NCBI GenBank assembly: GCA_965205505.1
Contig: CBDBHB010000009.1
Location: forward strand, 2,432,001 to 2,496,000
Length of the DNA: 64,000 bases
Direction: 5' to 3'
Origin: Acidobacteriota bacterium
GTDB taxonomy: Bacteria > Acidobacteriota > UBA890 > WLXD01
Made by a program: the position numbers and the translations under genes. Under the pieces are notes generated by a model. The model was not told the DNA's origin, did not search any database, and saw only the letters and a program-made list of their open reading frames with translations. Below, one piece after another: positions 1 to 64,000 of this stretch (its first letter is position 1; every line of letters begins with the position of its first letter).

Positions 1-136
1 CCCCGCGAGAGTCGGCCATCCGCTGACCCGCGAAACCACTACGCTCGAAGCCAGTGACCTCGAACCCACAAACTCGCGTTCTCGGGGGAGGATTTCTTCA
101 CGTTACGACGGGATAGCCTCTACCCGTCAGCGGTTC

Positions 137-164
137 ATGCTACGCGCGTACGGGCCGGTGTCAA
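137..164 (-). promoter_or_regulatory. Sigma70-type promoter firing leftward out of the window
   Basis: Minus strand TTGACA (164-159), 16-bp spacer, TAGCAT (142-137), downstream of the mtaD-like stop. Confidence 0.55.
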
Positions 165-264
165 GCTGAGGGGAGTGTCAAGCTAGCGTCACGATAGCGT
201 CAAGCCAGGGGATCGATGAGCCCCGGAGCTTAACGACCATATCAACGACCGTTCACCGCTATCG

Positions 265-1707
265 CTATCGAGCGTTGGCAACCGCAGACTCGATTTGATC
301 ACGCATCTCCCAAGCGGCCGCCACAACGGCGTCGCGGTCTAATGTCAAGAAGATACCGTCCTCAAATAGAACTCGGCCGTCGACGACGGTGACGCGTACG
401 TTGCTCCCCCGAGTGGCATAGGCCAGGTGCGAATAGGCGTCGTAACGCGGCACCAGGTTAGGCAGGTTGCCGGAGACGATAACCAGGTCGGCGCGCTTGC
501 CGATCTCCAGCGAGCCGATCTCTGCGTGCAGCCCGAGAGCGCGCGCCCCCGAGATTGTCGCCATTGCCAGCGCCTCGGTCGCCGGCAGGGCCGTCGGGTC
601 TTTGCGCATGTGCTTCTGTAGCAGCGACGCTAGGAACGCGGCACCGAACATGTCGAGGTCGTTATTCGAAGCTGCCCCGTCGGTGCCTATTCCTACCGCG
701 ACACCGGCACTCAATAGTTCCTCCACGCGCATGGTGCCGGAGGCGAGCTTCATGTTGCTCTCGGGGTTGTGGATGACGCCGACCTGGTTACGCGCCAAGA
801 TCTCGATGTCCGCGTCCTCGAGCCACACAGCGTGCGCCGCGATCACATCGGGGCCAAGAAACCCGATCGCTTCGAGATGCTCAGTCGGGGTGCGGTCATA
901 CCGCTCGCGAATCTGGCGCACTTCGTCGCTCGTCTCTGCCAAGTGGATTAGCACCGGGACCCCGAGCTCGCGTGTCAACGCCACGGTGCGTTGCAGCGTC
1001 TCGGGCTCGAGCGTGTACGGCGCGTGCGGCGCGGCGGTGGCGGTGACCCTCGGGTGGTCTTTCCACTTGTTGATCAGCTCGCGCGTATAGGCGAGGGCCT
1101 CGTCGGCCGAGGCCGCATCGGGCACCGGAAACTCGAGCACTGACTCGCCCACGATCGCTCGCATGCCGGACTCGTCGGCGACCTTGGCGACCTCGTCCTC
1201 GAAGTAGTACATGTCGACGAACGTTGTCGTTCCGGTGCGGATCATTTCCAAAGCCGCCAGTTGCGTGCCGAGGCGCACGAACTCGGCAGTCACCGTCGCC
1301 GCCTCGGCTGGAAAGATGTAGTTCTCCAGCCAGTCCATCAGCGCCAGGTCGTCGGCGATACCGCGTAGCAGCACCATGGCGGCGTGACCATGGCCGTTGA
1401 TGAGCCCGGGAATGACCATGTCGCGCTCGCCCGCCGCGATCACCTCGTCGGCGTTCCAGGATGCTTCGATCTCGGCCGCCGTGCCGATCGCCGCGATAGC
1501 GCCGTCGACCACCGCGAGGCCGCCCTCGGCGATGACCGTACGATCGGAGTCCATGGTCACGAAGGTACCCCCCAGCACGAGCAGGTCGGCCGTGGCGCGC
1601 CCTTCTCCAGTTGCCCGGGTACTGCCACTGCCGGGGCCGGTGCATCCGGTGGTGCTGATTGCCGCCAACGCAACGACCGAGCACAGCGTCGTAAGGCGGG
1701 TGCTCAT
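265..1707 (-). CDS. Amidohydrolase, MTA/SAH deaminase (MtaD)-like, with N-terminal lipoprotein-type signal
   Basis: PGLINGHGH metal motif, HAPYT, IHLAET, HNPESNMKLASG, GTDGAASNNDLD. ATGA overlap with cdd stop. Confidence 0.85.
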   Translation of the reverse strand: MSTRLTTLCSVVALAAISTTGCTGPGSGSTRATGEGRATADLLVLGGTFVTMDSDRTVIAEGGLAVVDGAIAAIGTAAEIEASWNADEVIAAGERDMVIPGLINGHGHAAMVLLRGIADDLALMDWLENYIFPAEAATVTAEFVRLGTQLAALEMIRTGTTTFVDMYYFEDEVAKVADESGMRAIVGESVLEFPVPDAASADEALAYTRELINKWKDHPRVTATAAPHAPYTLEPETLQRTVALTRELGVPVLIHLAETSDEVRQIRERYDRTPTEHLEAIGFLGPDVIAAHAVWLEDADIEILARNQVGVIHNPESNMKLASGTMRVEELLSAGVAVGIGTDGAASNNDLDMFGAAFLASLLQKHMRKDPTALPATEALAMATISGARALGLHAEIGSLEIGKRADLVIVSGNLPNLVPRYDAYSHLAYATRGSNVRVTVVDGRVLFEDGIFLTLDRDAVVAAAWEMRDQIESAVANAR

Positions 1708-2189
1708 GACTTCTCCTCTGCTACGGACGAGTCATCCAGATGGTCGGGTCCGAAAGCGGCCGGCAAGAGCTCCGAGGCGCGCCAGATCTCGACGTGGCCG
1801 TCGAGGGTTACCATGAGCACAGGAATGTCACCGGCGAGATCCCAGATAACCTGCCGGCAGGCGCCACAAGGGGGTGTCGGCTGCGACCCGCGCCCCGGCC
1901 CGACCACCGCGAGGGCGGTCACCGGGGCGCTGCCGGCGGCGCGAGCCGCGAATAACGCCACGCGCTCAGCGCACAGCGTCAGCCCATATGACGAGATCTC
2001 GACGTTGCAGCCGCGATGCTGCCGAAGCTCGGCATCCAGGGCGGCGGCTCCCACCTTGAAGTGTGAGTAGGGCGCGTGGGCGCGCGATCGAGCTCGGATC
2101 GCCGCCTCGACGAGCTTGCGCTGATGCGGCTCCAGATCCGCGATCTGCACCAGCGGCGGTCGTGGATGGGCGCTGTCGGCTTCATCCAT
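1704..2189 (-). CDS. cdd: Cytidine deaminase (tetrameric type)
   Basis: APYSHFKVGAA, GCNVE, LCAERVA and PCGACRQ motifs. Start moved to MDEADS, which overlaps the punA stop. Confidence 0.92.
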   Translation of the reverse strand: MDEADSAHPRPPLVQIADLEPHQRKLVEAAIRARSRAHAPYSHFKVGAAALDAELRQHRGCNVEISSYGLTLCAERVALFAARAAGSAPVTALAVVGPGRGSQPTPPCGACRQVIWDLAGDIPVLMVTLDGHVEIWRASELLPAAFGPDHLDDSSVAEEKS

Positions 2190-3051
2190 CGGCGCCGATC
2201 CAGTTCTCCAGCTCGGCGATCCCGTGAACGGTGCCGCGTAGCAAACCGATGAAGTCATCGCGCACGCGCTCGCCGACCTTCATTACTTCGGTGTGGTCCA
2301 GCGGCTGGTCGAGGATTCCGGCTGCCATGTTGGTGATACATGACAGTCCGGCTACCTTGAGGCCGGCGTGGGCGGCGGCGATCGCCTCGGGGACCGTCGA
2401 CATGCCGACGGCGTCGGCGCCCAGGGCGCGCAGCATGCGAATCTCAGCAGGGGTTTCGAAGGACGGCCCGAGCATTGCGGCGTAGACACCCTCGCGTAGG
2501 TGCTGACCGCGTCCGAGGGCCGCCATCCGGGCCACCTCGATGTACTCGGGATCGTAGGCCTCGCTCATATCGAAAAAGCGCTCGCCGAGAGAGTGCAGGT
2601 TCGGGCCGGCGCAGGGGTTCGACCCCTGCAGGTTGATGTGATCGGTGATCAGCATCAGGTCGCCCGGCGAGAAATCGCTGTTGACGGCGCCTGCCGCGTT
2701 AGTCAACAGGAGTGCCTTGCATCCCAGCAATGCCAACACTCGGGTGGGAAACGACACCTCCCACGGCGCGTATCCTTCGTACAGATGCACGCGGCCCTGC
2801 ATCACCGCCAGCGCTACCCCCTCGCTCCTTCCGATCACCAAGCGGCCGGAGTGTCCGGATACGGTCGAGATCGGCCAGCCCGGGATGTCGCCGTATGGGA
2901 TTACGGCGGCGTCGTCGAGGGTCTCGGCCATGGCGCCAAGGCCCGATCCGAGAACGATCCCGATACGAGGCTGCACATGCACTCGCGCTGCGATCGAGTC
3001 GCTTGCCGCATCGAGCCTGCCGACGAGATCCGCCGGCGCGTCACCGCTCAT
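2182..3051 (-). CDS. punA: Purine-nucleoside phosphorylase (trimeric family)
   Basis: IVLGSGLG, QGRVHLYEG, GPSFETPAE, VGMSTVPE, CITNMAAG. Confidence 0.93.
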   Translation of the reverse strand: MSGDAPADLVGRLDAASDSIAARVHVQPRIGIVLGSGLGAMAETLDDAAVIPYGDIPGWPISTVSGHSGRLVIGRSEGVALAVMQGRVHLYEGYAPWEVSFPTRVLALLGCKALLLTNAAGAVNSDFSPGDLMLITDHINLQGSNPCAGPNLHSLGERFFDMSEAYDPEYIEVARMAALGRGQHLREGVYAAMLGPSFETPAEIRMLRALGADAVGMSTVPEAIAAAHAGLKVAGLSCITNMAAGILDQPLDHTEVMKVGERVRDDFIGLLRGTVHGIAELENWIGADG

Positions 3052-3081
3052 CCGACCGCTCCGACTGTACTGCTCTGCGCA

Positions 3082-4461
3082 TCAAAGCCCCGACAGCATC
3101 CCGGCAAGCGTCGCGGTGGAGTACGACGACATCATGCCAGCGAGCATCGCCCAGGGTCCGATGCGCGCCAGCTCGGCCTTACGGCTCGGCGCCAGTCCGC
3201 CGATGCCACCGATCTGGATGGCGATGGAAGCAAAGTTGGCGAACCCGCATAGCGCATACGAGGCGATGAGCTCGGACTTGGGGGATAGCAAGCCGGCCTG
3301 CGTCATCTCCACCATGCGCCGGAAGCCGACGATCTCGGTCAACACCAGCTTGGTGCCGAACAGCTCGCCCACGAAACTCGCCTCAGCCCAGGGGACACCC
3401 ATGACCCAGGCAAGCGGGGCGAACACCATGCCGAGCAGGCTCTCGAGCCGCAACGGTAACTCTGCAGGACCGCGGATGTAGAAGATCGCCCAGCTCAGCA
3501 CCAGCAGTCCAGCCACCACGACGCCGGCGCGGATCGCCTGCTCGCGACGTGGTTTCCACAGCAGTACGTAGGCGATCAGCAGCCCCAGCATCGCGCCGCT
3601 TAGCCGAGCTACGCCGGCGGTGTGGGCGAAGGCACTTCCCGCCAGCCCCAGGGCGCCGTTCACCAGCGCGATCAGCCCGAGGAAGGCGATGAGCATGCCG
3701 GCGATGTTGAGTGCCAACGTTACGCCCTGGCCGGCTCCACGCGCCGCAGCATCGAGGAGGTTCGCATCGGTCGCTTCGACGTCGATGTCAACGGCTCCGC
3801 CGGTCTTCGATGTCTCGGTCTCGGGGAAGAGCAGCTTCGCCATGACCAACGAAGCCGGGGCCGCCATGACGCTCGCCGACAGCAGGTAATCGGCGCGCAC
3901 GCCGAGGCCGATGTAGGCGGCCAGCACCGCGCCCGAGACGGTGGCGAAGCCGCCGGTCATCAGCGCCATGAGCTCCGATGTCGTCATCGACGGGATGAAG
4001 GGGGCAATGATGATCGGGGCCTCGGTCTGGCCCATGAACACGTTGGCCGCCGCCGCCAGCGACTCTGACCCGGACACCCTCATCGTGCGGTGCATTCCAC
4101 GAGCCATGAGCAGCACGATGCGCTGCATCAAGCCGATGAAGTAGAGCACGGAGAAGAACGAGGCGATGAACACGACGACCGGAAGCACCTGAAACGCCAG
4201 GATGAAGCCCGCTTGATCGCTGTGCGCTAGCGAACCGAAGACGAACTCGGAACCCGCATCAGCGAAGGTCAGGAGGCGCGTTACCCCGGTGGCCAGCGCC
4301 GCGAACAAGGCCTGGCCCGGCGTGGTCTTTATGATAATCAGTGCGAACAGTAGCTGCAGGCCGAGGCCCCACAGCACCGTGCTGGTGTTCACCGCGGCGC
4401 GGTTGCGTGACAGCCCGTAGGCGATGCCATACAGCACAACGAGTCCGACGATGCCGGTCAT
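3082..4461 (-). CDS. nupC: Concentrative nucleoside transporter (CNT/NupC family)
   Basis: AANVFMGQTEAP, MTGGFATVSG, YALCGFANFASIAIQIGG. Start MTGIVG forms an ATGA overlap with the upstream stop. Confidence 0.92.
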   Translation of the reverse strand: MTGIVGLVVLYGIAYGLSRNRAAVNTSTVLWGLGLQLLFALIIIKTTPGQALFAALATGVTRLLTFADAGSEFVFGSLAHSDQAGFILAFQVLPVVVFIASFFSVLYFIGLMQRIVLLMARGMHRTMRVSGSESLAAAANVFMGQTEAPIIIAPFIPSMTTSELMALMTGGFATVSGAVLAAYIGLGVRADYLLSASVMAAPASLVMAKLLFPETETSKTGGAVDIDVEATDANLLDAAARGAGQGVTLALNIAGMLIAFLGLIALVNGALGLAGSAFAHTAGVARLSGAMLGLLIAYVLLWKPRREQAIRAGVVVAGLLVLSWAIFYIRGPAELPLRLESLLGMVFAPLAWVMGVPWAEASFVGELFGTKLVLTEIVGFRRMVEMTQAGLLSPKSELIASYALCGFANFASIAIQIGGIGGLAPSRKAELARIGPWAMLAGMMSSYSTATLAGMLSGL

Positions 4462-5762
4462 GGGCGCTTCTCGCGGATCAGGGGTCGCGGGTCGGGTGAG
4501 GTCGCGGATACGGTAAGCGCAGCTTGCACTAACTCGGTGGCGCGGTCTACGTCGGCCGCCGGACCGTGGTGCAGCGTAGCCCAAGGGGTGCGGACGTGGA
4601 CTTCGTCGCCGCACTTGGCGTGCAGCTCGATGCCGGCGCCGAGATCGAGCGCGTCGTCCTGCGTATTTCTGCCGGCGCGCAGCCATACGCCGGCGAGGCC
4701 GATTGCGCGAGCGTCGAGCCCGGTGATGTAACCGGACAGCGACGGGCATAGCGGGCTGCAGTGTGCTGCGGTGGGGAGCAATGCTGTATCGGACAGCACC
4801 CGTGGGTCACCACCCTGCGCCAGGATCAGAGCTTCGAAGCGCTCCGCAGCGGCGCCGCTGTCGAGGCAGCCGGTAACTCTTCGCAGGGCGTCGTCGTGGT
4901 CGTCGGTGATGCCGCCGAGCTGCAACATCTCCGCCCCCAGCTCCAGCGTCAGCGCACGCACATCGGCGGGTCCGCGGCCGCTCAGCACATCGATCGATTC
5001 TGCCATCTCGAGGGCGTTGCCCACGGTGTTCCCCAACGGCTGCTCCATCGCGGTAATCATCGCGCTGCAGCGCAGCCCTGACCCGCCGGCCACGGCTACA
5101 ATGCGGTCGGCCAGGCTTCGCGCATCTTCGATGTCGGCGAAGAAGGCGCCACGCCCGACCTTCACGTCGAGCACCAGAGCGCTTGCACCCTCGGCGATCT
5201 TCTTGCTGAGGATACTAGCGGTTATGAGGCCGGTGTCGTCCACGGTCCCGGTCACATCACGGAGCGCGTACAGCCGCTTGTCAGCTGGGACGAACGTTGC
5301 CGTCTGCGCGCCCATCGCCACCCCGATGTGTTGTAGTTGGTCGCGGAAGGCGGGCGCCGACAGATCGGTCCGCAGCCCCGGTATACTCTCGAGCTTGTCG
5401 AGCGTGCCGCCCGTGTGTCCCAGCCCGCGCCCGGACACCATCGGCACCGTGCACCCAGCGGCTGCCGCCATTGGCGCCAGAATCAGGCTCACCTTGTCGC
5501 CAACGCCACCGGTGCTGTGCTTGTCGACCAGCGCTCCGTCGAGGTCGTCGAAATCGTATGTCTCACCCGACGTCACCATGGCCTCGGTCAACGCCACCGT
5601 CTCGCTGTCGGACAGGCCACGCCAGCGGATTGCCATCAGCAAGGCCGCCATCTGGTAGTCGGGCACCTTGTCTTCGAGGTAGGCACCGATGGCCCAGCGG
5701 AGCTCGTCGGAGGTCAGTGAGCCGCCGGCCTTCTTGCATTCGATCAGATCGACAAAGCGCAT
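4458..5762 (-). CDS. deoA: Pyrimidine-nucleoside / thymidine phosphorylase
   Basis: PDYQMAALLMA, VDKHSTGGVGDK, SGRGLGHTGGTLDKLE, LYALRDVT, SILSKKIAEG. Start MRFVDLI. Confidence 0.93.
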   Translation of the reverse strand: MRFVDLIECKKAGGSLTSDELRWAIGAYLEDKVPDYQMAALLMAIRWRGLSDSETVALTEAMVTSGETYDFDDLDGALVDKHSTGGVGDKVSLILAPMAAAAGCTVPMVSGRGLGHTGGTLDKLESIPGLRTDLSAPAFRDQLQHIGVAMGAQTATFVPADKRLYALRDVTGTVDDTGLITASILSKKIAEGASALVLDVKVGRGAFFADIEDARSLADRIVAVAGGSGLRCSAMITAMEQPLGNTVGNALEMAESIDVLSGRGPADVRALTLELGAEMLQLGGITDDHDDALRRVTGCLDSGAAAERFEALILAQGGDPRVLSDTALLPTAAHCSPLCPSLSGYITGLDARAIGLAGVWLRAGRNTQDDALDLGAGIELHAKCGDEVHVRTPWATLHHGPAADVDRATELVQAALTVSATSPDPRPLIREKRP

Positions 5763-6039
5763 CACGCTCTCGCCCAACCGCAGTTCGCCGGCGAGGATGC
5801 CGGCCCGCCACACTTCTACCACGGGCTGCCGGCACGCTGCCCGCCGGGGCGGTGAGCGCTGGCGGCGCGCCGCACACCAGAGGACGCTCTCGGGCCGGTG
5901 TCGAACAGGTGGGAGAACCCGCTGCTGGGTAGTTTGAGCGCCCGACAACGGCTGTGCTAGCCTTGGAAATATCTCCCCTGGATCTCCTCGAGCCGATGCC
6001 GTCGTGGCAATGCGTGCGTCGACGGCGACATGGTGAGTC

Positions 6040-7230
6040 GTGAAAAGCCAACGCATTGCAGTGGTCATCCTCGTGCTGTTGGTTGCCGCTACGCCGGTCG
6101 CTTCGCAGCAAGGTGATCTTCAGATTCGTGTTGTCTCGCCGGCGAACGACACCTACGTCTCCGGGACGACGACGATTCGCGTCGAGGTGGACCAGGTCGG
6201 GGATACGGCCATCTCCCGCGTCACGATCAGGGTCGACGGCTCGGTGCTCGCGGTGCTCGAAGAGCCGCCGTGGGAAGTCGCCTGGAACGCTGGCGACGAA
6301 TTTGATCAGCACGTAGTCGACGCGGAGGTGGTGGACGTCACCGGGCGAGAAGCTACAGACACGGTTCTCACACGCGATCTGGAAACTGCTGTTTTCAGAG
6401 CTGAGGTCAACGCCGTCCTGTTATACGTGAGTGCGGTCGACGGTCGTGGTCGCTATGTTTCCGGTCTGGAAATCGACGACTTCGAGGTCTACGAGGACGG
6501 CAAGCGACAGACGATCGCCAGCTTCTCCTCCGAGCCCCGACCCATGGTCGTGGGGCTGCTGCTGGACACGTCGGGGAGTATGCAGGAGGGAGCAAAGCTC
6601 GAGCGCGCGCGCCAGGGTGCGTTGGCGTTCCTGGATCAGATCGGAGGAGGGGACGAGGCGTTCGTAATGACCTTCGATTCGTTCCCGATGCTCCAGCAGG
6701 ACCTGACCTCCAACCAATCGATGCTTCGCGAGGCGCTCAGCGATCTGGTACCTGGCGGCGCGACGTCGATGAATCTGGCGGTCGTGGAGGGGGCCGATAT
6801 CTTGTTGGATCGGCCGGAGCGCCGGGCGTTGATCGTGCTCTCGGACGGCTACGATACGACCCAGACAGTTTCCGTCGACCAGGCGGTCGACTATGCTCGC
6901 CGTCTCGATGTTCGCGTCTACACGATCGGTATTTTCGGCGCGATTTCCGGCGACATACGAGGCCGGCGCTCCTTTGACATGATCAACCCGGGCGAAGATG
7001 CGCTGCGCTCGTTTGCCGACGGTACTGGCGGCCGCTCGATCATTCTCGATTCCCTTGGAGAGTTGCTTTCCGCCTATGAAGACATCGCCAACGAGCTCAA
7101 GAGCCAGTATGCCCTCGCGTATCGGCCGTCCGATCCGGCCTCGACCGGCGAGTGGCGAGAGATCGAGGTGCGTGCCGACGGCGCCAAGGAAGTCCGTACG
7201 AAGCCGGGCTACTACGGCGGGCCGTCCTGA
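6040..7230 (+). CDS. Secreted Ig-like + von Willebrand A domain protein
   Basis: Signal peptide, Ig-like segment (IRVVSPANDTYVSG...PPWEVAW), MIDAS DTSGS, LSDGYD, C-terminal VRTKPGYY. Confidence 0.85.
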   Translation: MKSQRIAVVILVLLVAATPVASQQGDLQIRVVSPANDTYVSGTTTIRVEVDQVGDTAISRVTIRVDGSVLAVLEEPPWEVAWNAGDEFDQHVVDAEVVDVTGREATDTVLTRDLETAVFRAEVNAVLLYVSAVDGRGRYVSGLEIDDFEVYEDGKRQTIASFSSEPRPMVVGLLLDTSGSMQEGAKLERARQGALAFLDQIGGGDEAFVMTFDSFPMLQQDLTSNQSMLREALSDLVPGGATSMNLAVVEGADILLDRPERRALIVLSDGYDTTQTVSVDQAVDYARRLDVRVYTIGIFGAISGDIRGRRSFDMINPGEDALRSFADGTGGRSIILDSLGELLSAYEDIANELKSQYALAYRPSDPASTGEWREIEVRADGAKEVRTKPGYYGGPS

Positions 7231-7243
7231 GTCCGGACACCGA

Positions 7244-7774
7244 TTGCCTCACCGGGGGCGGTTCGCGACGGCAGCGCTGGCATCGCTGCTGGTACTGGCA
7301 ACAGCTGCCGACGCGTCGGTTATCCGGGGACTGACTCTCAAGGAACTTCGCGGGCGAGCGGAATCGATCGTCGCGGGAACGGTCGTGGCAGTCCGAACAG
7401 TGCGGACACCGAGGAGCATCGAGACCGTGGCGCGGGTGCGGGTCGATCGCGCCTTCAAGGGAGCCGACTCCCGGATGCTGAGCGTGCGAACTCCCGGCGG
7501 CCTCTACGGGGGGCGTCGCCTCGTGGTTCAAGGGTCGCCCGAGCTCATCGAAGGAGAGAGCGTGCTCCTGTTCCTGTACCGCGACGCCGACAGCTGGCGT
7601 CCGGTGGGGATGTTCCAGGGTGTCTGGCGGCTTGGTCGCGATGACTTGAAGATGGCTCGTGCTAGCGGCTCCGGAGGCGCTGTGGTGCTTGCACCGAAGG
7701 CGGGCCGTGCAGCGGTCGAATTTCGCGAGCGAACGGTTTCGCAACTGGTCGGCAGCGCCGGGGTTACACGATGA
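7244..7774 (+). CDS. Secreted hypothetical protein of the type found upstream of matrixins
   Basis: Signal peptide after a TTG start, then IVAGTV...TPGG...GSPELIEGESVLLFL...GMFQG. ATGA overlap with the next gene. Start uncertain. Confidence 0.65.
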   Translation: MPHRGRFATAALASLLVLATAADASVIRGLTLKELRGRAESIVAGTVVAVRTVRTPRSIETVARVRVDRAFKGADSRMLSVRTPGGLYGGRRLVVQGSPELIEGESVLLFLYRDADSWRPVGMFQGVWRLGRDDLKMARASGSGGAVVLAPKAGRAAVEFRERTVSQLVGSAGVTR

Positions 7775-8771
7775 AGGCCGCCAGGGCGGCCACCTTGGGT
7801 ACGCTCGTCGGCCTGGTCGCGGTGCCGGCGTCCCCGGTGCCCGCCTACGTTCCGAATACGATCGACTTCGTGGGCGGCTCCGCGGTTGTCGCGCACTGGC
7901 CTGGGAGCGCCTTTTCCGATTGCGACTCGGGTGACGCGCGGGCTCACCAACGACGTGCCGGCGGCGGCGGGACGGGCTGCTCTTGACGCGGCGATGGTCA
8001 CATGGAGCACCTCGCCCGATTCCATCGTCGAGATCTTCGTCGCGGCGGAGCAGCGGGGATTGGAGGCCGATATTCTCGACGGAATCAACGTCATCGAGTT
8101 CTCCAACGACGCGGCGCTCGACAACGCCCAGTTTTTGACACTGTCGTTCACGCTGATGAACGCCGATGGCAGCATCGTCGAATCTGACATGTTGGTAAAC
8201 GATAGAGCCATCGGTTTTACGACGACGGAAGGTAGCAGCGTCGGCCTCGATCTCGAGACCACGATGCTGCAGGAGATTGGACGATTCCTCGGCCTCGCGA
8301 GCTCACCGTTGGGAGGGTTTGTCGCCGACGGCACGCTTGCCGACGATACTTCGGTCATGTTTCCGCTCGGCCGGGGTGTCGGCGAATCGGCGCGCACGTT
8401 GCGCGATGACGATGTTGCGGCGCTTGCAGCGCTGTATCCGGTCCCTGGCTCGGTACGTGCGACGATCAGTGGCCAGGTGGTCAGGGCCGGGGCGGTGGTC
8501 TTCGGTGCACACCGTCGCGCATGAACCGTTCCAAGACATCCTCGTCGGTGCGGTCAGCCTGCCGAACGGCACGTTCCGAATCGGCGGGCTCCCCCCCGGT
8601 ACCTACCTGCTGATGGCGTTTCCGCTGAACGGCGCGGTGTCGCCGGCAGCCCTCGGCGGCATCTTCCTTCGCGACAGCGTAGATACGACCTTCCGCGCAG
8701 CTTCGGCTGGCCAGACGATCCGCGTCGGCGCCGGTCAATCGGCCTCGGGCATCGTGGTGGAGGTCGAGTGA
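7771..8771 (+). pseudogene. Matrixin-like + carboxypeptidase-regulatory domain protein split by two frameshifts
   Basis: Three ORF pieces (7771-, 7886-, 8277-) join into one protein if a T is removed from TTTT at 7912-7915 (AHWPGSAFPIATRV) and the frame is corrected near 8510 (VFGAH[T]VAHEP). Could be assembly error. Confidence 0.7.
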
Positions 8772-9484
8772 TGCGGCAACCGTGGAGATGCCTCGCGGCG
8801 CTGACGACACTCGCGCTCCTGCGGGCCACCGCCGCCGCACAGCAGGACGACTATGAGGTCGAGCTGCCGCAGGAGTCGAGCTACATGGACCCAGACGAGG
8901 GCTGGAAGGAACGACGCTTCCACTTCGGTGGGTTCTCCGGAAAGATGACCGGCGGCACGCCGCTGGGAAGCATCGAGAACGTCTTCTTCCGCTCGTCGTA
9001 CGACATGGATACGGACTCGATGTGGGGCTTGCGTGCCGGGTTCGCGTTCGCACCCCGTTTCGACGTCGAGCTGGAGTACGGAAGGTCTTCCCCGGGAATA
9101 AACGTCGTCCTCACCAACCTTGCGGGCCAAGGGAAGACCGAGTTCTCGTTTGCGGATCTCGATCTCAGCTACTTCATGGCTGTGGTGAACTACGCCATGC
9201 TGGAGCGCTCTCGGCGCATCGTGCCTGTCTTGTCCCTCGGTTACGGAACCGTGAGCATGACCTCCATGGCTTCGGAGATCGCCGACAGCCGACAGATGGG
9301 GCTGGTCTTCGGGGGCGGGCTGCGTATCCGCGTGATCGACAATTTCGGTGTACGGGTTGATGTACGTGGGCTCAGGACCGGCTTCGGCCCCAAGCAGCAG
9401 GACGATCAGCTGCCGAGCCTCTTCCTGGGCGACTTCAACGCCTCGAACTTGTACTGGATGGCCGGATTCGAGTTTCGTTTCTGA
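8768..9484 (+). CDS. Outer-membrane beta-barrel protein
   Basis: Signal peptide, alternating amphipathic strands, C-terminal AGFEFRF. Confidence 0.8.
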   Translation: MMRQPWRCLAALTTLALLRATAAAQQDDYEVELPQESSYMDPDEGWKERRFHFGGFSGKMTGGTPLGSIENVFFRSSYDMDTDSMWGLRAGFAFAPRFDVELEYGRSSPGINVVLTNLAGQGKTEFSFADLDLSYFMAVVNYAMLERSRRIVPVLSLGYGTVSMTSMASEIADSRQMGLVFGGGLRIRVIDNFGVRVDVRGLRTGFGPKQQDDQLPSLFLGDFNASNLYWMAGFEFRF

Positions 9485-9570
9485 GCCGAGCCGGATCGCC
9501 TCTTCCTCTCTCCTTGCCTCCACTTCGCAAGACCCTGTCGCCAGACCCACCACACTTTCACCACGGCCTG

Positions 9571-10042
9571 CTAGAGGTGCGACGTCGAGGATTTCTTCGA
9601 GGCGGTCAAACGCCATGGTTTCGATCAGCCCTGTGGATCGTACGGCCCGATAGCCTGCATCGTATCCCTCGATGCGCGTGGTGAGCCGAATTCGGGCGTT
9701 TCCCCCACTGGTCGGGTGCACAACGGCGGTGATGCGGAACCGCCCGTGGCCAAAGAAGCTCCCATTTCCGGTGTAGGCGACTCGATCGAGATGGTTTTCG
9801 GCGGCGCCGCTGTCTGTCAGCCGCTTGGGGTCAGTCTCGACCAAGCAGGAGTCGCGTTCACGGGTAGACGTTGCCACCTGCAGGGCCAACTGCTCGATCA
9901 GGGTTTCGACTGCAGCGCACGCGGCTTTACCCGCGACCGGGTAGACCCGAGTGGGGTCGAGCGGCCGTACTTCGGGCTGCCGCCAGGTAACCGAACATGC
10001 CAGCGGTGCTGCCGCCGCGAGCGCTACCGCGATGAGTCTCAG
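9571..10042 (-). CDS. Lipoprotein, tandem paralogue of 10039-10545 (CTG start, 3' end uncertain)
   Basis: Hand translation upstream of the 9889 TTG gives (M)RLIAVALAAAAPLAC-SVTWRQPEVRPLDP, aligning with the paralogue LALPAC-QITWREPVLQPLNS. A TAG at 9573-9571 is one base out of frame. Confidence 0.7.
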
Positions 10043-10545
10043 TTGGCCTCGACAGGGGCGGCGCCAATGGTCTCGCCGATGGCGGCGAACACCTGCTGTT
10101 CGATAAGACCCTTGGAGCGCAGCACCTGATAGCCGAACTCCTCGCCGACGTATCCCTCGACGCGCGTCGTGACCTTCACGCGCGTGCCGCTGTTGCGCAC
10201 GTCCCGCGTCGTGACCGTGAGCGTGTAGCGGCCGCCGATGAACGGGCCAACGCCGACGAAAGCCACCTTATCGAGATATTCGGTGGGGTCGTCCCCGAAG
10301 TCAGACAGTACTTTGAAATCGGTCTCGAGCAGGCATGCACGCTCTTCCTCTTGCGACTCCTTTACGCTCAAGCCTAAGCGGGTCACGACTTGCAGCGCCG
10401 CCGCGCAGGTCGTCTCCAGACCGGAGTCGTAGTAACGGTTGCTGTTGAGCGGCTGCAGGACAGGCTCGCGCCAGGTGATCTGGCAGGCGGGCAGAGCGAG
10501 CAAAACGAGCAAGGCACCAGCCCGCACGAGTGGCCACTTAGGCAT
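10039..10545 (-). CDS. Hypothetical lipoprotein
   Basis: Lipobox LPAC after a hydrophobic stretch, and clear paralogy with the downstream gene. Confidence 0.8.
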   Translation of the reverse strand: MPKWPLVRAGALLVLLALPACQITWREPVLQPLNSNRYYDSGLETTCAAALQVVTRLGLSVKESQEEERACLLETDFKVLSDFGDDPTEYLDKVAFVGVGPFIGGRYTLTVTTRDVRNSGTRVKVTTRVEGYVGEEFGYQVLRSKGLIEQQVFAAIGETIGAAPVEAN

Positions 10546-10592
10546 AGAAGCCCTCGCTGGTCAGGGGCGGTGATTACTTTTGGAATTAGAGC

Positions 10593-10754
10593 TCAGCTGG
10601 CGTCGTCGTCGCTAATGCCGCGCATGGCGGCCTTGAAGTTCTGGATGCCGTTCCCCAGACCCTTACCGATCTCGGGCAGCTTCCTGGCGCCGAAAATTAG
10701 CATCACGATCAAGAAGATCAGCAGCAGTTCCGTAGGTCCAAGCGATCCAAACAT
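10593..10754 (-). CDS. tatA: Twin-arginine translocase subunit TatA/E (53 aa, absent from the ORF track)
   Basis: [53 protein letters not shown], with GGAGG RBS upstream. Confidence 0.95.
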
Positions 10755-10786
10755 CGTACGTTTCCTCCATGAGATTCCGTGTATCC

Positions 10787-10816
10787 ATGATAGGCGCGTC
10801 GCCGAGCGTCGGTCAA
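10787..10816 (-). promoter_or_regulatory. Sigma70-type promoter for tatA and the lipoprotein pair
   Basis: Minus strand TTGACC-N18-TATCAT, 32 nt upstream of the tatA start. Confidence 0.55.
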
Positions 10817-10880
10817 TGACGCGAAGCGCAGTCTTTATGGTACGCGAAACGCGCCGCGGAGCAGATTGCCGATGCTGCGG

Positions 10881-12788
10881 TCAGATGCGCTCACGCTCGT
10901 CGCCGACACGGCGCGTGACGCGAGCGCTGTCGAGGTACTCCAGCAGCGGGATCGAGTGCTTGCGCGTCAGCCCGGTCCACGCCTTGAAGTCGCCTACCGA
11001 GAAACGCTCGCCGGCCTGTAGCCGTGCCTGTATGTTGGCTATGAGTTCTTGCAACGCGGCAGCGTCGACTACCAGCCCCTCCCGAATGCGCACCAGGTGT
11101 CCGTTGCGCACCAGGTGATGAAATAGCTCGCGCACTACTTCGGTATCCCCGGAAACGGTCGCTAGAATCTCAGATGGCGACGCAGCGGCGACACCCTGCG
11201 CGGCGAAACGCCTGAGCAGATCGTCGCGCAGCGCTCGGTCCGTGTCGTCTACCGATACCTCGTGGGTGTGAATCGCGAAGCCGTCACCCGCGACGCGAAT
11301 GGCACCCTGCTCCAGTAGATACGCGAGCCCCGCATCGAACACCGGCTCCGGTAGGCCCGCCGCCACGGCGCTCCGCAGATCCTGCTTGGGTAGGCCCGGG
11401 CGTAGCGGGTAGCGCTCGTGGTAGCGCCGCAGGTTCTCGAGGGTCCGCGTACACAGGCGCTCGATCGCCGTGCGGGGGACCAGCCGTGGCTCGTGGCCGG
11501 CGATCTCCGTGATGCGATCGCCGGCGACAGCCGCGGCAATCACGCTGCTGAGGGCGTCGTCCGTACACCCCAGCCGCCGCCGAAGCGCGCCGCGTTCCAA
11601 GCCCGACTCACCGGCTTGGTCGACCCAGACCGTCAGCCTGGTCTCGTGGTCCGCGCCGTCGAGTTGACGCATGGCCTCGACGGCGGTCCGGCCACGCCGT
11701 CGCTTCGGCGCCATCGTATCGAGCACAACGCCCCCACCAATTGTCACCACCGGCGAGTAGCGCCGAACGATGAACCGGTCGCCCGGGGCAGCCGGATACG
11801 GAGATTCAAGGCGCAACTGCACATAGCCCTCGGTACCCCTGATGCGATCGGTCTCGAGCACGGCGGCTCGGCAGAGGACTTCGGCAGCGCCGTGGTGGAA
11901 ACGCAGGCGTTGCAGGTGCTTGATCTCGAAACCGTCAAGAACTTGCAACCGTGCATCGATCATGTGGGAAGGCTGCAGCGTGCCCGGCTTGGCAAGCACC
12001 ATTCCTCGAGCCAGCTCCTCGACTTGGACGCCCTGAAGGTTCAGCGCCGTTCGCTGTCCGGCGACTGCACGGTTTTGGTCGACACCGTGCACCTGAACGC
12101 CTCGAACTGTGATCGCACGCCCAGACGGCAGTGCTTCGACCTGATCGCCGATTGCCACGCTGCCCGCAATCAGCGTTCCGGTGACGACGGTTCCGAAGCC
12201 CGTCATGGTGAAGATCCGGTCGATCGGCAGGCGCAGAACGCCCTCTGTTGGTCGTGCGGTGGTGGACGACAGCACTCGCTGGAGCTCATCTTGAAGCGCA
12301 TCCATTCCGGCACCGCTGACGGTGCTGGTGCGCACGATCGGCGCGCCTTCCAGGTCAGTGCCCGCGAGTAGGTCCTCCACTTCGAGGCCGACGAGCTCGG
12401 CCATCTCGTCGTCCACCAGATCGCACTTGGTGAGCGCCACCACACCGGCCTTGATACCCAGCAATCGAATGATGGCGAGGTGCTCGCGAGTCTGCGGCAT
12501 GATCGATTCGTCAGCGGCTACCACCATCAGCACCGCGTCGATTCCGCCAACGCCCGCGAGCATGTTCTTCACGAAACGCTCGTGGCCGGGTACATCGATG
12601 AAGCCGACATGGAGTTCGCGGATACGGGCGTCGGCGAAGCCCAGATCAATGGTGATTCCGCGTTCCTTCTCCTCCTGGAGCCGGTCGGGATCGACTCCCG
12701 TCAGAGCGCGTACCAGGGCGCTCTTGCCGTGATCGATGTGGCCGGCGGTACCGACGATTCGGTAGCGGTCGATGGCGTCTGAAGACAC
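10881..12788 (-). CDS. selB: Selenocysteine-specific elongation factor
   Basis: GTAGHIDHGKS, EEKERGITIDLGFA, DVPGHERFVKNMLAG, and C-terminal winged helix LTRKHSIPLLEYLD...TRRVGDER. Start set at GTG 12788. Confidence 0.95.
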   Translation of the reverse strand: MSSDAIDRYRIVGTAGHIDHGKSALVRALTGVDPDRLQEEKERGITIDLGFADARIRELHVGFIDVPGHERFVKNMLAGVGGIDAVLMVVAADESIMPQTREHLAIIRLLGIKAGVVALTKCDLVDDEMAELVGLEVEDLLAGTDLEGAPIVRTSTVSGAGMDALQDELQRVLSSTTARPTEGVLRLPIDRIFTMTGFGTVVTGTLIAGSVAIGDQVEALPSGRAITVRGVQVHGVDQNRAVAGQRTALNLQGVQVEELARGMVLAKPGTLQPSHMIDARLQVLDGFEIKHLQRLRFHHGAAEVLCRAAVLETDRIRGTEGYVQLRLESPYPAAPGDRFIVRRYSPVVTIGGGVVLDTMAPKRRRGRTAVEAMRQLDGADHETRLTVWVDQAGESGLERGALRRRLGCTDDALSSVIAAAVAGDRITEIAGHEPRLVPRTAIERLCTRTLENLRRYHERYPLRPGLPKQDLRSAVAAGLPEPVFDAGLAYLLEQGAIRVAGDGFAIHTHEVSVDDTDRALRDDLLRRFAAQGVAAASPSEILATVSGDTEVVRELFHHLVRNGHLVRIREGLVVDAAALQELIANIQARLQAGERFSVGDFKAWTGLTRKHSIPLLEYLDSARVTRRVGDERERI

Positions 12789-12911
12789 GGCGTCACGCAG
12801 GCCACGGCGCTCGTAGCGGCGGCACGCCGCCACCCGCACCGTGGGTCGGAGTGGAATTGCTGCAGTGTACGGCGCACCTCGGGACCCCACAAACTGGTCT
12901 CTCGGTGTGGC

Positions 12912-12940
12912 TTGTGGGCGCTTTGGGACGCCGCTAATCT
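12912..12940 (+). promoter_or_regulatory. Probable promoter giving a leaderless thiolase mRNA
   Basis: TTGTGG-N17-TAATCT, then 6 nt to the ATG. No Shine-Dalgarno. Confidence 0.45.
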
Positions 12941-12946
12941 GGTCGG

Positions 12947-14131
12947 ATGCGCGAAGCCGTGATTGTCTCTGCCGTGCGCACCCCGATCGGCCGCTTGATG
13001 GGAGCCGTCAGTAGCTTCAAAGCGACGGAGCTCGGGGCGCAGGTGGTTGGTGCGGCGGTAATACGGGCCGGACTCGACCCCACCGACATCGACGAGGTCA
13101 TCATGGGCCACGTAGTGCAGGCGGGCTGCGGGCAGAATCCAGCCCGCCAGAGCGCGCTGGGAGCGGGGCTGCCGGTTAGCGCAGGCGCCCTGACGATCAA
13201 CAAGGTCTGTGGATCGTCGCTCAAGGCTGTCGTGTTGGCGACGCAGGCGATACGGCTGGGCGATGCGGAGCACATTGTTGCCGGCGGCCAGGAGAGCATG
13301 AGCAACGGTCCATTCTTGCTGGCCCGAGCCCGGGCCGGCTATCGCATGGGGCACGGAAAGCTGCTCGATGCAACGGTTCACGACGGCCTCTGGGACGCAA
13401 CGAACGACTATCACATGGGCCGTACGGGCGAAGTAGTCGCCGAGCGCTGGGGCGTGAGCCGCGAGGACCAAGACATATGGAGCGTGCGGTCGCATCAGCG
13501 CGCGGCGGCGGCGGCGACGGCCGGCATGTTCGACGCCGAGCTGCTGCCGTTGGAGGTGCCGCAGCGCAAGGGCGACTCCATTCTCATAGATCGCGATGAG
13601 ACCATCCGTCCGGATGCCTCCATCGACGCGCTCGGCCGCCTCGAGCCGGCGTTCCAATCGGACGGCACGGTCACCGCCGGCAACGCTCCGGGGGTGAACG
13701 ACGGGGCGGCGGCGGTTTGTGTGACGTCGCAGGCTCAGGCAGAAGAGCGAGGGCTCGACGTGCTGGCCCGCGTAGCCGCCTATGCGACCAGCGGTACCGA
13801 GCCCGAGCTGGTGATGATGGCTCCGGTGCAGGCCATCGAGAAGGTCCTCGACGCGACCGGATGGGATCGCACCGATGTGGACCTGTATGAGCTCAACGAG
13901 GCGTTCGCGGTGCAATCTGTTGCGCTCGTCCGCGAGCTCGGGCTGGATGCGGAGCGTGTCAACGTTCGCGGCGGTGCGATCGCGCTCGGCCACCCGATCG
14001 GTGCGTCGGGGGCGCGGATCTTGACGACGCTGCTATACGCTCTTCGCGACCGCGGCGGAAAGCGCGGCATCGCGGCCATGTGCCTGGGTGGGGGCAACGC
14101 GGTGGCGCTAGCAATCGAACGCGACGAGTAG
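12947..14131 (+). CDS. atoB: Acetyl-CoA C-acetyltransferase (thiolase)
   Basis: INKVCGSS, NEAF, GHPIGASG and MCLGGG catalytic motifs. Confidence 0.93.
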   Translation: MREAVIVSAVRTPIGRLMGAVSSFKATELGAQVVGAAVIRAGLDPTDIDEVIMGHVVQAGCGQNPARQSALGAGLPVSAGALTINKVCGSSLKAVVLATQAIRLGDAEHIVAGGQESMSNGPFLLARARAGYRMGHGKLLDATVHDGLWDATNDYHMGRTGEVVAERWGVSREDQDIWSVRSHQRAAAAATAGMFDAELLPLEVPQRKGDSILIDRDETIRPDASIDALGRLEPAFQSDGTVTAGNAPGVNDGAAAVCVTSQAQAEERGLDVLARVAAYATSGTEPELVMMAPVQAIEKVLDATGWDRTDVDLYELNEAFAVQSVALVRELGLDAERVNVRGGAIALGHPIGASGARILTTLLYALRDRGGKRGIAAMCLGGGNAVALAIERDE

Positions 14132-14152
14132 CGCTACCGAGGGCGATTGAAC

Positions 14153-14222
14153 ATGGGCATCGAACGCATCGGTGTGCCGGGCGAAGCGACCATGGGTGCC
14201 GGTATTGCCCGGGTTTGCGCAC
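14153..14222 (+). pseudogene. 5' remnant of 3-hydroxybutyryl-CoA dehydrogenase
   Basis: MGIERIGVPGEATMGAGIARVCA resembles the Hbd start (I..IGVIGAGTMG.GIAQV.A). It follows thiolase directly and has a GAGGG RBS. Confidence 0.65.
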
Positions 14223-14230
14223 CTGAGCCG

Positions 14231-15400
14231 CTGGGTCGGCGGCGCCATAGCCGCGGACCGCGTTGCCTGATCTTGTTGTTGACGTTGCTGGTAGCGGGGC
14301 CGCTGCCGGGATCGGCGCAGGATGCGCCCGAAGGGGCCGTTCAGGAGGAGCTCGTTTCCCTGCGCGCCCGCATGGCGACTCTGGAGGGGGAGCTCGCGCG
14401 CCTTGCGTCCGAACGCGAATCCGTCGTCAACGGCTTCGAGACTGCCGACGTAGAGCTAGCACTTCGCCGTCAACAGCTATCAGTCTTGGAACAGCGGGAT
14501 GGCGTGCTGGCAAGAGAGCGGGCCGAGCGCGAGACCGAACTGGAGCGTCTCGAGGCGGACTTCGTGGAGCTTCGCGCAGCCCTGCGAGCACGAGTGGGAT
14601 CTCTCTATCGGGCCGGGCCCCTGTCTTACAATCGTCTGCTGCTGGCGGCTGACTCAGCGTCCGACGCCCTGATTGCCTACCAGATCATGACGTACTTGGC
14701 GGCACGCGATCGCGACCTGCTCCAATCGGTGCGCATCACGGTGGCTGAGGTTGACCAGACCCGAGCCGCATTGGCCGAGACCGAGCGGCAGCTCGCAACG
14801 GTTGCCGCCGATACCGAGGCCACAGCGATCGCCCTGGCGCAGCAGCAGGAGGAGCGGCGTCGGCTGCTTACGGCTATCGATCGCGAGGCAGAGACCCAGC
14901 GCGTTGCGCTGACTGCGGCGCAGCGCTCCGAAAACCGGCTAGGGTCCACCATGCTGGCTCTTTCGCGGGCCGCCGCCGCCAGCGCTCCCGTGGCGTTCGC
15001 CAACGCTCGCGGCCAGCTCGAGTGGCCAGTCAACGGCGCCGTCGTCGGTGAGTTCGGCCGGCGTCGACATCCGATCTACGACACCTATACCGTGTCGCGC
15101 GGAATCGAGATCGAGGGGGACCGGGGCGACCCTGTCGTCGCCGTGTTCGACGGCAGGGTCGTTTTCGCCGACTGGTATGGCGGCTATGGCTTGATGGTCA
15201 TCGTCGATCACGGGGACGGTTACTTCAGCCTCTACGGGCATCTCAACGCCATCGACATGCGAGTCAACGAGAGCGTGAGCGCAGGCGACATCGTCGGCGA
15301 GGTAGGCGACACCGCTTCGTTGATCGGGCCGAACCTGTACTTCGAGGTGCGTGAGCAGACCGACGCCCTGAACCCGCTCAGCTGGTTGCGAAGGCGGTAA
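14231..15400 (+). CDS. envC: EnvC-like murein hydrolase activator (coiled coil + degenerate M23)
   Basis: Signal peptide, long coiled coil, LEWPVNG...VVFADWYGGYGLMVIVDHG...LYFEVR...NPLSWL. Start uncertain. Confidence 0.85.
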   Translation: MGRRRHSRGPRCLILLLTLLVAGPLPGSAQDAPEGAVQEELVSLRARMATLEGELARLASERESVVNGFETADVELALRRQQLSVLEQRDGVLARERAERETELERLEADFVELRAALRARVGSLYRAGPLSYNRLLLAADSASDALIAYQIMTYLAARDRDLLQSVRITVAEVDQTRAALAETERQLATVAADTEATAIALAQQQEERRRLLTAIDREAETQRVALTAAQRSENRLGSTMLALSRAAAASAPVAFANARGQLEWPVNGAVVGEFGRRRHPIYDTYTVSRGIEIEGDRGDPVVAVFDGRVVFADWYGGYGLMVIVDHGDGYFSLYGHLNAIDMRVNESVSAGDIVGEVGDTASLIGPNLYFEVREQTDALNPLSWLRRR

Positions 15401-15414
15401 GTTCGAGGCTGCAG

Positions 15415-15464
15415 AGATCTCAGACTCAGGCTCCCCGTATCGGATTCCTGACTCAGGACACTAG
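15415..15464. mobile_element. Solo IS630-type terminal repeat remnant
   Basis: cggattcctgactcaggacaCTAG reads RIPDSGH*, resembling IS630 transposase ends that run into the IR. A degenerate copy (atctcagactcaggctc) precedes it. The CTAG contains the rpoD stop. Confidence 0.5.
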
Positions 15465-17035
15465 CTGGCCTCGTCGAGCAACTCTTTCAGGTTCTTCGAG
15501 CGCAACGGGTGGCGCAGCTTGCGGAGCGCTTTGCCCTCGATCTGGCGGATACGCTCGCGCGTGACGCTGAAGTACTCGCCGACCTCTTCTAGGGTGTACT
15601 CGCGCTCCTCGCCGATGCCAAAGCGCATGCGCAACACCTTCTCCTCGCGCGGCGTCAGCGTCGCTAGCACCTTGCGCGTTTGGTCGGAGAGGTTCTTGGA
15701 CAGGACGATGTCCAGCGGTGAGACGACTTGCTCGTTTTCGATGAAATCAGAAAGCGAGGAATCCTCGCCGTCGCCTATCGGCGTCTCCAGCGACAGGGTC
15801 TTCTTGGCGGCGCGCAGAACCTCCTTGACCTTGTCGACCGACATGTCCATCTCGCCGCCGATCTCTTTCGGGGTCGGTTTACGACCGAGCTTCTTGAACA
15901 GCCGACGTGAGGTTTGCGAGACCTTGCGGATGGTCTCGATCATGTGCACCGGCACGCGGATCGTCTTGCCCTTGTCGGCTATGGCGCGGGTAATCGCCTG
16001 CCGGATCCACCAGGTGGCATAGGTCGAGAACTTGTAGCCCTTCTTGTAGTCGAACTTTTCGACCGCTTTCATGAGGCCGATGTTGCCTTCCTGGATCAGG
16101 TCCGAGAACGGCAGCCCATAGTTGACGTATTTCTTGGCGATCGAGACCACCAGGCGTAGGTTCGCCTGGGTGAGCTCGCTCTTCGCCCACTCGACCTGTT
16201 GCTCGGCCTCTTCGATGGCGCGAAGGTAGCGGCGCAGCTCGTCACGAGTCAGGGCGTGCCCAGCTTCGAGTTCGCGGGTGCGTTCTTCGTCCTTGGCGCG
16301 CATCGCGATCGCGTAGTGAGCTGCCAACCGCCGCATGCGAACGATGCTCTCGTCGATGAAACGCTCGCTCGGAGCCAACTCAGCCATTTTCGCAGCAATC
16401 TTCGACTGAAGCTGAATGATATCGAGTCGCACGCGCAGCGCCGTTTCCTCGCGTAGCTTGCGCTTCAGCTTCGAGCGCACCTTGCGGAGTGCCTTGCGGT
16501 GCTTCTCGACTGCGTTGACGATCTTGCGGACTTCCCTGATCGCGCGCGGAGAATCGACCTCGTCGTACTTGTCCGACAAGCGATCCATGTCGGCCGGCTC
16601 GACGTAGACGTGTGGTGCGAGCTCCGCCAGGTATTGGCTGGCCGTGGGGCAGTTGAGAACCGCTGTTACTCTGCCCTCCAGCCCTTCTTCAATTGCCCGA
16701 GCGAGCCGAATCTCGCCCTCTCGGTCGAGTAGGGCTTTCTCTCCCATCTCCCGGAAGTAGATCTTGATCGGATCGTCGAGGTCACCGGCGCCGGGTTCGT
16801 AACCTTCCTTCTCGTCTCCTTCGTCGTCTTCCTCGAAGTCCGCGTCGGCGTCTTCAGGGCTCTCCTCGACGACGTCGATCTCCATACTCTCGAACATCGA
16901 CGTGAGATGACGGCGGTTGAGCTCGGGGTCCGCGCCCTCAGGCAGGATCTCATCGACCTCGGCGAACGTCAGGTAGCCTCGCTTCTTGCCCTTCTCGATT
17001 AGGGCCTGGATCTCCTCGACCTTTTCGTTTGCCAT
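15461..17035 (-). CDS. rpoD: Primary sigma factor RpoD
   Basis: Region 1.1 ([12 protein letters not shown]), [58 protein letters not shown]. Confidence 0.93.
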
Positions 17036-17151
17036 ACCGTTGTGTCTTACCTAGAATTCGAGGGGCCGCGGTAGCGGAAATGGAGAGTACCTGGTCGGAA
17101 GACAGACGTCGCCCACCGTACAGCTGTCAAGTTAGCCGATTGGTTGAAGGC

Positions 17152-18309
17152 GTGCAACTCGAAGTTGACGATCCTGGACGCCGTTCCCGAGCTCTGATCC
17201 ACTACCTTTCCGAGCGTATCGCCACGTCGGGACCCATGCCGTTCGCGTCGTTCATGGCGGATGCGCTCTACCACCCAGAGCACGGCTACTACACTTCTTT
17301 ACCGGGTCCCTGGACGGTGACGCCGGACTTCCTCACCGCACCACAGATGGGCCCGGCGCTGGGCGACGCCGTGGCCGAGCTCGCCGTCGCCGTAGACGGG
17401 GCGCTCGGTCGACCGGTCTGCCTCGACCTTGTCGAGCTTGGCAGCGGCGACGGTAGCCTGCTCATGTCGACGCTGACGGCGCTACAGCGTCGTTATCCGA
17501 CTGTGTGGCCGCGCCTGCGCGCTTGGAGCGTCGAGCGCGGCGCATCAGGCCGCCGCCGCCAGCAAGAAGAACAGCGAAGCGTCCCCGGCGGTCTGCGCGT
17601 CGTCGCAAGCCTCGAGGACGTCTCCGACGAGCTCAGCGGCCTCGTGTACTCGAACGAGCTCCTCGATGCTTTTCCGGTACACCGGGTGATGCTTCACGAT
17701 GGAGTCCTGTTGGAGGGTCACGTCGATGTTGTGGAGGGGCGCCTCAACGAGTGCTTTCTAACGCCGAGCACCGCGCGCCTCCTAGAGCATCTGGAACACA
17801 ATGGGGTGCGCCTGCGCGAGGGACAGATCGCCGAGCTCTGTCTCGAGGTCGCGCCGTGGGGAGCACAGGTGAGCTCCCGGCTGGCGAAGGGCGGATGGCT
17901 GACGATCGACTACGGGCATGAGACCGCCACGTTGTACAACGAGTCCCGCCCCGCCGGCACGCTCGTCTGCCACCGCCGTTTTACGCTGCACGACGATCCG
18001 TTGCTGCGCCCGGGGGCAGATGACATCAGCGCCCAGGTCGATTTCGGAAACCTCCGGCGAGTGGCGCACGCGCACGGATTCGACGGCGGCGAAATGTGCA
18101 GCCTGCGCGTGTTCTTGATCGGTCTGTGCGCCACGGCGCCAAGTTCAGCTGGCGACCCTACCTGGTTGGCACTGCGCCATCTGGTGGTATCCGAGATTGG
18201 CGAAGCGCACCGCGCGATGTGGCTCACGCGCGGCATTCCGGTCACCGCCGTGCCCTTTGGCCGCACGCGGTTGACGCCGCGCGACGACGCCTCGACGAGC
18301 AGTCTGTAG
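17152..18309 (+). CDS. MidA/NDUFAF7-family SAM-dependent methyltransferase
   Basis: GPMPFASFM..LYHPEHGYY, DFLTAP, VELGSGDG, SNELLDAFP, IDYG, DISAQVDF. Start uncertain. Confidence 0.85.
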   Translation: MQLEVDDPGRRSRALIHYLSERIATSGPMPFASFMADALYHPEHGYYTSLPGPWTVTPDFLTAPQMGPALGDAVAELAVAVDGALGRPVCLDLVELGSGDGSLLMSTLTALQRRYPTVWPRLRAWSVERGASGRRRQQEEQRSVPGGLRVVASLEDVSDELSGLVYSNELLDAFPVHRVMLHDGVLLEGHVDVVEGRLNECFLTPSTARLLEHLEHNGVRLREGQIAELCLEVAPWGAQVSSRLAKGGWLTIDYGHETATLYNESRPAGTLVCHRRFTLHDDPLLRPGADDISAQVDFGNLRRVAHAHGFDGGEMCSLRVFLIGLCATAPSSAGDPTWLALRHLVVSEIGEAHRAMWLTRGIPVTAVPFGRTRLTPRDDASTSSL

Positions 18310-18421
18310 CCGGCGCCTGTTTCGGGTAGCGTCACAATCCGTCGAGCCACGTACGGCAGCGGCAACCACGAGGCAGTACGATGGCGTGCAACGATCAACA
18401 CTTCTTGAGGGGGAGAGCAAC

Positions 18422-20158
18422 ATGAGGGTGCTCGGGATGGGGCGAGCATGGCTCAGGGTGGCAGCGGCGGTGAGCGCGGCGGTGGCGCTGATAGCCGTGC
18501 CCACGGTGCTGGCTTCACAGGCGCCGATCGACTTTGGCCGCCTGGCGATGGGAGCACACGGCGCCGTGGTCAGCGTCGACGGCCACGCCACGAACGTCGG
18601 TATCGAGGTGTTGCAGGCCGGCGGCAACGCGATTGATGCCGCCATTGCGGTGGGCATGACGTTGGCGGTGACGCACCCGCAGGCCGGCAATCTGGGTGGT
18701 GGCGGCTTCATGGTGGTCTACCTGGCCGAAGAGGGCCGCTATACGACGCTCGACTTCCGAGAGAAGGCTCCTGCGGCCGCCACCCGCACCATGTACCTGG
18801 ACGAGGACGGGAGGCCAGTACGTGGGCTGAACTACGTCGGCTGGAAGGCCGTGGGTGTGCCGGGAACAGTCGCCGGGTTCGGAGCAGCGCACGCGCGCTG
18901 GGGGCGGCTGCCCTGGTCGCGCCTCGTCGAGCCGGCGGTGCGGCTCGCATCGGATGGGTTCTACGTCAGCCCGTACCTGGCGGGATCATTCGCCCGGGTA
19001 GCGCGGATCTTCCGGCAACATGAGGCGTCCGCAGCGACTTTCCTGCACTCGAATGGCACCCCTTACGCGGCGGGGGAGCGCTTCCGTCAGCCCGACTTGG
19101 CATGGACGCTCCGGCAAATCGCCAGCGGTGGCGCCGATGCGTTCTATCGCGGACCCATCGCGGAGCGCGTTGCCGCGGCCATGACCGCGAACGGCGGCCT
19201 CATCACAGCGGCGGACCTGGCCGCGTACGAAGCCATCGAGCGTGAGCCCGTTCGCGGTACTTACCGTGGCTACGAGATCGTGTCGATGGGGCCACCGTCG
19301 TCCGGCGGCACGATCCTTGTGCAGATGCTCAATATTCTCGAGCAGTTCGATCTCAGTGAGATGGAGCCTACTTCGCCGGAGCTCGTGCACTTGATGGCCG
19401 AGTCGATGCGCCAGGCGTATCTCGATCGCGCCTTGTACCTCGGCGACGCCGACCATTCTCCGGTTCCTGTCGAGAGGCTCACATCGAAGGAGTACGCGCG
19501 CCAGTTGGCAGCCGAGATTCCGCGCGAGCGCGCACGCGCAAGCTCCGAGGTCGGGGTCAGCGTGCTGACGACTGCCGAGTCCCCAGAGACCACCCACTAT
19601 TCCGTTGTGGACGCTACCGGGAACGCTGTATCGACGACCTACACCATCGAGGCAGGGTTCGGTGCCAAGGTCGTAGCAGCGGGCACCGGTTTCCTGCTCA
19701 ACAACGAGATGGGTGATTTCAATGAGTGGCCTGGCGTCACCAACTCTCGTGGGTATGTCGGTACCGAGCCGAACCTCATCGCTCCCGGGAAACGGCCGCT
19801 GTCGTCGATGACGCCGACGATCGTCGCTAGGGACGGAGTACCGCTGGCGCTGATCGGATCACCTGGCGGCAAGACGATTATCAACACCGTTCTGAGGGTG
19901 GTCACGAACTTGATCGATTTCGACCTTGCTCTGCCGGACGCTGTCGATAGTCCTCGAGTCCACCACCAGTGGATGCCGGACTCCCTTCGACTCGAGAGCA
20001 GCTTTCCGGCCGCGACGATCGCCACGCTCGAAGAGATGGGTCATTCGCTCGGGCCGGCGCGGCTGCAAGGCGACGCGCACTGCATCTACATCTACCCAGA
20101 CGGTGCACGCATGGCGGTCGCCGACGGCCGTCGGTCCGGAGCCGCCGCGGCCTACTAG
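18422..20158 (+). CDS. ggt: Gamma-glutamyltranspeptidase
   Basis: Signal peptide, GGNAIDAA, LDFREKAP, autocleavage site E-TTHYS, LNNEMGDF, RPLSSMTP, GSPGG. Confidence 0.95.
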   Translation: MRVLGMGRAWLRVAAAVSAAVALIAVPTVLASQAPIDFGRLAMGAHGAVVSVDGHATNVGIEVLQAGGNAIDAAIAVGMTLAVTHPQAGNLGGGGFMVVYLAEEGRYTTLDFREKAPAAATRTMYLDEDGRPVRGLNYVGWKAVGVPGTVAGFGAAHARWGRLPWSRLVEPAVRLASDGFYVSPYLAGSFARVARIFRQHEASAATFLHSNGTPYAAGERFRQPDLAWTLRQIASGGADAFYRGPIAERVAAAMTANGGLITAADLAAYEAIEREPVRGTYRGYEIVSMGPPSSGGTILVQMLNILEQFDLSEMEPTSPELVHLMAESMRQAYLDRALYLGDADHSPVPVERLTSKEYARQLAAEIPRERARASSEVGVSVLTTAESPETTHYSVVDATGNAVSTTYTIEAGFGAKVVAAGTGFLLNNEMGDFNEWPGVTNSRGYVGTEPNLIAPGKRPLSSMTPTIVARDGVPLALIGSPGGKTIINTVLRVVTNLIDFDLALPDAVDSPRVHHQWMPDSLRLESSFPAATIATLEEMGHSLGPARLQGDAHCIYIYPDGARMAVADGRRSGAAAAY

Positions 20159-20170
20159 ATCAGCGCGATC

Positions 20171-20308
20171 AGACGGGTCGGCCGGCGCAGCCCTCGACCG
20201 ACGGCGGGAGGCAGCCCCCGGCCCCGGCCGACCCGTCTAAAGCGAATACTCGGCAACGCGGTGAGCAGGGCCGCCGCCCACCCCGGTGCGGTCCGCCCAC
20301 CGCGCTGC
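20171..20308. terminator. Two long GC-rich hairpins between convergent ggt and nrdJ
   Basis: Perfect 15-bp inverted repeat agacgggtcggccgg (20171-20185) / 20224-20238, and a second imperfect stem at 20253-20308. No clear U-tract. Confidence 0.45.
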
Positions 20309-20334
20309 GCGAGAAGATCCGCGAATCGGCTAGC

Positions 20335-23217
20335 TCAGGAGCACCCCGAAGTCGATCCGCAATTCATGCATTTGTGACAATTTCCGTTGGCAACCATGAG
20401 CGACCCGCACTCCGGACACAGCGGCGCGTCGGTCGGTGGAACGAAGCCATAGCTATTGCTCTCCGCCGTTGCTCGGCTCGCGCCGGGTTCGGCTGAAACC
20501 ACCGCCTTCGGCTCGGTCGCGTCATCGCCGCCGAGCCCGAGCTGCTGTCGCTCCTCTTCGCCGAGGAACCGGCTCGCCATCCAACGGAAGATGTAATCGG
20601 TGATCGATTTGGCGAACCGTATCTCGGGGTTGCCGGTGTAGCCGGAGGGCTCGAACCGCGAGTTGATGCACTTCTGCACCAGGAACCTCAGCGGAACGCC
20701 GTATTGCAGTGCGAACGACGTCATGCTGGCGAACGAGTCCATAAGGCCCGAGATCGTTGAGCCTTGCTTGGCCATCGTGATGAACACTTCGCCTGGTTTT
20801 CCGTCCTCGTACAGGCCCACGGTGATGTAGCCCTTGTGGCCGGCGATCGAGAACGTGTGGGTCACCGAGGCACGCTCATCGGCCAGACGGCGCCGCACGG
20901 GCGGCTGAGTCGTTGGCGCCTCGCCATCGGCCTGCCCCGCCGTAGTCGCGAGCGGCTGTGAGCGTTTGCTTCCGTCACGGTAGATCGCGACCGCCTTCAG
21001 GCCCAGCTCCCAGGCCTGTTGGTAAGCGTCGGCGATCTCGTCGACGTTCGACTCTGCCGGCATGTTGATCGTCTTCGAGATGGCGCCGGAGATGAACGGC
21101 TGCGTCGCCGCCAGCATCTTCAGATGGCCCGAGTGATGAATCGTTCGCTCACCGTTCGGTGGCCGGAACGCGCAGTCGAACACCGGCAAGTGTGACCCGT
21201 TGAGATCAGGCGCACCCTCGATGGTGTTCTTCGTGTTGACGTGATCGACGATCCTGCTTGCCTGATCGCGGTTATACCCGAGCTTGCGCAGGGCGGCCGG
21301 GACGGACTCGTTGACGATCTTGAGCATGCCACCGCCGACCAGGCGCTTGTGTTTCACCAGCGCCAGGTCAGGCTCCACTCCAGTGGTGTCGCAGTCCATC
21401 ATGAAACTGATCGTTCCGGTCGGCGCGAGCACCGACGCCTGGGAGTTTCGGTAGCCATGTTCCTCGCCCAGTTCCACCGCTCGGTCCCAGACATGCCGGG
21501 CGGCGCGAGACAATGAGCTCGGGAGCGTCGCATCGTCGATGTCGTACGCGGCATCGCGGTGCATGCGCATCACTCCGAGCATCGCTTCTGCGTTCTGGGC
21601 GTAGCCTGCAAAGGGGCCCTGCACCTCGGCGCAGCGCGCCGACTGAGCGTAGGCCTCACCGGTCATGACTGCGGTGATGGCGGCGGTGTAGGTGCGACCC
21701 TCATCGGAGTCATAAGGCAGCCCTTGGTGCATCAGCAGGGCTCCCAGGTTGGCGTAGCCCAGTCCCAGCGGTCGGTAGTCGAGTGAGTTCTGGGTGATCG
21801 TTTCGGTCGGGTAGTCGGCGTAGCCGACGACGATCTCCATCGCCGTGAACACGACATCCACCGCCTTCCGGAAGCTCTGCACGTCAAACGTGCCGTCCCC
21901 CTGCTGAAACCGTAGAAGATTGAGCGACGCCAGGTTGCAGGCGGTTTCATCAAGGAACATGTACTCCGAGCAAGGGTTGGAGCCGTATATCCGATCGGTG
22001 GCCTTACAGGTGTGCCAACGGTTGATCGTGTCGTCGTACTGCATCCCGGGGTCACCGCAGTGCCAGGTCTCCTGGGCGATCTTGCCGAGCAGCTCTCTGG
22101 CGTTGTGCGTGCCGACGGGCTGCCCATCGACGCGGCCGATGGTGGTCCAGTCGGTGTCGTTCTCGACCGCTTGCATGAACTCGTCCGATACCCGCACGCT
22201 GTGGTTGGCGTTCTGGAAAAAGACCGACCCATAAGCCTCGCCGTCCAGCGACGGGTCGTAGCCGGCGCCGATCAAGGCCCAGGCCTTGCGCTCCTCAAGC
22301 CCCTTGCACTCGATGAACTCCACGATGTCCGGGTGGTCGACGTCGAGGATGATCATCTTGGCAGCGCGTCGCGTCTTGCCTCCGCTCTTGATCACTCCGG
22401 CAAAGGCATCGAACCCTTTCATGAAAGAGACCGGTCCGGATGCGACGCCGCCGCCGGACAGATGCTCTGTCGAACCGCGCAAGCGCGACAGGTTTACTCC
22501 AGCACCGGATCCGAACTTGAAGATCAACCCTTCAGTCTTCGCCAGGTCGAGGATCGACTCCATCTTGTCCTCGACGTGGTTGATGTAGCAGGCCGAGGCT
22601 TGCTGGCGCTCTCCGGCGATCCCGATGTTGAACCAAACCGGAGAATTGAAGGCCACCATCTGGTGCAGCAGTAGGTGGGTGAGCTCGTCCGAGAAAATCT
22701 CGGCGTCCTCGTCACTGGCGAAATAGCTGCCGTCTATTCCCCATTGCGTCATGGCCCCGACGACGCGCCCAATCAGCTGCTTGAGGCTCGACTCGCGACC
22801 CGAGGTGCCGAGCTGTCCGTGGAAGTACTTCGACGCCACGATGTTGGTGGCTAGCTGGCTCCAGAACGCCGGAAACTCGACGTCCGCCTGCTCGAAAACC
22901 AAAGCTCCCGTATGGCTCTCGATGACCGCATCGCGGCGGCCCCACTCGACCGCGTCGTAGGGGTGCACGCCCTCGGTGCTGTAATAGCGCGTGAAGCTCA
23001 AGCCAGTGCGATTCTTTGCCGCTTTGTGTTTCTTTGTCGTTGGCTGCTTCCTGGTAGCCTCGGCCCCACGTGGAGCGGGATCCGCAGTCTGGGAGGCACC
23101 GGAGCCGGGAGGCGCGTTCTTGTCAGGGGACATAGTACTGATGCTCCGCACTTTGGGGCGTTTGGGAGGCTGTTGTGCCCGTTGCCGCGGCTGCTGACGG
23201 CCTTGCCAAGGCTCCAT
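20335..23217 (-). CDS. nrdJ: Class II (adenosylcobalamin-dependent) ribonucleotide reductase with TSCPD and C-terminal Zn ribbon
   Basis: FNSPVWFN, SACYI, SGGKTRRAAKM, SNPCSEY, APTGTISF, ISKTINMP, YRDGSK, CPECG...CMNCGSTSGCS. Alternative start at 23133. Confidence 0.95.
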   Translation of the reverse strand: MEPWQGRQQPRQRAQQPPKRPKVRSISTMSPDKNAPPGSGASQTADPAPRGAEATRKQPTTKKHKAAKNRTGLSFTRYYSTEGVHPYDAVEWGRRDAVIESHTGALVFEQADVEFPAFWSQLATNIVASKYFHGQLGTSGRESSLKQLIGRVVGAMTQWGIDGSYFASDEDAEIFSDELTHLLLHQMVAFNSPVWFNIGIAGERQQASACYINHVEDKMESILDLAKTEGLIFKFGSGAGVNLSRLRGSTEHLSGGGVASGPVSFMKGFDAFAGVIKSGGKTRRAAKMIILDVDHPDIVEFIECKGLEERKAWALIGAGYDPSLDGEAYGSVFFQNANHSVRVSDEFMQAVENDTDWTTIGRVDGQPVGTHNARELLGKIAQETWHCGDPGMQYDDTINRWHTCKATDRIYGSNPCSEYMFLDETACNLASLNLLRFQQGDGTFDVQSFRKAVDVVFTAMEIVVGYADYPTETITQNSLDYRPLGLGYANLGALLMHQGLPYDSDEGRTYTAAITAVMTGEAYAQSARCAEVQGPFAGYAQNAEAMLGVMRMHRDAAYDIDDATLPSSLSRAARHVWDRAVELGEEHGYRNSQASVLAPTGTISFMMDCDTTGVEPDLALVKHKRLVGGGMLKIVNESVPAALRKLGYNRDQASRIVDHVNTKNTIEGAPDLNGSHLPVFDCAFRPPNGERTIHHSGHLKMLAATQPFISGAISKTINMPAESNVDEIADAYQQAWELGLKAVAIYRDGSKRSQPLATTAGQADGEAPTTQPPVRRRLADERASVTHTFSIAGHKGYITVGLYEDGKPGEVFITMAKQGSTISGLMDSFASMTSFALQYGVPLRFLVQKCINSRFEPSGYTGNPEIRFAKSITDYIFRWMASRFLGEEERQQLGLGGDDATEPKAVVSAEPGASRATAESNSYGFVPPTDAPLCPECGSLMVANGNCHKCMNCGSTSGCS

Positions 23218-23255
23218 CTTCTACCTTGCCGCTTTCGCGGTTGTCAAGGCGTTGA

Positions 23256-23303
23256 CCACAACATGTGGGGGGTCAACGTCAACAACCCCGCAAGGTATTG
23301 TGG
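23256..23303. promoter_or_regulatory. Tandem NrdR boxes
   Basis: ccacaacatgtggggg (23256-23271) and ccgcaaggtattgtgg (23288-23303), 32 bp apart and immediately upstream of nrdJ. They match the NrdR pseudo-palindrome and its usual spacing. Confidence 0.8.
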
Positions 23304-23318
23304 AAATCGTGTGGAAAA
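23299..23318 (-). promoter_or_regulatory. Two DnaA-box-like sites
   Basis: Minus strand TTTTCCACA (23318-23310, fits TTWTNCACA) and ATTTCCACA (23307-23299, one mismatch). Confidence 0.45.
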
Positions 23319-23484
23319 CGATACCTACCGCACCGGTGCCGCGCAACCGTATGTTCAGTCTATACAGCGTTCACCGGACACCCGGATACCGGGACCGGGG
23401 GGCGAAAGTGCGGCGATCGGGGTGTGCAAAACAGCTCGAAGTTTTTTTCGGTTTGCCGTCGGGTCGAGGCGCTGAAGTGGTGTT

Positions 23485-23513
23485 TTGCTGCCTCTAATCG
23501 CGTGTGTTACTGT
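23485..23513 (+). promoter_or_regulatory. Candidate ferredoxin promoter
   Basis: TTGCTG-N17-TACTGT with TG extension. Confidence 0.3.
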
Positions 23514-23623
23514 GGCTGCGCGGGCGTATCAGCGCTCGCTATGACGCCAAGAAAGCAAGTCTGGCCCAACTAGCAGGCCAGGTCACATTTGGGAAGCGGG
23601 TCACAGTAGGAGAGGATGTCAGG

Positions 23624-23920
23624 ATGACCTACATCATCGCTGAACCGTGCGTGAACGTTCGCGATCGAGCCTGCGTTGAAGTATGCCCTGTCGACTGTAT
23701 CTACGAGATCGACGACGACGGCATGAGCGTGCACGGCGTGAAAGCTCCCGAGGGTAAGGAGCAGATCCTCTATATCCACCCTGAGGAGTGCATCGATTGC
23801 GGCGCCTGCGAGCCCGTCTGTCCGGTCGACGCTATCTTCTTGGACGAGGAAGTGCCCGGTAAGTGGACCGAGTACACGCCGCTCAACTACGTGCTCTCCG
23901 ACGTCCCCTACGAGGAGTAG
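23624..23920 (+). CDS. fdxA: Dicluster (7Fe-type) ferredoxin
   Basis: MTYIIAEPC...[12 protein letters not shown]...[18 protein letters not shown], with AGGAGAGG upstream. Confidence 0.92.
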
Positions 23921-23956
23921 CCTGGAGCGGCGCGCCTAGCCCGCCCGCGCCGAACG

Positions 23957-24325
23957 CTAGTTCTGTGTTGGCTCGGGGGCGCGGTGCACCTCCAGACGAT
24001 TGTCGACGTCTTCGACCCCGTCTACGCCACGGGTGATGAACTCGGCAAGAGCTTGCTGGTCCGCGGTGCCGACCTGACCGCCGAGGATGACGGTGCCTTC
24101 CTCCGCATCGACCTCGATGTCGAAGAGACTGAAGTCCTTGTGTAGCGCGAGCGCGGCGCGCACCTTGGTCGACAGGCGCAGGTTGCGTGCCCCACGCTCC
24201 GCCGAGTCGAGCACTTCAGAGGCCTCTTCGCGCAGCAGCCCCAGGTCGAGCGGGCCCTCCAGGAAATGGATCACCGTCACCCCGGCCAAGAACCCGAAAA
24301 GAAAGACGAGTATGTTTCGCCGCAT
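23957..24325 (-). CDS. BON-domain membrane protein
   Basis: N-terminal TM, then KVRAAL...IEVDAEEGTVILGGQV...VDGVEDVDNRL. GGAG RBS. Confidence 0.85.
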   Translation of the reverse strand: MRRNILVFLFGFLAGVTVIHFLEGPLDLGLLREEASEVLDSAERGARNLRLSTKVRAALALHKDFSLFDIEVDAEEGTVILGGQVGTADQQALAEFITRGVDGVEDVDNRLEVHRAPEPTQN

Positions 24326-24449
24326 GGCTCCCCCCATTTTGAACGTACCTAATTTATAACGCCGACAACCCCGGGAAAGGAGTGCCCGTCGGTATCAAGC
24401 GGCGGAGGTTGCCTGACGAGCGCCCGCCGGTCGGTCGGTCGGCGACGCA

Positions 24450-24727
24450 CTAGTGGCCTGTAACAGATGATCGTTGCATATCGTGGTGGCGAAATGGGTC
24501 CGGATGCCAGGCGCGACGACGAGACGATGTTTGCCCATCTTGGAGGAGGAGTAACGCCGCAGACGGGCCGATTTCGCCGCCATCCTGCGGACAGATTGGC
24601 AGTTGCGGGCGATATCGGCGTTGCGCCTCGTCGACGATGCCTATTGCATCGCCTTCCTCGCCGCGCCTTGATCTCACCCGCAAATCCCTTCTGCGATATG
24701 CAACGATCATCTATTACAGTCCACTAG
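24450..24727. mobile_element. IS630-type MITE, family 2 (278 bp)
   Basis: CTAG at both ends, 34-bp terminal inverted repeat ctagtggcctgtaacagatgatcgttgcatatcg with 2 mismatches. Internal core related to the elements at 42277 and 54970. Confidence 0.85.
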
Positions 24728-24758
24728 ACTATGCAGAAGAGTCTCCAAGCGTCGATCG

Positions 24759-27700
24759 ATGGAGGAAGGCAGGGTGTCTCGAGAAGGTCAGCAGCTCGGC
24801 CGGCGAAGCGGCCGACGGCGCTCACCGCTGCCCATCCTGGCGGCGGCTCTAGCTCTCGTTTGCGGTCCGCTTGCCGGCCCTGGAGAGCCGCAGGACGCCG
24901 CCCAGCAATCGTTACGAAACCGCGGGCAAGCCCTGTACGAGGAGAAGCAGCATGTGGCCGCCGCGGCGGCGTTCCAGCGCGTGGTGCAGCAGTCCGGGGC
25001 GACCGCGCGAGATTGGATCAATCTGGCGCTGGCGTTGTACGAGACCGCTGTCGCGCCCGCCGCCGACGACGCTGTGCGCGCTGCTCTCGATGCTGCCGGT
25101 CGACTCGATCCGCAGCATGCTGGCGTCCCGTACCTCCGCGGCTTATTGCACGCCAAGCGGGGCGAGATTGCGGAGGCACAGGCGGCGCTCTCTCTTGCCG
25201 CCGAGCTCGATCCGGCCGACCCGGCCATCCGCTACAACCTCGGGGCGAGCTACGAGACGCTACGAGACTTGGAGTCGGCGCAACGTCATTATGCCGCCGT
25301 CATGGCGATGGGCTTCGACATCGGGCTGCAGCATTTCGTCTCAGCGACGTACCGTTCCGCGTTCCTGTTGATGCGTGGTGGCGATCGCCAAGCGGCGTCG
25401 CCGCTCCTCGAGCGCCACCAGATGTACCAGCGCCAGCTCTCGCAGGCGCAGCGGGCACCGGCGGCGCTGGAGGCGGGTCATTACAAGCGTGTGGAGGTGC
25501 CGCGCATCAACTTCGCACGGCCGTCGACGGATTCAGCGGAACGGCTGATGTTCACGCGACGAGAAGTGCGGCTGCCGGCGGCCCTCGAGGGGCGGTTGCT
25601 CGCCGCCGACCTTGGAGCCGGGCGCGTTGAGCTGCTGCAGGTCGGGTCGACGGAAGGCGCATCCGGTGGTGGTAGGGCGGTTGTCCTCGATGCCGCAGCG
25701 GGTCCGGTGGCGCTAGGCGACGCCGATCGGGATGGGAGGCTCGATGTGTACGTTGCCACGGCGTCCGCAGGTCAGTTGTTCCGCAACCTCGTGAGTACCA
25801 CGCCGGCGGCGCGATTTGAGCTCGTCGAGACAGCAGGGCTGCCGGTCACGCCCGATGCGACCAAAGTGACCTGGGTCGACGCCGACCACGACGGCGATCT
25901 CGATGTGCTGATCGCCGTCGCCGGTAGTGGGCCAGGTCTGCGGCTGGTGCTCAACCATGGGGGCGACGAGTTTGCTGACGCCACCGTCGACGCCGGGCTA
26001 GGGGCACAGCCCCCAGCAATCGGTGTGACGTGGGCCGACTTCGACGACGACAACGATATCGATCTCTATGTCGTCGGCGATCGCGCACCGACGGCCTTGT
26101 ATACCAACTTACGCGGCGGGCGATTCGAGGAGATCGCTGGTGCCGTGGGCGCAAGCGGCGACGCCGCCACAGTCGACGCGATTGCCGAGGACTTCGACAA
26201 CGACGGCGCAGTCGATCTGGTGCTTGGGGGCGCGTATGGCCTACGCGGGCTCCGCAACGACGGCGACGGCACCTTCGACGATCGTCCTATCGATATGCCC
26301 GCCGCTGTACGGCGCATCGTCGCTGGTGATCTCGACAACGACGGCTGGCTCGATCTGGTCGTCGAGACCGGCGACGAGGTGCACACGTTGCTGAACATTG
26401 GCGAGTGGCGATTCGTTGCCGGACCGGTGCTCGACAGCAACGGCGGTGAGCTTATCGACGCGTTCGACGGCAACGGCGACGGCAGCGTCGATATCCTCGT
26501 GAGCGCTGGCAGCACGGCTGTCTGGTACGAACAGCCTGCCCCGCTAGGTGCCTGGTTGAGTGTGCGGTTGCAGGGCATCAAGAACAACATCCGCGGCGTC
26601 GGTGCGTCGGTCGAGGTCAAGAGCGGTGGTCTGTACCAGCGCCGCCGCATGCGGCGCGACGCCGTGCACGTCGGACTCGGAGATCTCGATGAGGCCGAGG
26701 TGGTGCGGATCACATGGCCGAACGGCATCCTGCAGAACGAGACTGCCGTGGCGGTGCGGACGACGCTCGGTCCAGTTACCGAAGTGGAGCGGCTCGAGGG
26801 CTCGTGTCCGCTGCTGTACACGTGGGATGGGAACACCTGGCGTTTCATTAACGAGGTGCTCGGGGTAGCTCCGCTAGGAATGCCACTTGCCACCGGGGTC
26901 ATCCACCCGGCTGATTTCGACGAGTACGTACCGGTGCCGGGCGAGGCGCTGCAGCCTCGGGACGGCGTGCTGGAGTTGCGACTCAGCGAGGAGCTGCGCG
27001 AAGCCGGATACCTCGACGCGGTACGTCTACTGGCCGTGGATCATCCCGAAACGACGCTGGTGATTCCGGACGAGAAGTTCGTCGCGCCGCCGCATCCCGA
27101 GCTCCGGCTGTTCGTTGTCGACGAGCCCCGCCCGGTGACCGCCGTTGATCAGGACGGTCGCGATTGGAGCGCTGCAGTAGCTTCGATCGACGGCGTTTGG
27201 CCGGCACCCTTCGAGCCGGCTCTGTATGAAGGGCTCGCCACGTCCCACGCTCTCGATCTATCGCTTCCGGATGCCGGCGCTGGCGGCCTGGTGCGGTTGT
27301 ATCTCACCGGATGGGTGTACTGGGCTACCGCCAGCGTTAACCTGGTCGTTGATGAGGATCCGCGCGTGGCGTTCGCGCCGGTCGCGCTCGAGGTTCCCGA
27401 TGGTCGTGGCGGATGGCGCACGGCAATCGAGGACATCGGATTGCCCAATGGTAAGAACTCCACTATTAGCGTTGACGTAACAGGGATCATCGATCCCCAG
27501 GATCCGCGCATCCGGGTGACCACCACGATGCGGCTCTATTGGGACGCGGTGTTTTACACCGTTGGCGGTCCTCATCCACGCGGTTTGCTGCCGACGGGGA
27601 ACTGGAAGGGCGAGTGGGAGGTGCCGCATGGCGGTACCCTGATGATGCGGGACGCCGCGAGCGGGGCGATCCCGGAGCTGAGCGTGCACGTGCTGGAGCC

Positions 27701-28166
27701 GGCCGGTGCGGAGATCCGTTGGCGTGGGTTCTCGGCGCTGCGACGGACCGCGGATGGCTACGAGACCTTCGACTACGAGAATGTCAGCTCGAGCTCGAAC
27801 TGGGATCCGCATAGGGGAAGTTACACGCGCTACGGTGCCGTGGGCGAGCTCGTGGGGGAAGCGGACGATCGCTACGTCATCATCGCGGCCGGCGACGAGG
27901 TGGTGCTGCGTTTCGCCGACACCCTGCCTCCGGTCCAAGACGGCTGGCGACGCGATTGGCTCGTGTATCTGAACGGATGGGTGAAGGACGGCGATCCGAA
28001 CACACTGCATGGTGATCGTGTAGAGCCGCTGCCCTTCCACGCCATGAGCGGCTACCCGTACGGTCTTGGCGAGCAGTTCCCGGACTCGCCGCTGCACCGC
28101 GCCTGGCAGGCCGAATACAACACGCGGCCGGCGCGGCGCGTGAACAGGCCGCTAGATCGCGACTAA
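24759..28166 (+). CDS. TPR + FG-GAP repeat + ASPIC/UnbV (CRTAC1-like) secreted protein
   Basis: Signal peptide, TPRs, repeated DxDxDGxxD loops, VHVGLG...VRITWPNG (UnbV), GSCPLLYTWDG C-terminal module. Confidence 0.85.
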   Translation: MEEGRVSREGQQLGRRSGRRRSPLPILAAALALVCGPLAGPGEPQDAAQQSLRNRGQALYEEKQHVAAAAAFQRVVQQSGATARDWINLALALYETAVAPAADDAVRAALDAAGRLDPQHAGVPYLRGLLHAKRGEIAEAQAALSLAAELDPADPAIRYNLGASYETLRDLESAQRHYAAVMAMGFDIGLQHFVSATYRSAFLLMRGGDRQAASPLLERHQMYQRQLSQAQRAPAALEAGHYKRVEVPRINFARPSTDSAERLMFTRREVRLPAALEGRLLAADLGAGRVELLQVGSTEGASGGGRAVVLDAAAGPVALGDADRDGRLDVYVATASAGQLFRNLVSTTPAARFELVETAGLPVTPDATKVTWVDADHDGDLDVLIAVAGSGPGLRLVLNHGGDEFADATVDAGLGAQPPAIGVTWADFDDDNDIDLYVVGDRAPTALYTNLRGGRFEEIAGAVGASGDAATVDAIAEDFDNDGAVDLVLGGAYGLRGLRNDGDGTFDDRPIDMPAAVRRIVAGDLDNDGWLDLVVETGDEVHTLLNIGEWRFVAGPVLDSNGGELIDAFDGNGDGSVDILVSAGSTAVWYEQPAPLGAWLSVRLQGIKNNIRGVGASVEVKSGGLYQRRRMRRDAVHVGLGDLDEAEVVRITWPNGILQNETAVAVRTTLGPVTEVERLEGSCPLLYTWDGNTWRFINEVLGVAPLGMPLATGVIHPADFDEYVPVPGEALQPRDGVLELRLSEELREAGYLDAVRLLAVDHPETTLVIPDEKFVAPPHPELRLFVVDEPRPVTAVDQDGRDWSAAVASIDGVWPAPFEPALYEGLATSHALDLSLPDAGAGGLVRLYLTGWVYWATASVNLVVDEDPRVAFAPVALEVPDGRGGWRTAIEDIGLPNGKNSTISVDVTGIIDPQDPRIRVTTTMRLYWDAVFYTVGGPHPRGLLPTGNWKGEWEVPHGGTLMMRDAASGAIPELSVHVLEPAGAEIRWRGFSALRRTADGYETFDYENVSSSSNWDPHRGSYTRYGAVGELVGEADDRYVIIAAGDEVVLRFADTLPPVQDGWRRDWLVYLNGWVKDGDPNTLHGDRVEPLPFHAMSGYPYGLGEQFPDSPLHRAWQAEYNTRPARRVNRPLDRD

Positions 28167-28732
28167 GGGCGTCGTAACCCTGTCGCCAGCCCCGCCACAC
28201 TTCCCCGCTGATCGATGGGCTCGTACACGCGGAAGCTGAAGGCGAAACGGTGCTCTGGGTCCGCCGGGTGATGCTCCTCCGAAACGAGACGCCAGCGCTG
28301 CTCGTCGAGGCGCGGGAACGACACGTCCCCGGCAACGGCGGCGTGAACGCGGGTGAGATAGATCCGATCAGCGATCGGCAGCGCCTCGGCGAACAGAGTT
28401 GCGCCGCCGATGACGAAGAGCTGCTCGCCGTCGGTCGCGGCCGTCAGGGCGTCGTCGAGCGATCTCGCCACTTCAGCGCCCTGGGCTCGATAGTCGGGGT
28501 CGCGGCTGAGCACGATGTTGCGTCGGCCGGGCAGCGGCTCGCCGATCGACTCGTAGGTGATGCGGCCCATGATGATCGCGTGCCCTAGCGTGATCGCCTT
28601 GAAGCGCCTCAGGTCGTTCGGTAGGTGCCACGGTAACTGGCCGTCGCGTCCGATGACGCCGTTGTCGGCGGCCGCGACGATCAGACTCAGTCGGTGAGCG
28701 TGCTGCGTCGAAGTGTCCGCATGGGTGGTCAC
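28163..28732 (-). CDS. folA: Dihydrofolate reductase
   Basis: [57 protein letters not shown] overlap with the thyA stop. Confidence 0.95.
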
Positions 28733-29520
28733 ACGGCCACCGGTGCTTTGATGTTCGGATGTGGATCGTAGCTCAGGAGCTCGAAGTCCTCGAACCGGAA
28801 AGCGTCGATGTGGCGCGCCGCGGCCAGGCGAAGGGTGGGCAGCGGCCGCGGCGAACGGCTCAGCTGCAAGCGAGCCTGCTCCAGGTGGTTGGCGTACAGG
28901 TGCGCGTCGCCGAGCGTCACAACCAAACGACCGGGATGCAGCTCGGTAACTTGCGCCACCATCTGCGTGAGAAGCGCATACGAGGCGATGTTGAACGGCA
29001 GACCCAGGAAGATATCGGCGCTGCGCTGGTACAGCTGGCAAGACAGCACGCTGTCGCGCACGTAGAACTGGAACAACGTGTGGCAGGGCGGCAGGGCCAT
29101 GTTGTCGATTTCGCCCACATTCCACGCCGACACCACGAGCCGTCGCGATGTCGGATTCGTGCGGATCTCATTCACCACCCAGGCGATCTGGTCGACACTG
29201 CCACCGTCGGCCTTGGGCCACGAGCGCCATTGCACTCCGTACACGGGCCCGAGCTCGCCCAGGTCGTCCGCCCATTCGTCCCAGATACTGATGTCGTGTT
29301 CCTGCAGGTAGCGAACGTTGGACTCGCCGCGCAGGAACCACAACAGCTCATGGATGACAGACTTCAGGTGGAGCTTCTTGGTGGTAACCAGCGGGAAGCC
29401 AGCGCTCAGGTCGAAACACATTTGATAGCCGAAGATGCTGCGTGTCCCCGTACCGGTACGGTCGTCCTTGGGCGCCCCTGATTCCAGCACCGTGCGCATA
29501 AGGTCCAGGTATGGTTTCAT
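28729..29520 (-). CDS. thyA: Thymidylate synthase
   Basis: [48 protein letters not shown]. Confidence 0.97.
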
Positions 29521-29601
29521 GCTGATTCCTCTCCCGATTGGCACGGTATTGTCGCACGCGTCGGCCAGTCGATCGGAGCGAATGCCTCGGGGTGGAAGGA
29601 C

Positions 29602-30522
29602 ATGTGCGCCGACGCCATCGTTGCGCGACAGCTGGTGAAACGATTCGGTGAGCTCGAGGCCGTGGCCGGTATTGACTTCGCTGTTCGGCGCGCCGAATGT
29701 TTCGGCTTCCTGGGGGTCGACGGCGCCGGGAAGACCACCATCGTGCGCATGGTCCAGTGCGTCTCGCCGCCGTCGTCGGGAGCGCTGACCGTGCTCGGGC
29801 GCGACGTGCGCGCGGCCCCCCGGGCGATCAAGGCCCGCCTCGGGGTGGTGCCACAAGAAAACAGCCTCGACCCCGACATCACGGTTCGTGACAATCTGCT
29901 GGTATACGCACGCTACTTCGACGTCGCCCGGCGAGATGCGTCGCGCCGGGCCGACGAGTTGCTCGAGTTCGTTCAGCTGAGCGATCGCGCCGACGCGCTC
30001 ATTCCTACGCTCTCCGGAGGGATGAAGCGGCGACTCGTGTTGGCGCGGGCGATGATTAGCTCGCCTGAGCTGTTGCTGCTCGATGAGCCCACCGCCGGGC
30101 TTGATCCTCAGGCGCGTCACTGGGTATGGAGCCGCCTGCGCAGCTTGCGGGCCGCCGGCGTGACTATGCTGTTGACGACGCACTACATGGAGGAGGCGGC
30201 GCAGCTATGCGATCGCATAGCTGTGATCGATGCCGGGAAGCTGCTTGCCGAGGGCGAGCCGGCAGAACTGGTTCAGGAGCACGTCGGCGAGCAATGTATC
30301 GAGATTCGGCCGCTGCCCGCCGAGCGCGCCCAGATCGACGCGCGCCTCGATGCGGTGGGCGCGAGTCACCTGGAACAGGTCGGCGACACGATCTACATGT
30401 ATCCACGAGGCGGTATCGACTGGTCGGCGTTGCACGCCATCCCCAACGAGCGGTTGCTGCAGCGAAGCGCCACGCTGGAAGACCTTTTCTTGAGGCTTAC
30501 CGGCCGTGAGATGCGGGAATGA
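29602..30522 (+). CDS. ABC-2 exporter ATPase (NodI-like)
   Basis: [45 protein letters not shown]. Confidence 0.9.
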
Positions 30523-31292
30523 ACGACCAGTTTCCGACTTGGCGTGCCGGGCGTGTTTGGCAACGAAACGCCACCACTTACCGCCGGGTATGGGTGGGAA
30601 ACCTCCTCGGCCATCTGGCTGATCCGCTGTTCTACGTGGCGGTAGTGGGGTTCGGTCTCGGTTCCTACATGCCTCCGATCGATGGCGTACCGTACATCAG
30701 CTTCGTCGTGGCCGGCGTGGTCGCCGGGGCGGCGATGTCGGCCGCTTGTTTCGAGACCAGCTACGGCTCCTTCTTGCGCATGAGGGTGCAGGGGACTTTC
30801 GACGCTATCCTGGCCACGCCGTTGTCAGTTTCCGATCTGGCGGCAGGCGAGGTTCTTTGGGCTGCGACCAAGGGAATCATCTCGGCGGCGGCGACGATGG
30901 TCGTCGGCTTGGCGTTCGGGTTACTCGAGCCGGGTATGTGGTTGGTTGCGGCATTGGGAGTGGTACTGCTGCAGGGGCTGTTCTTCGGCGGTGTCTCGCT
31001 GACGGTGGCATCGCGTGTACCCGCCCTCGACGCGCTCAACCACTTCTATGCGCTGTTCATCATGCCGGTGCTCTTCCTTTCTGGCGTGTTCTTTCCGCTC
31101 GACCGCATGCCGGCCTCGCTACGCGCTGTCGCGCAGCTGAATCCGCTCACTCATGCAGTCCACCTGATCCGCCCGTTGAGTACTGGTCACGCACCGCCTG
31201 GATGGGCGCTCGAGATCCTCTGGCTGCTCCTCGCGGCAGCTTTCGGGATGGCGCTGGGAGTCGTGAACCTGCGCCGCCGGATCGTCATGTGA
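30519..31292 (+). CDS. ABC-2 permease (NodJ-like)
   Basis: VWQRN, six TM segments, LSGVFFP, NPLTHAV. ATGA overlap. Confidence 0.9.
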   Translation: MNDQFPTWRAGRVWQRNATTYRRVWVGNLLGHLADPLFYVAVVGFGLGSYMPPIDGVPYISFVVAGVVAGAAMSAACFETSYGSFLRMRVQGTFDAILATPLSVSDLAAGEVLWAATKGIISAAATMVVGLAFGLLEPGMWLVAALGVVLLQGLFFGGVSLTVASRVPALDALNHFYALFIMPVLFLSGVFFPLDRMPASLRAVAQLNPLTHAVHLIRPLSTGHAPPGWALEILWLLLAAAFGMALGVVNLRRRIVM

Positions 31293-31294
31293 TG

Positions 31295-31303
31295 TGGGAT
31301 AAT
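31295..31303 (+). promoter_or_regulatory. Extended -10 element, probable leaderless lipA transcript
   Basis: TGgGATAAT, 7 nt before the ATG. No SD. Confidence 0.4.
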
Positions 31304-31310
31304 CGCCGCT

Positions 31311-32321
31311 ATGGCGGACCTTCCCGTGCTTCAAGGTGAACCTGAGGGGTGCGCTCCGGGATCTCTGACGCGCCGCGCAAAGCCTGACTGGCTGAGAGTT
31401 CGCGCACCCGGCGGCGAGCGTTACACCTTCATCAAAAAGACGCTTCGCGACCGCGGCCTCTTCACGGTTTGCGAGGAGGCACGCTGCCCGAACGTCGGCG
31501 AGTGTTGGTCGGGCGGTACGGCCACCTTCATGCTGCTCGGGGGGATTTGCACACGTGGCTGCCGCTTCTGCGCGGTGACCACCGGTAACCCTGGTGGCCG
31601 CGTGGATGGCCAGGAGCCTCGCAAGCTCGCCGAGTCGGTAGCGTTGCTCAAGTTTCGCTATGTCGTGTTGACCATGGTCGATCGCGACGATCTCAGCGAC
31701 GGTGGGGCAGGCCACGTTGCTGCCTGTATCGAGCAGTTGAAGCGTCGCCAACCGGAATTGATCCTCGAAGCACTTGTCGGTGACTTCAACGGCGACGTCG
31801 AGGCCGTCGACACCCTGTGCGATACTGGTTTGGAGGTCTTCGCGCACAACCTCGAGACGGTTGAGGAGATGCAACGCACGGTGCGTGATGCCCGGTGTGG
31901 TTACGACAAATCGCTAGCCATTCTCGAACACGCCAAGCGCCATCCGCGGCAGCTATTCACCAAGTCGTCGCTGATGCTCGGCCTGGGCGAAAGCGATGCG
32001 CAGCTGCGTCGGTCGATGCAGGACCTCCGCTCTGTGGGCGTTGATTTCCTGACCCTCGGCCAGTACCTGCAGCCTACGTCGAAGCACCTTGACGTCGTTG
32101 AGTGGGTGACGCCGGAGCGCTTCGCACAGTTACGGCAGCTCGGCGAGCGACTCGGCTTCGCCTATGTGGCGTCGGGCCCGCTGGTACGCAGCTCTTATCG
32201 GGCTGGCGAGTTCTTCGTCGCCAATCTGGTCGAAACGCACCGTGTCGCTGCGTCGGCAACTATCCGCACCACGTCCGCGATTCGCGCTTCCTCGGGGGAG
32301 GGGGCATGGGCGAATTGCTGA
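31311..32321 (+). CDS. lipA: Lipoyl synthase
   Basis: CEEARCPNVGEC, CTRGCRFC, GQYLQP, LVRSSY. Confidence 0.96.
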   Translation: MADLPVLQGEPEGCAPGSLTRRAKPDWLRVRAPGGERYTFIKKTLRDRGLFTVCEEARCPNVGECWSGGTATFMLLGGICTRGCRFCAVTTGNPGGRVDGQEPRKLAESVALLKFRYVVLTMVDRDDLSDGGAGHVAACIEQLKRRQPELILEALVGDFNGDVEAVDTLCDTGLEVFAHNLETVEEMQRTVRDARCGYDKSLAILEHAKRHPRQLFTKSSLMLGLGESDAQLRRSMQDLRSVGVDFLTLGQYLQPTSKHLDVVEWVTPERFAQLRQLGERLGFAYVASGPLVRSSYRAGEFFVANLVETHRVAASATIRTTSAIRASSGEGAWANC

Positions 32322-33283
32322 CCGTCCTCGCCGACGACGTCGAAGCGATCGAGCGCAACGTCGGCGACCTGTCGGATGCCGACCTGACGGCCCTGTACGA
32401 GTCACTGGTCGTGACGCGGGTCGTCGATGAACGGTGCGCCCGTCTACAGCAGTCAGGGCGAATCGGGTTTTGGGCGCCGTCGGGAGCAAGCGCAGCGGTA
32501 TCGGCGGGGGCCGCGAGGGCCTTCGAAGACGGCGATTGGCTATATCCGTCCTATCGTGATGTGGGAGCGTTTCTGGTGCGCGGCGGAAGCATCGAGCAGC
32601 TGTTCGCGCAGGTGCTCGCGTCGCGGGACGACCTGGCGCGTGGGCGCCAGTTGCCCGGACACGCGACGCTGCCGGCGGGGCGCTTCGTATCGGTTTCGGG
32701 GCCGCTGGCGACACAAATTCAACACGCTGTGGGAACCGCGCTGGCCATGAAGCTGCGACATGACCCCCACACCGTTCTCGCCCTGTTCGGAGCTGCAGCC
32801 ACCGACCAGGCTTCCTTTCAGATAGGCCTCTCAACTGCCGAGCGACATGCTGCCCCCGTGGTCTTCGTGTGTCGTTGCCCGAGCACCTCGCTGGCGCCCC
32901 TCGCGATGGCGCACGGCGTGAAACCGGTGAGCGTCGATGGCACCGACATGTTGGCTGTGTACACGGCGGCACGAAGCGCCCGAGAAGCCGCGTTGGCTGG
33001 TGCCGGACCGACGCTGATCGAGGCAGTTGTGCCGGCTGGCACGGCGACGCTGAAGCCGGCGGCCAGACTGCGCCCTTATCTCGAACACCGCGGCGTCTGG
33101 GACGCCGGCCGAGAGGACGAGTTCAGTCGCCGCTGCGAGGAGCGAGGGGAGGCCGCCATCGCCTCGGCGGAGAGCGTTGGGCCACCGACAGCCGACACGA
33201 TGTTCGACGATGTATGGGCGGAGCGACCCTGGATGCTGCAAGAGCAGTCGCGCAAGCTACGTCGCCTGAAGGACGAATCCTAG
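32306..33283 (+). CDS. 2-oxoacid dehydrogenase E1-alpha homologue with degenerate ThDP site
   Basis: GRIGF, PSYRD, GRQLPGH, TQIQHAVG, VDGTDMLAVY, GPTLIEA and MFDDVWAE.PW.L.EQ identify the family. The GDG...NN motif and His loop are absent. Confidence 0.88.
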   Translation: MGELLTVLADDVEAIERNVGDLSDADLTALYESLVVTRVVDERCARLQQSGRIGFWAPSGASAAVSAGAARAFEDGDWLYPSYRDVGAFLVRGGSIEQLFAQVLASRDDLARGRQLPGHATLPAGRFVSVSGPLATQIQHAVGTALAMKLRHDPHTVLALFGAAATDQASFQIGLSTAERHAAPVVFVCRCPSTSLAPLAMAHGVKPVSVDGTDMLAVYTAARSAREAALAGAGPTLIEAVVPAGTATLKPAARLRPYLEHRGVWDAGREDEFSRRCEERGEAAIASAESVGPPTADTMFDDVWAERPWMLQEQSRKLRRLKDES

Positions 33284-33293
33284 CGAGACGAAG

Positions 33294-34265
33294 ATGCCCG
33301 ATCTCAACATGGCGCAAGCGATCAATCGGACGCTGAGCGTCGAGATGCGCCGCGACGACTCGATCGTGCTGTTAGGTGAGGATGTCGGGGCACTCGGCGG
33401 CCTGTTCAGTACCACTGAAGGGTTGCTCGACGATTTCGGCGAGCGGCGCGTTATCGACGCTCCCACCGGGGAAGGTGGTGTGATCGGCACCGCCGTGGGC
33501 ATGGCGCTCTACGGGCTCCGTCCGGTAACCGAGATTCAGTTCGCCGATTTTGTCTGGCCTGGCTTCGAGCACATCGTGTCGGAGATGTCCAGGATCCGAT
33601 ATCGCTCCGGAGGTCAATACGCTTGTCCCCTCGTCTTGCGCCTTCCTTACGGCGGTGGTGTCGGTGGCGGGATGTACCAATCGCAGAGCCCAGAAGCGTA
33701 CTTCTGCCATACGCCCGGGCTCGTCGTGGCAGCACCATCGGATCCGACGGACGCCGCTGGCATGCTCCGTGCGGCGCTGCGCGGAGATGACCCGGTCGTG
33801 TTCTTGGAGCCCAAGAGCCTCTATCAGGATTGCCGAGCCAGCGTCGACGACGAGCACCTCGTGCCGCTCGGCGAGGCTCGAGTTCGGCGGCCGGGTACTG
33901 ATGTTTCGGTGTTCGCATACGGGTCGATGGTGCCAGTAGCCCTGGCGGCGGCCGACGCCGCCGCCGGGTCGGGCATTCAAACCGACGTCGTCGATCTACG
34001 TACCCTGCTTCCGCTCGACATCGCCACCGTTCTGAGCTCGATTGCCAAGACCGGGCGGGCGGTGATTGTGGCCGAGTCGCCAACCTACTGCGGCTTTGCC
34101 GCCGAGCTCTCGGCGACGCTGTCGGAGCGCGCCCTGTTGCATCTGGAGGCGCCGGTCGAGCGCGTCGCCGGCTTCGACGTACCTTTCCCTCACGTTCACG
34201 AGAACGATTACTTGCCGAGCGAGCGACGGGTTGTCGCCGCCATCGAGCGAGTAGCAAACTTCTGA
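33294..34265 (+). CDS. 2-oxoacid dehydrogenase E1-beta (branched-chain-like)
   Basis: LGEDVG, EIQFADF, RYRSGG, PYGGG, DPVVFLEPK, DLRTLLPLD. The usual HSQS reads QSQS. Confidence 0.92.
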   Translation: MPDLNMAQAINRTLSVEMRRDDSIVLLGEDVGALGGLFSTTEGLLDDFGERRVIDAPTGEGGVIGTAVGMALYGLRPVTEIQFADFVWPGFEHIVSEMSRIRYRSGGQYACPLVLRLPYGGGVGGGMYQSQSPEAYFCHTPGLVVAAPSDPTDAAGMLRAALRGDDPVVFLEPKSLYQDCRASVDDEHLVPLGEARVRRPGTDVSVFAYGSMVPVALAAADAAAGSGIQTDVVDLRTLLPLDIATVLSSIAKTGRAVIVAESPTYCGFAAELSATLSERALLHLEAPVERVAGFDVPFPHVHENDYLPSERRVVAAIERVANF

Positions 34266-34270
34266 GGCCC

Positions 34271-35674
34271 ATGGCAAGCGAGATCAAGCTACCGGAGATC
34301 GGCGAGGGGACGGCCGAGGGCGAGATCATCAAGTGGCTCGTCACGGAGGGCCAAGCCGTGGAGGAGGACACGCCGCTCGTCGAGGTCATGACCGACAAGG
34401 CCACAGTGGAGATCCCGGCGCCATTCTCGGGCACCGTGTTCGAGCTACGCGCCAAGGAAGGCGAAGTCGTCGACGTTGGTGCGGTGATCTTGCTTATCGA
34501 CAGGGGCGAGCAGGCTGACAGCAGCAACCCGAGCGACGCTCGGGAGGTCGGTGTAGCTTCGCAGCCCCATGACGATGCTGACCCTGTAGTGCCGATCGCG
34601 GCAGAGGAGGTCGCCGCCGACCCGGTGGCGGCGGCGCAGGCGATGGCACGCGCGGAGCTCGACTCGGAAGCTGAGGAGACGGCCATTTGGGAGGTTCCCC
34701 GGGCCGCGTCCGGCGCCACGCCCACGACCCCGGCCACCCGCCGCCTGGCTCGGCAGCTCGGCGTCGATCTGCAAGAGATACAAGGGACCGGCAAGGGTGG
34801 GCGAGTTACCAAGGCGGATCTCTTGGGTGGCGCCGATCGAGCCGCGCCAACGGAAGACTCGCCAGCGATTCCCGGTGCGATCGCCGAAGCCGCACCGGTC
34901 GCCGTCAGGGCGGTCGATGCGGCGCCGATGGTCGCCAGCAACGCTCCTCGGCTGACGCCGGTCTCCGCCGGTTCACTCGAAGAGCGCATTCCGCTGCGCG
35001 GGCTTCGGCGGCGGATTGCTGAGCGCCTGGTGGAGGCGAAGCGTCTTGTCCCGCACTTCACATACGTCGAGGAGTGCGACATGACCGAGATCGTAGCGTT
35101 GCGTCGCGAGGCCAAGGAGATGGCCGCTGCTCAAGGGCTGCGGGTTACCTACCTGCCCTTCTTCATCAAGGCGTTGATCGAGGCGTGCCGTCGCCATCCG
35201 ATCCTCAATTCGTCGCTCGACGACGAGAGCGGTGAGATCGTGCTGAAGCGCTACTACAACGTTGGCATCGCTACCGACACGGAACGCGGTCTGATGGTGC
35301 CAGTGGTGAAGAATGCCGACCAGCTGAGCATCTTCGAGTTGGCACAAGAGATCGCACGTCTTTCCACGGATGCGCGCGCCGGGCGAAGCGCCGCGGATGA
35401 TCTGCAGGGCGGGACCATCACGGTCACGAGTACCGGTAGCATCGGTGGACTCCTTGCCACGCCGATCATCAACCACCCCGAGGTGGCAATTCTGGGCGTG
35501 GTCGCTATTCGCAAGCGCCCGGTGGTGCGTGGCGACGAGACCGTGATCCGCGACATGATGAACCTTTCGCTTTCTCTGGACCATCGCGTCGTCGACGGTG
35601 CTCCGGCAGCGCAGTTCATGCGTGATCTAGTGGCGTTGCTCGAGGATCCCAAGCTGCAGCTGCTCGTGACCTGA
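34271..35674 (+). CDS. Dihydrolipoamide acyltransferase E2
   Basis: Lipoyl domain EVMTDKA, PSBD (TPATRRLAR...GTGKGGRVTKAD), catalytic DHRVVDG. Confidence 0.95.
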   Translation: MASEIKLPEIGEGTAEGEIIKWLVTEGQAVEEDTPLVEVMTDKATVEIPAPFSGTVFELRAKEGEVVDVGAVILLIDRGEQADSSNPSDAREVGVASQPHDDADPVVPIAAEEVAADPVAAAQAMARAELDSEAEETAIWEVPRAASGATPTTPATRRLARQLGVDLQEIQGTGKGGRVTKADLLGGADRAAPTEDSPAIPGAIAEAAPVAVRAVDAAPMVASNAPRLTPVSAGSLEERIPLRGLRRRIAERLVEAKRLVPHFTYVEECDMTEIVALRREAKEMAAAQGLRVTYLPFFIKALIEACRRHPILNSSLDDESGEIVLKRYYNVGIATDTERGLMVPVVKNADQLSIFELAQEIARLSTDARAGRSAADDLQGGTITVTSTGSIGGLLATPIINHPEVAILGVVAIRKRPVVRGDETVIRDMMNLSLSLDHRVVDGAPAAQFMRDLVALLEDPKLQLLVT

Positions 35675-35682
35675 GCCTGACC

Positions 35683-37083
35683 ATGAGCGTCGACGTTCAA
35701 GTAGGGGTCGCTGTCATCGGGGCAGGTCCGGGCGGCTATGTGGCGGCAATACGCGCTGCGCAGCTAGGGCAGCGGGTCGCTGTGATCGAGAGGGAATTCG
35801 TCGGCGGCACTTGCCTCAATGTTGGGTGTATCCCGTCAAAGGCGCTGCTCGATGCCTCGCACTTGTTCAGCCAGATCAACCGGGCGTCGGTGTTCGGGAT
35901 ACAGGTCGAAGGCGCCAGCGTCGATTTCGCCGCCATGCAGCGACACAAGGCCAAGGTAGTCAAGGCGTTGACTACCGGCGTGCGCGGACTGCTCAAGCGG
36001 CAAGGGGTCGAGCGCCTGATGGGGACGGCGCGCTTCAAAGCACCGGGCGTGCTTGGCGTGGAGTCAGCGGACGGGACTGGCGTGACCGTCCGTGCGGATA
36101 ACGTCATTGTCGCCACCGGGTCCGTCGAGGCAGAGTTGCCCGGGGTTCCATTCGACGACGCCGTCGTGATCTCGTCGCGCGGCGCACTCGGTCTCGAGAT
36201 GGTGCCCGATCGCCTGGTCGTCGTAGGTGCGGGCTATATCGGACTGGAGATCGGGAGCGTGTACTCACGACTCGGCGCTGAGGTCGTCGTGCTGGAAATG
36301 AGGGATCGTGTCCTGCCGGAGATGGACGCCGAGGTAGCCGCGGCGGCCTACACGCTTCTCCGGCAGCAAGGGCTCGACATCCGCCTCGGTGCGAGGGTTG
36401 CTGCGGTCCAGGTCGCGGGCGATTCTGCCCGGGTACGCTACAGCGTCGAGGACAACGAGGCGACCGTCGAGGCGGACCGCGTGTTGGTCTCGATCGGTCG
36501 GCGGCCCGCCACCGACGGGCTCGGGCTCGACGCGATTGGGCTCGAAACCGACGATCGTGGTTTCATCATCGTCGACCACGGCATGCGCACCGGGGTGCCT
36601 GGCGTCTATGCGATCGGCGACGTTGTCGCTACGCCGATGCTGGCGCACGTGGCCATGGACGAGGGTGTTGTCGCGGCGGAATGTATCGCTGGCCAAGTCG
36701 CCGCGATGGAGTACGACGCGATCCCTGCGGTCGTGTTCACGCATCCAGAGCTCGCCTCGGTGGGGCTCCAGGAACAGGAGGCCGAGCTGCGCGGACACCG
36801 GCTCAAGGTAGGCCGCTTCCCGTTCCGCGGCAACGGCAGAGCACGGGCGCGCGACGACATGGAAGGCTGGGTGAAGGTGATCGCCGACGCCGACACCGAC
36901 GCGATCCTGGGAGTTCACTGTGTGGGCCCGGAGGCCGGGCATCTGATTCATGAGGCAGTCGTGGCAATGGGGTACGGCGGCTGTGCTGAAGACCTCGCGC
37001 TAACCGTCCACGCGCACCCGACGCTGTCAGAGGCGTTCAAGGAAGCCGCCCTGGCGGTTGACGGTCGCTCGCTGCACATTTGA
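35683..37083 (+). CDS. lpdA: Dihydrolipoamide dehydrogenase E3
   Basis: GAGPGGY, GGTCLNVGCIPSK, GAGYIGLE, HAHPTLSE. Confidence 0.96.
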   Translation: MSVDVQVGVAVIGAGPGGYVAAIRAAQLGQRVAVIEREFVGGTCLNVGCIPSKALLDASHLFSQINRASVFGIQVEGASVDFAAMQRHKAKVVKALTTGVRGLLKRQGVERLMGTARFKAPGVLGVESADGTGVTVRADNVIVATGSVEAELPGVPFDDAVVISSRGALGLEMVPDRLVVVGAGYIGLEIGSVYSRLGAEVVVLEMRDRVLPEMDAEVAAAAYTLLRQQGLDIRLGARVAAVQVAGDSARVRYSVEDNEATVEADRVLVSIGRRPATDGLGLDAIGLETDDRGFIIVDHGMRTGVPGVYAIGDVVATPMLAHVAMDEGVVAAECIAGQVAAMEYDAIPAVVFTHPELASVGLQEQEAELRGHRLKVGRFPFRGNGRARARDDMEGWVKVIADADTDAILGVHCVGPEAGHLIHEAVVAMGYGGCAEDLALTVHAHPTLSEAFKEAALAVDGRSLHI

Positions 37084-37090
37084 TCGGCCG

Positions 37091-39325
37091 ATGGCGCGAG
37101 CGCAGGAACCGTCGCTGTTCGACGGACGGCTTCGAGGCACCGTTGCCCGTGTGGTGTTCGAGAATCGCGACACGGGCTGGGCTGTGGTGCACCTAGAGCC
37201 CGACGATGGGGGTTTAGTTACCGTAGTTGGTCCGCTGGCCCCGCTCTATCCTGGTGAGTGCGTCGAGGTCGAGGGCGAATGGGAAACCGATCGGCGCTAC
37301 GGCAGGCAATTTCGGGCGCACGGAAGCATACCGGCCGAGCCCCAGAGCGAGAGCGGTGCGCGGCGCTACCTTGCTTCCGGCGTGATTCCCGGGATCGGCC
37401 CGGAGTTCGCCAAGCGGCTCGTTGAGCGCTTCGGTACCGACACGTTGCGCGTCCTGGATGAAGAGCCAGAGCGTCTCCTCACGGTGCGCGGCATCGGCGC
37501 CAAGAGGCTCGAGCAAATCAAGGCCGGATGGTTGGAGAAGACCGCGCATCGACAGGCACGGATCTTTCTTCAGGGGCATGGGCTGGGCCCGGCGCTCGCC
37601 GAGAAAGTCGTACGCACCTGGGGGAAGGAGACCATCGGCCGGGTGCGGAGGAATCCCTACGCGCTCGCCCGCGAGGTGCGCGGCATCGGGTTTCGCACCG
37701 CCGATGGGCTGGCAATGCGATTGGGCATTGCCCCGGACGCTCCTGAGCGGTTGATGGCAGGGCTGGCGGAGGCGCTGTTCGCGGCTGCAGGCCGGGGCAA
37801 CTGTTTCCTGCTGCGTTCCGAGCTGCAGGCGGCGGCTGCCAAGTTGCTCGAGCTCGAGGACTCGTGCGCTCTGTTGTCGCCAGTCGACGCCCTGGCGCAA
37901 CGGCGCGAGGTAGTGGTGGAGCCGGCTGGCGACGCCGACCCGCGGGTCTACGTGACCGGCCTACATGCCGCCGAGCTGCGAGTGGCGCGCCGGCTAGCCG
38001 TCCTGGGTGCTTCGGTCGTGAGCGAGTCGGCACAGGAGAGCGAACGGGTGATCGGTGCGGTACGCCAAGTCGAGGCGGGCCTGGAGCTCGGCCTCGCGGA
38101 GGAGCAGCGCGGCGCGCTCGAGGCCGCGCTTCTCGGCCGCCTGGTGGTAGTTACCGGCGGCCCTGGCACTGGCAAGACAACGCTGGTCGATGCGATCGCC
38201 CGGTGTGCTGCCATGCTCGACTTGCGCGTCGCCCTTGCAGCTCCGACCGGTCGCGCAGCCAAGCGGATGGAGCAGGCGACGGGGCGCGAGGCCAAGACGA
38301 TCCATCGTCTACTCGAGTTCGGGTACGGGCAAGGTTTTGGTCGCGGGCCGGACAATCCCATCGACGCCGATCTAGCGGTGATCGACGAGTTCTCCATGGT
38401 CGATCTGGTGCTCATGGACGCGTTCATCGCCGCGTTGCGGCCGGACGCGCGACTGTTGATGGTTGGCGATGCCGACCAGCTGCCGCCCGTCGGTCCCGGA
38501 GCGGTATTACGCGACCTCATCGCGTCGGAGCGTGTGCCCACCGTGCGGTTGCGGCGAATCTTCCGCCAGGCACGTGCGAGTCTGATCGTGCGGAACGCGC
38601 ATCGGGTGAACGCAGGCGAGGTTCCCGAGGCTCCGGCATCCACCGATGAGCCCGATGCAGATTTCTACATGATCGACGAGCGCGATCCGGACCGCGCTCT
38701 TGCGCTCGTACGACGGCTGGTTACACGACGTATTCCTAGGCGCTTCGGGTTGGACCCCATGCGCGACGTGCAGGTGCTGGCGCCGATGCACCGGGGTCGT
38801 TGCGGCGTGACCCGACTCAACTCCGAGCTTCAGGCGGCGCTCAACGCGGGTTCGTTGGCGGCGTTGCCGGAGACGCCGGTGCTGAGTGTCGGGGACCGAG
38901 TCATGCAGCTGCGCAACGACTACGACCGCGAGGTGTTCAACGGCGACATCGGGCACGTGGCGCTCGCCGATCCGGAGGAGGGCTTGACGGTCGATTTTGA
39001 CGGTCGCCTCGTGGGCTACGACCGTGGCGCCGCAGTTGACCTGACGCTAGCATACGCTATCTCGGTGCATAAGAGTCAGGGGAGCGAGTATCCCGCCGTG
39101 GTAATCGTTCTCATGCCCGAGCACCACATCATGCTGCAGCGCAACCTGCTTTACACGGCGTTGACCCGGGCTCGGCGGGTCGCGGTGCTGATTAGCAGTC
39201 GCGATGCGCTCGCCCGTGCCGTTGCCAACGCATCGCCGTCAGCTCGGAACACGACGCTGGCTGAGCGTATTCGCGAGGCGCTCGATGGCGTCGCGCCTAC
39301 CTTGCCCATCACACCGGCGTACTAG
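37091..39325 (+). CDS. recD2: RecD2-like ATP-dependent helicase
   Basis: HhH repeats (GIG), TGGPGTGKTT, APTGRAAKR, IDEFSM, VGDADQL, AYAISVHKSQGSE, LYTALTR. Confidence 0.93.
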   Translation: MARAQEPSLFDGRLRGTVARVVFENRDTGWAVVHLEPDDGGLVTVVGPLAPLYPGECVEVEGEWETDRRYGRQFRAHGSIPAEPQSESGARRYLASGVIPGIGPEFAKRLVERFGTDTLRVLDEEPERLLTVRGIGAKRLEQIKAGWLEKTAHRQARIFLQGHGLGPALAEKVVRTWGKETIGRVRRNPYALAREVRGIGFRTADGLAMRLGIAPDAPERLMAGLAEALFAAAGRGNCFLLRSELQAAAAKLLELEDSCALLSPVDALAQRREVVVEPAGDADPRVYVTGLHAAELRVARRLAVLGASVVSESAQESERVIGAVRQVEAGLELGLAEEQRGALEAALLGRLVVVTGGPGTGKTTLVDAIARCAAMLDLRVALAAPTGRAAKRMEQATGREAKTIHRLLEFGYGQGFGRGPDNPIDADLAVIDEFSMVDLVLMDAFIAALRPDARLLMVGDADQLPPVGPGAVLRDLIASERVPTVRLRRIFRQARASLIVRNAHRVNAGEVPEAPASTDEPDADFYMIDERDPDRALALVRRLVTRRIPRRFGLDPMRDVQVLAPMHRGRCGVTRLNSELQAALNAGSLAALPETPVLSVGDRVMQLRNDYDREVFNGDIGHVALADPEEGLTVDFDGRLVGYDRGAAVDLTLAYAISVHKSQGSEYPAVVIVLMPEHHIMLQRNLLYTALTRARRVAVLISSRDALARAVANASPSARNTTLAERIREALDGVAPTLPITPAY

Positions 39326-40011
39326 TGGTAACCGGCAAGCCGACCACTGAGCCTTACCAGGGAGCTACGCATGTTCGACACGTCGAGGTGGTGGCGCCGT
39401 TCGGCGAGAACTCGTGGTTGATTGGCTGCCCCGAAACAGGTGCTGCGGCGCTTGTCGATCCGGGCGGTCACGTAACGGAGTTGCTCGCCATTGCCGGCCA
39501 GCAAGGGCTCGACGTCGAGCAGATCTGGCTCACTCACGCTCATATCGATCACGTAGCGGGTGTTGCCGAGGCAGTAGAGGCGACCGGCGCGCCGCTGGCG
39601 CTCCACCCGCTGGATCGACCGCTGTACGACGCGGTCGAGCAGCAGGCGGCGATGTTCGGGCTTCATGTGCCATCGTTGCCGACACCGACCCGCTGGCTCG
39701 AAACCGACGAGATGATGGAGCTGGGGGGACTGCGCGCCCGAGTTCTGCACGTGCCCGGCCATGCGCCGGGACACGTGGCCTTCTGGTTCGCTGAGCTCGA
39801 TATCGTGGTTTCGGGTGACTGTCTGTTTGCCGGATCGATCGGCCGCACCGATCTGCCAGGTGGCAACTACGAGGCCCTGATGCACTCGATTCGCACCGTG
39901 TTGCTCCCTCTCGGCGAAGAGGTCACGGTGCTTCCTGGTCATGGCCCGGAAACGACACTGGGTCAGGAGCGGCGCACCAACCCGTTTCTTACCACGCCGT
40001 CTTCCGCCTGA
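39325..40011 (+). CDS. MBL-fold metallohydrolase (glyoxalase II/YcbL-like)
   Basis: THAHIDH, PGHAPG, SGDCLF.GSIGRTDL, PGHG. Confidence 0.9.
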   Translation: MVTGKPTTEPYQGATHVRHVEVVAPFGENSWLIGCPETGAAALVDPGGHVTELLAIAGQQGLDVEQIWLTHAHIDHVAGVAEAVEATGAPLALHPLDRPLYDAVEQQAAMFGLHVPSLPTPTRWLETDEMMELGGLRARVLHVPGHAPGHVAFWFAELDIVVSGDCLFAGSIGRTDLPGGNYEALMHSIRTVLLPLGEEVTVLPGHGPETTLGQERRTNPFLTTPSSA

Positions 40012-40050
40012 CGGCGCGATCAGAGCCCACTAGAGTTCTTCAGCGCCCTG

Positions 40051-40065
40051 CTAGTGTCCTGAATA
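40051..40065. repeat. Short IS630-type end remnant
   Basis: ctagtgtcctga is identical to the reverse complement of 15453-15464 and lies between convergent genes. Confidence 0.35.
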
Positions 40066-40068
40066 GGC

Positions 40069-41346
40069 TCAGGCTCCCATGAGCCTCTTGGTGAGCCACT
40101 TTTCGGCATCGAGGGCGGCGCGGCAGCCATATCCCGCGGCGGTGATCGCCTGCCGGTAGTGGTGGTCGTGGACATCGCCCGCCACGAACACGCCGTCGAT
40201 CGCGGTGCTGGGCAGCGGCCGCTCGTCGTCGGCTACGTAGCCCAGCTCATCGAGCCGGATCGGCCAGTCGACCAGCACTCCGGTGTTGGGGTCGTGACCG
40301 ATGGCGATAAAGCATCCGTCGACCTGCACGTTGGCACCCTCGCCGGTTTGATTGTTGATCACTTGCACGCCGGTGAGTCCTGTTTCCGACGTGCCGACGA
40401 ACTCCTCGACCTCGGTGTTCCACAGGACATCGATCTGCTCGTGCTCCAGAACGCGTCGAGCCATGATGGGGCTGGCGCGGAGCTCGTCGCGTCGGTGTAG
40501 AAGCGTCACCGAGGAAGCGAACTTGGTGAGGAACAGGGCCTCTTCCATGGCGGAGTCACCGCCGCCGACGATCGCTACGGGTCGACCGCGGAAGAAGGCT
40601 GCATCGCACGTCGCGCAGGTGGAGACGCCGTAGCCGCGTAGCTCCATCTCACCGGGTACCCCCAGGGCCTTTGGCGACGCGCCCGTGGCAATGATCAGCG
40701 CATCGCAAGTGTGCTCGGCGCTGCCCTCCAGGACGACCTTGAAAGGGTGCTCACCTAGCTGAAGGCTGTCGACGTGACCAAACAACAGCTCGGCGCCGAA
40801 TCGCTCCGCCTGCGCCCGCATCCCGTCGATGAGCTCGGGCCCTTGGATACCGTCTGGGAACCCTGGGAAGTTCTCGACATCCGTCGTCGTGTATAGCTGT
40901 CCACCTAGCTCGCGACCGGTGATCACCAGCGGCGCCAAGTTGGCACGGGCGCTATAGATGGCCGCTGTCAGGCCGGCGCAGCCGGAGCCGATGATGATCA
41001 GCTCACGATGGTTCTCAGCCACCTCGCCCTCCGGGGCCCTGTCACGGCTATCGGCGTCCACAATCCCGGCACCGTTGTGGCCGTCGCGGTCGGCGTTGAG
41101 CAGCGGGTCCAGTTCGCCGCGAGTCTCGAGCGCGGCGAGCTCGTCGAACCCACCGATGTGCAGATCGTCGATGAATATCTGTGGCGCGGTGGCACGGCCG
41201 TTGGAGCGCTCGATCATCTCCGCGAATCGAGCACGGTCGGTCGAGACGTCGATCTCGTCCCATTCCACGCCCTTCGCCGCGAGCAGGTTCTTGGCCCAGC
41301 TGCAGTACGAGCAGAACGACTTGGTGTAGACGACAACTTGAGGCAT
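40069..41346 (-). CDS. trxB: Glutaredoxin-3 / thioredoxin reductase fusion
   Basis: N-terminal Grx (CSYC, TAPQIFI, IGGFD), acidic linker, then TrxR (IGSGCAG, VENFPG, CATCD, GGGDSA, HRRDELR, YRQAITAAG.GC.AA). Confidence 0.92.
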   Translation of the reverse strand: MPQVVVYTKSFCSYCSWAKNLLAAKGVEWDEIDVSTDRARFAEMIERSNGRATAPQIFIDDLHIGGFDELAALETRGELDPLLNADRDGHNGAGIVDADSRDRAPEGEVAENHRELIIIGSGCAGLTAAIYSARANLAPLVITGRELGGQLYTTTDVENFPGFPDGIQGPELIDGMRAQAERFGAELLFGHVDSLQLGEHPFKVVLEGSAEHTCDALIIATGASPKALGVPGEMELRGYGVSTCATCDAAFFRGRPVAIVGGGDSAMEEALFLTKFASSVTLLHRRDELRASPIMARRVLEHEQIDVLWNTEVEEFVGTSETGLTGVQVINNQTGEGANVQVDGCFIAIGHDPNTGVLVDWPIRLDELGYVADDERPLPSTAIDGVFVAGDVHDHHYRQAITAAGYGCRAALDAEKWLTKRLMGA

Positions 41347-41542
41347 CAGTGTGGGCGGTGGATGGTGTTGACGGGCTCGGCCGATCGGTCAGAGATCATC
41401 CTAACTCTTGCCGCGGTGACGGATGTGTCGCGACACCGGCGCGCTCGTGTGCTGGGCCGCTCGCAAGCCACTACACTTCAGCGGGACCCGAGACCACTAC
41501 TGGCTGCCGCCGCTTTCCTTCGGAGAGGGACTCTTGCCGCCG

Positions 41543-42280
41543 ATGCGACCGCACCGTGTTGCTTTGGTCACCGGTGGCGCCATCCGTGTCGGGCGCGCCA
41601 TTAGCATGGCGTTGGGACGCGCTGGCTACGCGGTGGCAATCAACTATCTGCGATCGGCGCAGCCTGCTGACGAGCTGGTGTCGGAGCTACGGACGGCAGG
41701 AGGGCGGGCGGCGGCGCTGCAGGCAGACATCACCGATCCGCGGTCAGCCACCGAGCTCGTCGACGCGGTCAAGCACGAGCTCGGCGAGGTTGATCTGCTG
41801 GTCAACAACGCCGCCGTTTTCGAACGCCGGGCATTCGTCGAACTGGACGAAACAACCTGGCAATACCACCTGAGCCTGAACCTCGAGGCGCCTTTCCGGC
41901 TCACTCGCTTGGTGGGGGAGCGCATGTGGGAGCGTGGCCGGGGCCGCATCGTCAACATTTGCGGCACTATTGGCATCCATCCACTCGGGGACTACGCTGC
42001 GTACTGCGTTGCCAAGAGCGGTCTCGATGCGTTGACGCGTTGCAGCGCTCAAGCTTTGGCGCCGCGCGTGCAGGTAAACGGGGTGGCGCCGGGCGCCATC
42101 CTGTTCCCTGAGGGAACGTCGGAGGCGGAGCGCGAGAGGGTGCTGGCCCGCGTGCCGGCGGGGTCTGCCGGGACTCCCGAAGACGTAGCGCGCGGCGTGC
42201 TCTTCTTCGCCGAAGCGCCGGACTACATAACTGGCACCATCCTGCCGGTCGACGGCGGCGCGTCGCTGAGTGCCGGCTAG
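41543..42280 (+). CDS. Pteridine reductase/FolM-like SDR
   Basis: TGGAIRVG, VNNA, YCVAK, LAPRVQVNGVAPG, VDGG. Confidence 0.85.
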   Translation: MRPHRVALVTGGAIRVGRAISMALGRAGYAVAINYLRSAQPADELVSELRTAGGRAAALQADITDPRSATELVDAVKHELGEVDLLVNNAAVFERRAFVELDETTWQYHLSLNLEAPFRLTRLVGERMWERGRGRIVNICGTIGIHPLGDYAAYCVAKSGLDALTRCSAQALAPRVQVNGVAPGAILFPEGTSEAERERVLARVPAGSAGTPEDVARGVLFFAEAPDYITGTILPVDGGASLSAG

Positions 42281-42555
42281 TGCTCCTGATCATAAGTACG
42301 GTGACGTTTGTGGCGCGCGCGACCGGGGCGAATTGTGGGAGCGGCGACGAGGGCGATGCAGGGTGTATCGTCGAGGCGCCGCGACGCCGAAGGTGGCCGG
42401 TCCCGCGGCCACCCGGAGGGCAGGAGCGATATGCGGACGATCTCGGCGTCAGGGCTCGTCGAGGATGGCTAAGGCATCGCCTTCCTCACCCTTCCTTGAT
42501 CTCGCCCGCATCTCGCTCCTGCAAACGTCACCGTACTTATGATCAGGAGCACTAG
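42277..42555. mobile_element. IS630-type MITE, family 1 copy A (279 bp)
   Basis: Perfect 34-bp terminal inverted repeat ctagtgctcctgatcataagtacggtgacgtttg. About 8 differences from the copy at 54970. Inserted at the SDR TAG. Confidence 0.92.
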
Positions 42556-43514
42556 TGTCAGCTCGATTCCACCACGGCCCGGTGATGATGTTCGGATCGC
42601 TTGATGCGGTGGCGGGTCTTGTCGCAGAGCGGATCTTGGGGGCAGGCGGTGACGCCATCGGGGTGGGCGCCAGGGAGCCGCCCGGGTGGCCGGGTGAGGC
42701 CGATTTTCATATATGCCGAGACCGGCGTGGGGTTGCTGCAGCAATACGCGAGCTTAGGCCAGAGTGCCTGATCAACTTCTGTGTCGACTCGCTCGCCCGC
42801 TCTGGGCGGCTCGCTCTTGCGAACACCGCGATGCGCGCCGCGGCGAGCGTGCGCGTACCACTGTTGATCCACTGGGGCAGCGCCGCCGCATACCCGCAGC
42901 CGTCGTCGGATGGGCGCCCTTGGTTGGAGACCGATACGCTCGATGACGCAGCAGGAGCCAACGACCAGACGGCGATAGATCGCGCCGTGCGTGAGTTCGC
43001 CGGGGTACACGGCCGAACAAACGTCTATGTGTTCCGGGCCGCTGCAACCATAGGGCCTCGGAGCACGAGCCTCATCGAAGATCTGCTGCGCACGCCGTTG
43101 GTCTCACGGCTACAACGTGATCCGATGGTGCAATTCCTTCATGAAGACGACGCCGCGGACGTTCTTTGGCGGGCGATACGGGAAGGGCACGGTGGTACCT
43201 ACAACGTGGCCGCCGACGGTCTACTACGACTCTCTGAGGTGTGCCGAGCCGTTGCGCGGCCCAGTCGGGTGCTTCCCGTCGGCTTTGCCTGGCTACTAGC
43301 AGGAGTTGCCTGGTTGTTGCGGCGGGCGCCATCGCCAGCGCGCCAGCTGCGCTGGTCATCCGGGTTGCCGATCATCGACAACACTCGACTGAAGACCCAC
43401 TTCGGGACGCGGCCGCGCCACACGGGACGCGAGGCCCTGGCAGCTGCTCGGGCTCACACGGCATTCAGCACCCTACTAGATGGGGAGTCGTCGACGTCCC
43501 CCGACCCGCCTTAA
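42555..43514 (+). CDS. Degenerate NAD-dependent epimerase/dehydratase-fold protein
   Basis: SAAAY, PMVQFLHEDDAA, GTYNVAADG and DNTRLK..FG..P match extended SDRs. GxxGxxG and YxxxK were not seen. Confidence 0.7.
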   Translation: MSARFHHGPVMMFGSLDAVAGLVAERILGAGGDAIGVGAREPPGWPGEADFHICRDRRGVAAAIRELRPECLINFCVDSLARSGRLALANTAMRAAASVRVPLLIHWGSAAAYPQPSSDGRPWLETDTLDDAAGANDQTAIDRAVREFAGVHGRTNVYVFRAAATIGPRSTSLIEDLLRTPLVSRLQRDPMVQFLHEDDAADVLWRAIREGHGGTYNVAADGLLRLSEVCRAVARPSRVLPVGFAWLLAGVAWLLRRAPSPARQLRWSSGLPIIDNTRLKTHFGTRPRHTGREALAAARAHTAFSTLLDGESSTSPDPP

Positions 43515-43566
43515 CCAGGCCCCGTCGCGCTCGCTACAGGCGTACCACTATTTGTGGGGCGTAGCA

Positions 43567-44205
43567 CTAGAAGCCCCAGGCGAGCCCCACCACCACCGTA
43601 TGCGCGTTGATGCCCGGGTTCGCCGGCCCGGTGCCGGCGTTCGAAACGTGATGCAGGCGGTAGTCGATTTGGATCGCTCGTCGTTCGGAGACAGCGAACT
43701 CCACCCCGGCGCCAACGAAGAGCGTGTAGTTGAAGCGCGTCTCGCCCGGGGGAACCCGGCGCGACGTGAACAACGTTCCTGTACCAGCCCGGATCACCGG
43801 GCGGACACTGCGTGCCGGCCTCAGGCGATGTTCGTACACGAGGCTCCAAGCCGCGCCCCAGGCGCTCGGCGATTGATCGAAGTAGCTGAATGGCGAGAGC
43901 TCGACGCCGACTGCAGGTTGCCCCCCCAAGAACTTCTTGGTGCTGGCGAGCACGTCTTGGCCGCCCAGCACTCGCGTCCATCGCACCCACACCGAGTCGA
44001 TGTCGATTTCCTTCGAGCCGTTGATCTGTGCACCGATCCCATGGCTACCGGCTACCGCCCAGCGGTTATGTCCCGGTCGCTTGGCCTGCACGTCTTCCGT
44101 GCGAGAGGCAGGCTCGGGCAACTCGAGGGGAGGGGCGGTGTCCTGGGCGAGCACGGGAGTCGCGAGACTCAAGATGGCCAAGATGAGCGAACTGCATCGC
44201 AGCAT
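43567..44205 (-). CDS. PagL / acyloxyacyl hydrolase family outer-membrane protein
   Basis: Signal peptide, RFNYT, YRLHHVSNAG...NPGIN catalytic motif, C-terminal Phe. Confidence 0.82.
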   Translation of the reverse strand: MLRCSSLILAILSLATPVLAQDTAPPLELPEPASRTEDVQAKRPGHNRWAVAGSHGIGAQINGSKEIDIDSVWVRWTRVLGGQDVLASTKKFLGGQPAVGVELSPFSYFDQSPSAWGAAWSLVYEHRLRPARSVRPVIRAGTGTLFTSRRVPPGETRFNYTLFVGAGVEFAVSERRAIQIDYRLHHVSNAGTGPANPGINAHTVVVGLAWGF

Positions 44206-44469
44206 CGTAAACTCGCGGGTTTCCGGATGCGCTGCCCTCACCTCGGCAACCGCGTCCTGGCGGTTCGATCCCACAGTTTCGCATGCTCGATGGACGGGTG
44301 CGTTTCGTGGCCGACCCGCCCGGGTGCTTGACTCCCATTGCACAAGCCCTGAGACTGCGGCCGCGGTCTCGGCCACCCCTGAGCGAGTCGCTGCGATGCA
44401 GCGCGTTGCGTGGCTCGCGGCTTCTCACTGCGGTCGGGATGTCGATCTCGAGGGTGTCGAACGCTCGTC

Positions 44470-45492
44470 ATGAACCACGACCGGACCCAACCCCCGTCAC
44501 GTCCGGGCCCTGACAGGCGCGATCGTTTCCGAGCTCCGGAACACGATCGCGCGCTTCGAGTCATGGAAGCTCACCGGGTGCGGGAGCTTGCCGTGAAGAC
44601 GTCGATCTTCCGGCTGTCCGTCGCCGCCGCGCTCGGGCTGGTGCTGTTGAAGCTCGGTGCCGCCTGGTGGACCAACAGCCTGGCGATTCTCGCCTCCGGC
44701 CTCGACTCGATGCTCGACGTGGCGCTCGCCGGACTCAACTGGTTCTCGGCCAGGAAGGCGGAGGAGCCGCCGGACACCGAGCACCCGTTCGGGCACGGCA
44801 AGGTCGAGAGCCTCGTGGGCGGGATTCAGGCGTTGATATTGGCCGGTGTGGCGGTGTTTATCGGCGTTCAGGGCGTCGAGCGCCTACGCGCTCCGGAGCC
44901 CGTTGTCGGTACTACCTGGGGTGTCGGCGTGATGTTGGTCTCGGCGTTGGTCGCCCTCGGGCTCTCGCGGCTCATCCGTTCGCGCGGAGCCGGAACCGAG
45001 TCGCCGATAATCGCTACCGAACAGCTGCATTACTCGATGGATTTCACCAGTCACGCTGCCGTAATTCTTGCCCTCGTTCTGCAGGCGACCACGGGCGTCA
45101 TCTATTTCGATCCGTTCGTGTCGATCCTGATCGCCGTGTTCGTACTCTGGCAGGTGCGGGCGCTGAGCATCGACACCGCTCAGGATCTCCTGGACCGTGA
45201 GCTGCCGGCGGATGTTCAGCAGGAGATCGTCCGTGTCCTGGATGAGCATGGTGGCGAGGTGCTGGCATATCACGGCCTGCGCACGCGCCGCGCCGGAAGC
45301 CAGAAGATCGTCAATCTGCACTTGGTGCTGTGCAAGGCGATCAGCTTCGAGACCTCGCACCACATCGTTGACCACGTGGAGCAGGAGCTCGAGCTCGCGA
45401 TTCCGCGTACCGACGTGACCATCCACGCAGATCCGTGCGGCGAGTACTGTCCGGGCGAGGACCGCTGCCCGTGGTCTCGGTTGCTGCGCTAG
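44470..45492 (+). CDS. Cation diffusion facilitator (FieF-like)
   Basis: SLAILASGLDS.LD, PPDTEHPFGHGKVE, HYSMD, LRTRRAG, SHHIVD, IHADP. Confidence 0.9.
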   Translation: MNHDRTQPPSRPGPDRRDRFRAPEHDRALRVMEAHRVRELAVKTSIFRLSVAAALGLVLLKLGAAWWTNSLAILASGLDSMLDVALAGLNWFSARKAEEPPDTEHPFGHGKVESLVGGIQALILAGVAVFIGVQGVERLRAPEPVVGTTWGVGVMLVSALVALGLSRLIRSRGAGTESPIIATEQLHYSMDFTSHAAVILALVLQATTGVIYFDPFVSILIAVFVLWQVRALSIDTAQDLLDRELPADVQQEIVRVLDEHGGEVLAYHGLRTRRAGSQKIVNLHLVLCKAISFETSHHIVDHVEQELELAIPRTDVTIHADPCGEYCPGEDRCPWSRLLR

Positions 45493-45504
45493 GAAGTATC
45501 GCGA

Positions 45505-46377
45505 TCAAGAGCCCGCGTGCGGCTCGGCGTCTGGTTGGCTCGTGGCGACCGGCTTCGGTGGCGTGGCGGGTGCGGAGTCACTCGAGATCGGCAGCGGCGT
45601 CAGCCGCACGTAGGCGATCAGGATCACCAGGAAAGCAGCTCCGGATAGCAGCGCCAGCAACCCTGCGTCGCCGAACTCCGGTGCCTGGCTTTCAGTTGCC
45701 TCGAGCAACGGGATGGCGGCGAACGCCAGCAAATTGTTGGCGCCGTGCGCCAACATTGCCGGGAATATCGAGCCCGAGCGCCACACGAGAATACCGAAGT
45801 AGACGCCCAGCAGCGTGCGTGGCAACAGCCCGATAATGTCGAGGTGGAACAGCGCAAACAGCAGGCCGGTGATGAAGATCGGCACACCCCAGCGGCGGCC
45901 GCGAGCCAGCAGTTGCAGCATTAGGCCACGGAAGAGAAGCTCCTCGCAGACCGCGGCCAGAAACACTCCGCCGAACAGCAGCAGCGCCAGCTCGCCGGTG
46001 GTTTCTGTCTTCAGCAACGGTTCGAGCATTTGCTCCAGCAGCTCGCGCCAGTCGTCGCCGCCGGGAATAAACTCGAGGACCAACTCCTGCGTCGCTCCGC
46101 CGAACATCTGCAGCGGAATCGCAGTGGCCCCAGCGACCACGTAATGAATCCAATGCGTGGACCGCAGCAGGAACGCGTCGCGGAAGTTCAGTCTGAGCAG
46201 CAGTGCGAACAAGACCGGGGCGGCGAGGATCGCGCCGATCTCGTCCACGACGATCAGCAGCTTGAAGTCGAGTCCGGCGATCGTTCCGCCCATCGCCAGG
46301 AACAGATGGAGGGCGAGAGCGAACAAGAACAGCGCCATCGCGGTCCAGCGCGCGGACAGAGGAGGAGGCCAGGGCAA
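45505..46377 (-). CDS. CPBP (CAAX/Abi) intramembrane protease
   Basis: EELLFRG, FALFH, HGANN motifs. Start uncertain. Confidence 0.88.
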   Translation of the reverse strand: MPWPPPLSARWTAMALFLFALALHLFLAMGGTIAGLDFKLLIVVDEIGAILAAPVLFALLLRLNFRDAFLLRSTHWIHYVVAGATAIPLQMFGGATQELVLEFIPGGDDWRELLEQMLEPLLKTETTGELALLLFGGVFLAAVCEELLFRGLMLQLLARGRRWGVPIFITGLLFALFHLDIIGLLPRTLLGVYFGILVWRSGSIFPAMLAHGANNLLAFAAIPLLEATESQAPEFGDAGLLALLSGAAFLVILIAYVRLTPLPISSDSAPATPPKPVATSQPDAEPHAGS

Positions 46378-46515
46378 GAAACGGCTCCGGATGGCGTTTG
46401 CGAAGGCCGGGGCGCGGCGGACAGTGCGCGCAGAAGGCTCATACTAGCATAGGAAGAGAGGGTCTCCAGAGCCCAATCTCTTGACCCCACAATCGCTTGA
46501 CCGGAGCCGCAACGG

Positions 46516-46944
46516 ATGCCCATGGACGAACCGATGGTGCGCAAGTCGACGCCGTTCGATGCTCTCCTCGGCCTTGATGTGAAGCAGGCGCGCGACGGGG
46601 AGTCGGAGGTTCTGCTGGAGCTGGTAGCGGCCCATTGCAATCGGCGCGGCGTGGCTCACGGAGGTGTCGTGTGTGGGCTGCTCGACACCGCCTTGGGTGC
46701 GGCCGTGGTGTCAACGCTCAGTGAAGCCGAATGGTGCGGTACGCTCGAGCTCTCGGTACAGTTTCGAGACCCGGCCCGCCACGGCCCTCTCGTGGCGCGT
46801 GGGCGCGTTGCGCGTCGCGGGCGTCGCGTGGCGTTTGCCGAGGGCGAAGTGGTCGACGCCCGCGATCGTGTGGTAGCCGTCGCTCATGGAGTCTGGACGA
46901 TCTGGCCAAGCCATCCCGACGGTCAGAGCACCTCGCTGACCTGA
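46516..46944 (+). CDS. PaaI-family hotdog thioesterase
   Basis: NRRGVAHGG...LDTALG, TLELSVQF..P. Confidence 0.88.
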   Translation: MPMDEPMVRKSTPFDALLGLDVKQARDGESEVLLELVAAHCNRRGVAHGGVVCGLLDTALGAAVVSTLSEAEWCGTLELSVQFRDPARHGPLVARGRVARRGRRVAFAEGEVVDARDRVVAVAHGVWTIWPSHPDGQSTSLT

Positions 46945-46948
46945 GCGC

Positions 46949-48217
46949 TCAATCGTAGAGCAGGTAACGGGCCCGGATGCGGCGGAATTCCTGCAGTGCC
47001 GGCGCCCAGCTCGTCGTTACGGCAAGCGCGTCCATTCCGGACCGGAGCTGTTCGTGTATCGCAGGATCGCCCCACAGGGTCGCGAGTCGGCGGTGCTCCC
47101 ACGAGCCGGCGTAAAGGCGCTCGAGCGTGGTCGCGAGCGTCGCCGCGGTCAGGCCAGCGTCGAATGCTTCGCGGTCGATCACGATCAGGTCGACGCCAGC
47201 GCATTCCTCGCCGGCGTACACAGAGGCCGCTGGAGTCAGGTGTCGGGGTATGAATCGGAGCCCGGGGAGCGCCGCGGCGTTGAGCGCCGCGGCGAGCTCT
47301 CGAGCGTCGATCCAGGGAGCCCCGAACCATTCGAACGGGGTGTCAGTGCCGCGACCTACAGAGATATTGGTCCATTCCAGTGGGCCGAGAGCGGGGTACA
47401 GCAAGGCTTGGGTGAGGTTGCGAATGTTGGGCGACGGATTGCGCCACAGCAAGCCGGTCTCGTCGTACCACATGCCGCGTTGCCAGCCCTCGGTGCGGAT
47501 CACCGTGAGCTCCGCGTCGATGCCACGCTCGTCGTTGAAGTAGCCAGCAAGCTCGCCGATCGTCATACCGTGCCGGGTCGGTATGGGCGCGTAGCCGACG
47601 AACGCCAGCAGCGATTCGTCCAATACAGGTCCGCTGATCGCGATGCCGCCAATGGGATTCGGGCGGTCGAGGACGACGATGGGAAGCCCGAGGCGCGCGG
47701 CCTCCTCCATGCAATACGCGAGGGTCGTAGCGTAGGTGTAAAAACGTGTGCCGACGTCCTGAATATCGAAGACCAACCCCTCTAGGCCGCGTAGCATCTC
47801 GGCTGTGGGGCGCCGAGTGTCTCCGTAGAGGCTGTGGATTGGGAGGCCGGTGGCCGAGTCGAAGGAATCGGCGACGTCGCCGTCGAGGGCGGCGGCAAAC
47901 CCGTGTTCCGGACTGAATATCGCGACCAACTCGATTGCCGGTGACTTGGAGAGAACGACGGCGGTCAGGGCGCCTCCGCCGGTGCGGCCAGTGTCGTTGG
48001 TAACTAGCCCGACGCGTCTGCCGGCCAGTGGATGGAAGCCCGCGGCCTGCCAAACGTCGATCCCGGGCCTTGTCGGAGCCGCAGCTAGGGTCAGCCGGGG
48101 CAGAGCCGATGGGGCGGGGCTTGTGATCGCCAGAGCCGCTAGCGCGAGAGCACCTATCCACGGCAGGTTGCTGCTAGTCCGGGGTTTGTCGCCGCCGGTG
48201 GCGGGCCGTACACTCAT
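46949..48217 (-). CDS. namZ: Exo-beta-N-acetylmuramidase (DUF1343)
   Basis: RVGLVTN.TG, FSPEHG, SLYG, FDIQDVGTRFYTY, LDRPNP, RHGMTIGE, PSPN, SVGRGT..PFE. Start uncertain. Confidence 0.9.
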   Translation of the reverse strand: MSVRPATGGDKPRTSSNLPWIGALALAALAITSPAPSALPRLTLAAAPTRPGIDVWQAAGFHPLAGRRVGLVTNDTGRTGGGALTAVVLSKSPAIELVAIFSPEHGFAAALDGDVADSFDSATGLPIHSLYGDTRRPTAEMLRGLEGLVFDIQDVGTRFYTYATTLAYCMEEAARLGLPIVVLDRPNPIGGIAISGPVLDESLLAFVGYAPIPTRHGMTIGELAGYFNDERGIDAELTVIRTEGWQRGMWYDETGLLWRNPSPNIRNLTQALLYPALGPLEWTNISVGRGTDTPFEWFGAPWIDARELAAALNAAALPGLRFIPRHLTPAASVYAGEECAGVDLIVIDREAFDAGLTAATLATTLERLYAGSWEHRRLATLWGDPAIHEQLRSGMDALAVTTSWAPALQEFRRIRARYLLYD

Positions 48218-48283
48218 GTCACCGCTGCTGCCATGTCGCAGGAATCCATGATTCGGCTCCAGGATGCGCATCTTAGCTCACCA

Positions 48284-51250
48284 ATGCATGGCCTAGCAGG
48301 CGGCCTGGTCTTTGTGGTGATAATCCTGGGGAGCGCCGGAGGCACTGCGCCAGCCGGCCCGGCTGCCGTCGAGGTCGCGCTACTCCAGCGCCCGCCGCCC
48401 CTATCCATCGATCCTCGGGTGCCGCTTTCGCCTGCCGGCGAAGCGGAGATCGACGCGACGCTCGCCCCCATGAGTCTCGAGGAGCGCGTCGGACAGGTGC
48501 TCATGGTGCGGGCTTTCGGCGAATATTACCCGGCCGACGCCAACACCCGGCGCGAGCTGGTGTCGTTAGTGGAGGATCTCGCTCTGGGAGGGGTGATTCT
48601 CTTCCGGTCGCAAGCGTACGAGGCAGCGGCATTGCTACACGATCTGCAGCGAGCCGCGGCTGCCGCCGGCCATCTGCCACTCGTCGTCGCCGCCGACTTC
48701 GAGTGGGGAGCGGATTTCCGCATTGACGGCGCCGTTCCGTTTCCCACTGCCATGGCGGTCGGGGCTACCTACGATCCGGAGGCGGCCGAGTGGATGGGAC
48801 GCGCTAGCGCGCGCGACGCTCGGGCGCTGGGGGTGCACTGGATCTTTGCACCGGTCGCCGACGTCAACGTCAACCCGCGCAACCCGGTGATCAACGTGCG
48901 CGCCTTTGGTGAGGATCCGGATCACGTCGGCGGTATGGTGGCGGCATTTGTACGTGGAGCACAGCAAGGCGGGGTCCTGGCAACCGCCAAGCACTTCCCC
49001 GGACACGGTGACACGGCGGTCGACTCGCACAACGCCCTGCCTGTGCTGGACCACGACAACCGCCGACTGCAGGCGGTGGAGCTGGCCCCTTTCCGTGCGG
49101 CAATCGACGCCGGGGTGGCCAGCATCATGACCGCGCACATAGCGGTCCCGGCCTTGACTGCCGACAGCAGTTTGCCAGCGACGCTGTCGTACGCGGTGCT
49201 GACGGATCTCCTGCGTACGCAGCTCGACTTTCGCGGTCTGGTGGTTACCGACGCCATGGAGATGGGCGGCATCTCGCAGCGTTGGTGGAGCGGTCAAGCA
49301 GCCATCGAGGCGATGGTGGCGGGCGCCGATCTGGTGTTGTTGCCTCCCAACCCGCGTGCCGTCCACGCGGCTCTCGTCCGGGCTGTCGAACGTGGTGATC
49401 TCGGCCGGGATCGCCTTGATGGCGCTGTACGCGGCGTGTTGCGCGCGAAGATGCGATTGGGGCTCCGCAAAGGCGTCGTCGAATCGCCGCTGGCAGCGCT
49501 TCCCGACACCTTCGCTCCGGCCTCCGACCTGGAACGCTCGCAGGAGGTTTCGGACCGCACGGTGACGCTGCTGCGCGATCGCAATGGGCTGCTGCCTTTG
49601 GACGCCCGCGATTGGAACAACGTCATGGTGGTCGGAGTGTCGGACAACGATCAGCCGGCCCCGACATCGGCACTGGTGAGCGCCTTGCGCGAACCGTTAG
49701 CCAACGTGACGTCGCGGTCGATCGATGGGCGAACTCGGGGAGATGAGGCCGCCGAGATCGTTACCGCCGCGTCGAAGGCGAGTGTGCTGATCCTGGCGGT
49801 TCGCGTGCGCATACGCACGAGCACCGGTCGCATTGCCTTGCCGCGACGGCAGGCTCAGTACGCCGCGATGCTCGCCGACCTCCAGGTGCCGACGATCGTG
49901 GCAGCGCTCGGCAGCCCCTACGCTGTTGCCGCGTTCCCGCAGGCTTCGACGATCTTGACTGTCTACGGATGGAGTGATCCGTTGCAACGCGCGGTGGCCC
50001 GTGCCGTCACCGGAGAAATTCCCTTCACCGGCAGGCTGCCGGTCTCGGTACCCGGCCTCTATCCTGTCGGGCACGGCGAGCAACGCGACGCCGTCGACGC
50101 CAAGCTGGCGCTGCCGGCGGAAGCTGTTTATGGAGCGCCGGCCGGCGACGCACCCGGCGCCGCCGCGGTGGATCTGACGGCCGCCGCGGCCGCCCTGCAG
50201 CGCTGGGCGGATGCCGGTGCGTTCCCGGGCGCAGTCTACGCTGTCGGGCATCGACGCCAAATGGTCGGACTAGGCGCCATAGGCAAGATGAGCTACGACG
50301 ATAACGCCCCACCGATGCCCGTCGATGCGCTATTCGACCTTGCCTCTGTTACCAAGGTTGTGGCGACGACACCCGTGGCGATGCGCGCCATCGAGCGCGG
50401 CACGCTGCGGCTCGACTATCCCGTGCAGGCTCTGGTGCCAGAGTTTCAGGGCGCCGACAAGTCCGCGGTCACGATTCGCCACCTCCTGACGCACACATCT
50501 GGATTGCCCGCGTATGTGGAGTTCTTCCGCGACCACGCTCCCGACGATGCGGGTTCCGCCGTACGAGCCGCGGTGCTCGAGCGGATCTACGCGACCGAGT
50601 TGGAAGCGCCGGTAGGCAGTCGCTACGTTTATTCCGATCTTGGCATCGTGTTGCTCGGAGAGGCGCTCAGCCGAGCGCTCGGCGAACTTTTCGCGGAGTA
50701 TGCTCGGCGCGAGCTCTTCGAGCCGCTGGGGATGCACGACACGATGTGGAATCCGCCGGCCTCCGAGCATCACCGAATCCCCCCGACCGAGTACGACGCG
50801 TGGCGCGGTGCAATGGTGCGCGGTGCGGTGCACGACGAGAACGCCTACGCGATGGGCGGCGTCGCGCCCCATGCCGGGTTGTTCTCGACCGCTCAGGATC
50901 TGGCGGTTTACGCGCAGATGATGCTGAATCTGGGCACCTACGATCATGATCGGGTGCTAGGGCGGTCGACCATCGATCGCTGGCGCAAGCCGCAGAACAT
51001 CGTCGCCGGCAGTAGTCGTGCCCTCGGGTGGGATACGGCGCGCGGCAGCCAGCGTTGGACGATGTTCGATGCCAGCGCGTACGGTCACACTGGTTTCACC
51101 GGAACCTCGATTTGGATCGATCCGACGCGCGGCTTGTTCGTCATCCTACTGACCAACCGCGTGCACCCGACGCGTGAGAACCAGCAGCATGTCGAGGCAC
51201 GGGTTGAGTTCCATCGCGAGGTAGTGCAGGCGATTGACCGGGCTTCATGA
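48284..51250 (+). CDS. nagZ: GH3 beta-N-acetylglucosaminidase fused to a beta-lactamase-fold (AmiE-like) serine hydrolase
   Basis: KHFPGHGDTAVDSH, IMTAH, VTDAMEM, then ASVTK (SxxK), LLTHTSG, YSD, VHDENA, GHTGFTG. Start uncertain (48233-48284). Confidence 0.88.
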   Translation: MHGLAGGLVFVVIILGSAGGTAPAGPAAVEVALLQRPPPLSIDPRVPLSPAGEAEIDATLAPMSLEERVGQVLMVRAFGEYYPADANTRRELVSLVEDLALGGVILFRSQAYEAAALLHDLQRAAAAAGHLPLVVAADFEWGADFRIDGAVPFPTAMAVGATYDPEAAEWMGRASARDARALGVHWIFAPVADVNVNPRNPVINVRAFGEDPDHVGGMVAAFVRGAQQGGVLATAKHFPGHGDTAVDSHNALPVLDHDNRRLQAVELAPFRAAIDAGVASIMTAHIAVPALTADSSLPATLSYAVLTDLLRTQLDFRGLVVTDAMEMGGISQRWWSGQAAIEAMVAGADLVLLPPNPRAVHAALVRAVERGDLGRDRLDGAVRGVLRAKMRLGLRKGVVESPLAALPDTFAPASDLERSQEVSDRTVTLLRDRNGLLPLDARDWNNVMVVGVSDNDQPAPTSALVSALREPLANVTSRSIDGRTRGDEAAEIVTAASKASVLILAVRVRIRTSTGRIALPRRQAQYAAMLADLQVPTIVAALGSPYAVAAFPQASTILTVYGWSDPLQRAVARAVTGEIPFTGRLPVSVPGLYPVGHGEQRDAVDAKLALPAEAVYGAPAGDAPGAAAVDLTAAAAALQRWADAGAFPGAVYAVGHRRQMVGLGAIGKMSYDDNAPPMPVDALFDLASVTKVVATTPVAMRAIERGTLRLDYPVQALVPEFQGADKSAVTIRHLLTHTSGLPAYVEFFRDHAPDDAGSAVRAAVLERIYATELEAPVGSRYVYSDLGIVLLGEALSRALGELFAEYARRELFEPLGMHDTMWNPPASEHHRIPPTEYDAWRGAMVRGAVHDENAYAMGGVAPHAGLFSTAQDLAVYAQMMLNLGTYDHDRVLGRSTIDRWRKPQNIVAGSSRALGWDTARGSQRWTMFDASAYGHTGFTGTSIWIDPTRGLFVILLTNRVHPTRENQQHVEARVEFHREVVQAIDRAS

Positions 51251-52683
51251 CGCCGCTGGCGACTAATTGGCTCGTCGTCATCGCCTACTTCGTGCTGACG
51301 CTCTGGCTGGGCGAGCGCGTCGGGCGTGGTCAGCAAACCGTCGAGGACTACTTCCTCGCCGGCCGTCGAATGCCCTGGTGGAGCACCTGTCTGTCGATCG
51401 TCGGCACCGAGACATCGACGCTCACCTTCGTCGGTGTTCCGGCGATTGCCTACGGCGGCGATCTGACGTTCCTGCAGGTCGCCATGGGATATGTACTCGG
51501 CCGCGTGCTGGTGGCGTGGTTGCTGGTGCCGGCCTATTTCGCGGGCCATACCGAGACGGCGTACGACCACCTAGGCCGGCGTTTCGGCTCCATCGTTCAG
51601 CGCGTGACCTCGACGCTCTTCCTGATTTCGCGTTGCCTTGCAGACGGCGTCAGGCTGTTCGCCACGGCGTTGGTTCTGCAAGCGCTGCTGCCGATGCCGT
51701 TGTGGCTAGCGGTTGTTGGTGTCTCGGGAGTTACGCTTGTTTATACGCTGCGCGGCGGGCTACGGGCGGTGATTTGGAACGATGCCATTCAGTTGATCGT
51801 CTACCTTGGCGGTGCGGTGCTGGCACTCGTGCTTCTTCTGTGGCGCATCCCCGGGGGCTGGGCAGGCGCGCACGCCGCACTCGAGCCACTCGCCAAGCTA
51901 CGAGTATTCGACTTCGCATGGAGTTGGTCGACCCCCTATGTGTTCTGGGCCGGCCTGATTGGAGGTGCCACGCTGACGATGGCTACGCACGGCACGGACC
52001 AGATGTTCGTGCAGCGTCTGCTGGCCTGCGGCTCGGCTCGGCAAGCGCGCCGCGCCGTGGTGGCGTCCGGTGTGCTCGTGCTGGCTCAATTGGCACTCTT
52101 CTTGGTGCTCGGCTCTCTGCTGTTCGTGTTCTACCAGATCCACGCGCCGTCGCCGCCGTTTGCCACCAACGATCAAGTATTTCCGCGCTTCATTGCCGAA
52201 CAGATGCCGGCCGGGGTGGGCGGGCTGGTGATAGCAGCCGTGTTCGCTGCCGCGATGTCGACGCTCTCATCGTCGATGAGCTCGGTCGCCTCGGTTGCGA
52301 CCCTGGATTTCGCGCGCCGCGGCCAGAGCCGGAGCGTCGAGTCGAGCTCGCTGCGCACCGCACGGTTGTATACCGCCGGAGCGGCCGTAGCGCTGGCCGC
52401 GGTGGCGGCGCTGGCGCGCGCGTGGGGGTCGGTGCTGGAGGCCGGATTGACGATCACGTCGATCACGTTCGGGGGTGTTCTGGGGGTGTTCCTGCTCGCT
52501 GGCACCCCTTGGCGCGTCCGTGAAACGCACGTAGCGATCGCCCTGCTGGCCGGTGTGGGCGCTGCGCTCTTCGCTCAGCAACAGACAGTTCTGGCGTGGA
52601 CTTGGTTGGCGCCGCTTGGTGCGACGGTCACATTCGGCGTGGGTGCCTCGTTTGTGTTGTTGTCGCCGACAGGCGAAATCTGA
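51247..52683 (+). CDS. Sodium:solute symporter
   Basis: DYFLAGR.MPWW, TETS.LTF, GGLRAVIW.D, HGTDQMFVQRLL, AAAMSTLSS. ATGA overlap. Confidence 0.92.
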   Translation: MTPLATNWLVVIAYFVLTLWLGERVGRGQQTVEDYFLAGRRMPWWSTCLSIVGTETSTLTFVGVPAIAYGGDLTFLQVAMGYVLGRVLVAWLLVPAYFAGHTETAYDHLGRRFGSIVQRVTSTLFLISRCLADGVRLFATALVLQALLPMPLWLAVVGVSGVTLVYTLRGGLRAVIWNDAIQLIVYLGGAVLALVLLLWRIPGGWAGAHAALEPLAKLRVFDFAWSWSTPYVFWAGLIGGATLTMATHGTDQMFVQRLLACGSARQARRAVVASGVLVLAQLALFLVLGSLLFVFYQIHAPSPPFATNDQVFPRFIAEQMPAGVGGLVIAAVFAAAMSTLSSSMSSVASVATLDFARRGQSRSVESSSLRTARLYTAGAAVALAAVAALARAWGSVLEAGLTITSITFGGVLGVFLLAGTPWRVRETHVAIALLAGVGAALFAQQQTVLAWTWLAPLGATVTFGVGASFVLLSPTGEI

Positions 52684-52689
52684 TCGTCG

Positions 52690-53631
52690 ATGGCGAGGAT
52701 CGCGGTCGTCGGTGTGGTGGTCGACGATCACATTGTGCGGGCCGACGGCACCATCGTCCGTAGTCTCGGCGGTCTCGCCTACAGTGTCAGCTCCATGGCT
52801 GCGCTGGCCGGCCCGGACGTCGAGATCCTGCCGGTGTGCCGCGTCGCACATGCCCTTCGCGACCGCCTGTATGACGAGTGGTTCGCTTTCGGCAACGTCA
52901 ATGACTCAGGGCTCCTTTCCTGGACCGGACCGCCTAGCCGGGTGCGCCTCGAGTATCGGCACGGAGGGCGCATTGGTGGAGATCGCGAGGAACGGTTGCT
53001 TTGTCCGACCCCGCCGCTCGCCGCGCACGAGATCGATCTGGCGCTCGCCGCCGATGCGATTCTGCTCAACTGCGTCACCGGAGCAGTGCTCACCCCCGAG
53101 GCCCTGGCGCGGTTGACGGCGTCGAGGACTCCCGTTCATCTCGATGTACACAGTCTGGTGCTAGGAGGTGCTGCCGGCGGCCTCCGATACCCGCAGCGCC
53201 CCGCCGACTGGCGCCGCTGGATCGAGGTCGCCCACACGCTGCAGTGCAACGAGCAGGAAGCGATGGTGCTGGCTGGCCCGGCGGTATCGGGTGAAGCGAG
53301 CTCGGACCTGGTCGAGCGCTTCGTGTGCACCACGCTGGGTCAGCAAGTCGGGCCTCGCACTGTGGTGATCACTCGTGGGGCTGCTGGAGCGGTGGTCTTC
53401 GAGCATGGAGCGCCGGACGTTCGGGTCGCGGCGCCGGACGTGGAGGCCCTCGATCCGACTGGTGCAGGGGATACCTTCGGTGCGGCGTTCGTCGTGGCGC
53501 GTGTCGGCGGCGCCGACGCCGCGACGGCAGCGCGAGCCGCGGTCAGTGCGGCGTCGGCGGCCTGCCTGCTGTCGGGTACCGAGGCGATCGCATCGCTTCC
53601 GGCCATGATCGCCTCGCTCGCTGACCGGTGA
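52690..53631 (+). CDS. PfkB-family carbohydrate kinase
   Basis: N-terminal GG, CNEQEA, ITRGAAG, DPTGAGDTF. Confidence 0.88.
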   Translation: MARIAVVGVVVDDHIVRADGTIVRSLGGLAYSVSSMAALAGPDVEILPVCRVAHALRDRLYDEWFAFGNVNDSGLLSWTGPPSRVRLEYRHGGRIGGDREERLLCPTPPLAAHEIDLALAADAILLNCVTGAVLTPEALARLTASRTPVHLDVHSLVLGGAAGGLRYPQRPADWRRWIEVAHTLQCNEQEAMVLAGPAVSGEASSDLVERFVCTTLGQQVGPRTVVITRGAAGAVVFEHGAPDVRVAAPDVEALDPTGAGDTFGAAFVVARVGGADAATAARAAVSAASAACLLSGTEAIASLPAMIASLADR

Positions 53632-53758
53632 CTCCGGGCGTCTACCGTCGGCATGTCTGCCGGCCTACGAAACCGCGGAGCGAAACGAACCGTATCCTAC
53701 AAGGAACAGCGGACCGATCTACGAGGTCGAGGCGCTCAATGGAACTTTCGGAGGCGGT

Positions 53759-54973
53759 ATGACGAGCAGATTTGCCAACCAGCTCCTGTCGAGGCGTCAG
53801 ATCGTGGCGTGGGCCACCGTCCTGGCGCTGCCCGCCTGTGCAGTGACCGTCTCCTCGGCGCCGCCGTTGCCGTTCGAATCCGAACGCCGCCTCGAGCGCA
53901 CCCTCGAGGTCGCCCCGGGGACCACTTTGCGGATCGAGAACCTTGCCGGCGGTTTCTCTATCGAGCGCACCGATAGCTCGAGCGTGGAGATCGAGGTCCT
54001 GGTGCATGCTGGGGGGCACGAACAGGACGAAGCGAACTCGCTCGCAGAACATATCCAACTGGCGCTCGAAGACGATGGCAACACGCGAATCCTGCGCGCC
54101 ACCTACCCGGTGGATGACTACCGGGAGTACTACTACCCGAGCGATCGTGAGTCGCACTCGTTCTTTGGTGTGTTCGACACGAGCAGCGCCCGGTTCGAGT
54201 ACATGGGCCGTCGGGTGAGGGTCTCGACCCGTCGTGGAGGACGGTCGGCCTCGGTTTGGGCTGACTTCCATGTGCGCGTACCGAGCGGGATACGGCTCCA
54301 GGTGCTCAACGCGGTCGGCGAGATTCAGTCGGCGTCGGTGAACGGCGAGGTCCGCCTCGAGGCCCATTTTGGCAGCATCAAGTCGCAGGACGGGGAGGGC
54401 TCGGTAACGCTAGATACGGGCAGTGGCAGCATTACGGTCGATGGGCATCGCGGTGAGGTTCTGGCGGATACCGGCTCGGGTCGTGTCGAGATACGCGAGG
54501 TCGTCGGCGACGTCATGGCCGATACCGGCTCGGGCGCCGTCAGACTTACGGGCATAACCGCCGAAGCGGTCGAGGTGGATACTGGCTCCGGCGGTGTGAC
54601 GCTCGATCGGGTCAGCGGTTCGATCTCCATAAGTACGGGATCCGGGTCGGTGCGCGCCGACGAAATCGTTTCCGGGGAGCGCGTCCTGGTTGATACCGGT
54701 AGCGGTAGCGTGCGGCTCAACGGCGACGTTTCGCGTGCCAGGAACATCCAGATCGAAACCTCGAGCGGTCGCGTCGAGATGCGCTTGCGGGCCTACCCGG
54801 CGATGAGCCTCAGGTTGAGCACCGGCAGCGGCGGCATCGACGTGGACCTGCCGGCGCTGGTCCTGGAGCGCGATGAGCGCGACCTTCTCGTAGGCCGTGT
54901 TGGCGACGATCCGATCACCCGCGTGGTCATCGACACCGGCAGCGGCAGCATCAGAATCGCCGAAGGCGGCTAG
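53759..54973 (+). CDS. DUF4097 beta-strand-repeat lipoprotein
   Basis: Lipobox LPAC and multiple (D/S)TGSG repeats. Confidence 0.82.
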   Translation: MTSRFANQLLSRRQIVAWATVLALPACAVTVSSAPPLPFESERRLERTLEVAPGTTLRIENLAGGFSIERTDSSSVEIEVLVHAGGHEQDEANSLAEHIQLALEDDGNTRILRATYPVDDYREYYYPSDRESHSFFGVFDTSSARFEYMGRRVRVSTRRGGRSASVWADFHVRVPSGIRLQVLNAVGEIQSASVNGEVRLEAHFGSIKSQDGEGSVTLDTGSGSITVDGHRGEVLADTGSGRVEIREVVGDVMADTGSGAVRLTGITAEAVEVDTGSGGVTLDRVSGSISISTGSGSVRADEIVSGERVLVDTGSGSVRLNGDVSRARNIQIETSSGRVEMRLRAYPAMSLRLSTGSGGIDVDLPALVLERDERDLLVGRVGDDPITRVVIDTGSGSIRIAEGG

Positions 54974-55248
54974 CGCTCCTGATCATAAGTACGGTGACGT
55001 TTGTGGTGCGCGCGACCGGGACGAATTGTAGGAGCGGCGACGAGGGCGATGCTGAGTGTATCGTCGAGGCGCCGCGACGCCCAAGGTGGCCGGTCCCGCG
55101 GCCACCCGGAGGGCAGGAGCGATATGCGGGCGATCTCGGCGTCAGGGCTCGTCGAGGATGGCTAAGGCATCGCCTTCCTCACCCTTCCTTGATCTCGCCC
55201 GCATCTCGCTCCTGCAAACGTCACCGTACTTATGATCAGGAGCACTAG
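54970..55248. mobile_element. IS630-type MITE, family 1 copy B (279 bp)
   Basis: Same TIRs as copy A with one mismatch, CTAG ends, inserted at the TAG of the DUF4097 gene. Confidence 0.92.
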
Positions 55249-55273
55249 TTCCGCTAGACGTAGATCCTCACGT

Positions 55274-58200
55274 CTACTGCGTGAAGTACACCGTGACTGC
55301 GGCACGCTGATAGTTTTCGGTGGCTCCCGGAAGCATGAGTTCCAGTACCGCCCGCCCAGGACCGCCGACGATAACGCTGGTTGCCGCGATGCCCTCCACG
55401 GAACGCACCGGCCACGGCGTTGCAATTTCCACTCGATAGCGCCGCCCCGGGATGCCCTCGACGCGTAGCTGCAGCGCTCCGCCGACGAGCACCGACTCGA
55501 GCACTCGCAGCCCCGTGCTGGTAGCGCCTGGCTCCGGCGCCGGGAGAGGTTGCACCACCTCCGGATACGGGCTGTGACGGAAGACCACAGTGGCCTGCGG
55601 CTCGGTCAGGGTGACGGTAACCCGAGCTTCCTTCTCGTGCGGGTGGTCGATTACCGAAAGGCCTCCGGCGATCACGACACCTGTGGTGTTGTCGGGATCA
55701 AGGTTCACGAGCACGTCGCGCGGGAACGGCAACGCAAGCTCCAGTTGTATCGGGTCGTTGCCGGCCAGGCGGTCGATGGTGAAGCCGCTCGACTCCGGTG
55801 CGCGGAAGATCGCGACTCGAAAGGACTCCGCGCCTACCTTTACTGGCTGCACGGTGGTCTCGGTCCATCCACCGGGTAGGTGCGGGTAGATCCTGAGCCG
55901 CCCCTGTAGTGCGTCGGGTCGGATGCCGAGCATGCCCTCTACGGCCGGGAGGACGGCCATGGCGTGCGACGTCGCCTGATGAGTAGTTTCGCCGGCCAGT
56001 TCGTAGGTTTCGCCGTGCAGCGCCTCGGGGATGTGTCCGAGATTGCCCTGACGCACGAGTCGCAGGTTCTGGTTCAGGTTGAGGTACCCGGCCAGAGGGC
56101 GTCCATGGGCGTATGCGGCCAGCGATGTCCAGCCGGAGAACAGCGGCCATACCATTCCCTGGTGGTACCCGTTGGGGTCGTATGCAGGACTCGACCGCTC
56201 GATCAGCCGGGCGCCCCAATCGCTGGTGATATCGGAGCTTGCGAATCGCTCCAACAGCGGCCGCACTTTGGCCGCATCGACCAATCCGAAGTACATCGGG
56301 ACCGCCGGCAGGATAGTCGGAGCCGACTGATAGGCGCCGTCGGCGCGGAGTCCGTAAAAATAGGTGCGCGCCTGCGGATCCCAGAACCCCTCTTCGAGGG
56401 TCGCCTCGGCGCTGGCGCGCCGCTGTTGCGATAGCGCCGTGAGCTCATCATCGACCATCCACACGGCCATGCGCTCGACCGCTTGCAGGGCGGCTACCCA
56501 GAGGCTCGCAAGGTAGAAGGTAGTGTGAGCTCCGTAAATTGCTCCTTCCTCGATCCATCCATGTCCGACGGCGGTGTTCTCGATCAGGCCGTCGCCGTCG
56601 GTATCGGTGCTCTCGAGGAAGCGCATCGCGCGTCGGACGCTTGGCCACAGTTGGCGTAACAACTCTCGGTCGCCCGTGGCTCGGATATGGTGGTCAAGGC
56701 CGAGGAGAAATAAGGGCGTGGAGTCGGCGGCGTCATAGTGGATCGCCCATCCGGGTGATATCTGATGGGCGATCTTGCCGTCCACGTCCTGGTACCTGGC
56801 CAAGAAGCGGAGGGCCTCGGCGGTGAGGTCGGTGCCCCCGTAAGCGTCGGCGGCGAAGGCCGTCCACACGGCATCGCGGCCGAAGTACCAAGCGTAGCCG
56901 GGCCGGCGCAGGAAATCGTTGTCGCGGTGCCACGCGGCGGCGGTCGGATCGGCGCTAGCGGCGTACCCGGCGACCAGCCCGGTTCCCATTCCCGGCGTCG
57001 TGACGCGGAATGCATCCAGACCGACCGTGGCCCATCGGAAAGCCTCGTTGAACGTCGGATCGGGAGACGCGATCGACAGCGACTCGGCCAGGAATTGTCG
57101 ATAATGGTTGGCGTTCGCCGTCCAGGTGGCCGCCGGATCGCCGAGCAACTCGAGGTACGAGTTGCGCGCGGTGCTGTCATCGAAGGCACTGGCCACCACG
57201 AACGCCACGCCGGGCTCGAGGGTCGGATCGTGTGTGACCTGGAGCGACACGCGCGCGTTCTCCAGCTGGTTGGCAGACTCTCCCTGCGACGGCGGCGCGG
57301 TTGCTTCGAGCGCCTCTGCGGTACTCACGTCGAGCTGCCGGCCGCCGATCGTGACGCTCGACGCTGGCGCGCTGAATCCGGCATAGGCTGTGAACGACGC
57401 CGTCGGATCGCGCCACACCACCGCCGCTACGCCAGCATCCCAGCCCAGCTCGATTGGACCGAGGTGTCGCGGCTCTCGCGGCCACATCGAGGCATGATCG
57501 CTTCGCCAGCGTGCGTGCATGACCACGGGGGTGTCGCTTTCCACTTCGAACAGCGCCACGAGCCCGGGTCGATCGCGCGGCACAGCCAGGTGGGCGACGA
57601 TCGTGAGGTCGTCGAACGCGTATCGGAACGACGCGCCCTCCGGCCGGATGGTGAAGGTGATGCTCTGCGCTGCGGTGTCCAGCCATCTGATCTGAGCTGT
57701 GCCTTGTCGAGAGGCATCGCGACTGAAGCCGAATCGCAGGTCGCGCAACATGCGGAGCGGATATCCCCATAGCTCATCGATACGCCCATTCCGGGTACCG
57801 ACCACGAGCGCACGCGGACTGTACAGGTCGAACGGCGCGTTGTCGGCAACCTCCTGCTCGAGCGCGAGGCCCGAACGGGCGGCGGAGACCGCCTCAACCA
57901 CATCCGCGCGTAGCTCGGTGGCAGACTCTTCGGAGCTTGCCTCAAACCAGCGCGAGCCGGCCTGGCGAGGCGTCCAATACGTGGTTGCCCCGAGCACTCC
58001 CGGCAACTCCTCTGCTGTGGGCTCGGGCGAAACGGGCCGTAGATCGCTGCCACCCGGTGGAGGTGGCGGGGCGTCGCCGTCGCCAGCGGCCATCGTCCGT
58101 AGGGCAGGAAGGGCCACCGCTCCGGTAGAGGCAATCGCGGCCCCGGGCGGCGCCGGTGGTTGATCTCCACTGATGTAGACAAGCGCGTCGCGGGCAAACA

Positions 58201-58981
58201 GCTCCAGCTGCATGCGGTTGCGGTTGTCCCGATCGGCGAAGTACAGACCCTCGCCGATGACCAGAACGGGTCCGGCGCGGCCATCGCCCGCCGCATACTC
58301 GACGATCACGCGGTGCTCCGGGTTGAACCCGATGTAGCGTTTCCCGACCGCCACCACGGCGCCGTCCAGTGGCCAGTTGTCGCCGCTCCAGCGCACCGAC
58401 GCATAGCGCTTGTCGCGGTGCAGCACGCCCGTATACACGCCGCCCCAGAAGCGGCGCAGCAACGGGTGTCCACGGTAGCTCTGAAGACCGGTTAGCAGAC
58501 GTTCGTCGTCGGGCGTCCAGCGGGCCCAATCGGCGCCCAGGCGCAGGCCCACGTCGTCCGGAGGGTGGGCTTCAAGTTCCAGAGGCACAACCCAAGTGGC
58601 CGCGAAGAGCGACAACATCAGGGCGCCGCCGCCGCGAAGATGGGCACGCACAGCGTCGATTGCCGGTTGCTGCATGGCGCTTGTCGGCAGTGCGGCCGAG
58701 TCTGCGTGGTGCCACCAGAGCACGCTGCCAGGATCAGGCCGCGCAGTGGCGAGGTCCGACAGCTGCACGAACTCCGTTGCGAACCCCGGCTGGGCCTGTA
58801 GCCATTCCATCGCCGCCCGCTCCTCCTCGGGCATCGTCGGTTCGGCGGCATCGCTCAGAAACGTAATTGCAATGGGCTGGTCGGGGTCGAGCGACGAGCC
58901 CGTGCGAGCGGTATTGCGGCACCCGAGGATCACCACTGCGGCGATGGCGATCCCGGCGGCGAGCCAGCGGCGCTGAGTCAG
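55274..58981 (-). CDS. Large lipoprotein: DUF4960-like domain + glycogen-debranching-like (alpha/alpha)6 glycoside hydrolase
   Basis: VLWWH and GGALMLS N-terminal domain, AWYFGRDAVW, DAADSTPLF, DTDGDGLIE, YHQGMVWP. The complete signal peptide needs CTG at 58981. Confidence 0.75.
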   Translation of the reverse strand: MTQRRWLAAGIAIAAVVILGCRNTARTGSSLDPDQPIAITFLSDAAEPTMPEEERAAMEWLQAQPGFATEFVQLSDLATARPDPGSVLWWHHADSAALPTSAMQQPAIDAVRAHLRGGGALMLSLFAATWVVPLELEAHPPDDVGLRLGADWARWTPDDERLLTGLQSYRGHPLLRRFWGGVYTGVLHRDKRYASVRWSGDNWPLDGAVVAVGKRYIGFNPEHRVIVEYAAGDGRAGPVLVIGEGLYFADRDNRNRMQLELFARDALVYISGDQPPAPPGAAIASTGAVALPALRTMAAGDGDAPPPPPGGSDLRPVSPEPTAEELPGVLGATTYWTPRQAGSRWFEASSEESATELRADVVEAVSAARSGLALEQEVADNAPFDLYSPRALVVGTRNGRIDELWGYPLRMLRDLRFGFSRDASRQGTAQIRWLDTAAQSITFTIRPEGASFRYAFDDLTIVAHLAVPRDRPGLVALFEVESDTPVVMHARWRSDHASMWPREPRHLGPIELGWDAGVAAVVWRDPTASFTAYAGFSAPASSVTIGGRQLDVSTAEALEATAPPSQGESANQLENARVSLQVTHDPTLEPGVAFVVASAFDDSTARNSYLELLGDPAATWTANANHYRQFLAESLSIASPDPTFNEAFRWATVGLDAFRVTTPGMGTGLVAGYAASADPTAAAWHRDNDFLRRPGYAWYFGRDAVWTAFAADAYGGTDLTAEALRFLARYQDVDGKIAHQISPGWAIHYDAADSTPLFLLGLDHHIRATGDRELLRQLWPSVRRAMRFLESTDTDGDGLIENTAVGHGWIEEGAIYGAHTTFYLASLWVAALQAVERMAVWMVDDELTALSQQRRASAEATLEEGFWDPQARTYFYGLRADGAYQSAPTILPAVPMYFGLVDAAKVRPLLERFASSDITSDWGARLIERSSPAYDPNGYHQGMVWPLFSGWTSLAAYAHGRPLAGYLNLNQNLRLVRQGNLGHIPEALHGETYELAGETTHQATSHAMAVLPAVEGMLGIRPDALQGRLRIYPHLPGGWTETTVQPVKVGAESFRVAIFRAPESSGFTIDRLAGNDPIQLELALPFPRDVLVNLDPDNTTGVVIAGGLSVIDHPHEKEARVTVTLTEPQATVVFRHSPYPEVVQPLPAPEPGATSTGLRVLESVLVGGALQLRVEGIPGRRYRVEIATPWPVRSVEGIAATSVIVGGPGRAVLELMLPGATENYQRAAVTVYFTQ

Positions 58982-58986
58982 GAGGT

Positions 58987-60615
58987 CTACCTCGGTCTGC
59001 CAGGCACCCCGGCCATGCCGATGCTCATCCCGAGGCTCTCCAGCAGCGTGCCCTTTGCCTGCTCGAGCCGGGCGCCTGAGTTCATGTAGTTGGTAATCGC
59101 TTGTAGCTCAGAGGTGCGAGCGTTGGCGAGATCTCGCTGGAACGTGAGCACCTCGAAGTTCGTTGTCGTACCTACGGCGAACTTGCGTTCCTCGGCGTCG
59201 AGCTGCCGTTCGGCCAGCACGCGCGCCACGGTGGCCTGCGCTACCTGCTGGGCGCCGCTGGTCACCTGGCGGACGGCCTTGGTGATATCCACCCGGAGCT
59301 GCTGCTCCCGATCGGCGATCTGCACAAGCAACTGGCGCTCGTTGATGATCGCCTGAGCATGCTGTGCCTTGGCGGCCCAGTTGTTGATGGGGAACTGTAC
59401 CTGAAGCCCCACTTGCCAGTTGCGGAACTCGCCCGAGAACAGGTTGCGAAGCGCGTCCGAGAACCCGCCCTCTTGAACCTCGAGAATCTCACTGGAGCCG
59501 AAGCCGCCGCCCCGTATCAGGGTGTCGCCACCCTGGCCGGAAAGCACGAGCGAGCCACTGAAGTTCACCTGCGGTAGCAGCGCGTTGCGTGCAGTGCGAA
59601 CGCTGAGTGCACGGGTACGGACCCCTACCCGCAGGCTCCGAAGCTGCGGGTCGCGCTCGAGTGCCTGATTGATAGCCTCCTCGAGGTCGATGAGCTCGCC
59701 GGTGACCTGTGGCTCGTCGGCCGCCACCAGCGGCACGTCCCAGCCAACCAGCGTCCCCGCCTCTACGTTCAGCAGCCGTCTGAGGTCGTCGCGCGCGTCT
59801 GCCAGCGCCTGTCGAGCCTGGGTGAGCTGTAGCTCGTTGGTGGCCACCTGCTGCTCGGCCTGGATCGTTTCGATCGGCGCCAGAGTGCCGATCTCGACCT
59901 GCACCTTGTTGCGCTCGAACTGCTGCTGTGCCAGGTCGAGCGACAGCTCCTTGACCGCCAGGTCGTCCTCGGCGAAAACGAGCTGCCAGTAAGCCTCGTA
60001 AACGCTCAGCATCGTCTGCTGCACCTGATTGCGGAAGGTCTCCATGCTGACTTCGAGATTGTCCTGGGCAATCACGATCTGAGAGATGTTGCTTTCCCGG
60101 CCGAAGTTACGAAGCAGCGGCTGTGTCAGCTGGACTCTCAGCGTGGAGCTGAAGTTCGGGTTGAACGTCGAGAACGAGTTGGTGCTGAAGCGTCGTTGAG
60201 AGGTCCAATTGATTGAATAATTTGTTCCGTATTCCAGCAGATGACTGAAGCCGAACCCGCCCCCGAAGGTCTCATCGGTGACCACGTCGCCGCCCGCCAG
60301 GGTCGAGGTGCCCTGGCTAGTGTTGCGGCCAAAGGTGCTCGGCACATCGAACGTTACGGTCGGATCGAATCGAGCGCGGGCGGAGGTGATGTTCTCTGCT
60401 TGGACCTGCGGAGCAAACTTGTTGATGCGCACCTGGAGGTTGTGTCGCAGCGCCATCTCGACGGCCTCACGCAGCGTCAGCTCGAGCGTCGGCACATCGT
60501 CTTCCGCCATCGGGGCGGCCGCTGTTTGCTCCTGGGCCGAGGCAGGCAGTGGGCCCAGGACGGTCGCAACTACTGCGACCAAGCGCAAGATCTTGAGCGT
60601 GTGAGCTCGGATCAT
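58987..60615 (-). CDS. TolC-family outer-membrane efflux protein
   Basis: LTLREAVEMAL.HN, LTQPLLRNFG, AYWQL, LLPQVNF, KFAVG.TT.FEVL. Start MIRAH. Confidence 0.9.
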   Translation of the reverse strand: MIRAHTLKILRLVAVVATVLGPLPASAQEQTAAAPMAEDDVPTLELTLREAVEMALRHNLQVRINKFAPQVQAENITSARARFDPTVTFDVPSTFGRNTSQGTSTLAGGDVVTDETFGGGFGFSHLLEYGTNYSINWTSQRRFSTNSFSTFNPNFSSTLRVQLTQPLLRNFGRESNISQIVIAQDNLEVSMETFRNQVQQTMLSVYEAYWQLVFAEDDLAVKELSLDLAQQQFERNKVQVEIGTLAPIETIQAEQQVATNELQLTQARQALADARDDLRRLLNVEAGTLVGWDVPLVAADEPQVTGELIDLEEAINQALERDPQLRSLRVGVRTRALSVRTARNALLPQVNFSGSLVLSGQGGDTLIRGGGFGSSEILEVQEGGFSDALRNLFSGEFRNWQVGLQVQFPINNWAAKAQHAQAIINERQLLVQIADREQQLRVDITKAVRQVTSGAQQVAQATVARVLAERQLDAEERKFAVGTTTNFEVLTFQRDLANARTSELQAITNYMNSGARLEQAKGTLLESLGMSIGMAGVPGRPR

Positions 60616-60764
60616 GCCGTTTCTCGACACTGTCTGGATGGCGCATGTAGAGACCAACCAGCCAGAGAGTCGCGTAAGGGCGAGGCTTTCGAAAGGGCGC
60701 ACGATGCCATCCTTTTCATCGGGAGACGGTCGCCCACCGCTCGTTGTTTCAGAAGACGAACCCA

Positions 60765-62021
60765 TTACTCGTATCGCAAGGCTTCTACGGGATCGAGCCG
60801 GGCCGCACGGTTAGCAGGATAAATACCGGAGGCAACGCCAATCAAGGACGAGGTTCCCACCGCGATGGCGAACGACCACCACGGTAACGATATTGGGAAG
60901 CCGGTGGCCATGTGCGCCGCATAGCCGATGCCAGCGCCCACCAGCGCTCCGAGCAAACCGCCGACCGCAGCCAACACTACCGCCTCCGCCAGAAACTGCA
61001 GGAGAACGTCGGAGCGCCGCGCACCCAGCGCCTTGCGCACGCCAATCTCGCGCGTGCGCTCGGTGACCGATACGAGCATGATCGCCATTACACCGATGCC
61101 GCCGACCATCAGGGCCACGGAGGAGAGCGCCACCAGCGTCAGGAAGAAGTACTGCGTGAGGTTCTTCCACAGCTCCAACAGGCTTTCCTGGGTGGTTAGG
61201 TCGAAGTCCCTATCCTCGTTGGCGCGGAGGCCGTGCCTCGCCCGCATGATGCCCTCGACCTCGGTTTGCATCCGGTCCACGCCGTGCTCGGCCTTCGCCC
61301 GCATGACCACCATTGCTCCTTGGGGGCGCGGGCCGAACAGCTTGCTGTAGTTGGTCGACGACACCAGAACAAAGTTGTCGGCCTGGTCGCCGGCCAAGCT
61401 CGATGCGTCCCGTGACTTGATCGTGCCGATCACCCGATACTCGCGCCCGTTGACGCGCACCCGGCGACTGATCGGATCGCGGTCTGGAAACAACACCGAG
61501 CGCGGCCCGTCGCCCAGCACGACGACGTCCGTGCGTTGCCGCACGTCGATCGTGCTGATGAAGCGGCCCAAATCCAACTCCATGTCGCCGGCATCCAGGA
61601 ACCGCGGGGCGATTCCCATGACCTGAGTTTGGTTGGTGCGCCGGCCGGCGAATCGAACCATCGCCTGGCTCGGTGGAAAGCCGGCCCCGTACATGATCGA
61701 GACCCGCTCGACTGATTCAGCGAGTCGCCCGATGGCGTCGGCGTCGCGCTCGGTGATGTCCGGCCGGGCGTTGAGTCGGCGGAACTCCTCTCCCGAGGTA
61801 ACCAGTCGGCCGCCCCACTTGATGAGGTACACCGTGTCCGACCCGAGCGACTCGATCTGGCCGGTCATCGATTGATCGAAGCCGCGTATGAGGCTCGTCA
61901 TTCCGACCACCATCGTGATGCCGATGACTATACCCAGGATAGTGAGGAACGAGCGCATCTTGTGGGCGCGCAGGCTCTTCCAGGCCATCCCGAGGACTTG
62001 GCTAATGACGACGGAGCGCAT
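60765..62021 (-). CDS. MacB/FtsX-family ABC permease
   Basis: RSFLTILGIVIG, VGGIGVM.IMLVSVTERTREIGVRKALGA, PANRAARLDPVEALRYE. Confidence 0.93.
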   Translation of the reverse strand: MRSVVISQVLGMAWKSLRAHKMRSFLTILGIVIGITMVVGMTSLIRGFDQSMTGQIESLGSDTVYLIKWGGRLVTSGEEFRRLNARPDITERDADAIGRLAESVERVSIMYGAGFPPSQAMVRFAGRRTNQTQVMGIAPRFLDAGDMELDLGRFISTIDVRQRTDVVVLGDGPRSVLFPDRDPISRRVRVNGREYRVIGTIKSRDASSLAGDQADNFVLVSSTNYSKLFGPRPQGAMVVMRAKAEHGVDRMQTEVEGIMRARHGLRANEDRDFDLTTQESLLELWKNLTQYFFLTLVALSSVALMVGGIGVMAIMLVSVTERTREIGVRKALGARRSDVLLQFLAEAVVLAAVGGLLGALVGAGIGYAAHMATGFPISLPWWSFAIAVGTSSLIGVASGIYPANRAARLDPVEALRYE

Positions 62022-63268
62022 CACTCGTACCGGAGCGCGGCGATCGGATCGAGCATGGCGGCGCGGCTCGCCGGGTAGATCCCAAAGACCACACCCACCA
62101 CCATGACGGTGGCGAGCGCCGCTGCCACCGACCAGGGCACGAGCACGAACGGCAGCGGAGTGAAGTTGGATATTCCCGCCGCCGCAGCGTAGCCCATGGT
62201 GATTCCCGCCACACCGCCGACCAGCGAGACGGTGACCGCCTCGACGAGGAACTGCCACAGGATCTGCTGATATGTGGCCCCCACCGCCTTGCGGATGCCC
62301 ACCTCTCGGGTTCGCTCGGTGACCACCATCAACATGATGTTCATGATCACTATCCCGCCAACCACCAGCGCCATCGCGACGATGCCGATCAATGCCGCGT
62401 AGATGCCGGCCGTAAATTGATGATAGAGATCCAGGAACGTGTCGGAGCTGGTCACCGCGAAGTCGTCCTCGTCGCGGGGCCGCAAGCGGTGTCGAATGCG
62501 CATCAGCATCCGAGCCTCGTCCATCGAGGCCTCCACCAGTTCGGGTCGGCGCGGCTTGACGCGAAATTCCAACGAGGTGCGGTAACCGAACAGACGTTGC
62601 CAGATCCCGATCGGAACTACTGCCACTTCGTCCTGACTGAAGCCGAACACCGAGCCGCGGGTCTCGAGCACTCCGATCACGATAAAATGCAGGCTCCCGA
62701 TGCGAACACGGCGGCCCAGCGCGGCCTCCGGTGGGAGCCCGGGAAACAACTCCTCCACTATGTCGAGGCCCAGCATCGCGACGGCACGGTTCCGGTCCAC
62801 CTCGAGGGAGGAGAAGTAGCGTCCCGCGCGCATTCCGGTTGGGTCGAGGAACGCCCAGTCATACGACCGTCCCTCGATACCGACTCCGTCTACCGATCGG
62901 CTCCCGTACTCAACTCGTGTGCTGCGGTCCGCGCCCACCGACAGTGCGGCGATCGTCGTGGCCTCCTCGCGCACGAAGCGAGCATCGGCGCGCGTAAGCC
63001 GAGGTCGATTGCGCATGGCCATAGCCTCCTCGTGCGAGAAGGCGATGCCCGCGCGCTCGATCGAGTACACGTCGGCGCCCTCGGCGGTGAGCAGGCCGGT
63101 GACCTCGGAGTTGACACCCTGGATGATCGTCACCACGAGGATGATCGAGCTCACGGCGATGATGTTGCCGAGCACCGTGAGGAACGAGCGCAGCTTGTTG
63201 GCCCAGATCGAGTCGAGCGCGATGAGCACACCCTCCGAAAGCCCGATAGCGCGGCGCGTGCTGCTCAT
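62021..63268 (-). CDS. MacB/FtsX-family ABC permease
   Basis: [48 protein letters not shown] overlap. Confidence 0.93.
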
Positions 63269-63999
63269 CCGGCCGAGGCGTGCTCGGCGCCGATCAGCCA
63301 CGGTGTTTGCCGTTCATCTCGCACGATCTCGCCGTCGAGGAAATGCACGGCGCGGTGGGCATACTTGGCGATGTCCGCTTCGTGGGTTACGACGATCACG
63401 GTCTGACCCTTGTCGTGCAGCTCGATGAACAGCTCCATGACCTCGTACGAGGTCTTCGAGTCGAGGTTCCCGGTGGGCTCGTCGGCGAGCAGGATCGCAG
63501 GTTCGTTGACCAACGCGCGAGCGATCGCGACGCGCTGCCGCTGGCCACCGGAGAGCTCGTTTGGACGGTGGTCCGAGCGGTCGGCGAGGCCGGTTACCTC
63601 GAGTGCGTGCAGCGCCCGCTTCTTGCGCTCGCGCCCGGAGACTCCGGCGTAGATCAGCGGCAACTCGACGTTGTGCAAGGCGGTGGCGCGCGGCAGCAGG
63701 TTGAAGGTCTGGAAGACGAAGCCGATCTCGCTGTTGCGCACAGCGGCTAGCTCGTTGTCGTCGAGATTGCTGACCTCCTGGTGATTGAGCGTATATGTGC
63801 CAGCGGTCGGCGTATCCAGGCAACCGATCAGGTTCATCAGAGTCGATTTGCCGGAGCCCGAAGGGCCCATGATGGCGATGAACTCGTTCTGATATATGTC
63901 AAGGTCGACACCGCGAAGCGCCTCGACCTTGACCTTACCCATGTCGTACGTTTTTCCGAGGCCACGGATCTCGATGATCGGCGATCCGCCATCGGTGCC
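63265..63999 (-). CDS. MacB/LolD-type ABC ATPase (5' end outside the window)
   Basis: [39 protein letters not shown]. The frame stays open to the window edge ([15 protein letters not shown]). Confidence 0.93.
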
Positions 64000-64000
64000 G

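Follow-up and report, generated by a model that had tools for sequence, protein, structure and literature searches.

A conserved and probably catalytically dead E1 in a 2-oxoacid dehydrogenase operon of Acidobacteriota

Introduction

In 2-oxoacid dehydrogenase complexes, E1 is always, in textbooks, the ThDP-dependent entry enzyme. We analysed a stretch of 64,000 nucleotides (the window) from an uncultured, soil-type member of the Acidobacteriota in which an operon encodes intact E2, E3 and lipoyl synthase together with an E1 whose active site is damaged in both subunits. This locus raises the question of what an E1 of this kind is kept for. An earlier note, made from the letters alone, had argued that a loss confined to the active site, with the scaffold retained, fits selection for a non-catalytic role better than random decay.

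Results

The operon has the order lipA-E1alpha-E1beta-E2-E3 and occupies positions 31311-37083 of the + strand, with an overlap of 16 nt between the 3' end of lipA and the start of E1alpha. The two E1 genes of the window are called E1alpha* and E1beta*.

31311-32321, + strand: lipA, lipoyl synthase, intact (TIGR00510, 379.5 bits against a cut-off of 310.25; both Cys clusters in the translation)
32306-33283, + strand: E1alpha* (325 aa), with neither the ThDP/Mg motif nor the two active-site loops (Pfam E1_dh; alignment with 1um9_A)
32786-32809, + strand: degenerate GDG site, FGAAATDQ instead of FGDGATSE (alignments with 1um9_A and canonical copies)
32861-32890, + strand: first in-frame deletion junction, VFVCRC joined to PSTS, NN..AIS loop gone (same alignments)
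33020-33058, + strand: second in-frame deletion junction, EAVVPAGTATLKP, YR..H.S.DD loop gone (same alignments)
33294-34265, + strand: E1beta* (323 aa), full-length E1 beta with His replaced by Gln at the catalytic position (Transket_pyr and Transketolase_C)
33678-33680, + strand: CAA codon, Gln129 of QSQS, at the catalytic His position of E1beta (alignment with solved chains)
34271-35674, + strand: E2 (467 aa), lipoyl domain, linker, PSBD (residues 152-185) and acyltransferase domain, intact (Pfam Biotin_lipoyl, E3_binding and 2-oxoacid_dh)
34619-34705, + strand: clade-specific conserved segment of the E2 linker (residues ~117-145), a predicted helix and then WEVP, just N-terminal of the PSBD (alignments)
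35683-37083, + strand: E3, dihydrolipoyl dehydrogenase, intact (TIGR01350, 552.4 bits against a cut-off of 408.8)

The motifs described earlier as intact in the neighbouring genes are all present in the translations: CEEARCPNVGEC and CTRGCRFC in LipA, the lipoyl-Lys motif TDKA at residue 41 and the catalytic HxxxDG as HRVVDG at residue 438 in E2, and CLNVGC at residue 44 and HPTLSE at residue 445 in E3. Pfam also supported E2, while E3 and LipA scored above their NCBIfam cut-offs. As a side observation, P0046 (323 aa) has an odd C-terminal half and looks like a truncated or frameshifted gene.

The frames of both E1 genes are uninterrupted, as had been claimed, and both products match their Pfam families. 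E1alpha* scored 142.7 bits with E1_dh (PF00676; cut-off 22) over profile positions 3-223 of 300, and stayed below the equivalog cut-off of TIGR03181 (205.8 versus 411.35). Alignment with the solved Thermus E1alpha (1um9_A, ~30% identity) showed the loss of the GDG site and both loop deletions, and the residues and coordinates of the losses at 32786, 32861 and ~33020 and of ASAA were those given earlier. The sequence fgDGatse of 1um9_A lies opposite fgAAatdq, and the first deletion shows up as a gap of 13 residues against 1um9_A and as a gap in comparison with every canonical copy. At the second deletion, the match with 1um9_A is split between residues 242 and 250 of the query and 267 and 295 of the chain, so that the second (phosphorylation/His) loop is shorter by about 20 residues; against the canonical copies the gap is ~30 columns. 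The ThDP/Mg motif GDG-x(24-27)-NN is thus absent from E1alpha*, which reads GAA and lacks the NN loop, and the catalytic His of the second loop (His291-alpha of human BCKDH, according to PDB titles) was deleted with it. At the position of the GQEA/GEEA motif, E1alpha* reads ASAA (residue 61, 32486); the PSYR and GRQ motifs are retained. The AF2 model of E1alpha* had a pLDDT of 80.9 and a pTM of 0.82, and its closest structural match by Foldseek was the apo form of the Thermus E1alpha (1um9_A, TM 0.87).

E1beta* matched Transket_pyr (PF02779, 145.7 bits), Transketolase_C (PF02780, 119.5 bits) and 1um9_B (357.6 bits, residues 4-321), and fell below the cut-off of NF006667 (279.7 versus 321). The change from HSQS to QSQS through the CAA codon at 33678 was verified: a His lies opposite Gln129 in all five solved E1beta chains shown, corresponding by offset to His128 of the Bacillus chain 1w85_B and to the catalytic His146-beta' of human BCKDH. 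This Gln is present in 11/11 genomes of the window's family. Only five E1beta columns separate this family from the rest, and two of them belong to the active site: His129 to Gln (10/10) and the Leu58 adjoining the Glu. Glu60, the Glu that activates the ThDP aminopyrimidine, is invariant in 19/19 orthologues. Since this E1beta residue remains, as do PSYR and GRQ in E1alpha, the disarming of this E1 is incomplete.

The genome (9 contigs, 96% complete) was assembled from a metagenome, which would favour reading the deletions as assembly or binning errors in a single metagenome-assembled genome. Eighteen runs from at least eight studies each contained at least half of the sampled words. Contigs from two separate studies (X4 and X8) covered 32306-34265 with 1-2 substitutions and no indel, and a third run showed zero differences over 32692-33829; one of these three may be the window's own source. 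Orthologues from separate assemblies have the same deletions. An artefact, to which we give next to no credence, is ruled out by these independent contigs, runs and orthologues, and the lack of read support that the earlier note had named as a danger to its argument did not materialise. A metatranscriptome contig of 163 nt, which may be DNA carry-over, matched 33228-33390 over the alpha/beta junction exactly; the RNA run X20 covered 4/30 bins, a coverage from which the expression level is not readable.

We then surveyed orthologues in all 26 genomes of the acidobacterial order in the collection, in which 20 E1alpha genes were readable over the motifs. The same defects were found in 19 of these 20 genes, from 11 genera and two families. 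These degenerate alpha1 copies form one clade (SH-aLRT 99), and their sister is a single intact copy, that of G014. The erosion is graded: the loops are partly present in the sister family, in which a Glu stands at the Asp position in 6/9 degenerate copies and one Asn is left in 4/9, and fully deleted in the window's family. The alpha1 of G005 is on a very long branch (1.86).

The ancestral operon was lipA-alpha1-beta-E2-alpha2-E3, with two E1alpha paralogues, one E1beta and all motifs intact, and the form with two E1alpha and one E1beta persists in Planctomycetota. The disarming of alpha1 was a single event, basal to this acidobacterial clade. The loss of alpha2 came later, in most genera, leaving the window's lineage without a second paralogue, and the His of E1beta disappeared within the window's family. 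Two reduced relatives, G015 and G016, have only lipA-E2-E3 and a fused E1, both alpha1 and beta being gone, and the E1beta of G020 has an in-frame premature TAG; at least one lineage can do without the dead E1.

The dN/dS ratios for six within-genus pairs (genomes G000, which holds the window, G002, G003 and G004) were 0.07-0.12 for E1alpha*, on a par with lipA (0.08-0.12), E1beta (0.08-0.11) and E3 (0.08-0.13), and 0.17-0.23 for E2. The combination that would have spoken for simple decay, namely intact close relatives and a dN/dS near 1, was therefore not what we observed. At deeper divergence, E1alpha* evolved faster than its neighbours (dN 0.44-0.48 versus 0.20-0.33), with a dN/dS of 0.25-0.30. 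Canonical E1alpha has 111 conserved columns; the degenerate copies retain 56, are intermediate at 24 and have lost 31, and these 31 fall in the GDG site, the two loops (NN..AIS and the second one) and the SSP motif. No new conserved residue stands in their place; the consensus fractions there are 0.2-0.7 within the clade, and with replacing positions so variable no new site has been fixed.

A search of the window's own genome for a second, intact E1 was successful. PF00676 gave two matches only, E1alpha* and a fused E1alpha-beta of 741 aa (G000:C9:126158-128380) with the intact motifs GDG, DNDIAIS, GHSS, PLNE and YHSMS. No E2 was found beside the fused gene in G000, G011, G012 and G015. Fused orthologues are present in 10/10 other genomes of the window's family and 13/15 of the sister family (23/25 in the order); in G022 (83% complete), which has a dead alpha1, no fused E1 was found. 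The own genome also has a complete AceE-E2-Lpd operon on contig 8, and AceE thus has its own E2 and Lpd. In this 96% complete genome, a second canonical E1alpha was not found with PF00676, nor a SucA-type E1 with PF00676 or PF02779, absences that the completeness leaves short of proof.

Modelling of two E1beta chains with the PSBD (E2 residues 146-192) gave a score of 0.58 (runs 0.58, 0.62 and 0.53), while the best of three controls reached 0.09, a result in weak support of docking. The mark set for such models was reached by 58/80 solved complexes and 2/110 mismatches, and passes at 0.60 or below comprised 7/80 solved complexes and both passing mismatches. The contacts agreed to at least 86% between runs and the partner pLDDT was at least 75; since a like complex has been solved (1w85), the pass may reflect likeness only.

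The linker segment of E2 differs between genomes according to their E1 genes. The WE motif was found in 18/18 examined genomes with dead alpha1 and beta and no alpha2, and was missing in 5/5 others (three with alpha2, two without E1 altogether), a co-occurrence that amounts to only about two events on the tree. In the two E1-less genomes, exactly the segment with the WE motif is deleted relative to their relative G020. The AF2 model of the full E2 placed a helix at residues 118-132 with low confidence, and as linker residues 81-150 had a pLDDT of 35-47, this helix is only a hint.

Discussion

The best explanation of these results, to which we assign a probability of about 0.6, is that E1alpha* and E1beta* make up an E1 without catalytic activity, a selected pseudoenzyme that docks on E2 while catalysis comes in trans from the fused E1. 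Judged by its residues, this E1 reads as dead and as unable to anchor thiamine diphosphate: the Asp and Gly of GDG, the NN loop and the His loop are gone and the His of E1beta is a Gln. Catalytic and cofactor residues have been lost under purifying selection, which is the mark of a pseudoenzyme, and with these residues gone and selection strong, this E1 is probably a non-catalytic part of an otherwise intact complex. It retains the E1 fold and probably assembles as alpha2beta2, and it probably docks on the PSBD of the E2 encoded by the adjoining gene, where it would occupy the complex in a structural or regulatory capacity. The orphan fused E1alpha-beta, to go by gene content, would supply the decarboxylating E1 to the window's E2-E3.

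The earlier view that active-site-confined loss on a kept scaffold argues for selection rather than decay is borne out by the 19/20 degenerate genes, the 11/11 Gln, the within-genus dN/dS and the location of the lost columns. Among the roles suggested with it, that of partner to an active E1 from another locus now has the most support, through an orphan intact fused E1 here and in 23/25 others. The role of a decoy or regulator on the PSBD of E2 gained weak modelling support for the binding (0.58 versus 0.09 or less in controls), and the roles of lipoyl-state sensor or of ThDP-independent loading of E2 gained no support.

Slow decay would make both genes relics, kept transiently, for example by their membership in an operon with needed genes. 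The clean absence of both genes from G015 and G016 with lipA-E2-E3 remaining, the TAG in the E1beta of G020, the long branch of G005, the progression from partial loops to full deletions and the raised deep-divergence dN of E1alpha* are all as this reading expects. However, the two families have open frames in all 19 degenerate alpha1 genes, which are 41-54% identical and saturated at synonymous sites (dS > 1.3), the within-genus dN/dS of E1alpha* is at the level of essential neighbours, and 56/111 canonical-conserved columns are still kept, so that we regard decay as improbable. We find it harder still to credit that this E1 is still an enzyme, with its cofactor bound by the beta subunit and by new contacts, or with E2 loaded by a different chemistry. 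Such activity would agree with the retention of residues that surround the cofactor site of canonical E1 enzymes (the invariant Glu60 of E1beta; PSYR and GRQ in E1alpha), with the fully intact E2, E3 and LipA of the operon and with the Glu (6/9) or single Asn (4/9) of the sister-family copies. Against it, nothing is left of the diphosphate/Mg anchor or of the two loops with the alpha His, the positions replacing them vary within the clade, and a transketolase lacking 38 cofactor-site residues is described as inactive in one report (PMC3485151).

A more specific version of the dead, docking E1 was prompted by the distribution of the WE motif (18/18 versus 0/5). The dead E1 might be a dedicated architectural subunit, an E1-derived bacterial counterpart of E3BP that binds the E2 linker helix and WE[AV]P and organises, or gates, how the fused E1alpha-beta and E3 reach the E2 core, a proposal that we put forward as speculative and rather doubtful.

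Loss of cofactor binding in both subunits, conserved over two bacterial families, would make this the first known E1-derived pseudo-subunit; we know of no other. The dead E1 would be a natural experiment on the non-catalytic roles of E1 (PSBD occupancy, stoichiometry versus E3 and core stability), and the intact, dead and deleted forms are a stepwise series open to reconstitution and comparison. The genes are currently annotated as TPP-dependent E1 alpha subunits or hypothetical proteins, names that would mislead metabolic models of Acidobacteriota, so that a warning on annotation is in order. In titles and abstract openings, subscription journals lying outside the coverage, we found no literature on inactive E1 subunits or Acidobacteriota OADH complexes and no papers on fused E1alpha-beta proteins.

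Comparison with known systems

In eukaryotic pyruvate dehydrogenase complexes, the E3-binding protein E3BP (protein X) is a paralogue of one component that has no catalytic activity and is kept in the complex for a structural purpose. The dead E1 would resemble E3BP (the subject of 10.1101/2020.08.13.232140) in this respect; however, E3BP derives from E2 and its binding role is demonstrated, while the dead E1 derives from E1 and its role is one that we infer. TKTL1 (transketolase-like protein 1) is similar in being a homologue of ThDP enzymes with an in-frame deletion of cofactor-site residues, and differs in belonging to another branch of the ThDP superfamily, in being eukaryotic and in acting outside multienzyme complexes. 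Its activity is disputed: a deletion model of TKTL1 is reported to be inactive (PMC3485151), and another report states the opposite (PMC6334435).

The fused E1alpha-beta proteins (~700-800 aa; Acidobacteriota and other phyla) are of the same superfamily as the dead E1, but they are single polypeptides with intact motifs, encoded away from E2, whereas the dead E1 has two subunits and has lost the motifs. The heterotetrameric alpha2beta2 E1 enzymes (Thermus 1um9, human BCKDH 1dtw and Geobacillus 1w85) share with the dead E1 the two-gene layout, the fold, the domain families and the operon partners, a PSBD-bearing E2 and E3. In contrast to them, the dead E1 is without GDG, NN, both ThDP-ordered loops and the catalytic His of alpha and of beta, and the structure closest to its alpha subunit is an apo form, in which these loops are unresolved.

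Gene content and integrity of the operon

The window carries a compact run of five + strand genes in the order lipA-E1alpha-E1beta-E2-E3, all of them recognised by Pfam and NCBIfam.

Genes of the operon (window coordinates), with dN/dS within the genus (Nei-Gojobori method, six pairs among the window genome G000 and the comparison genomes G002, G003 and G004)
31311-32321, + strand: lipA; dN/dS 0.08-0.12
32306-33283, + strand: E1alpha; dN/dS 0.07-0.12
33294-34265, + strand: E1beta; dN/dS 0.08-0.11
34271-35674, + strand: E2; dN/dS 0.17-0.23
35683-37083, + strand: E3; dN/dS 0.08-0.13

LipA and E3 scored above their NCBIfam equivalog cut-offs (379.5 vs 310 and 552.4 vs 408.8, respectively), and the lipoyl, peripheral-subunit-binding (PSBD) and catalytic domains of E2 were all present. 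E1alpha and E1beta both matched their own Pfam families and fell far under the NCBIfam cut-offs (205.8 vs 411 and 279.7 vs 321, respectively).

The surroundings of the operon (thyA/folA, an ABC transporter, a RecD2-type helicase and a glutaredoxin-fused flavoprotein reductase) have no bearing on the E1 finding. The - strand at 40069-41346, 3 kb downstream of E3 and opposite to it, encodes a fusion of a glutaredoxin domain with a pyridine-nucleotide-disulphide oxidoreductase. One 163-nt contig of the metatranscriptome run X20 matches 33228-33390 exactly, spanning the stop of E1alpha and the start of E1beta, which hints at co-transcription or may reflect DNA carry-over.

At least half of the sampled words of 32306-34265 were present in 18 public runs from at least eight studies. 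In two runs, each from a different study, contigs cover this interval end to end with one or two substitutions and no indels, and a third run covers 32692-33829 with zero differences; one of these three contig-bearing runs may have supplied the window itself. Since contigs of other runs carry the same sequence without an indel, an assembly artefact was ruled out as the cause of the E1 deletions.

Active-site defects of E1

The earlier note had described this E1 as apparently disarmed in both subunits with its scaffold retained, and every one of its coordinates and residue strings was correct when the window was read again. Alignment of the degenerate alpha subunit (E1alpha*) to Thermus E1alpha (1um9_A) showed that GDG is replaced by GAA, that the NN..AIS loop is removed by a 13-residue gap and that the second loop is short of about 20 residues. 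In its partner E1beta*, Gln129 stands at the position of a His in all five displayed solved E1beta chains and corresponds, by offset, to His128 of 1w85_B. PDB titles name His291-alpha and His146-beta' as the reductive acylation residues of human BCKDH, and the residue equivalent to His291-alpha falls within the deleted loop of E1alpha*. The disarming is incomplete: Glu60 of E1beta is invariant (19 of 19 orthologues), and E1alpha retains its PSYR and GRQ motifs.

Distribution and selection

Orthologues sharing these defects were sought in 26 genomes of the order, drawn from the family of the window and a sister family. The gene order lipA-alpha1-beta-E2-E3 is conserved, and alpha1, the E1alpha gene of this operon, is degenerate in 19 of the 20 genes covering the motifs, the sole intact copy being that of genome G014. 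The window's family has lost both E1alpha loops, and all 11 of its genomes have Gln in place of the E1beta His. The sister family retains the loops in part and in degenerate form, with Glu at the Asp position in six of nine degenerate copies and one Asn kept in four; the E1beta His is kept in the 10 sequences examined.

The best 120 database matches comprised 96 canonical sequences, 22 degenerate forms of this clade and two others, P0041 and P0046. P0046 is an odd sequence, probably truncated. P0041 (349 aa, on a 3.7-kb contig of a MAG labelled Haliangium sp.) is an E1alpha that falls outside the clade; GEEA and GEG are kept in it, NN and AIS are replaced by NR and APS, and the second loop is absent, and its E1 may have been disarmed independently. 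G005 (L122) and G007 (L123), both of the window's family, have a further E1alpha-E1beta-E2 operon at another location, and therefore dead and additional E1 sets coexist there; the E1alpha and E2 of that operon share only 27-36% identity with those of the window.

The dN/dS of E1alpha* within the genus (0.07-0.12) indicated constraint. Between genera it was the fastest gene of the operon (dN 0.44-0.48, dN/dS 0.25-0.30) and is constrained even there. Comparison of 18 canonical with 18 degenerate E1alpha sequences showed that, out of 111 columns conserved in the canonical set, the degenerate copies kept 56, kept 24 in part and lost 31, the lost columns being GDG, the Ser after GDG, the NN..AIS loop, the second loop and the Ser of SSP. 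The residues now found at the lost sites differ between members of the clade, so nothing new was fixed there. For E1beta, the window's family is set apart by only five columns, two of which are His129 to Gln (10 of 10) and Leu58 beside Glu60. The main inference of the earlier note, selection for a non-catalytic role, was supported, in that an E1 that appears from its sequence to be catalytically disarmed was shown to be kept by purifying selection across this acidobacterial order.

Evolutionary history

The arrangement alpha1-beta-E2-alpha2, in which a single E1beta accompanies two E1alpha paralogues and all motifs are intact, was found in Planctomycetota MAGs (L040-L046) and in the acidobacterial G030 (L025) and G014 (L023), and the full order lipA-alpha1-beta-E2-alpha2-E3 in the Planctomycetota MAGs and G014. 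One beta and one E2 beside two E1alpha paralogues imply two alternative E1 enzymes sharing both. The second paralogue, alpha2, bears the signature FPALR/WSGLR in place of FPSYR. Genome G021 (L024), whose alpha1 is dead, also has alpha1-beta-E2-alpha2, with lipA upstream and E3 downstream. Within the order, alpha2 is retained only in G014, G018 and G021; elsewhere E3 directly follows E2.

A maximum-likelihood tree of 37 E1alpha sequences, with no rows dropped, grouped every degenerate copy into a single clade (SH-aLRT 99), with the intact alpha1 of G014 as its sister (clade support 100) and alpha2 set apart as an older paralogue; the E1alpha of G005 sits on a long branch (1.86). The pattern is most simply read as a single disarming event with further erosion afterwards.

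Predicted structure and association with E2

The AF2 model of E1alpha*, built with 18 orthologues, had a pLDDT of 80.9 and a pTM of 0.82, with a weak segment at residues 112-132. Its best structural match was apo Thermus E1alpha (TM 0.87; 331 of the 367 residues are listed there), and since this is an apo form, the modelled subunit resembles an E1alpha that is permanently in the apo state.

E1beta ends in an aromatic residue, with a putative role in binding the PSBD, that 18 of 19 orthologues keep. The Arg of the PSBD 'GRV' turn, which in Geobacillus is described as contacting E1 and E3, is present in the window and is replaced by Leu (GGLV) in the E2 orthologues of several sister-family genera and by Met in G010 and G006. 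When E2 residues 146-192 (PSBD) were modelled with two E1beta* chains, the score was 0.58 (0.58, 0.62 and 0.53 in the individual runs) against 0.09 for the best control, and the runs shared at least 86% of contacts, with a partner pLDDT of at least 75. Of the 80 solved complexes, 58 reached the docking mark, as did 2 of the 110 mismatches; passes scoring 0.60 or less included only 7 of the 80 solved complexes and both passing mismatches. The model lends weak support to this contact. A homologous complex has been solved (1w85), so the model shows likeness rather than binding. We infer that E1alpha*/E1beta* docks on E2.

The E2 proteins of the order have a conserved linker segment before the PSBD (34619-34705, residues ~117-145), with a helix predicted at low confidence at residues 118-132. 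The examined E2 proteins of Planctomycetota, G030 and G028 lacked this segment, as did the additional canonical E2 of G005 and G007. The motif WE[AV]P follows the helix in 18 of 18 examined genomes with dead alpha1 and beta and without alpha2 (WEIA in G005), and the WE motif is absent in the five others, namely G014, G018 and G021, where alpha2 is present, and G015 and G016, which have no E1 in the operon and in which its segment is precisely deleted relative to G020. This co-variation is a lead only, because it represents about two evolutionary events.

Source of catalysis

Contig 8 of the window genome carries a complete AceE-E2-Lpd operon, and no SucA-type E1 was found in this genome. A search there for a second, intact E1, which the earlier note had envisaged as a partner encoded elsewhere, found one further E1, a 741-aa fused E1alpha-beta (C9:126158-128380) with the motifs GDG, DNDIAIS, GHSS, PLNE and YHSMS. 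Its gene adjoins pntAB, with no E2 next to it, and the E2-E3 pair of the window is the sole one in the genome without its own active E1. Among the other genomes, fused orthologues (at least 58% identity) were detected in all 10 from the window's family and in 13 of the 15 from the sister family; none was found in G014 (90% complete, intact alpha1) or G022 (83% complete).

In the 2.5-Mb genomes G015 and G016 (L139 and L140; 86-88% complete), lipA-E2-E3 remains, both E1 genes having been cleanly removed, and the fused E1 is kept. Given this loss and the distribution of the fused E1, E2-E3 of the window type is evidently able to operate with an E1 from another locus, and the dead E1 is evidently accessory and dispensable in reduced genomes. 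The fused E1alpha-beta would then supply catalysis for the E2-E3 of the window. G015 and G016 also have a second fused paralogue of 772-791 aa. The E1beta of their closest relative, G020, is split by an in-frame TAG (L039:2823-2825; VVAAP*TPADAV), which is a genuine nonsense mutation or else an error of sequencing.

Comparison with known systems

Our search of the literature found no description of such a disarmed E1. The operon that encodes it is a variant of an already known kind of system.
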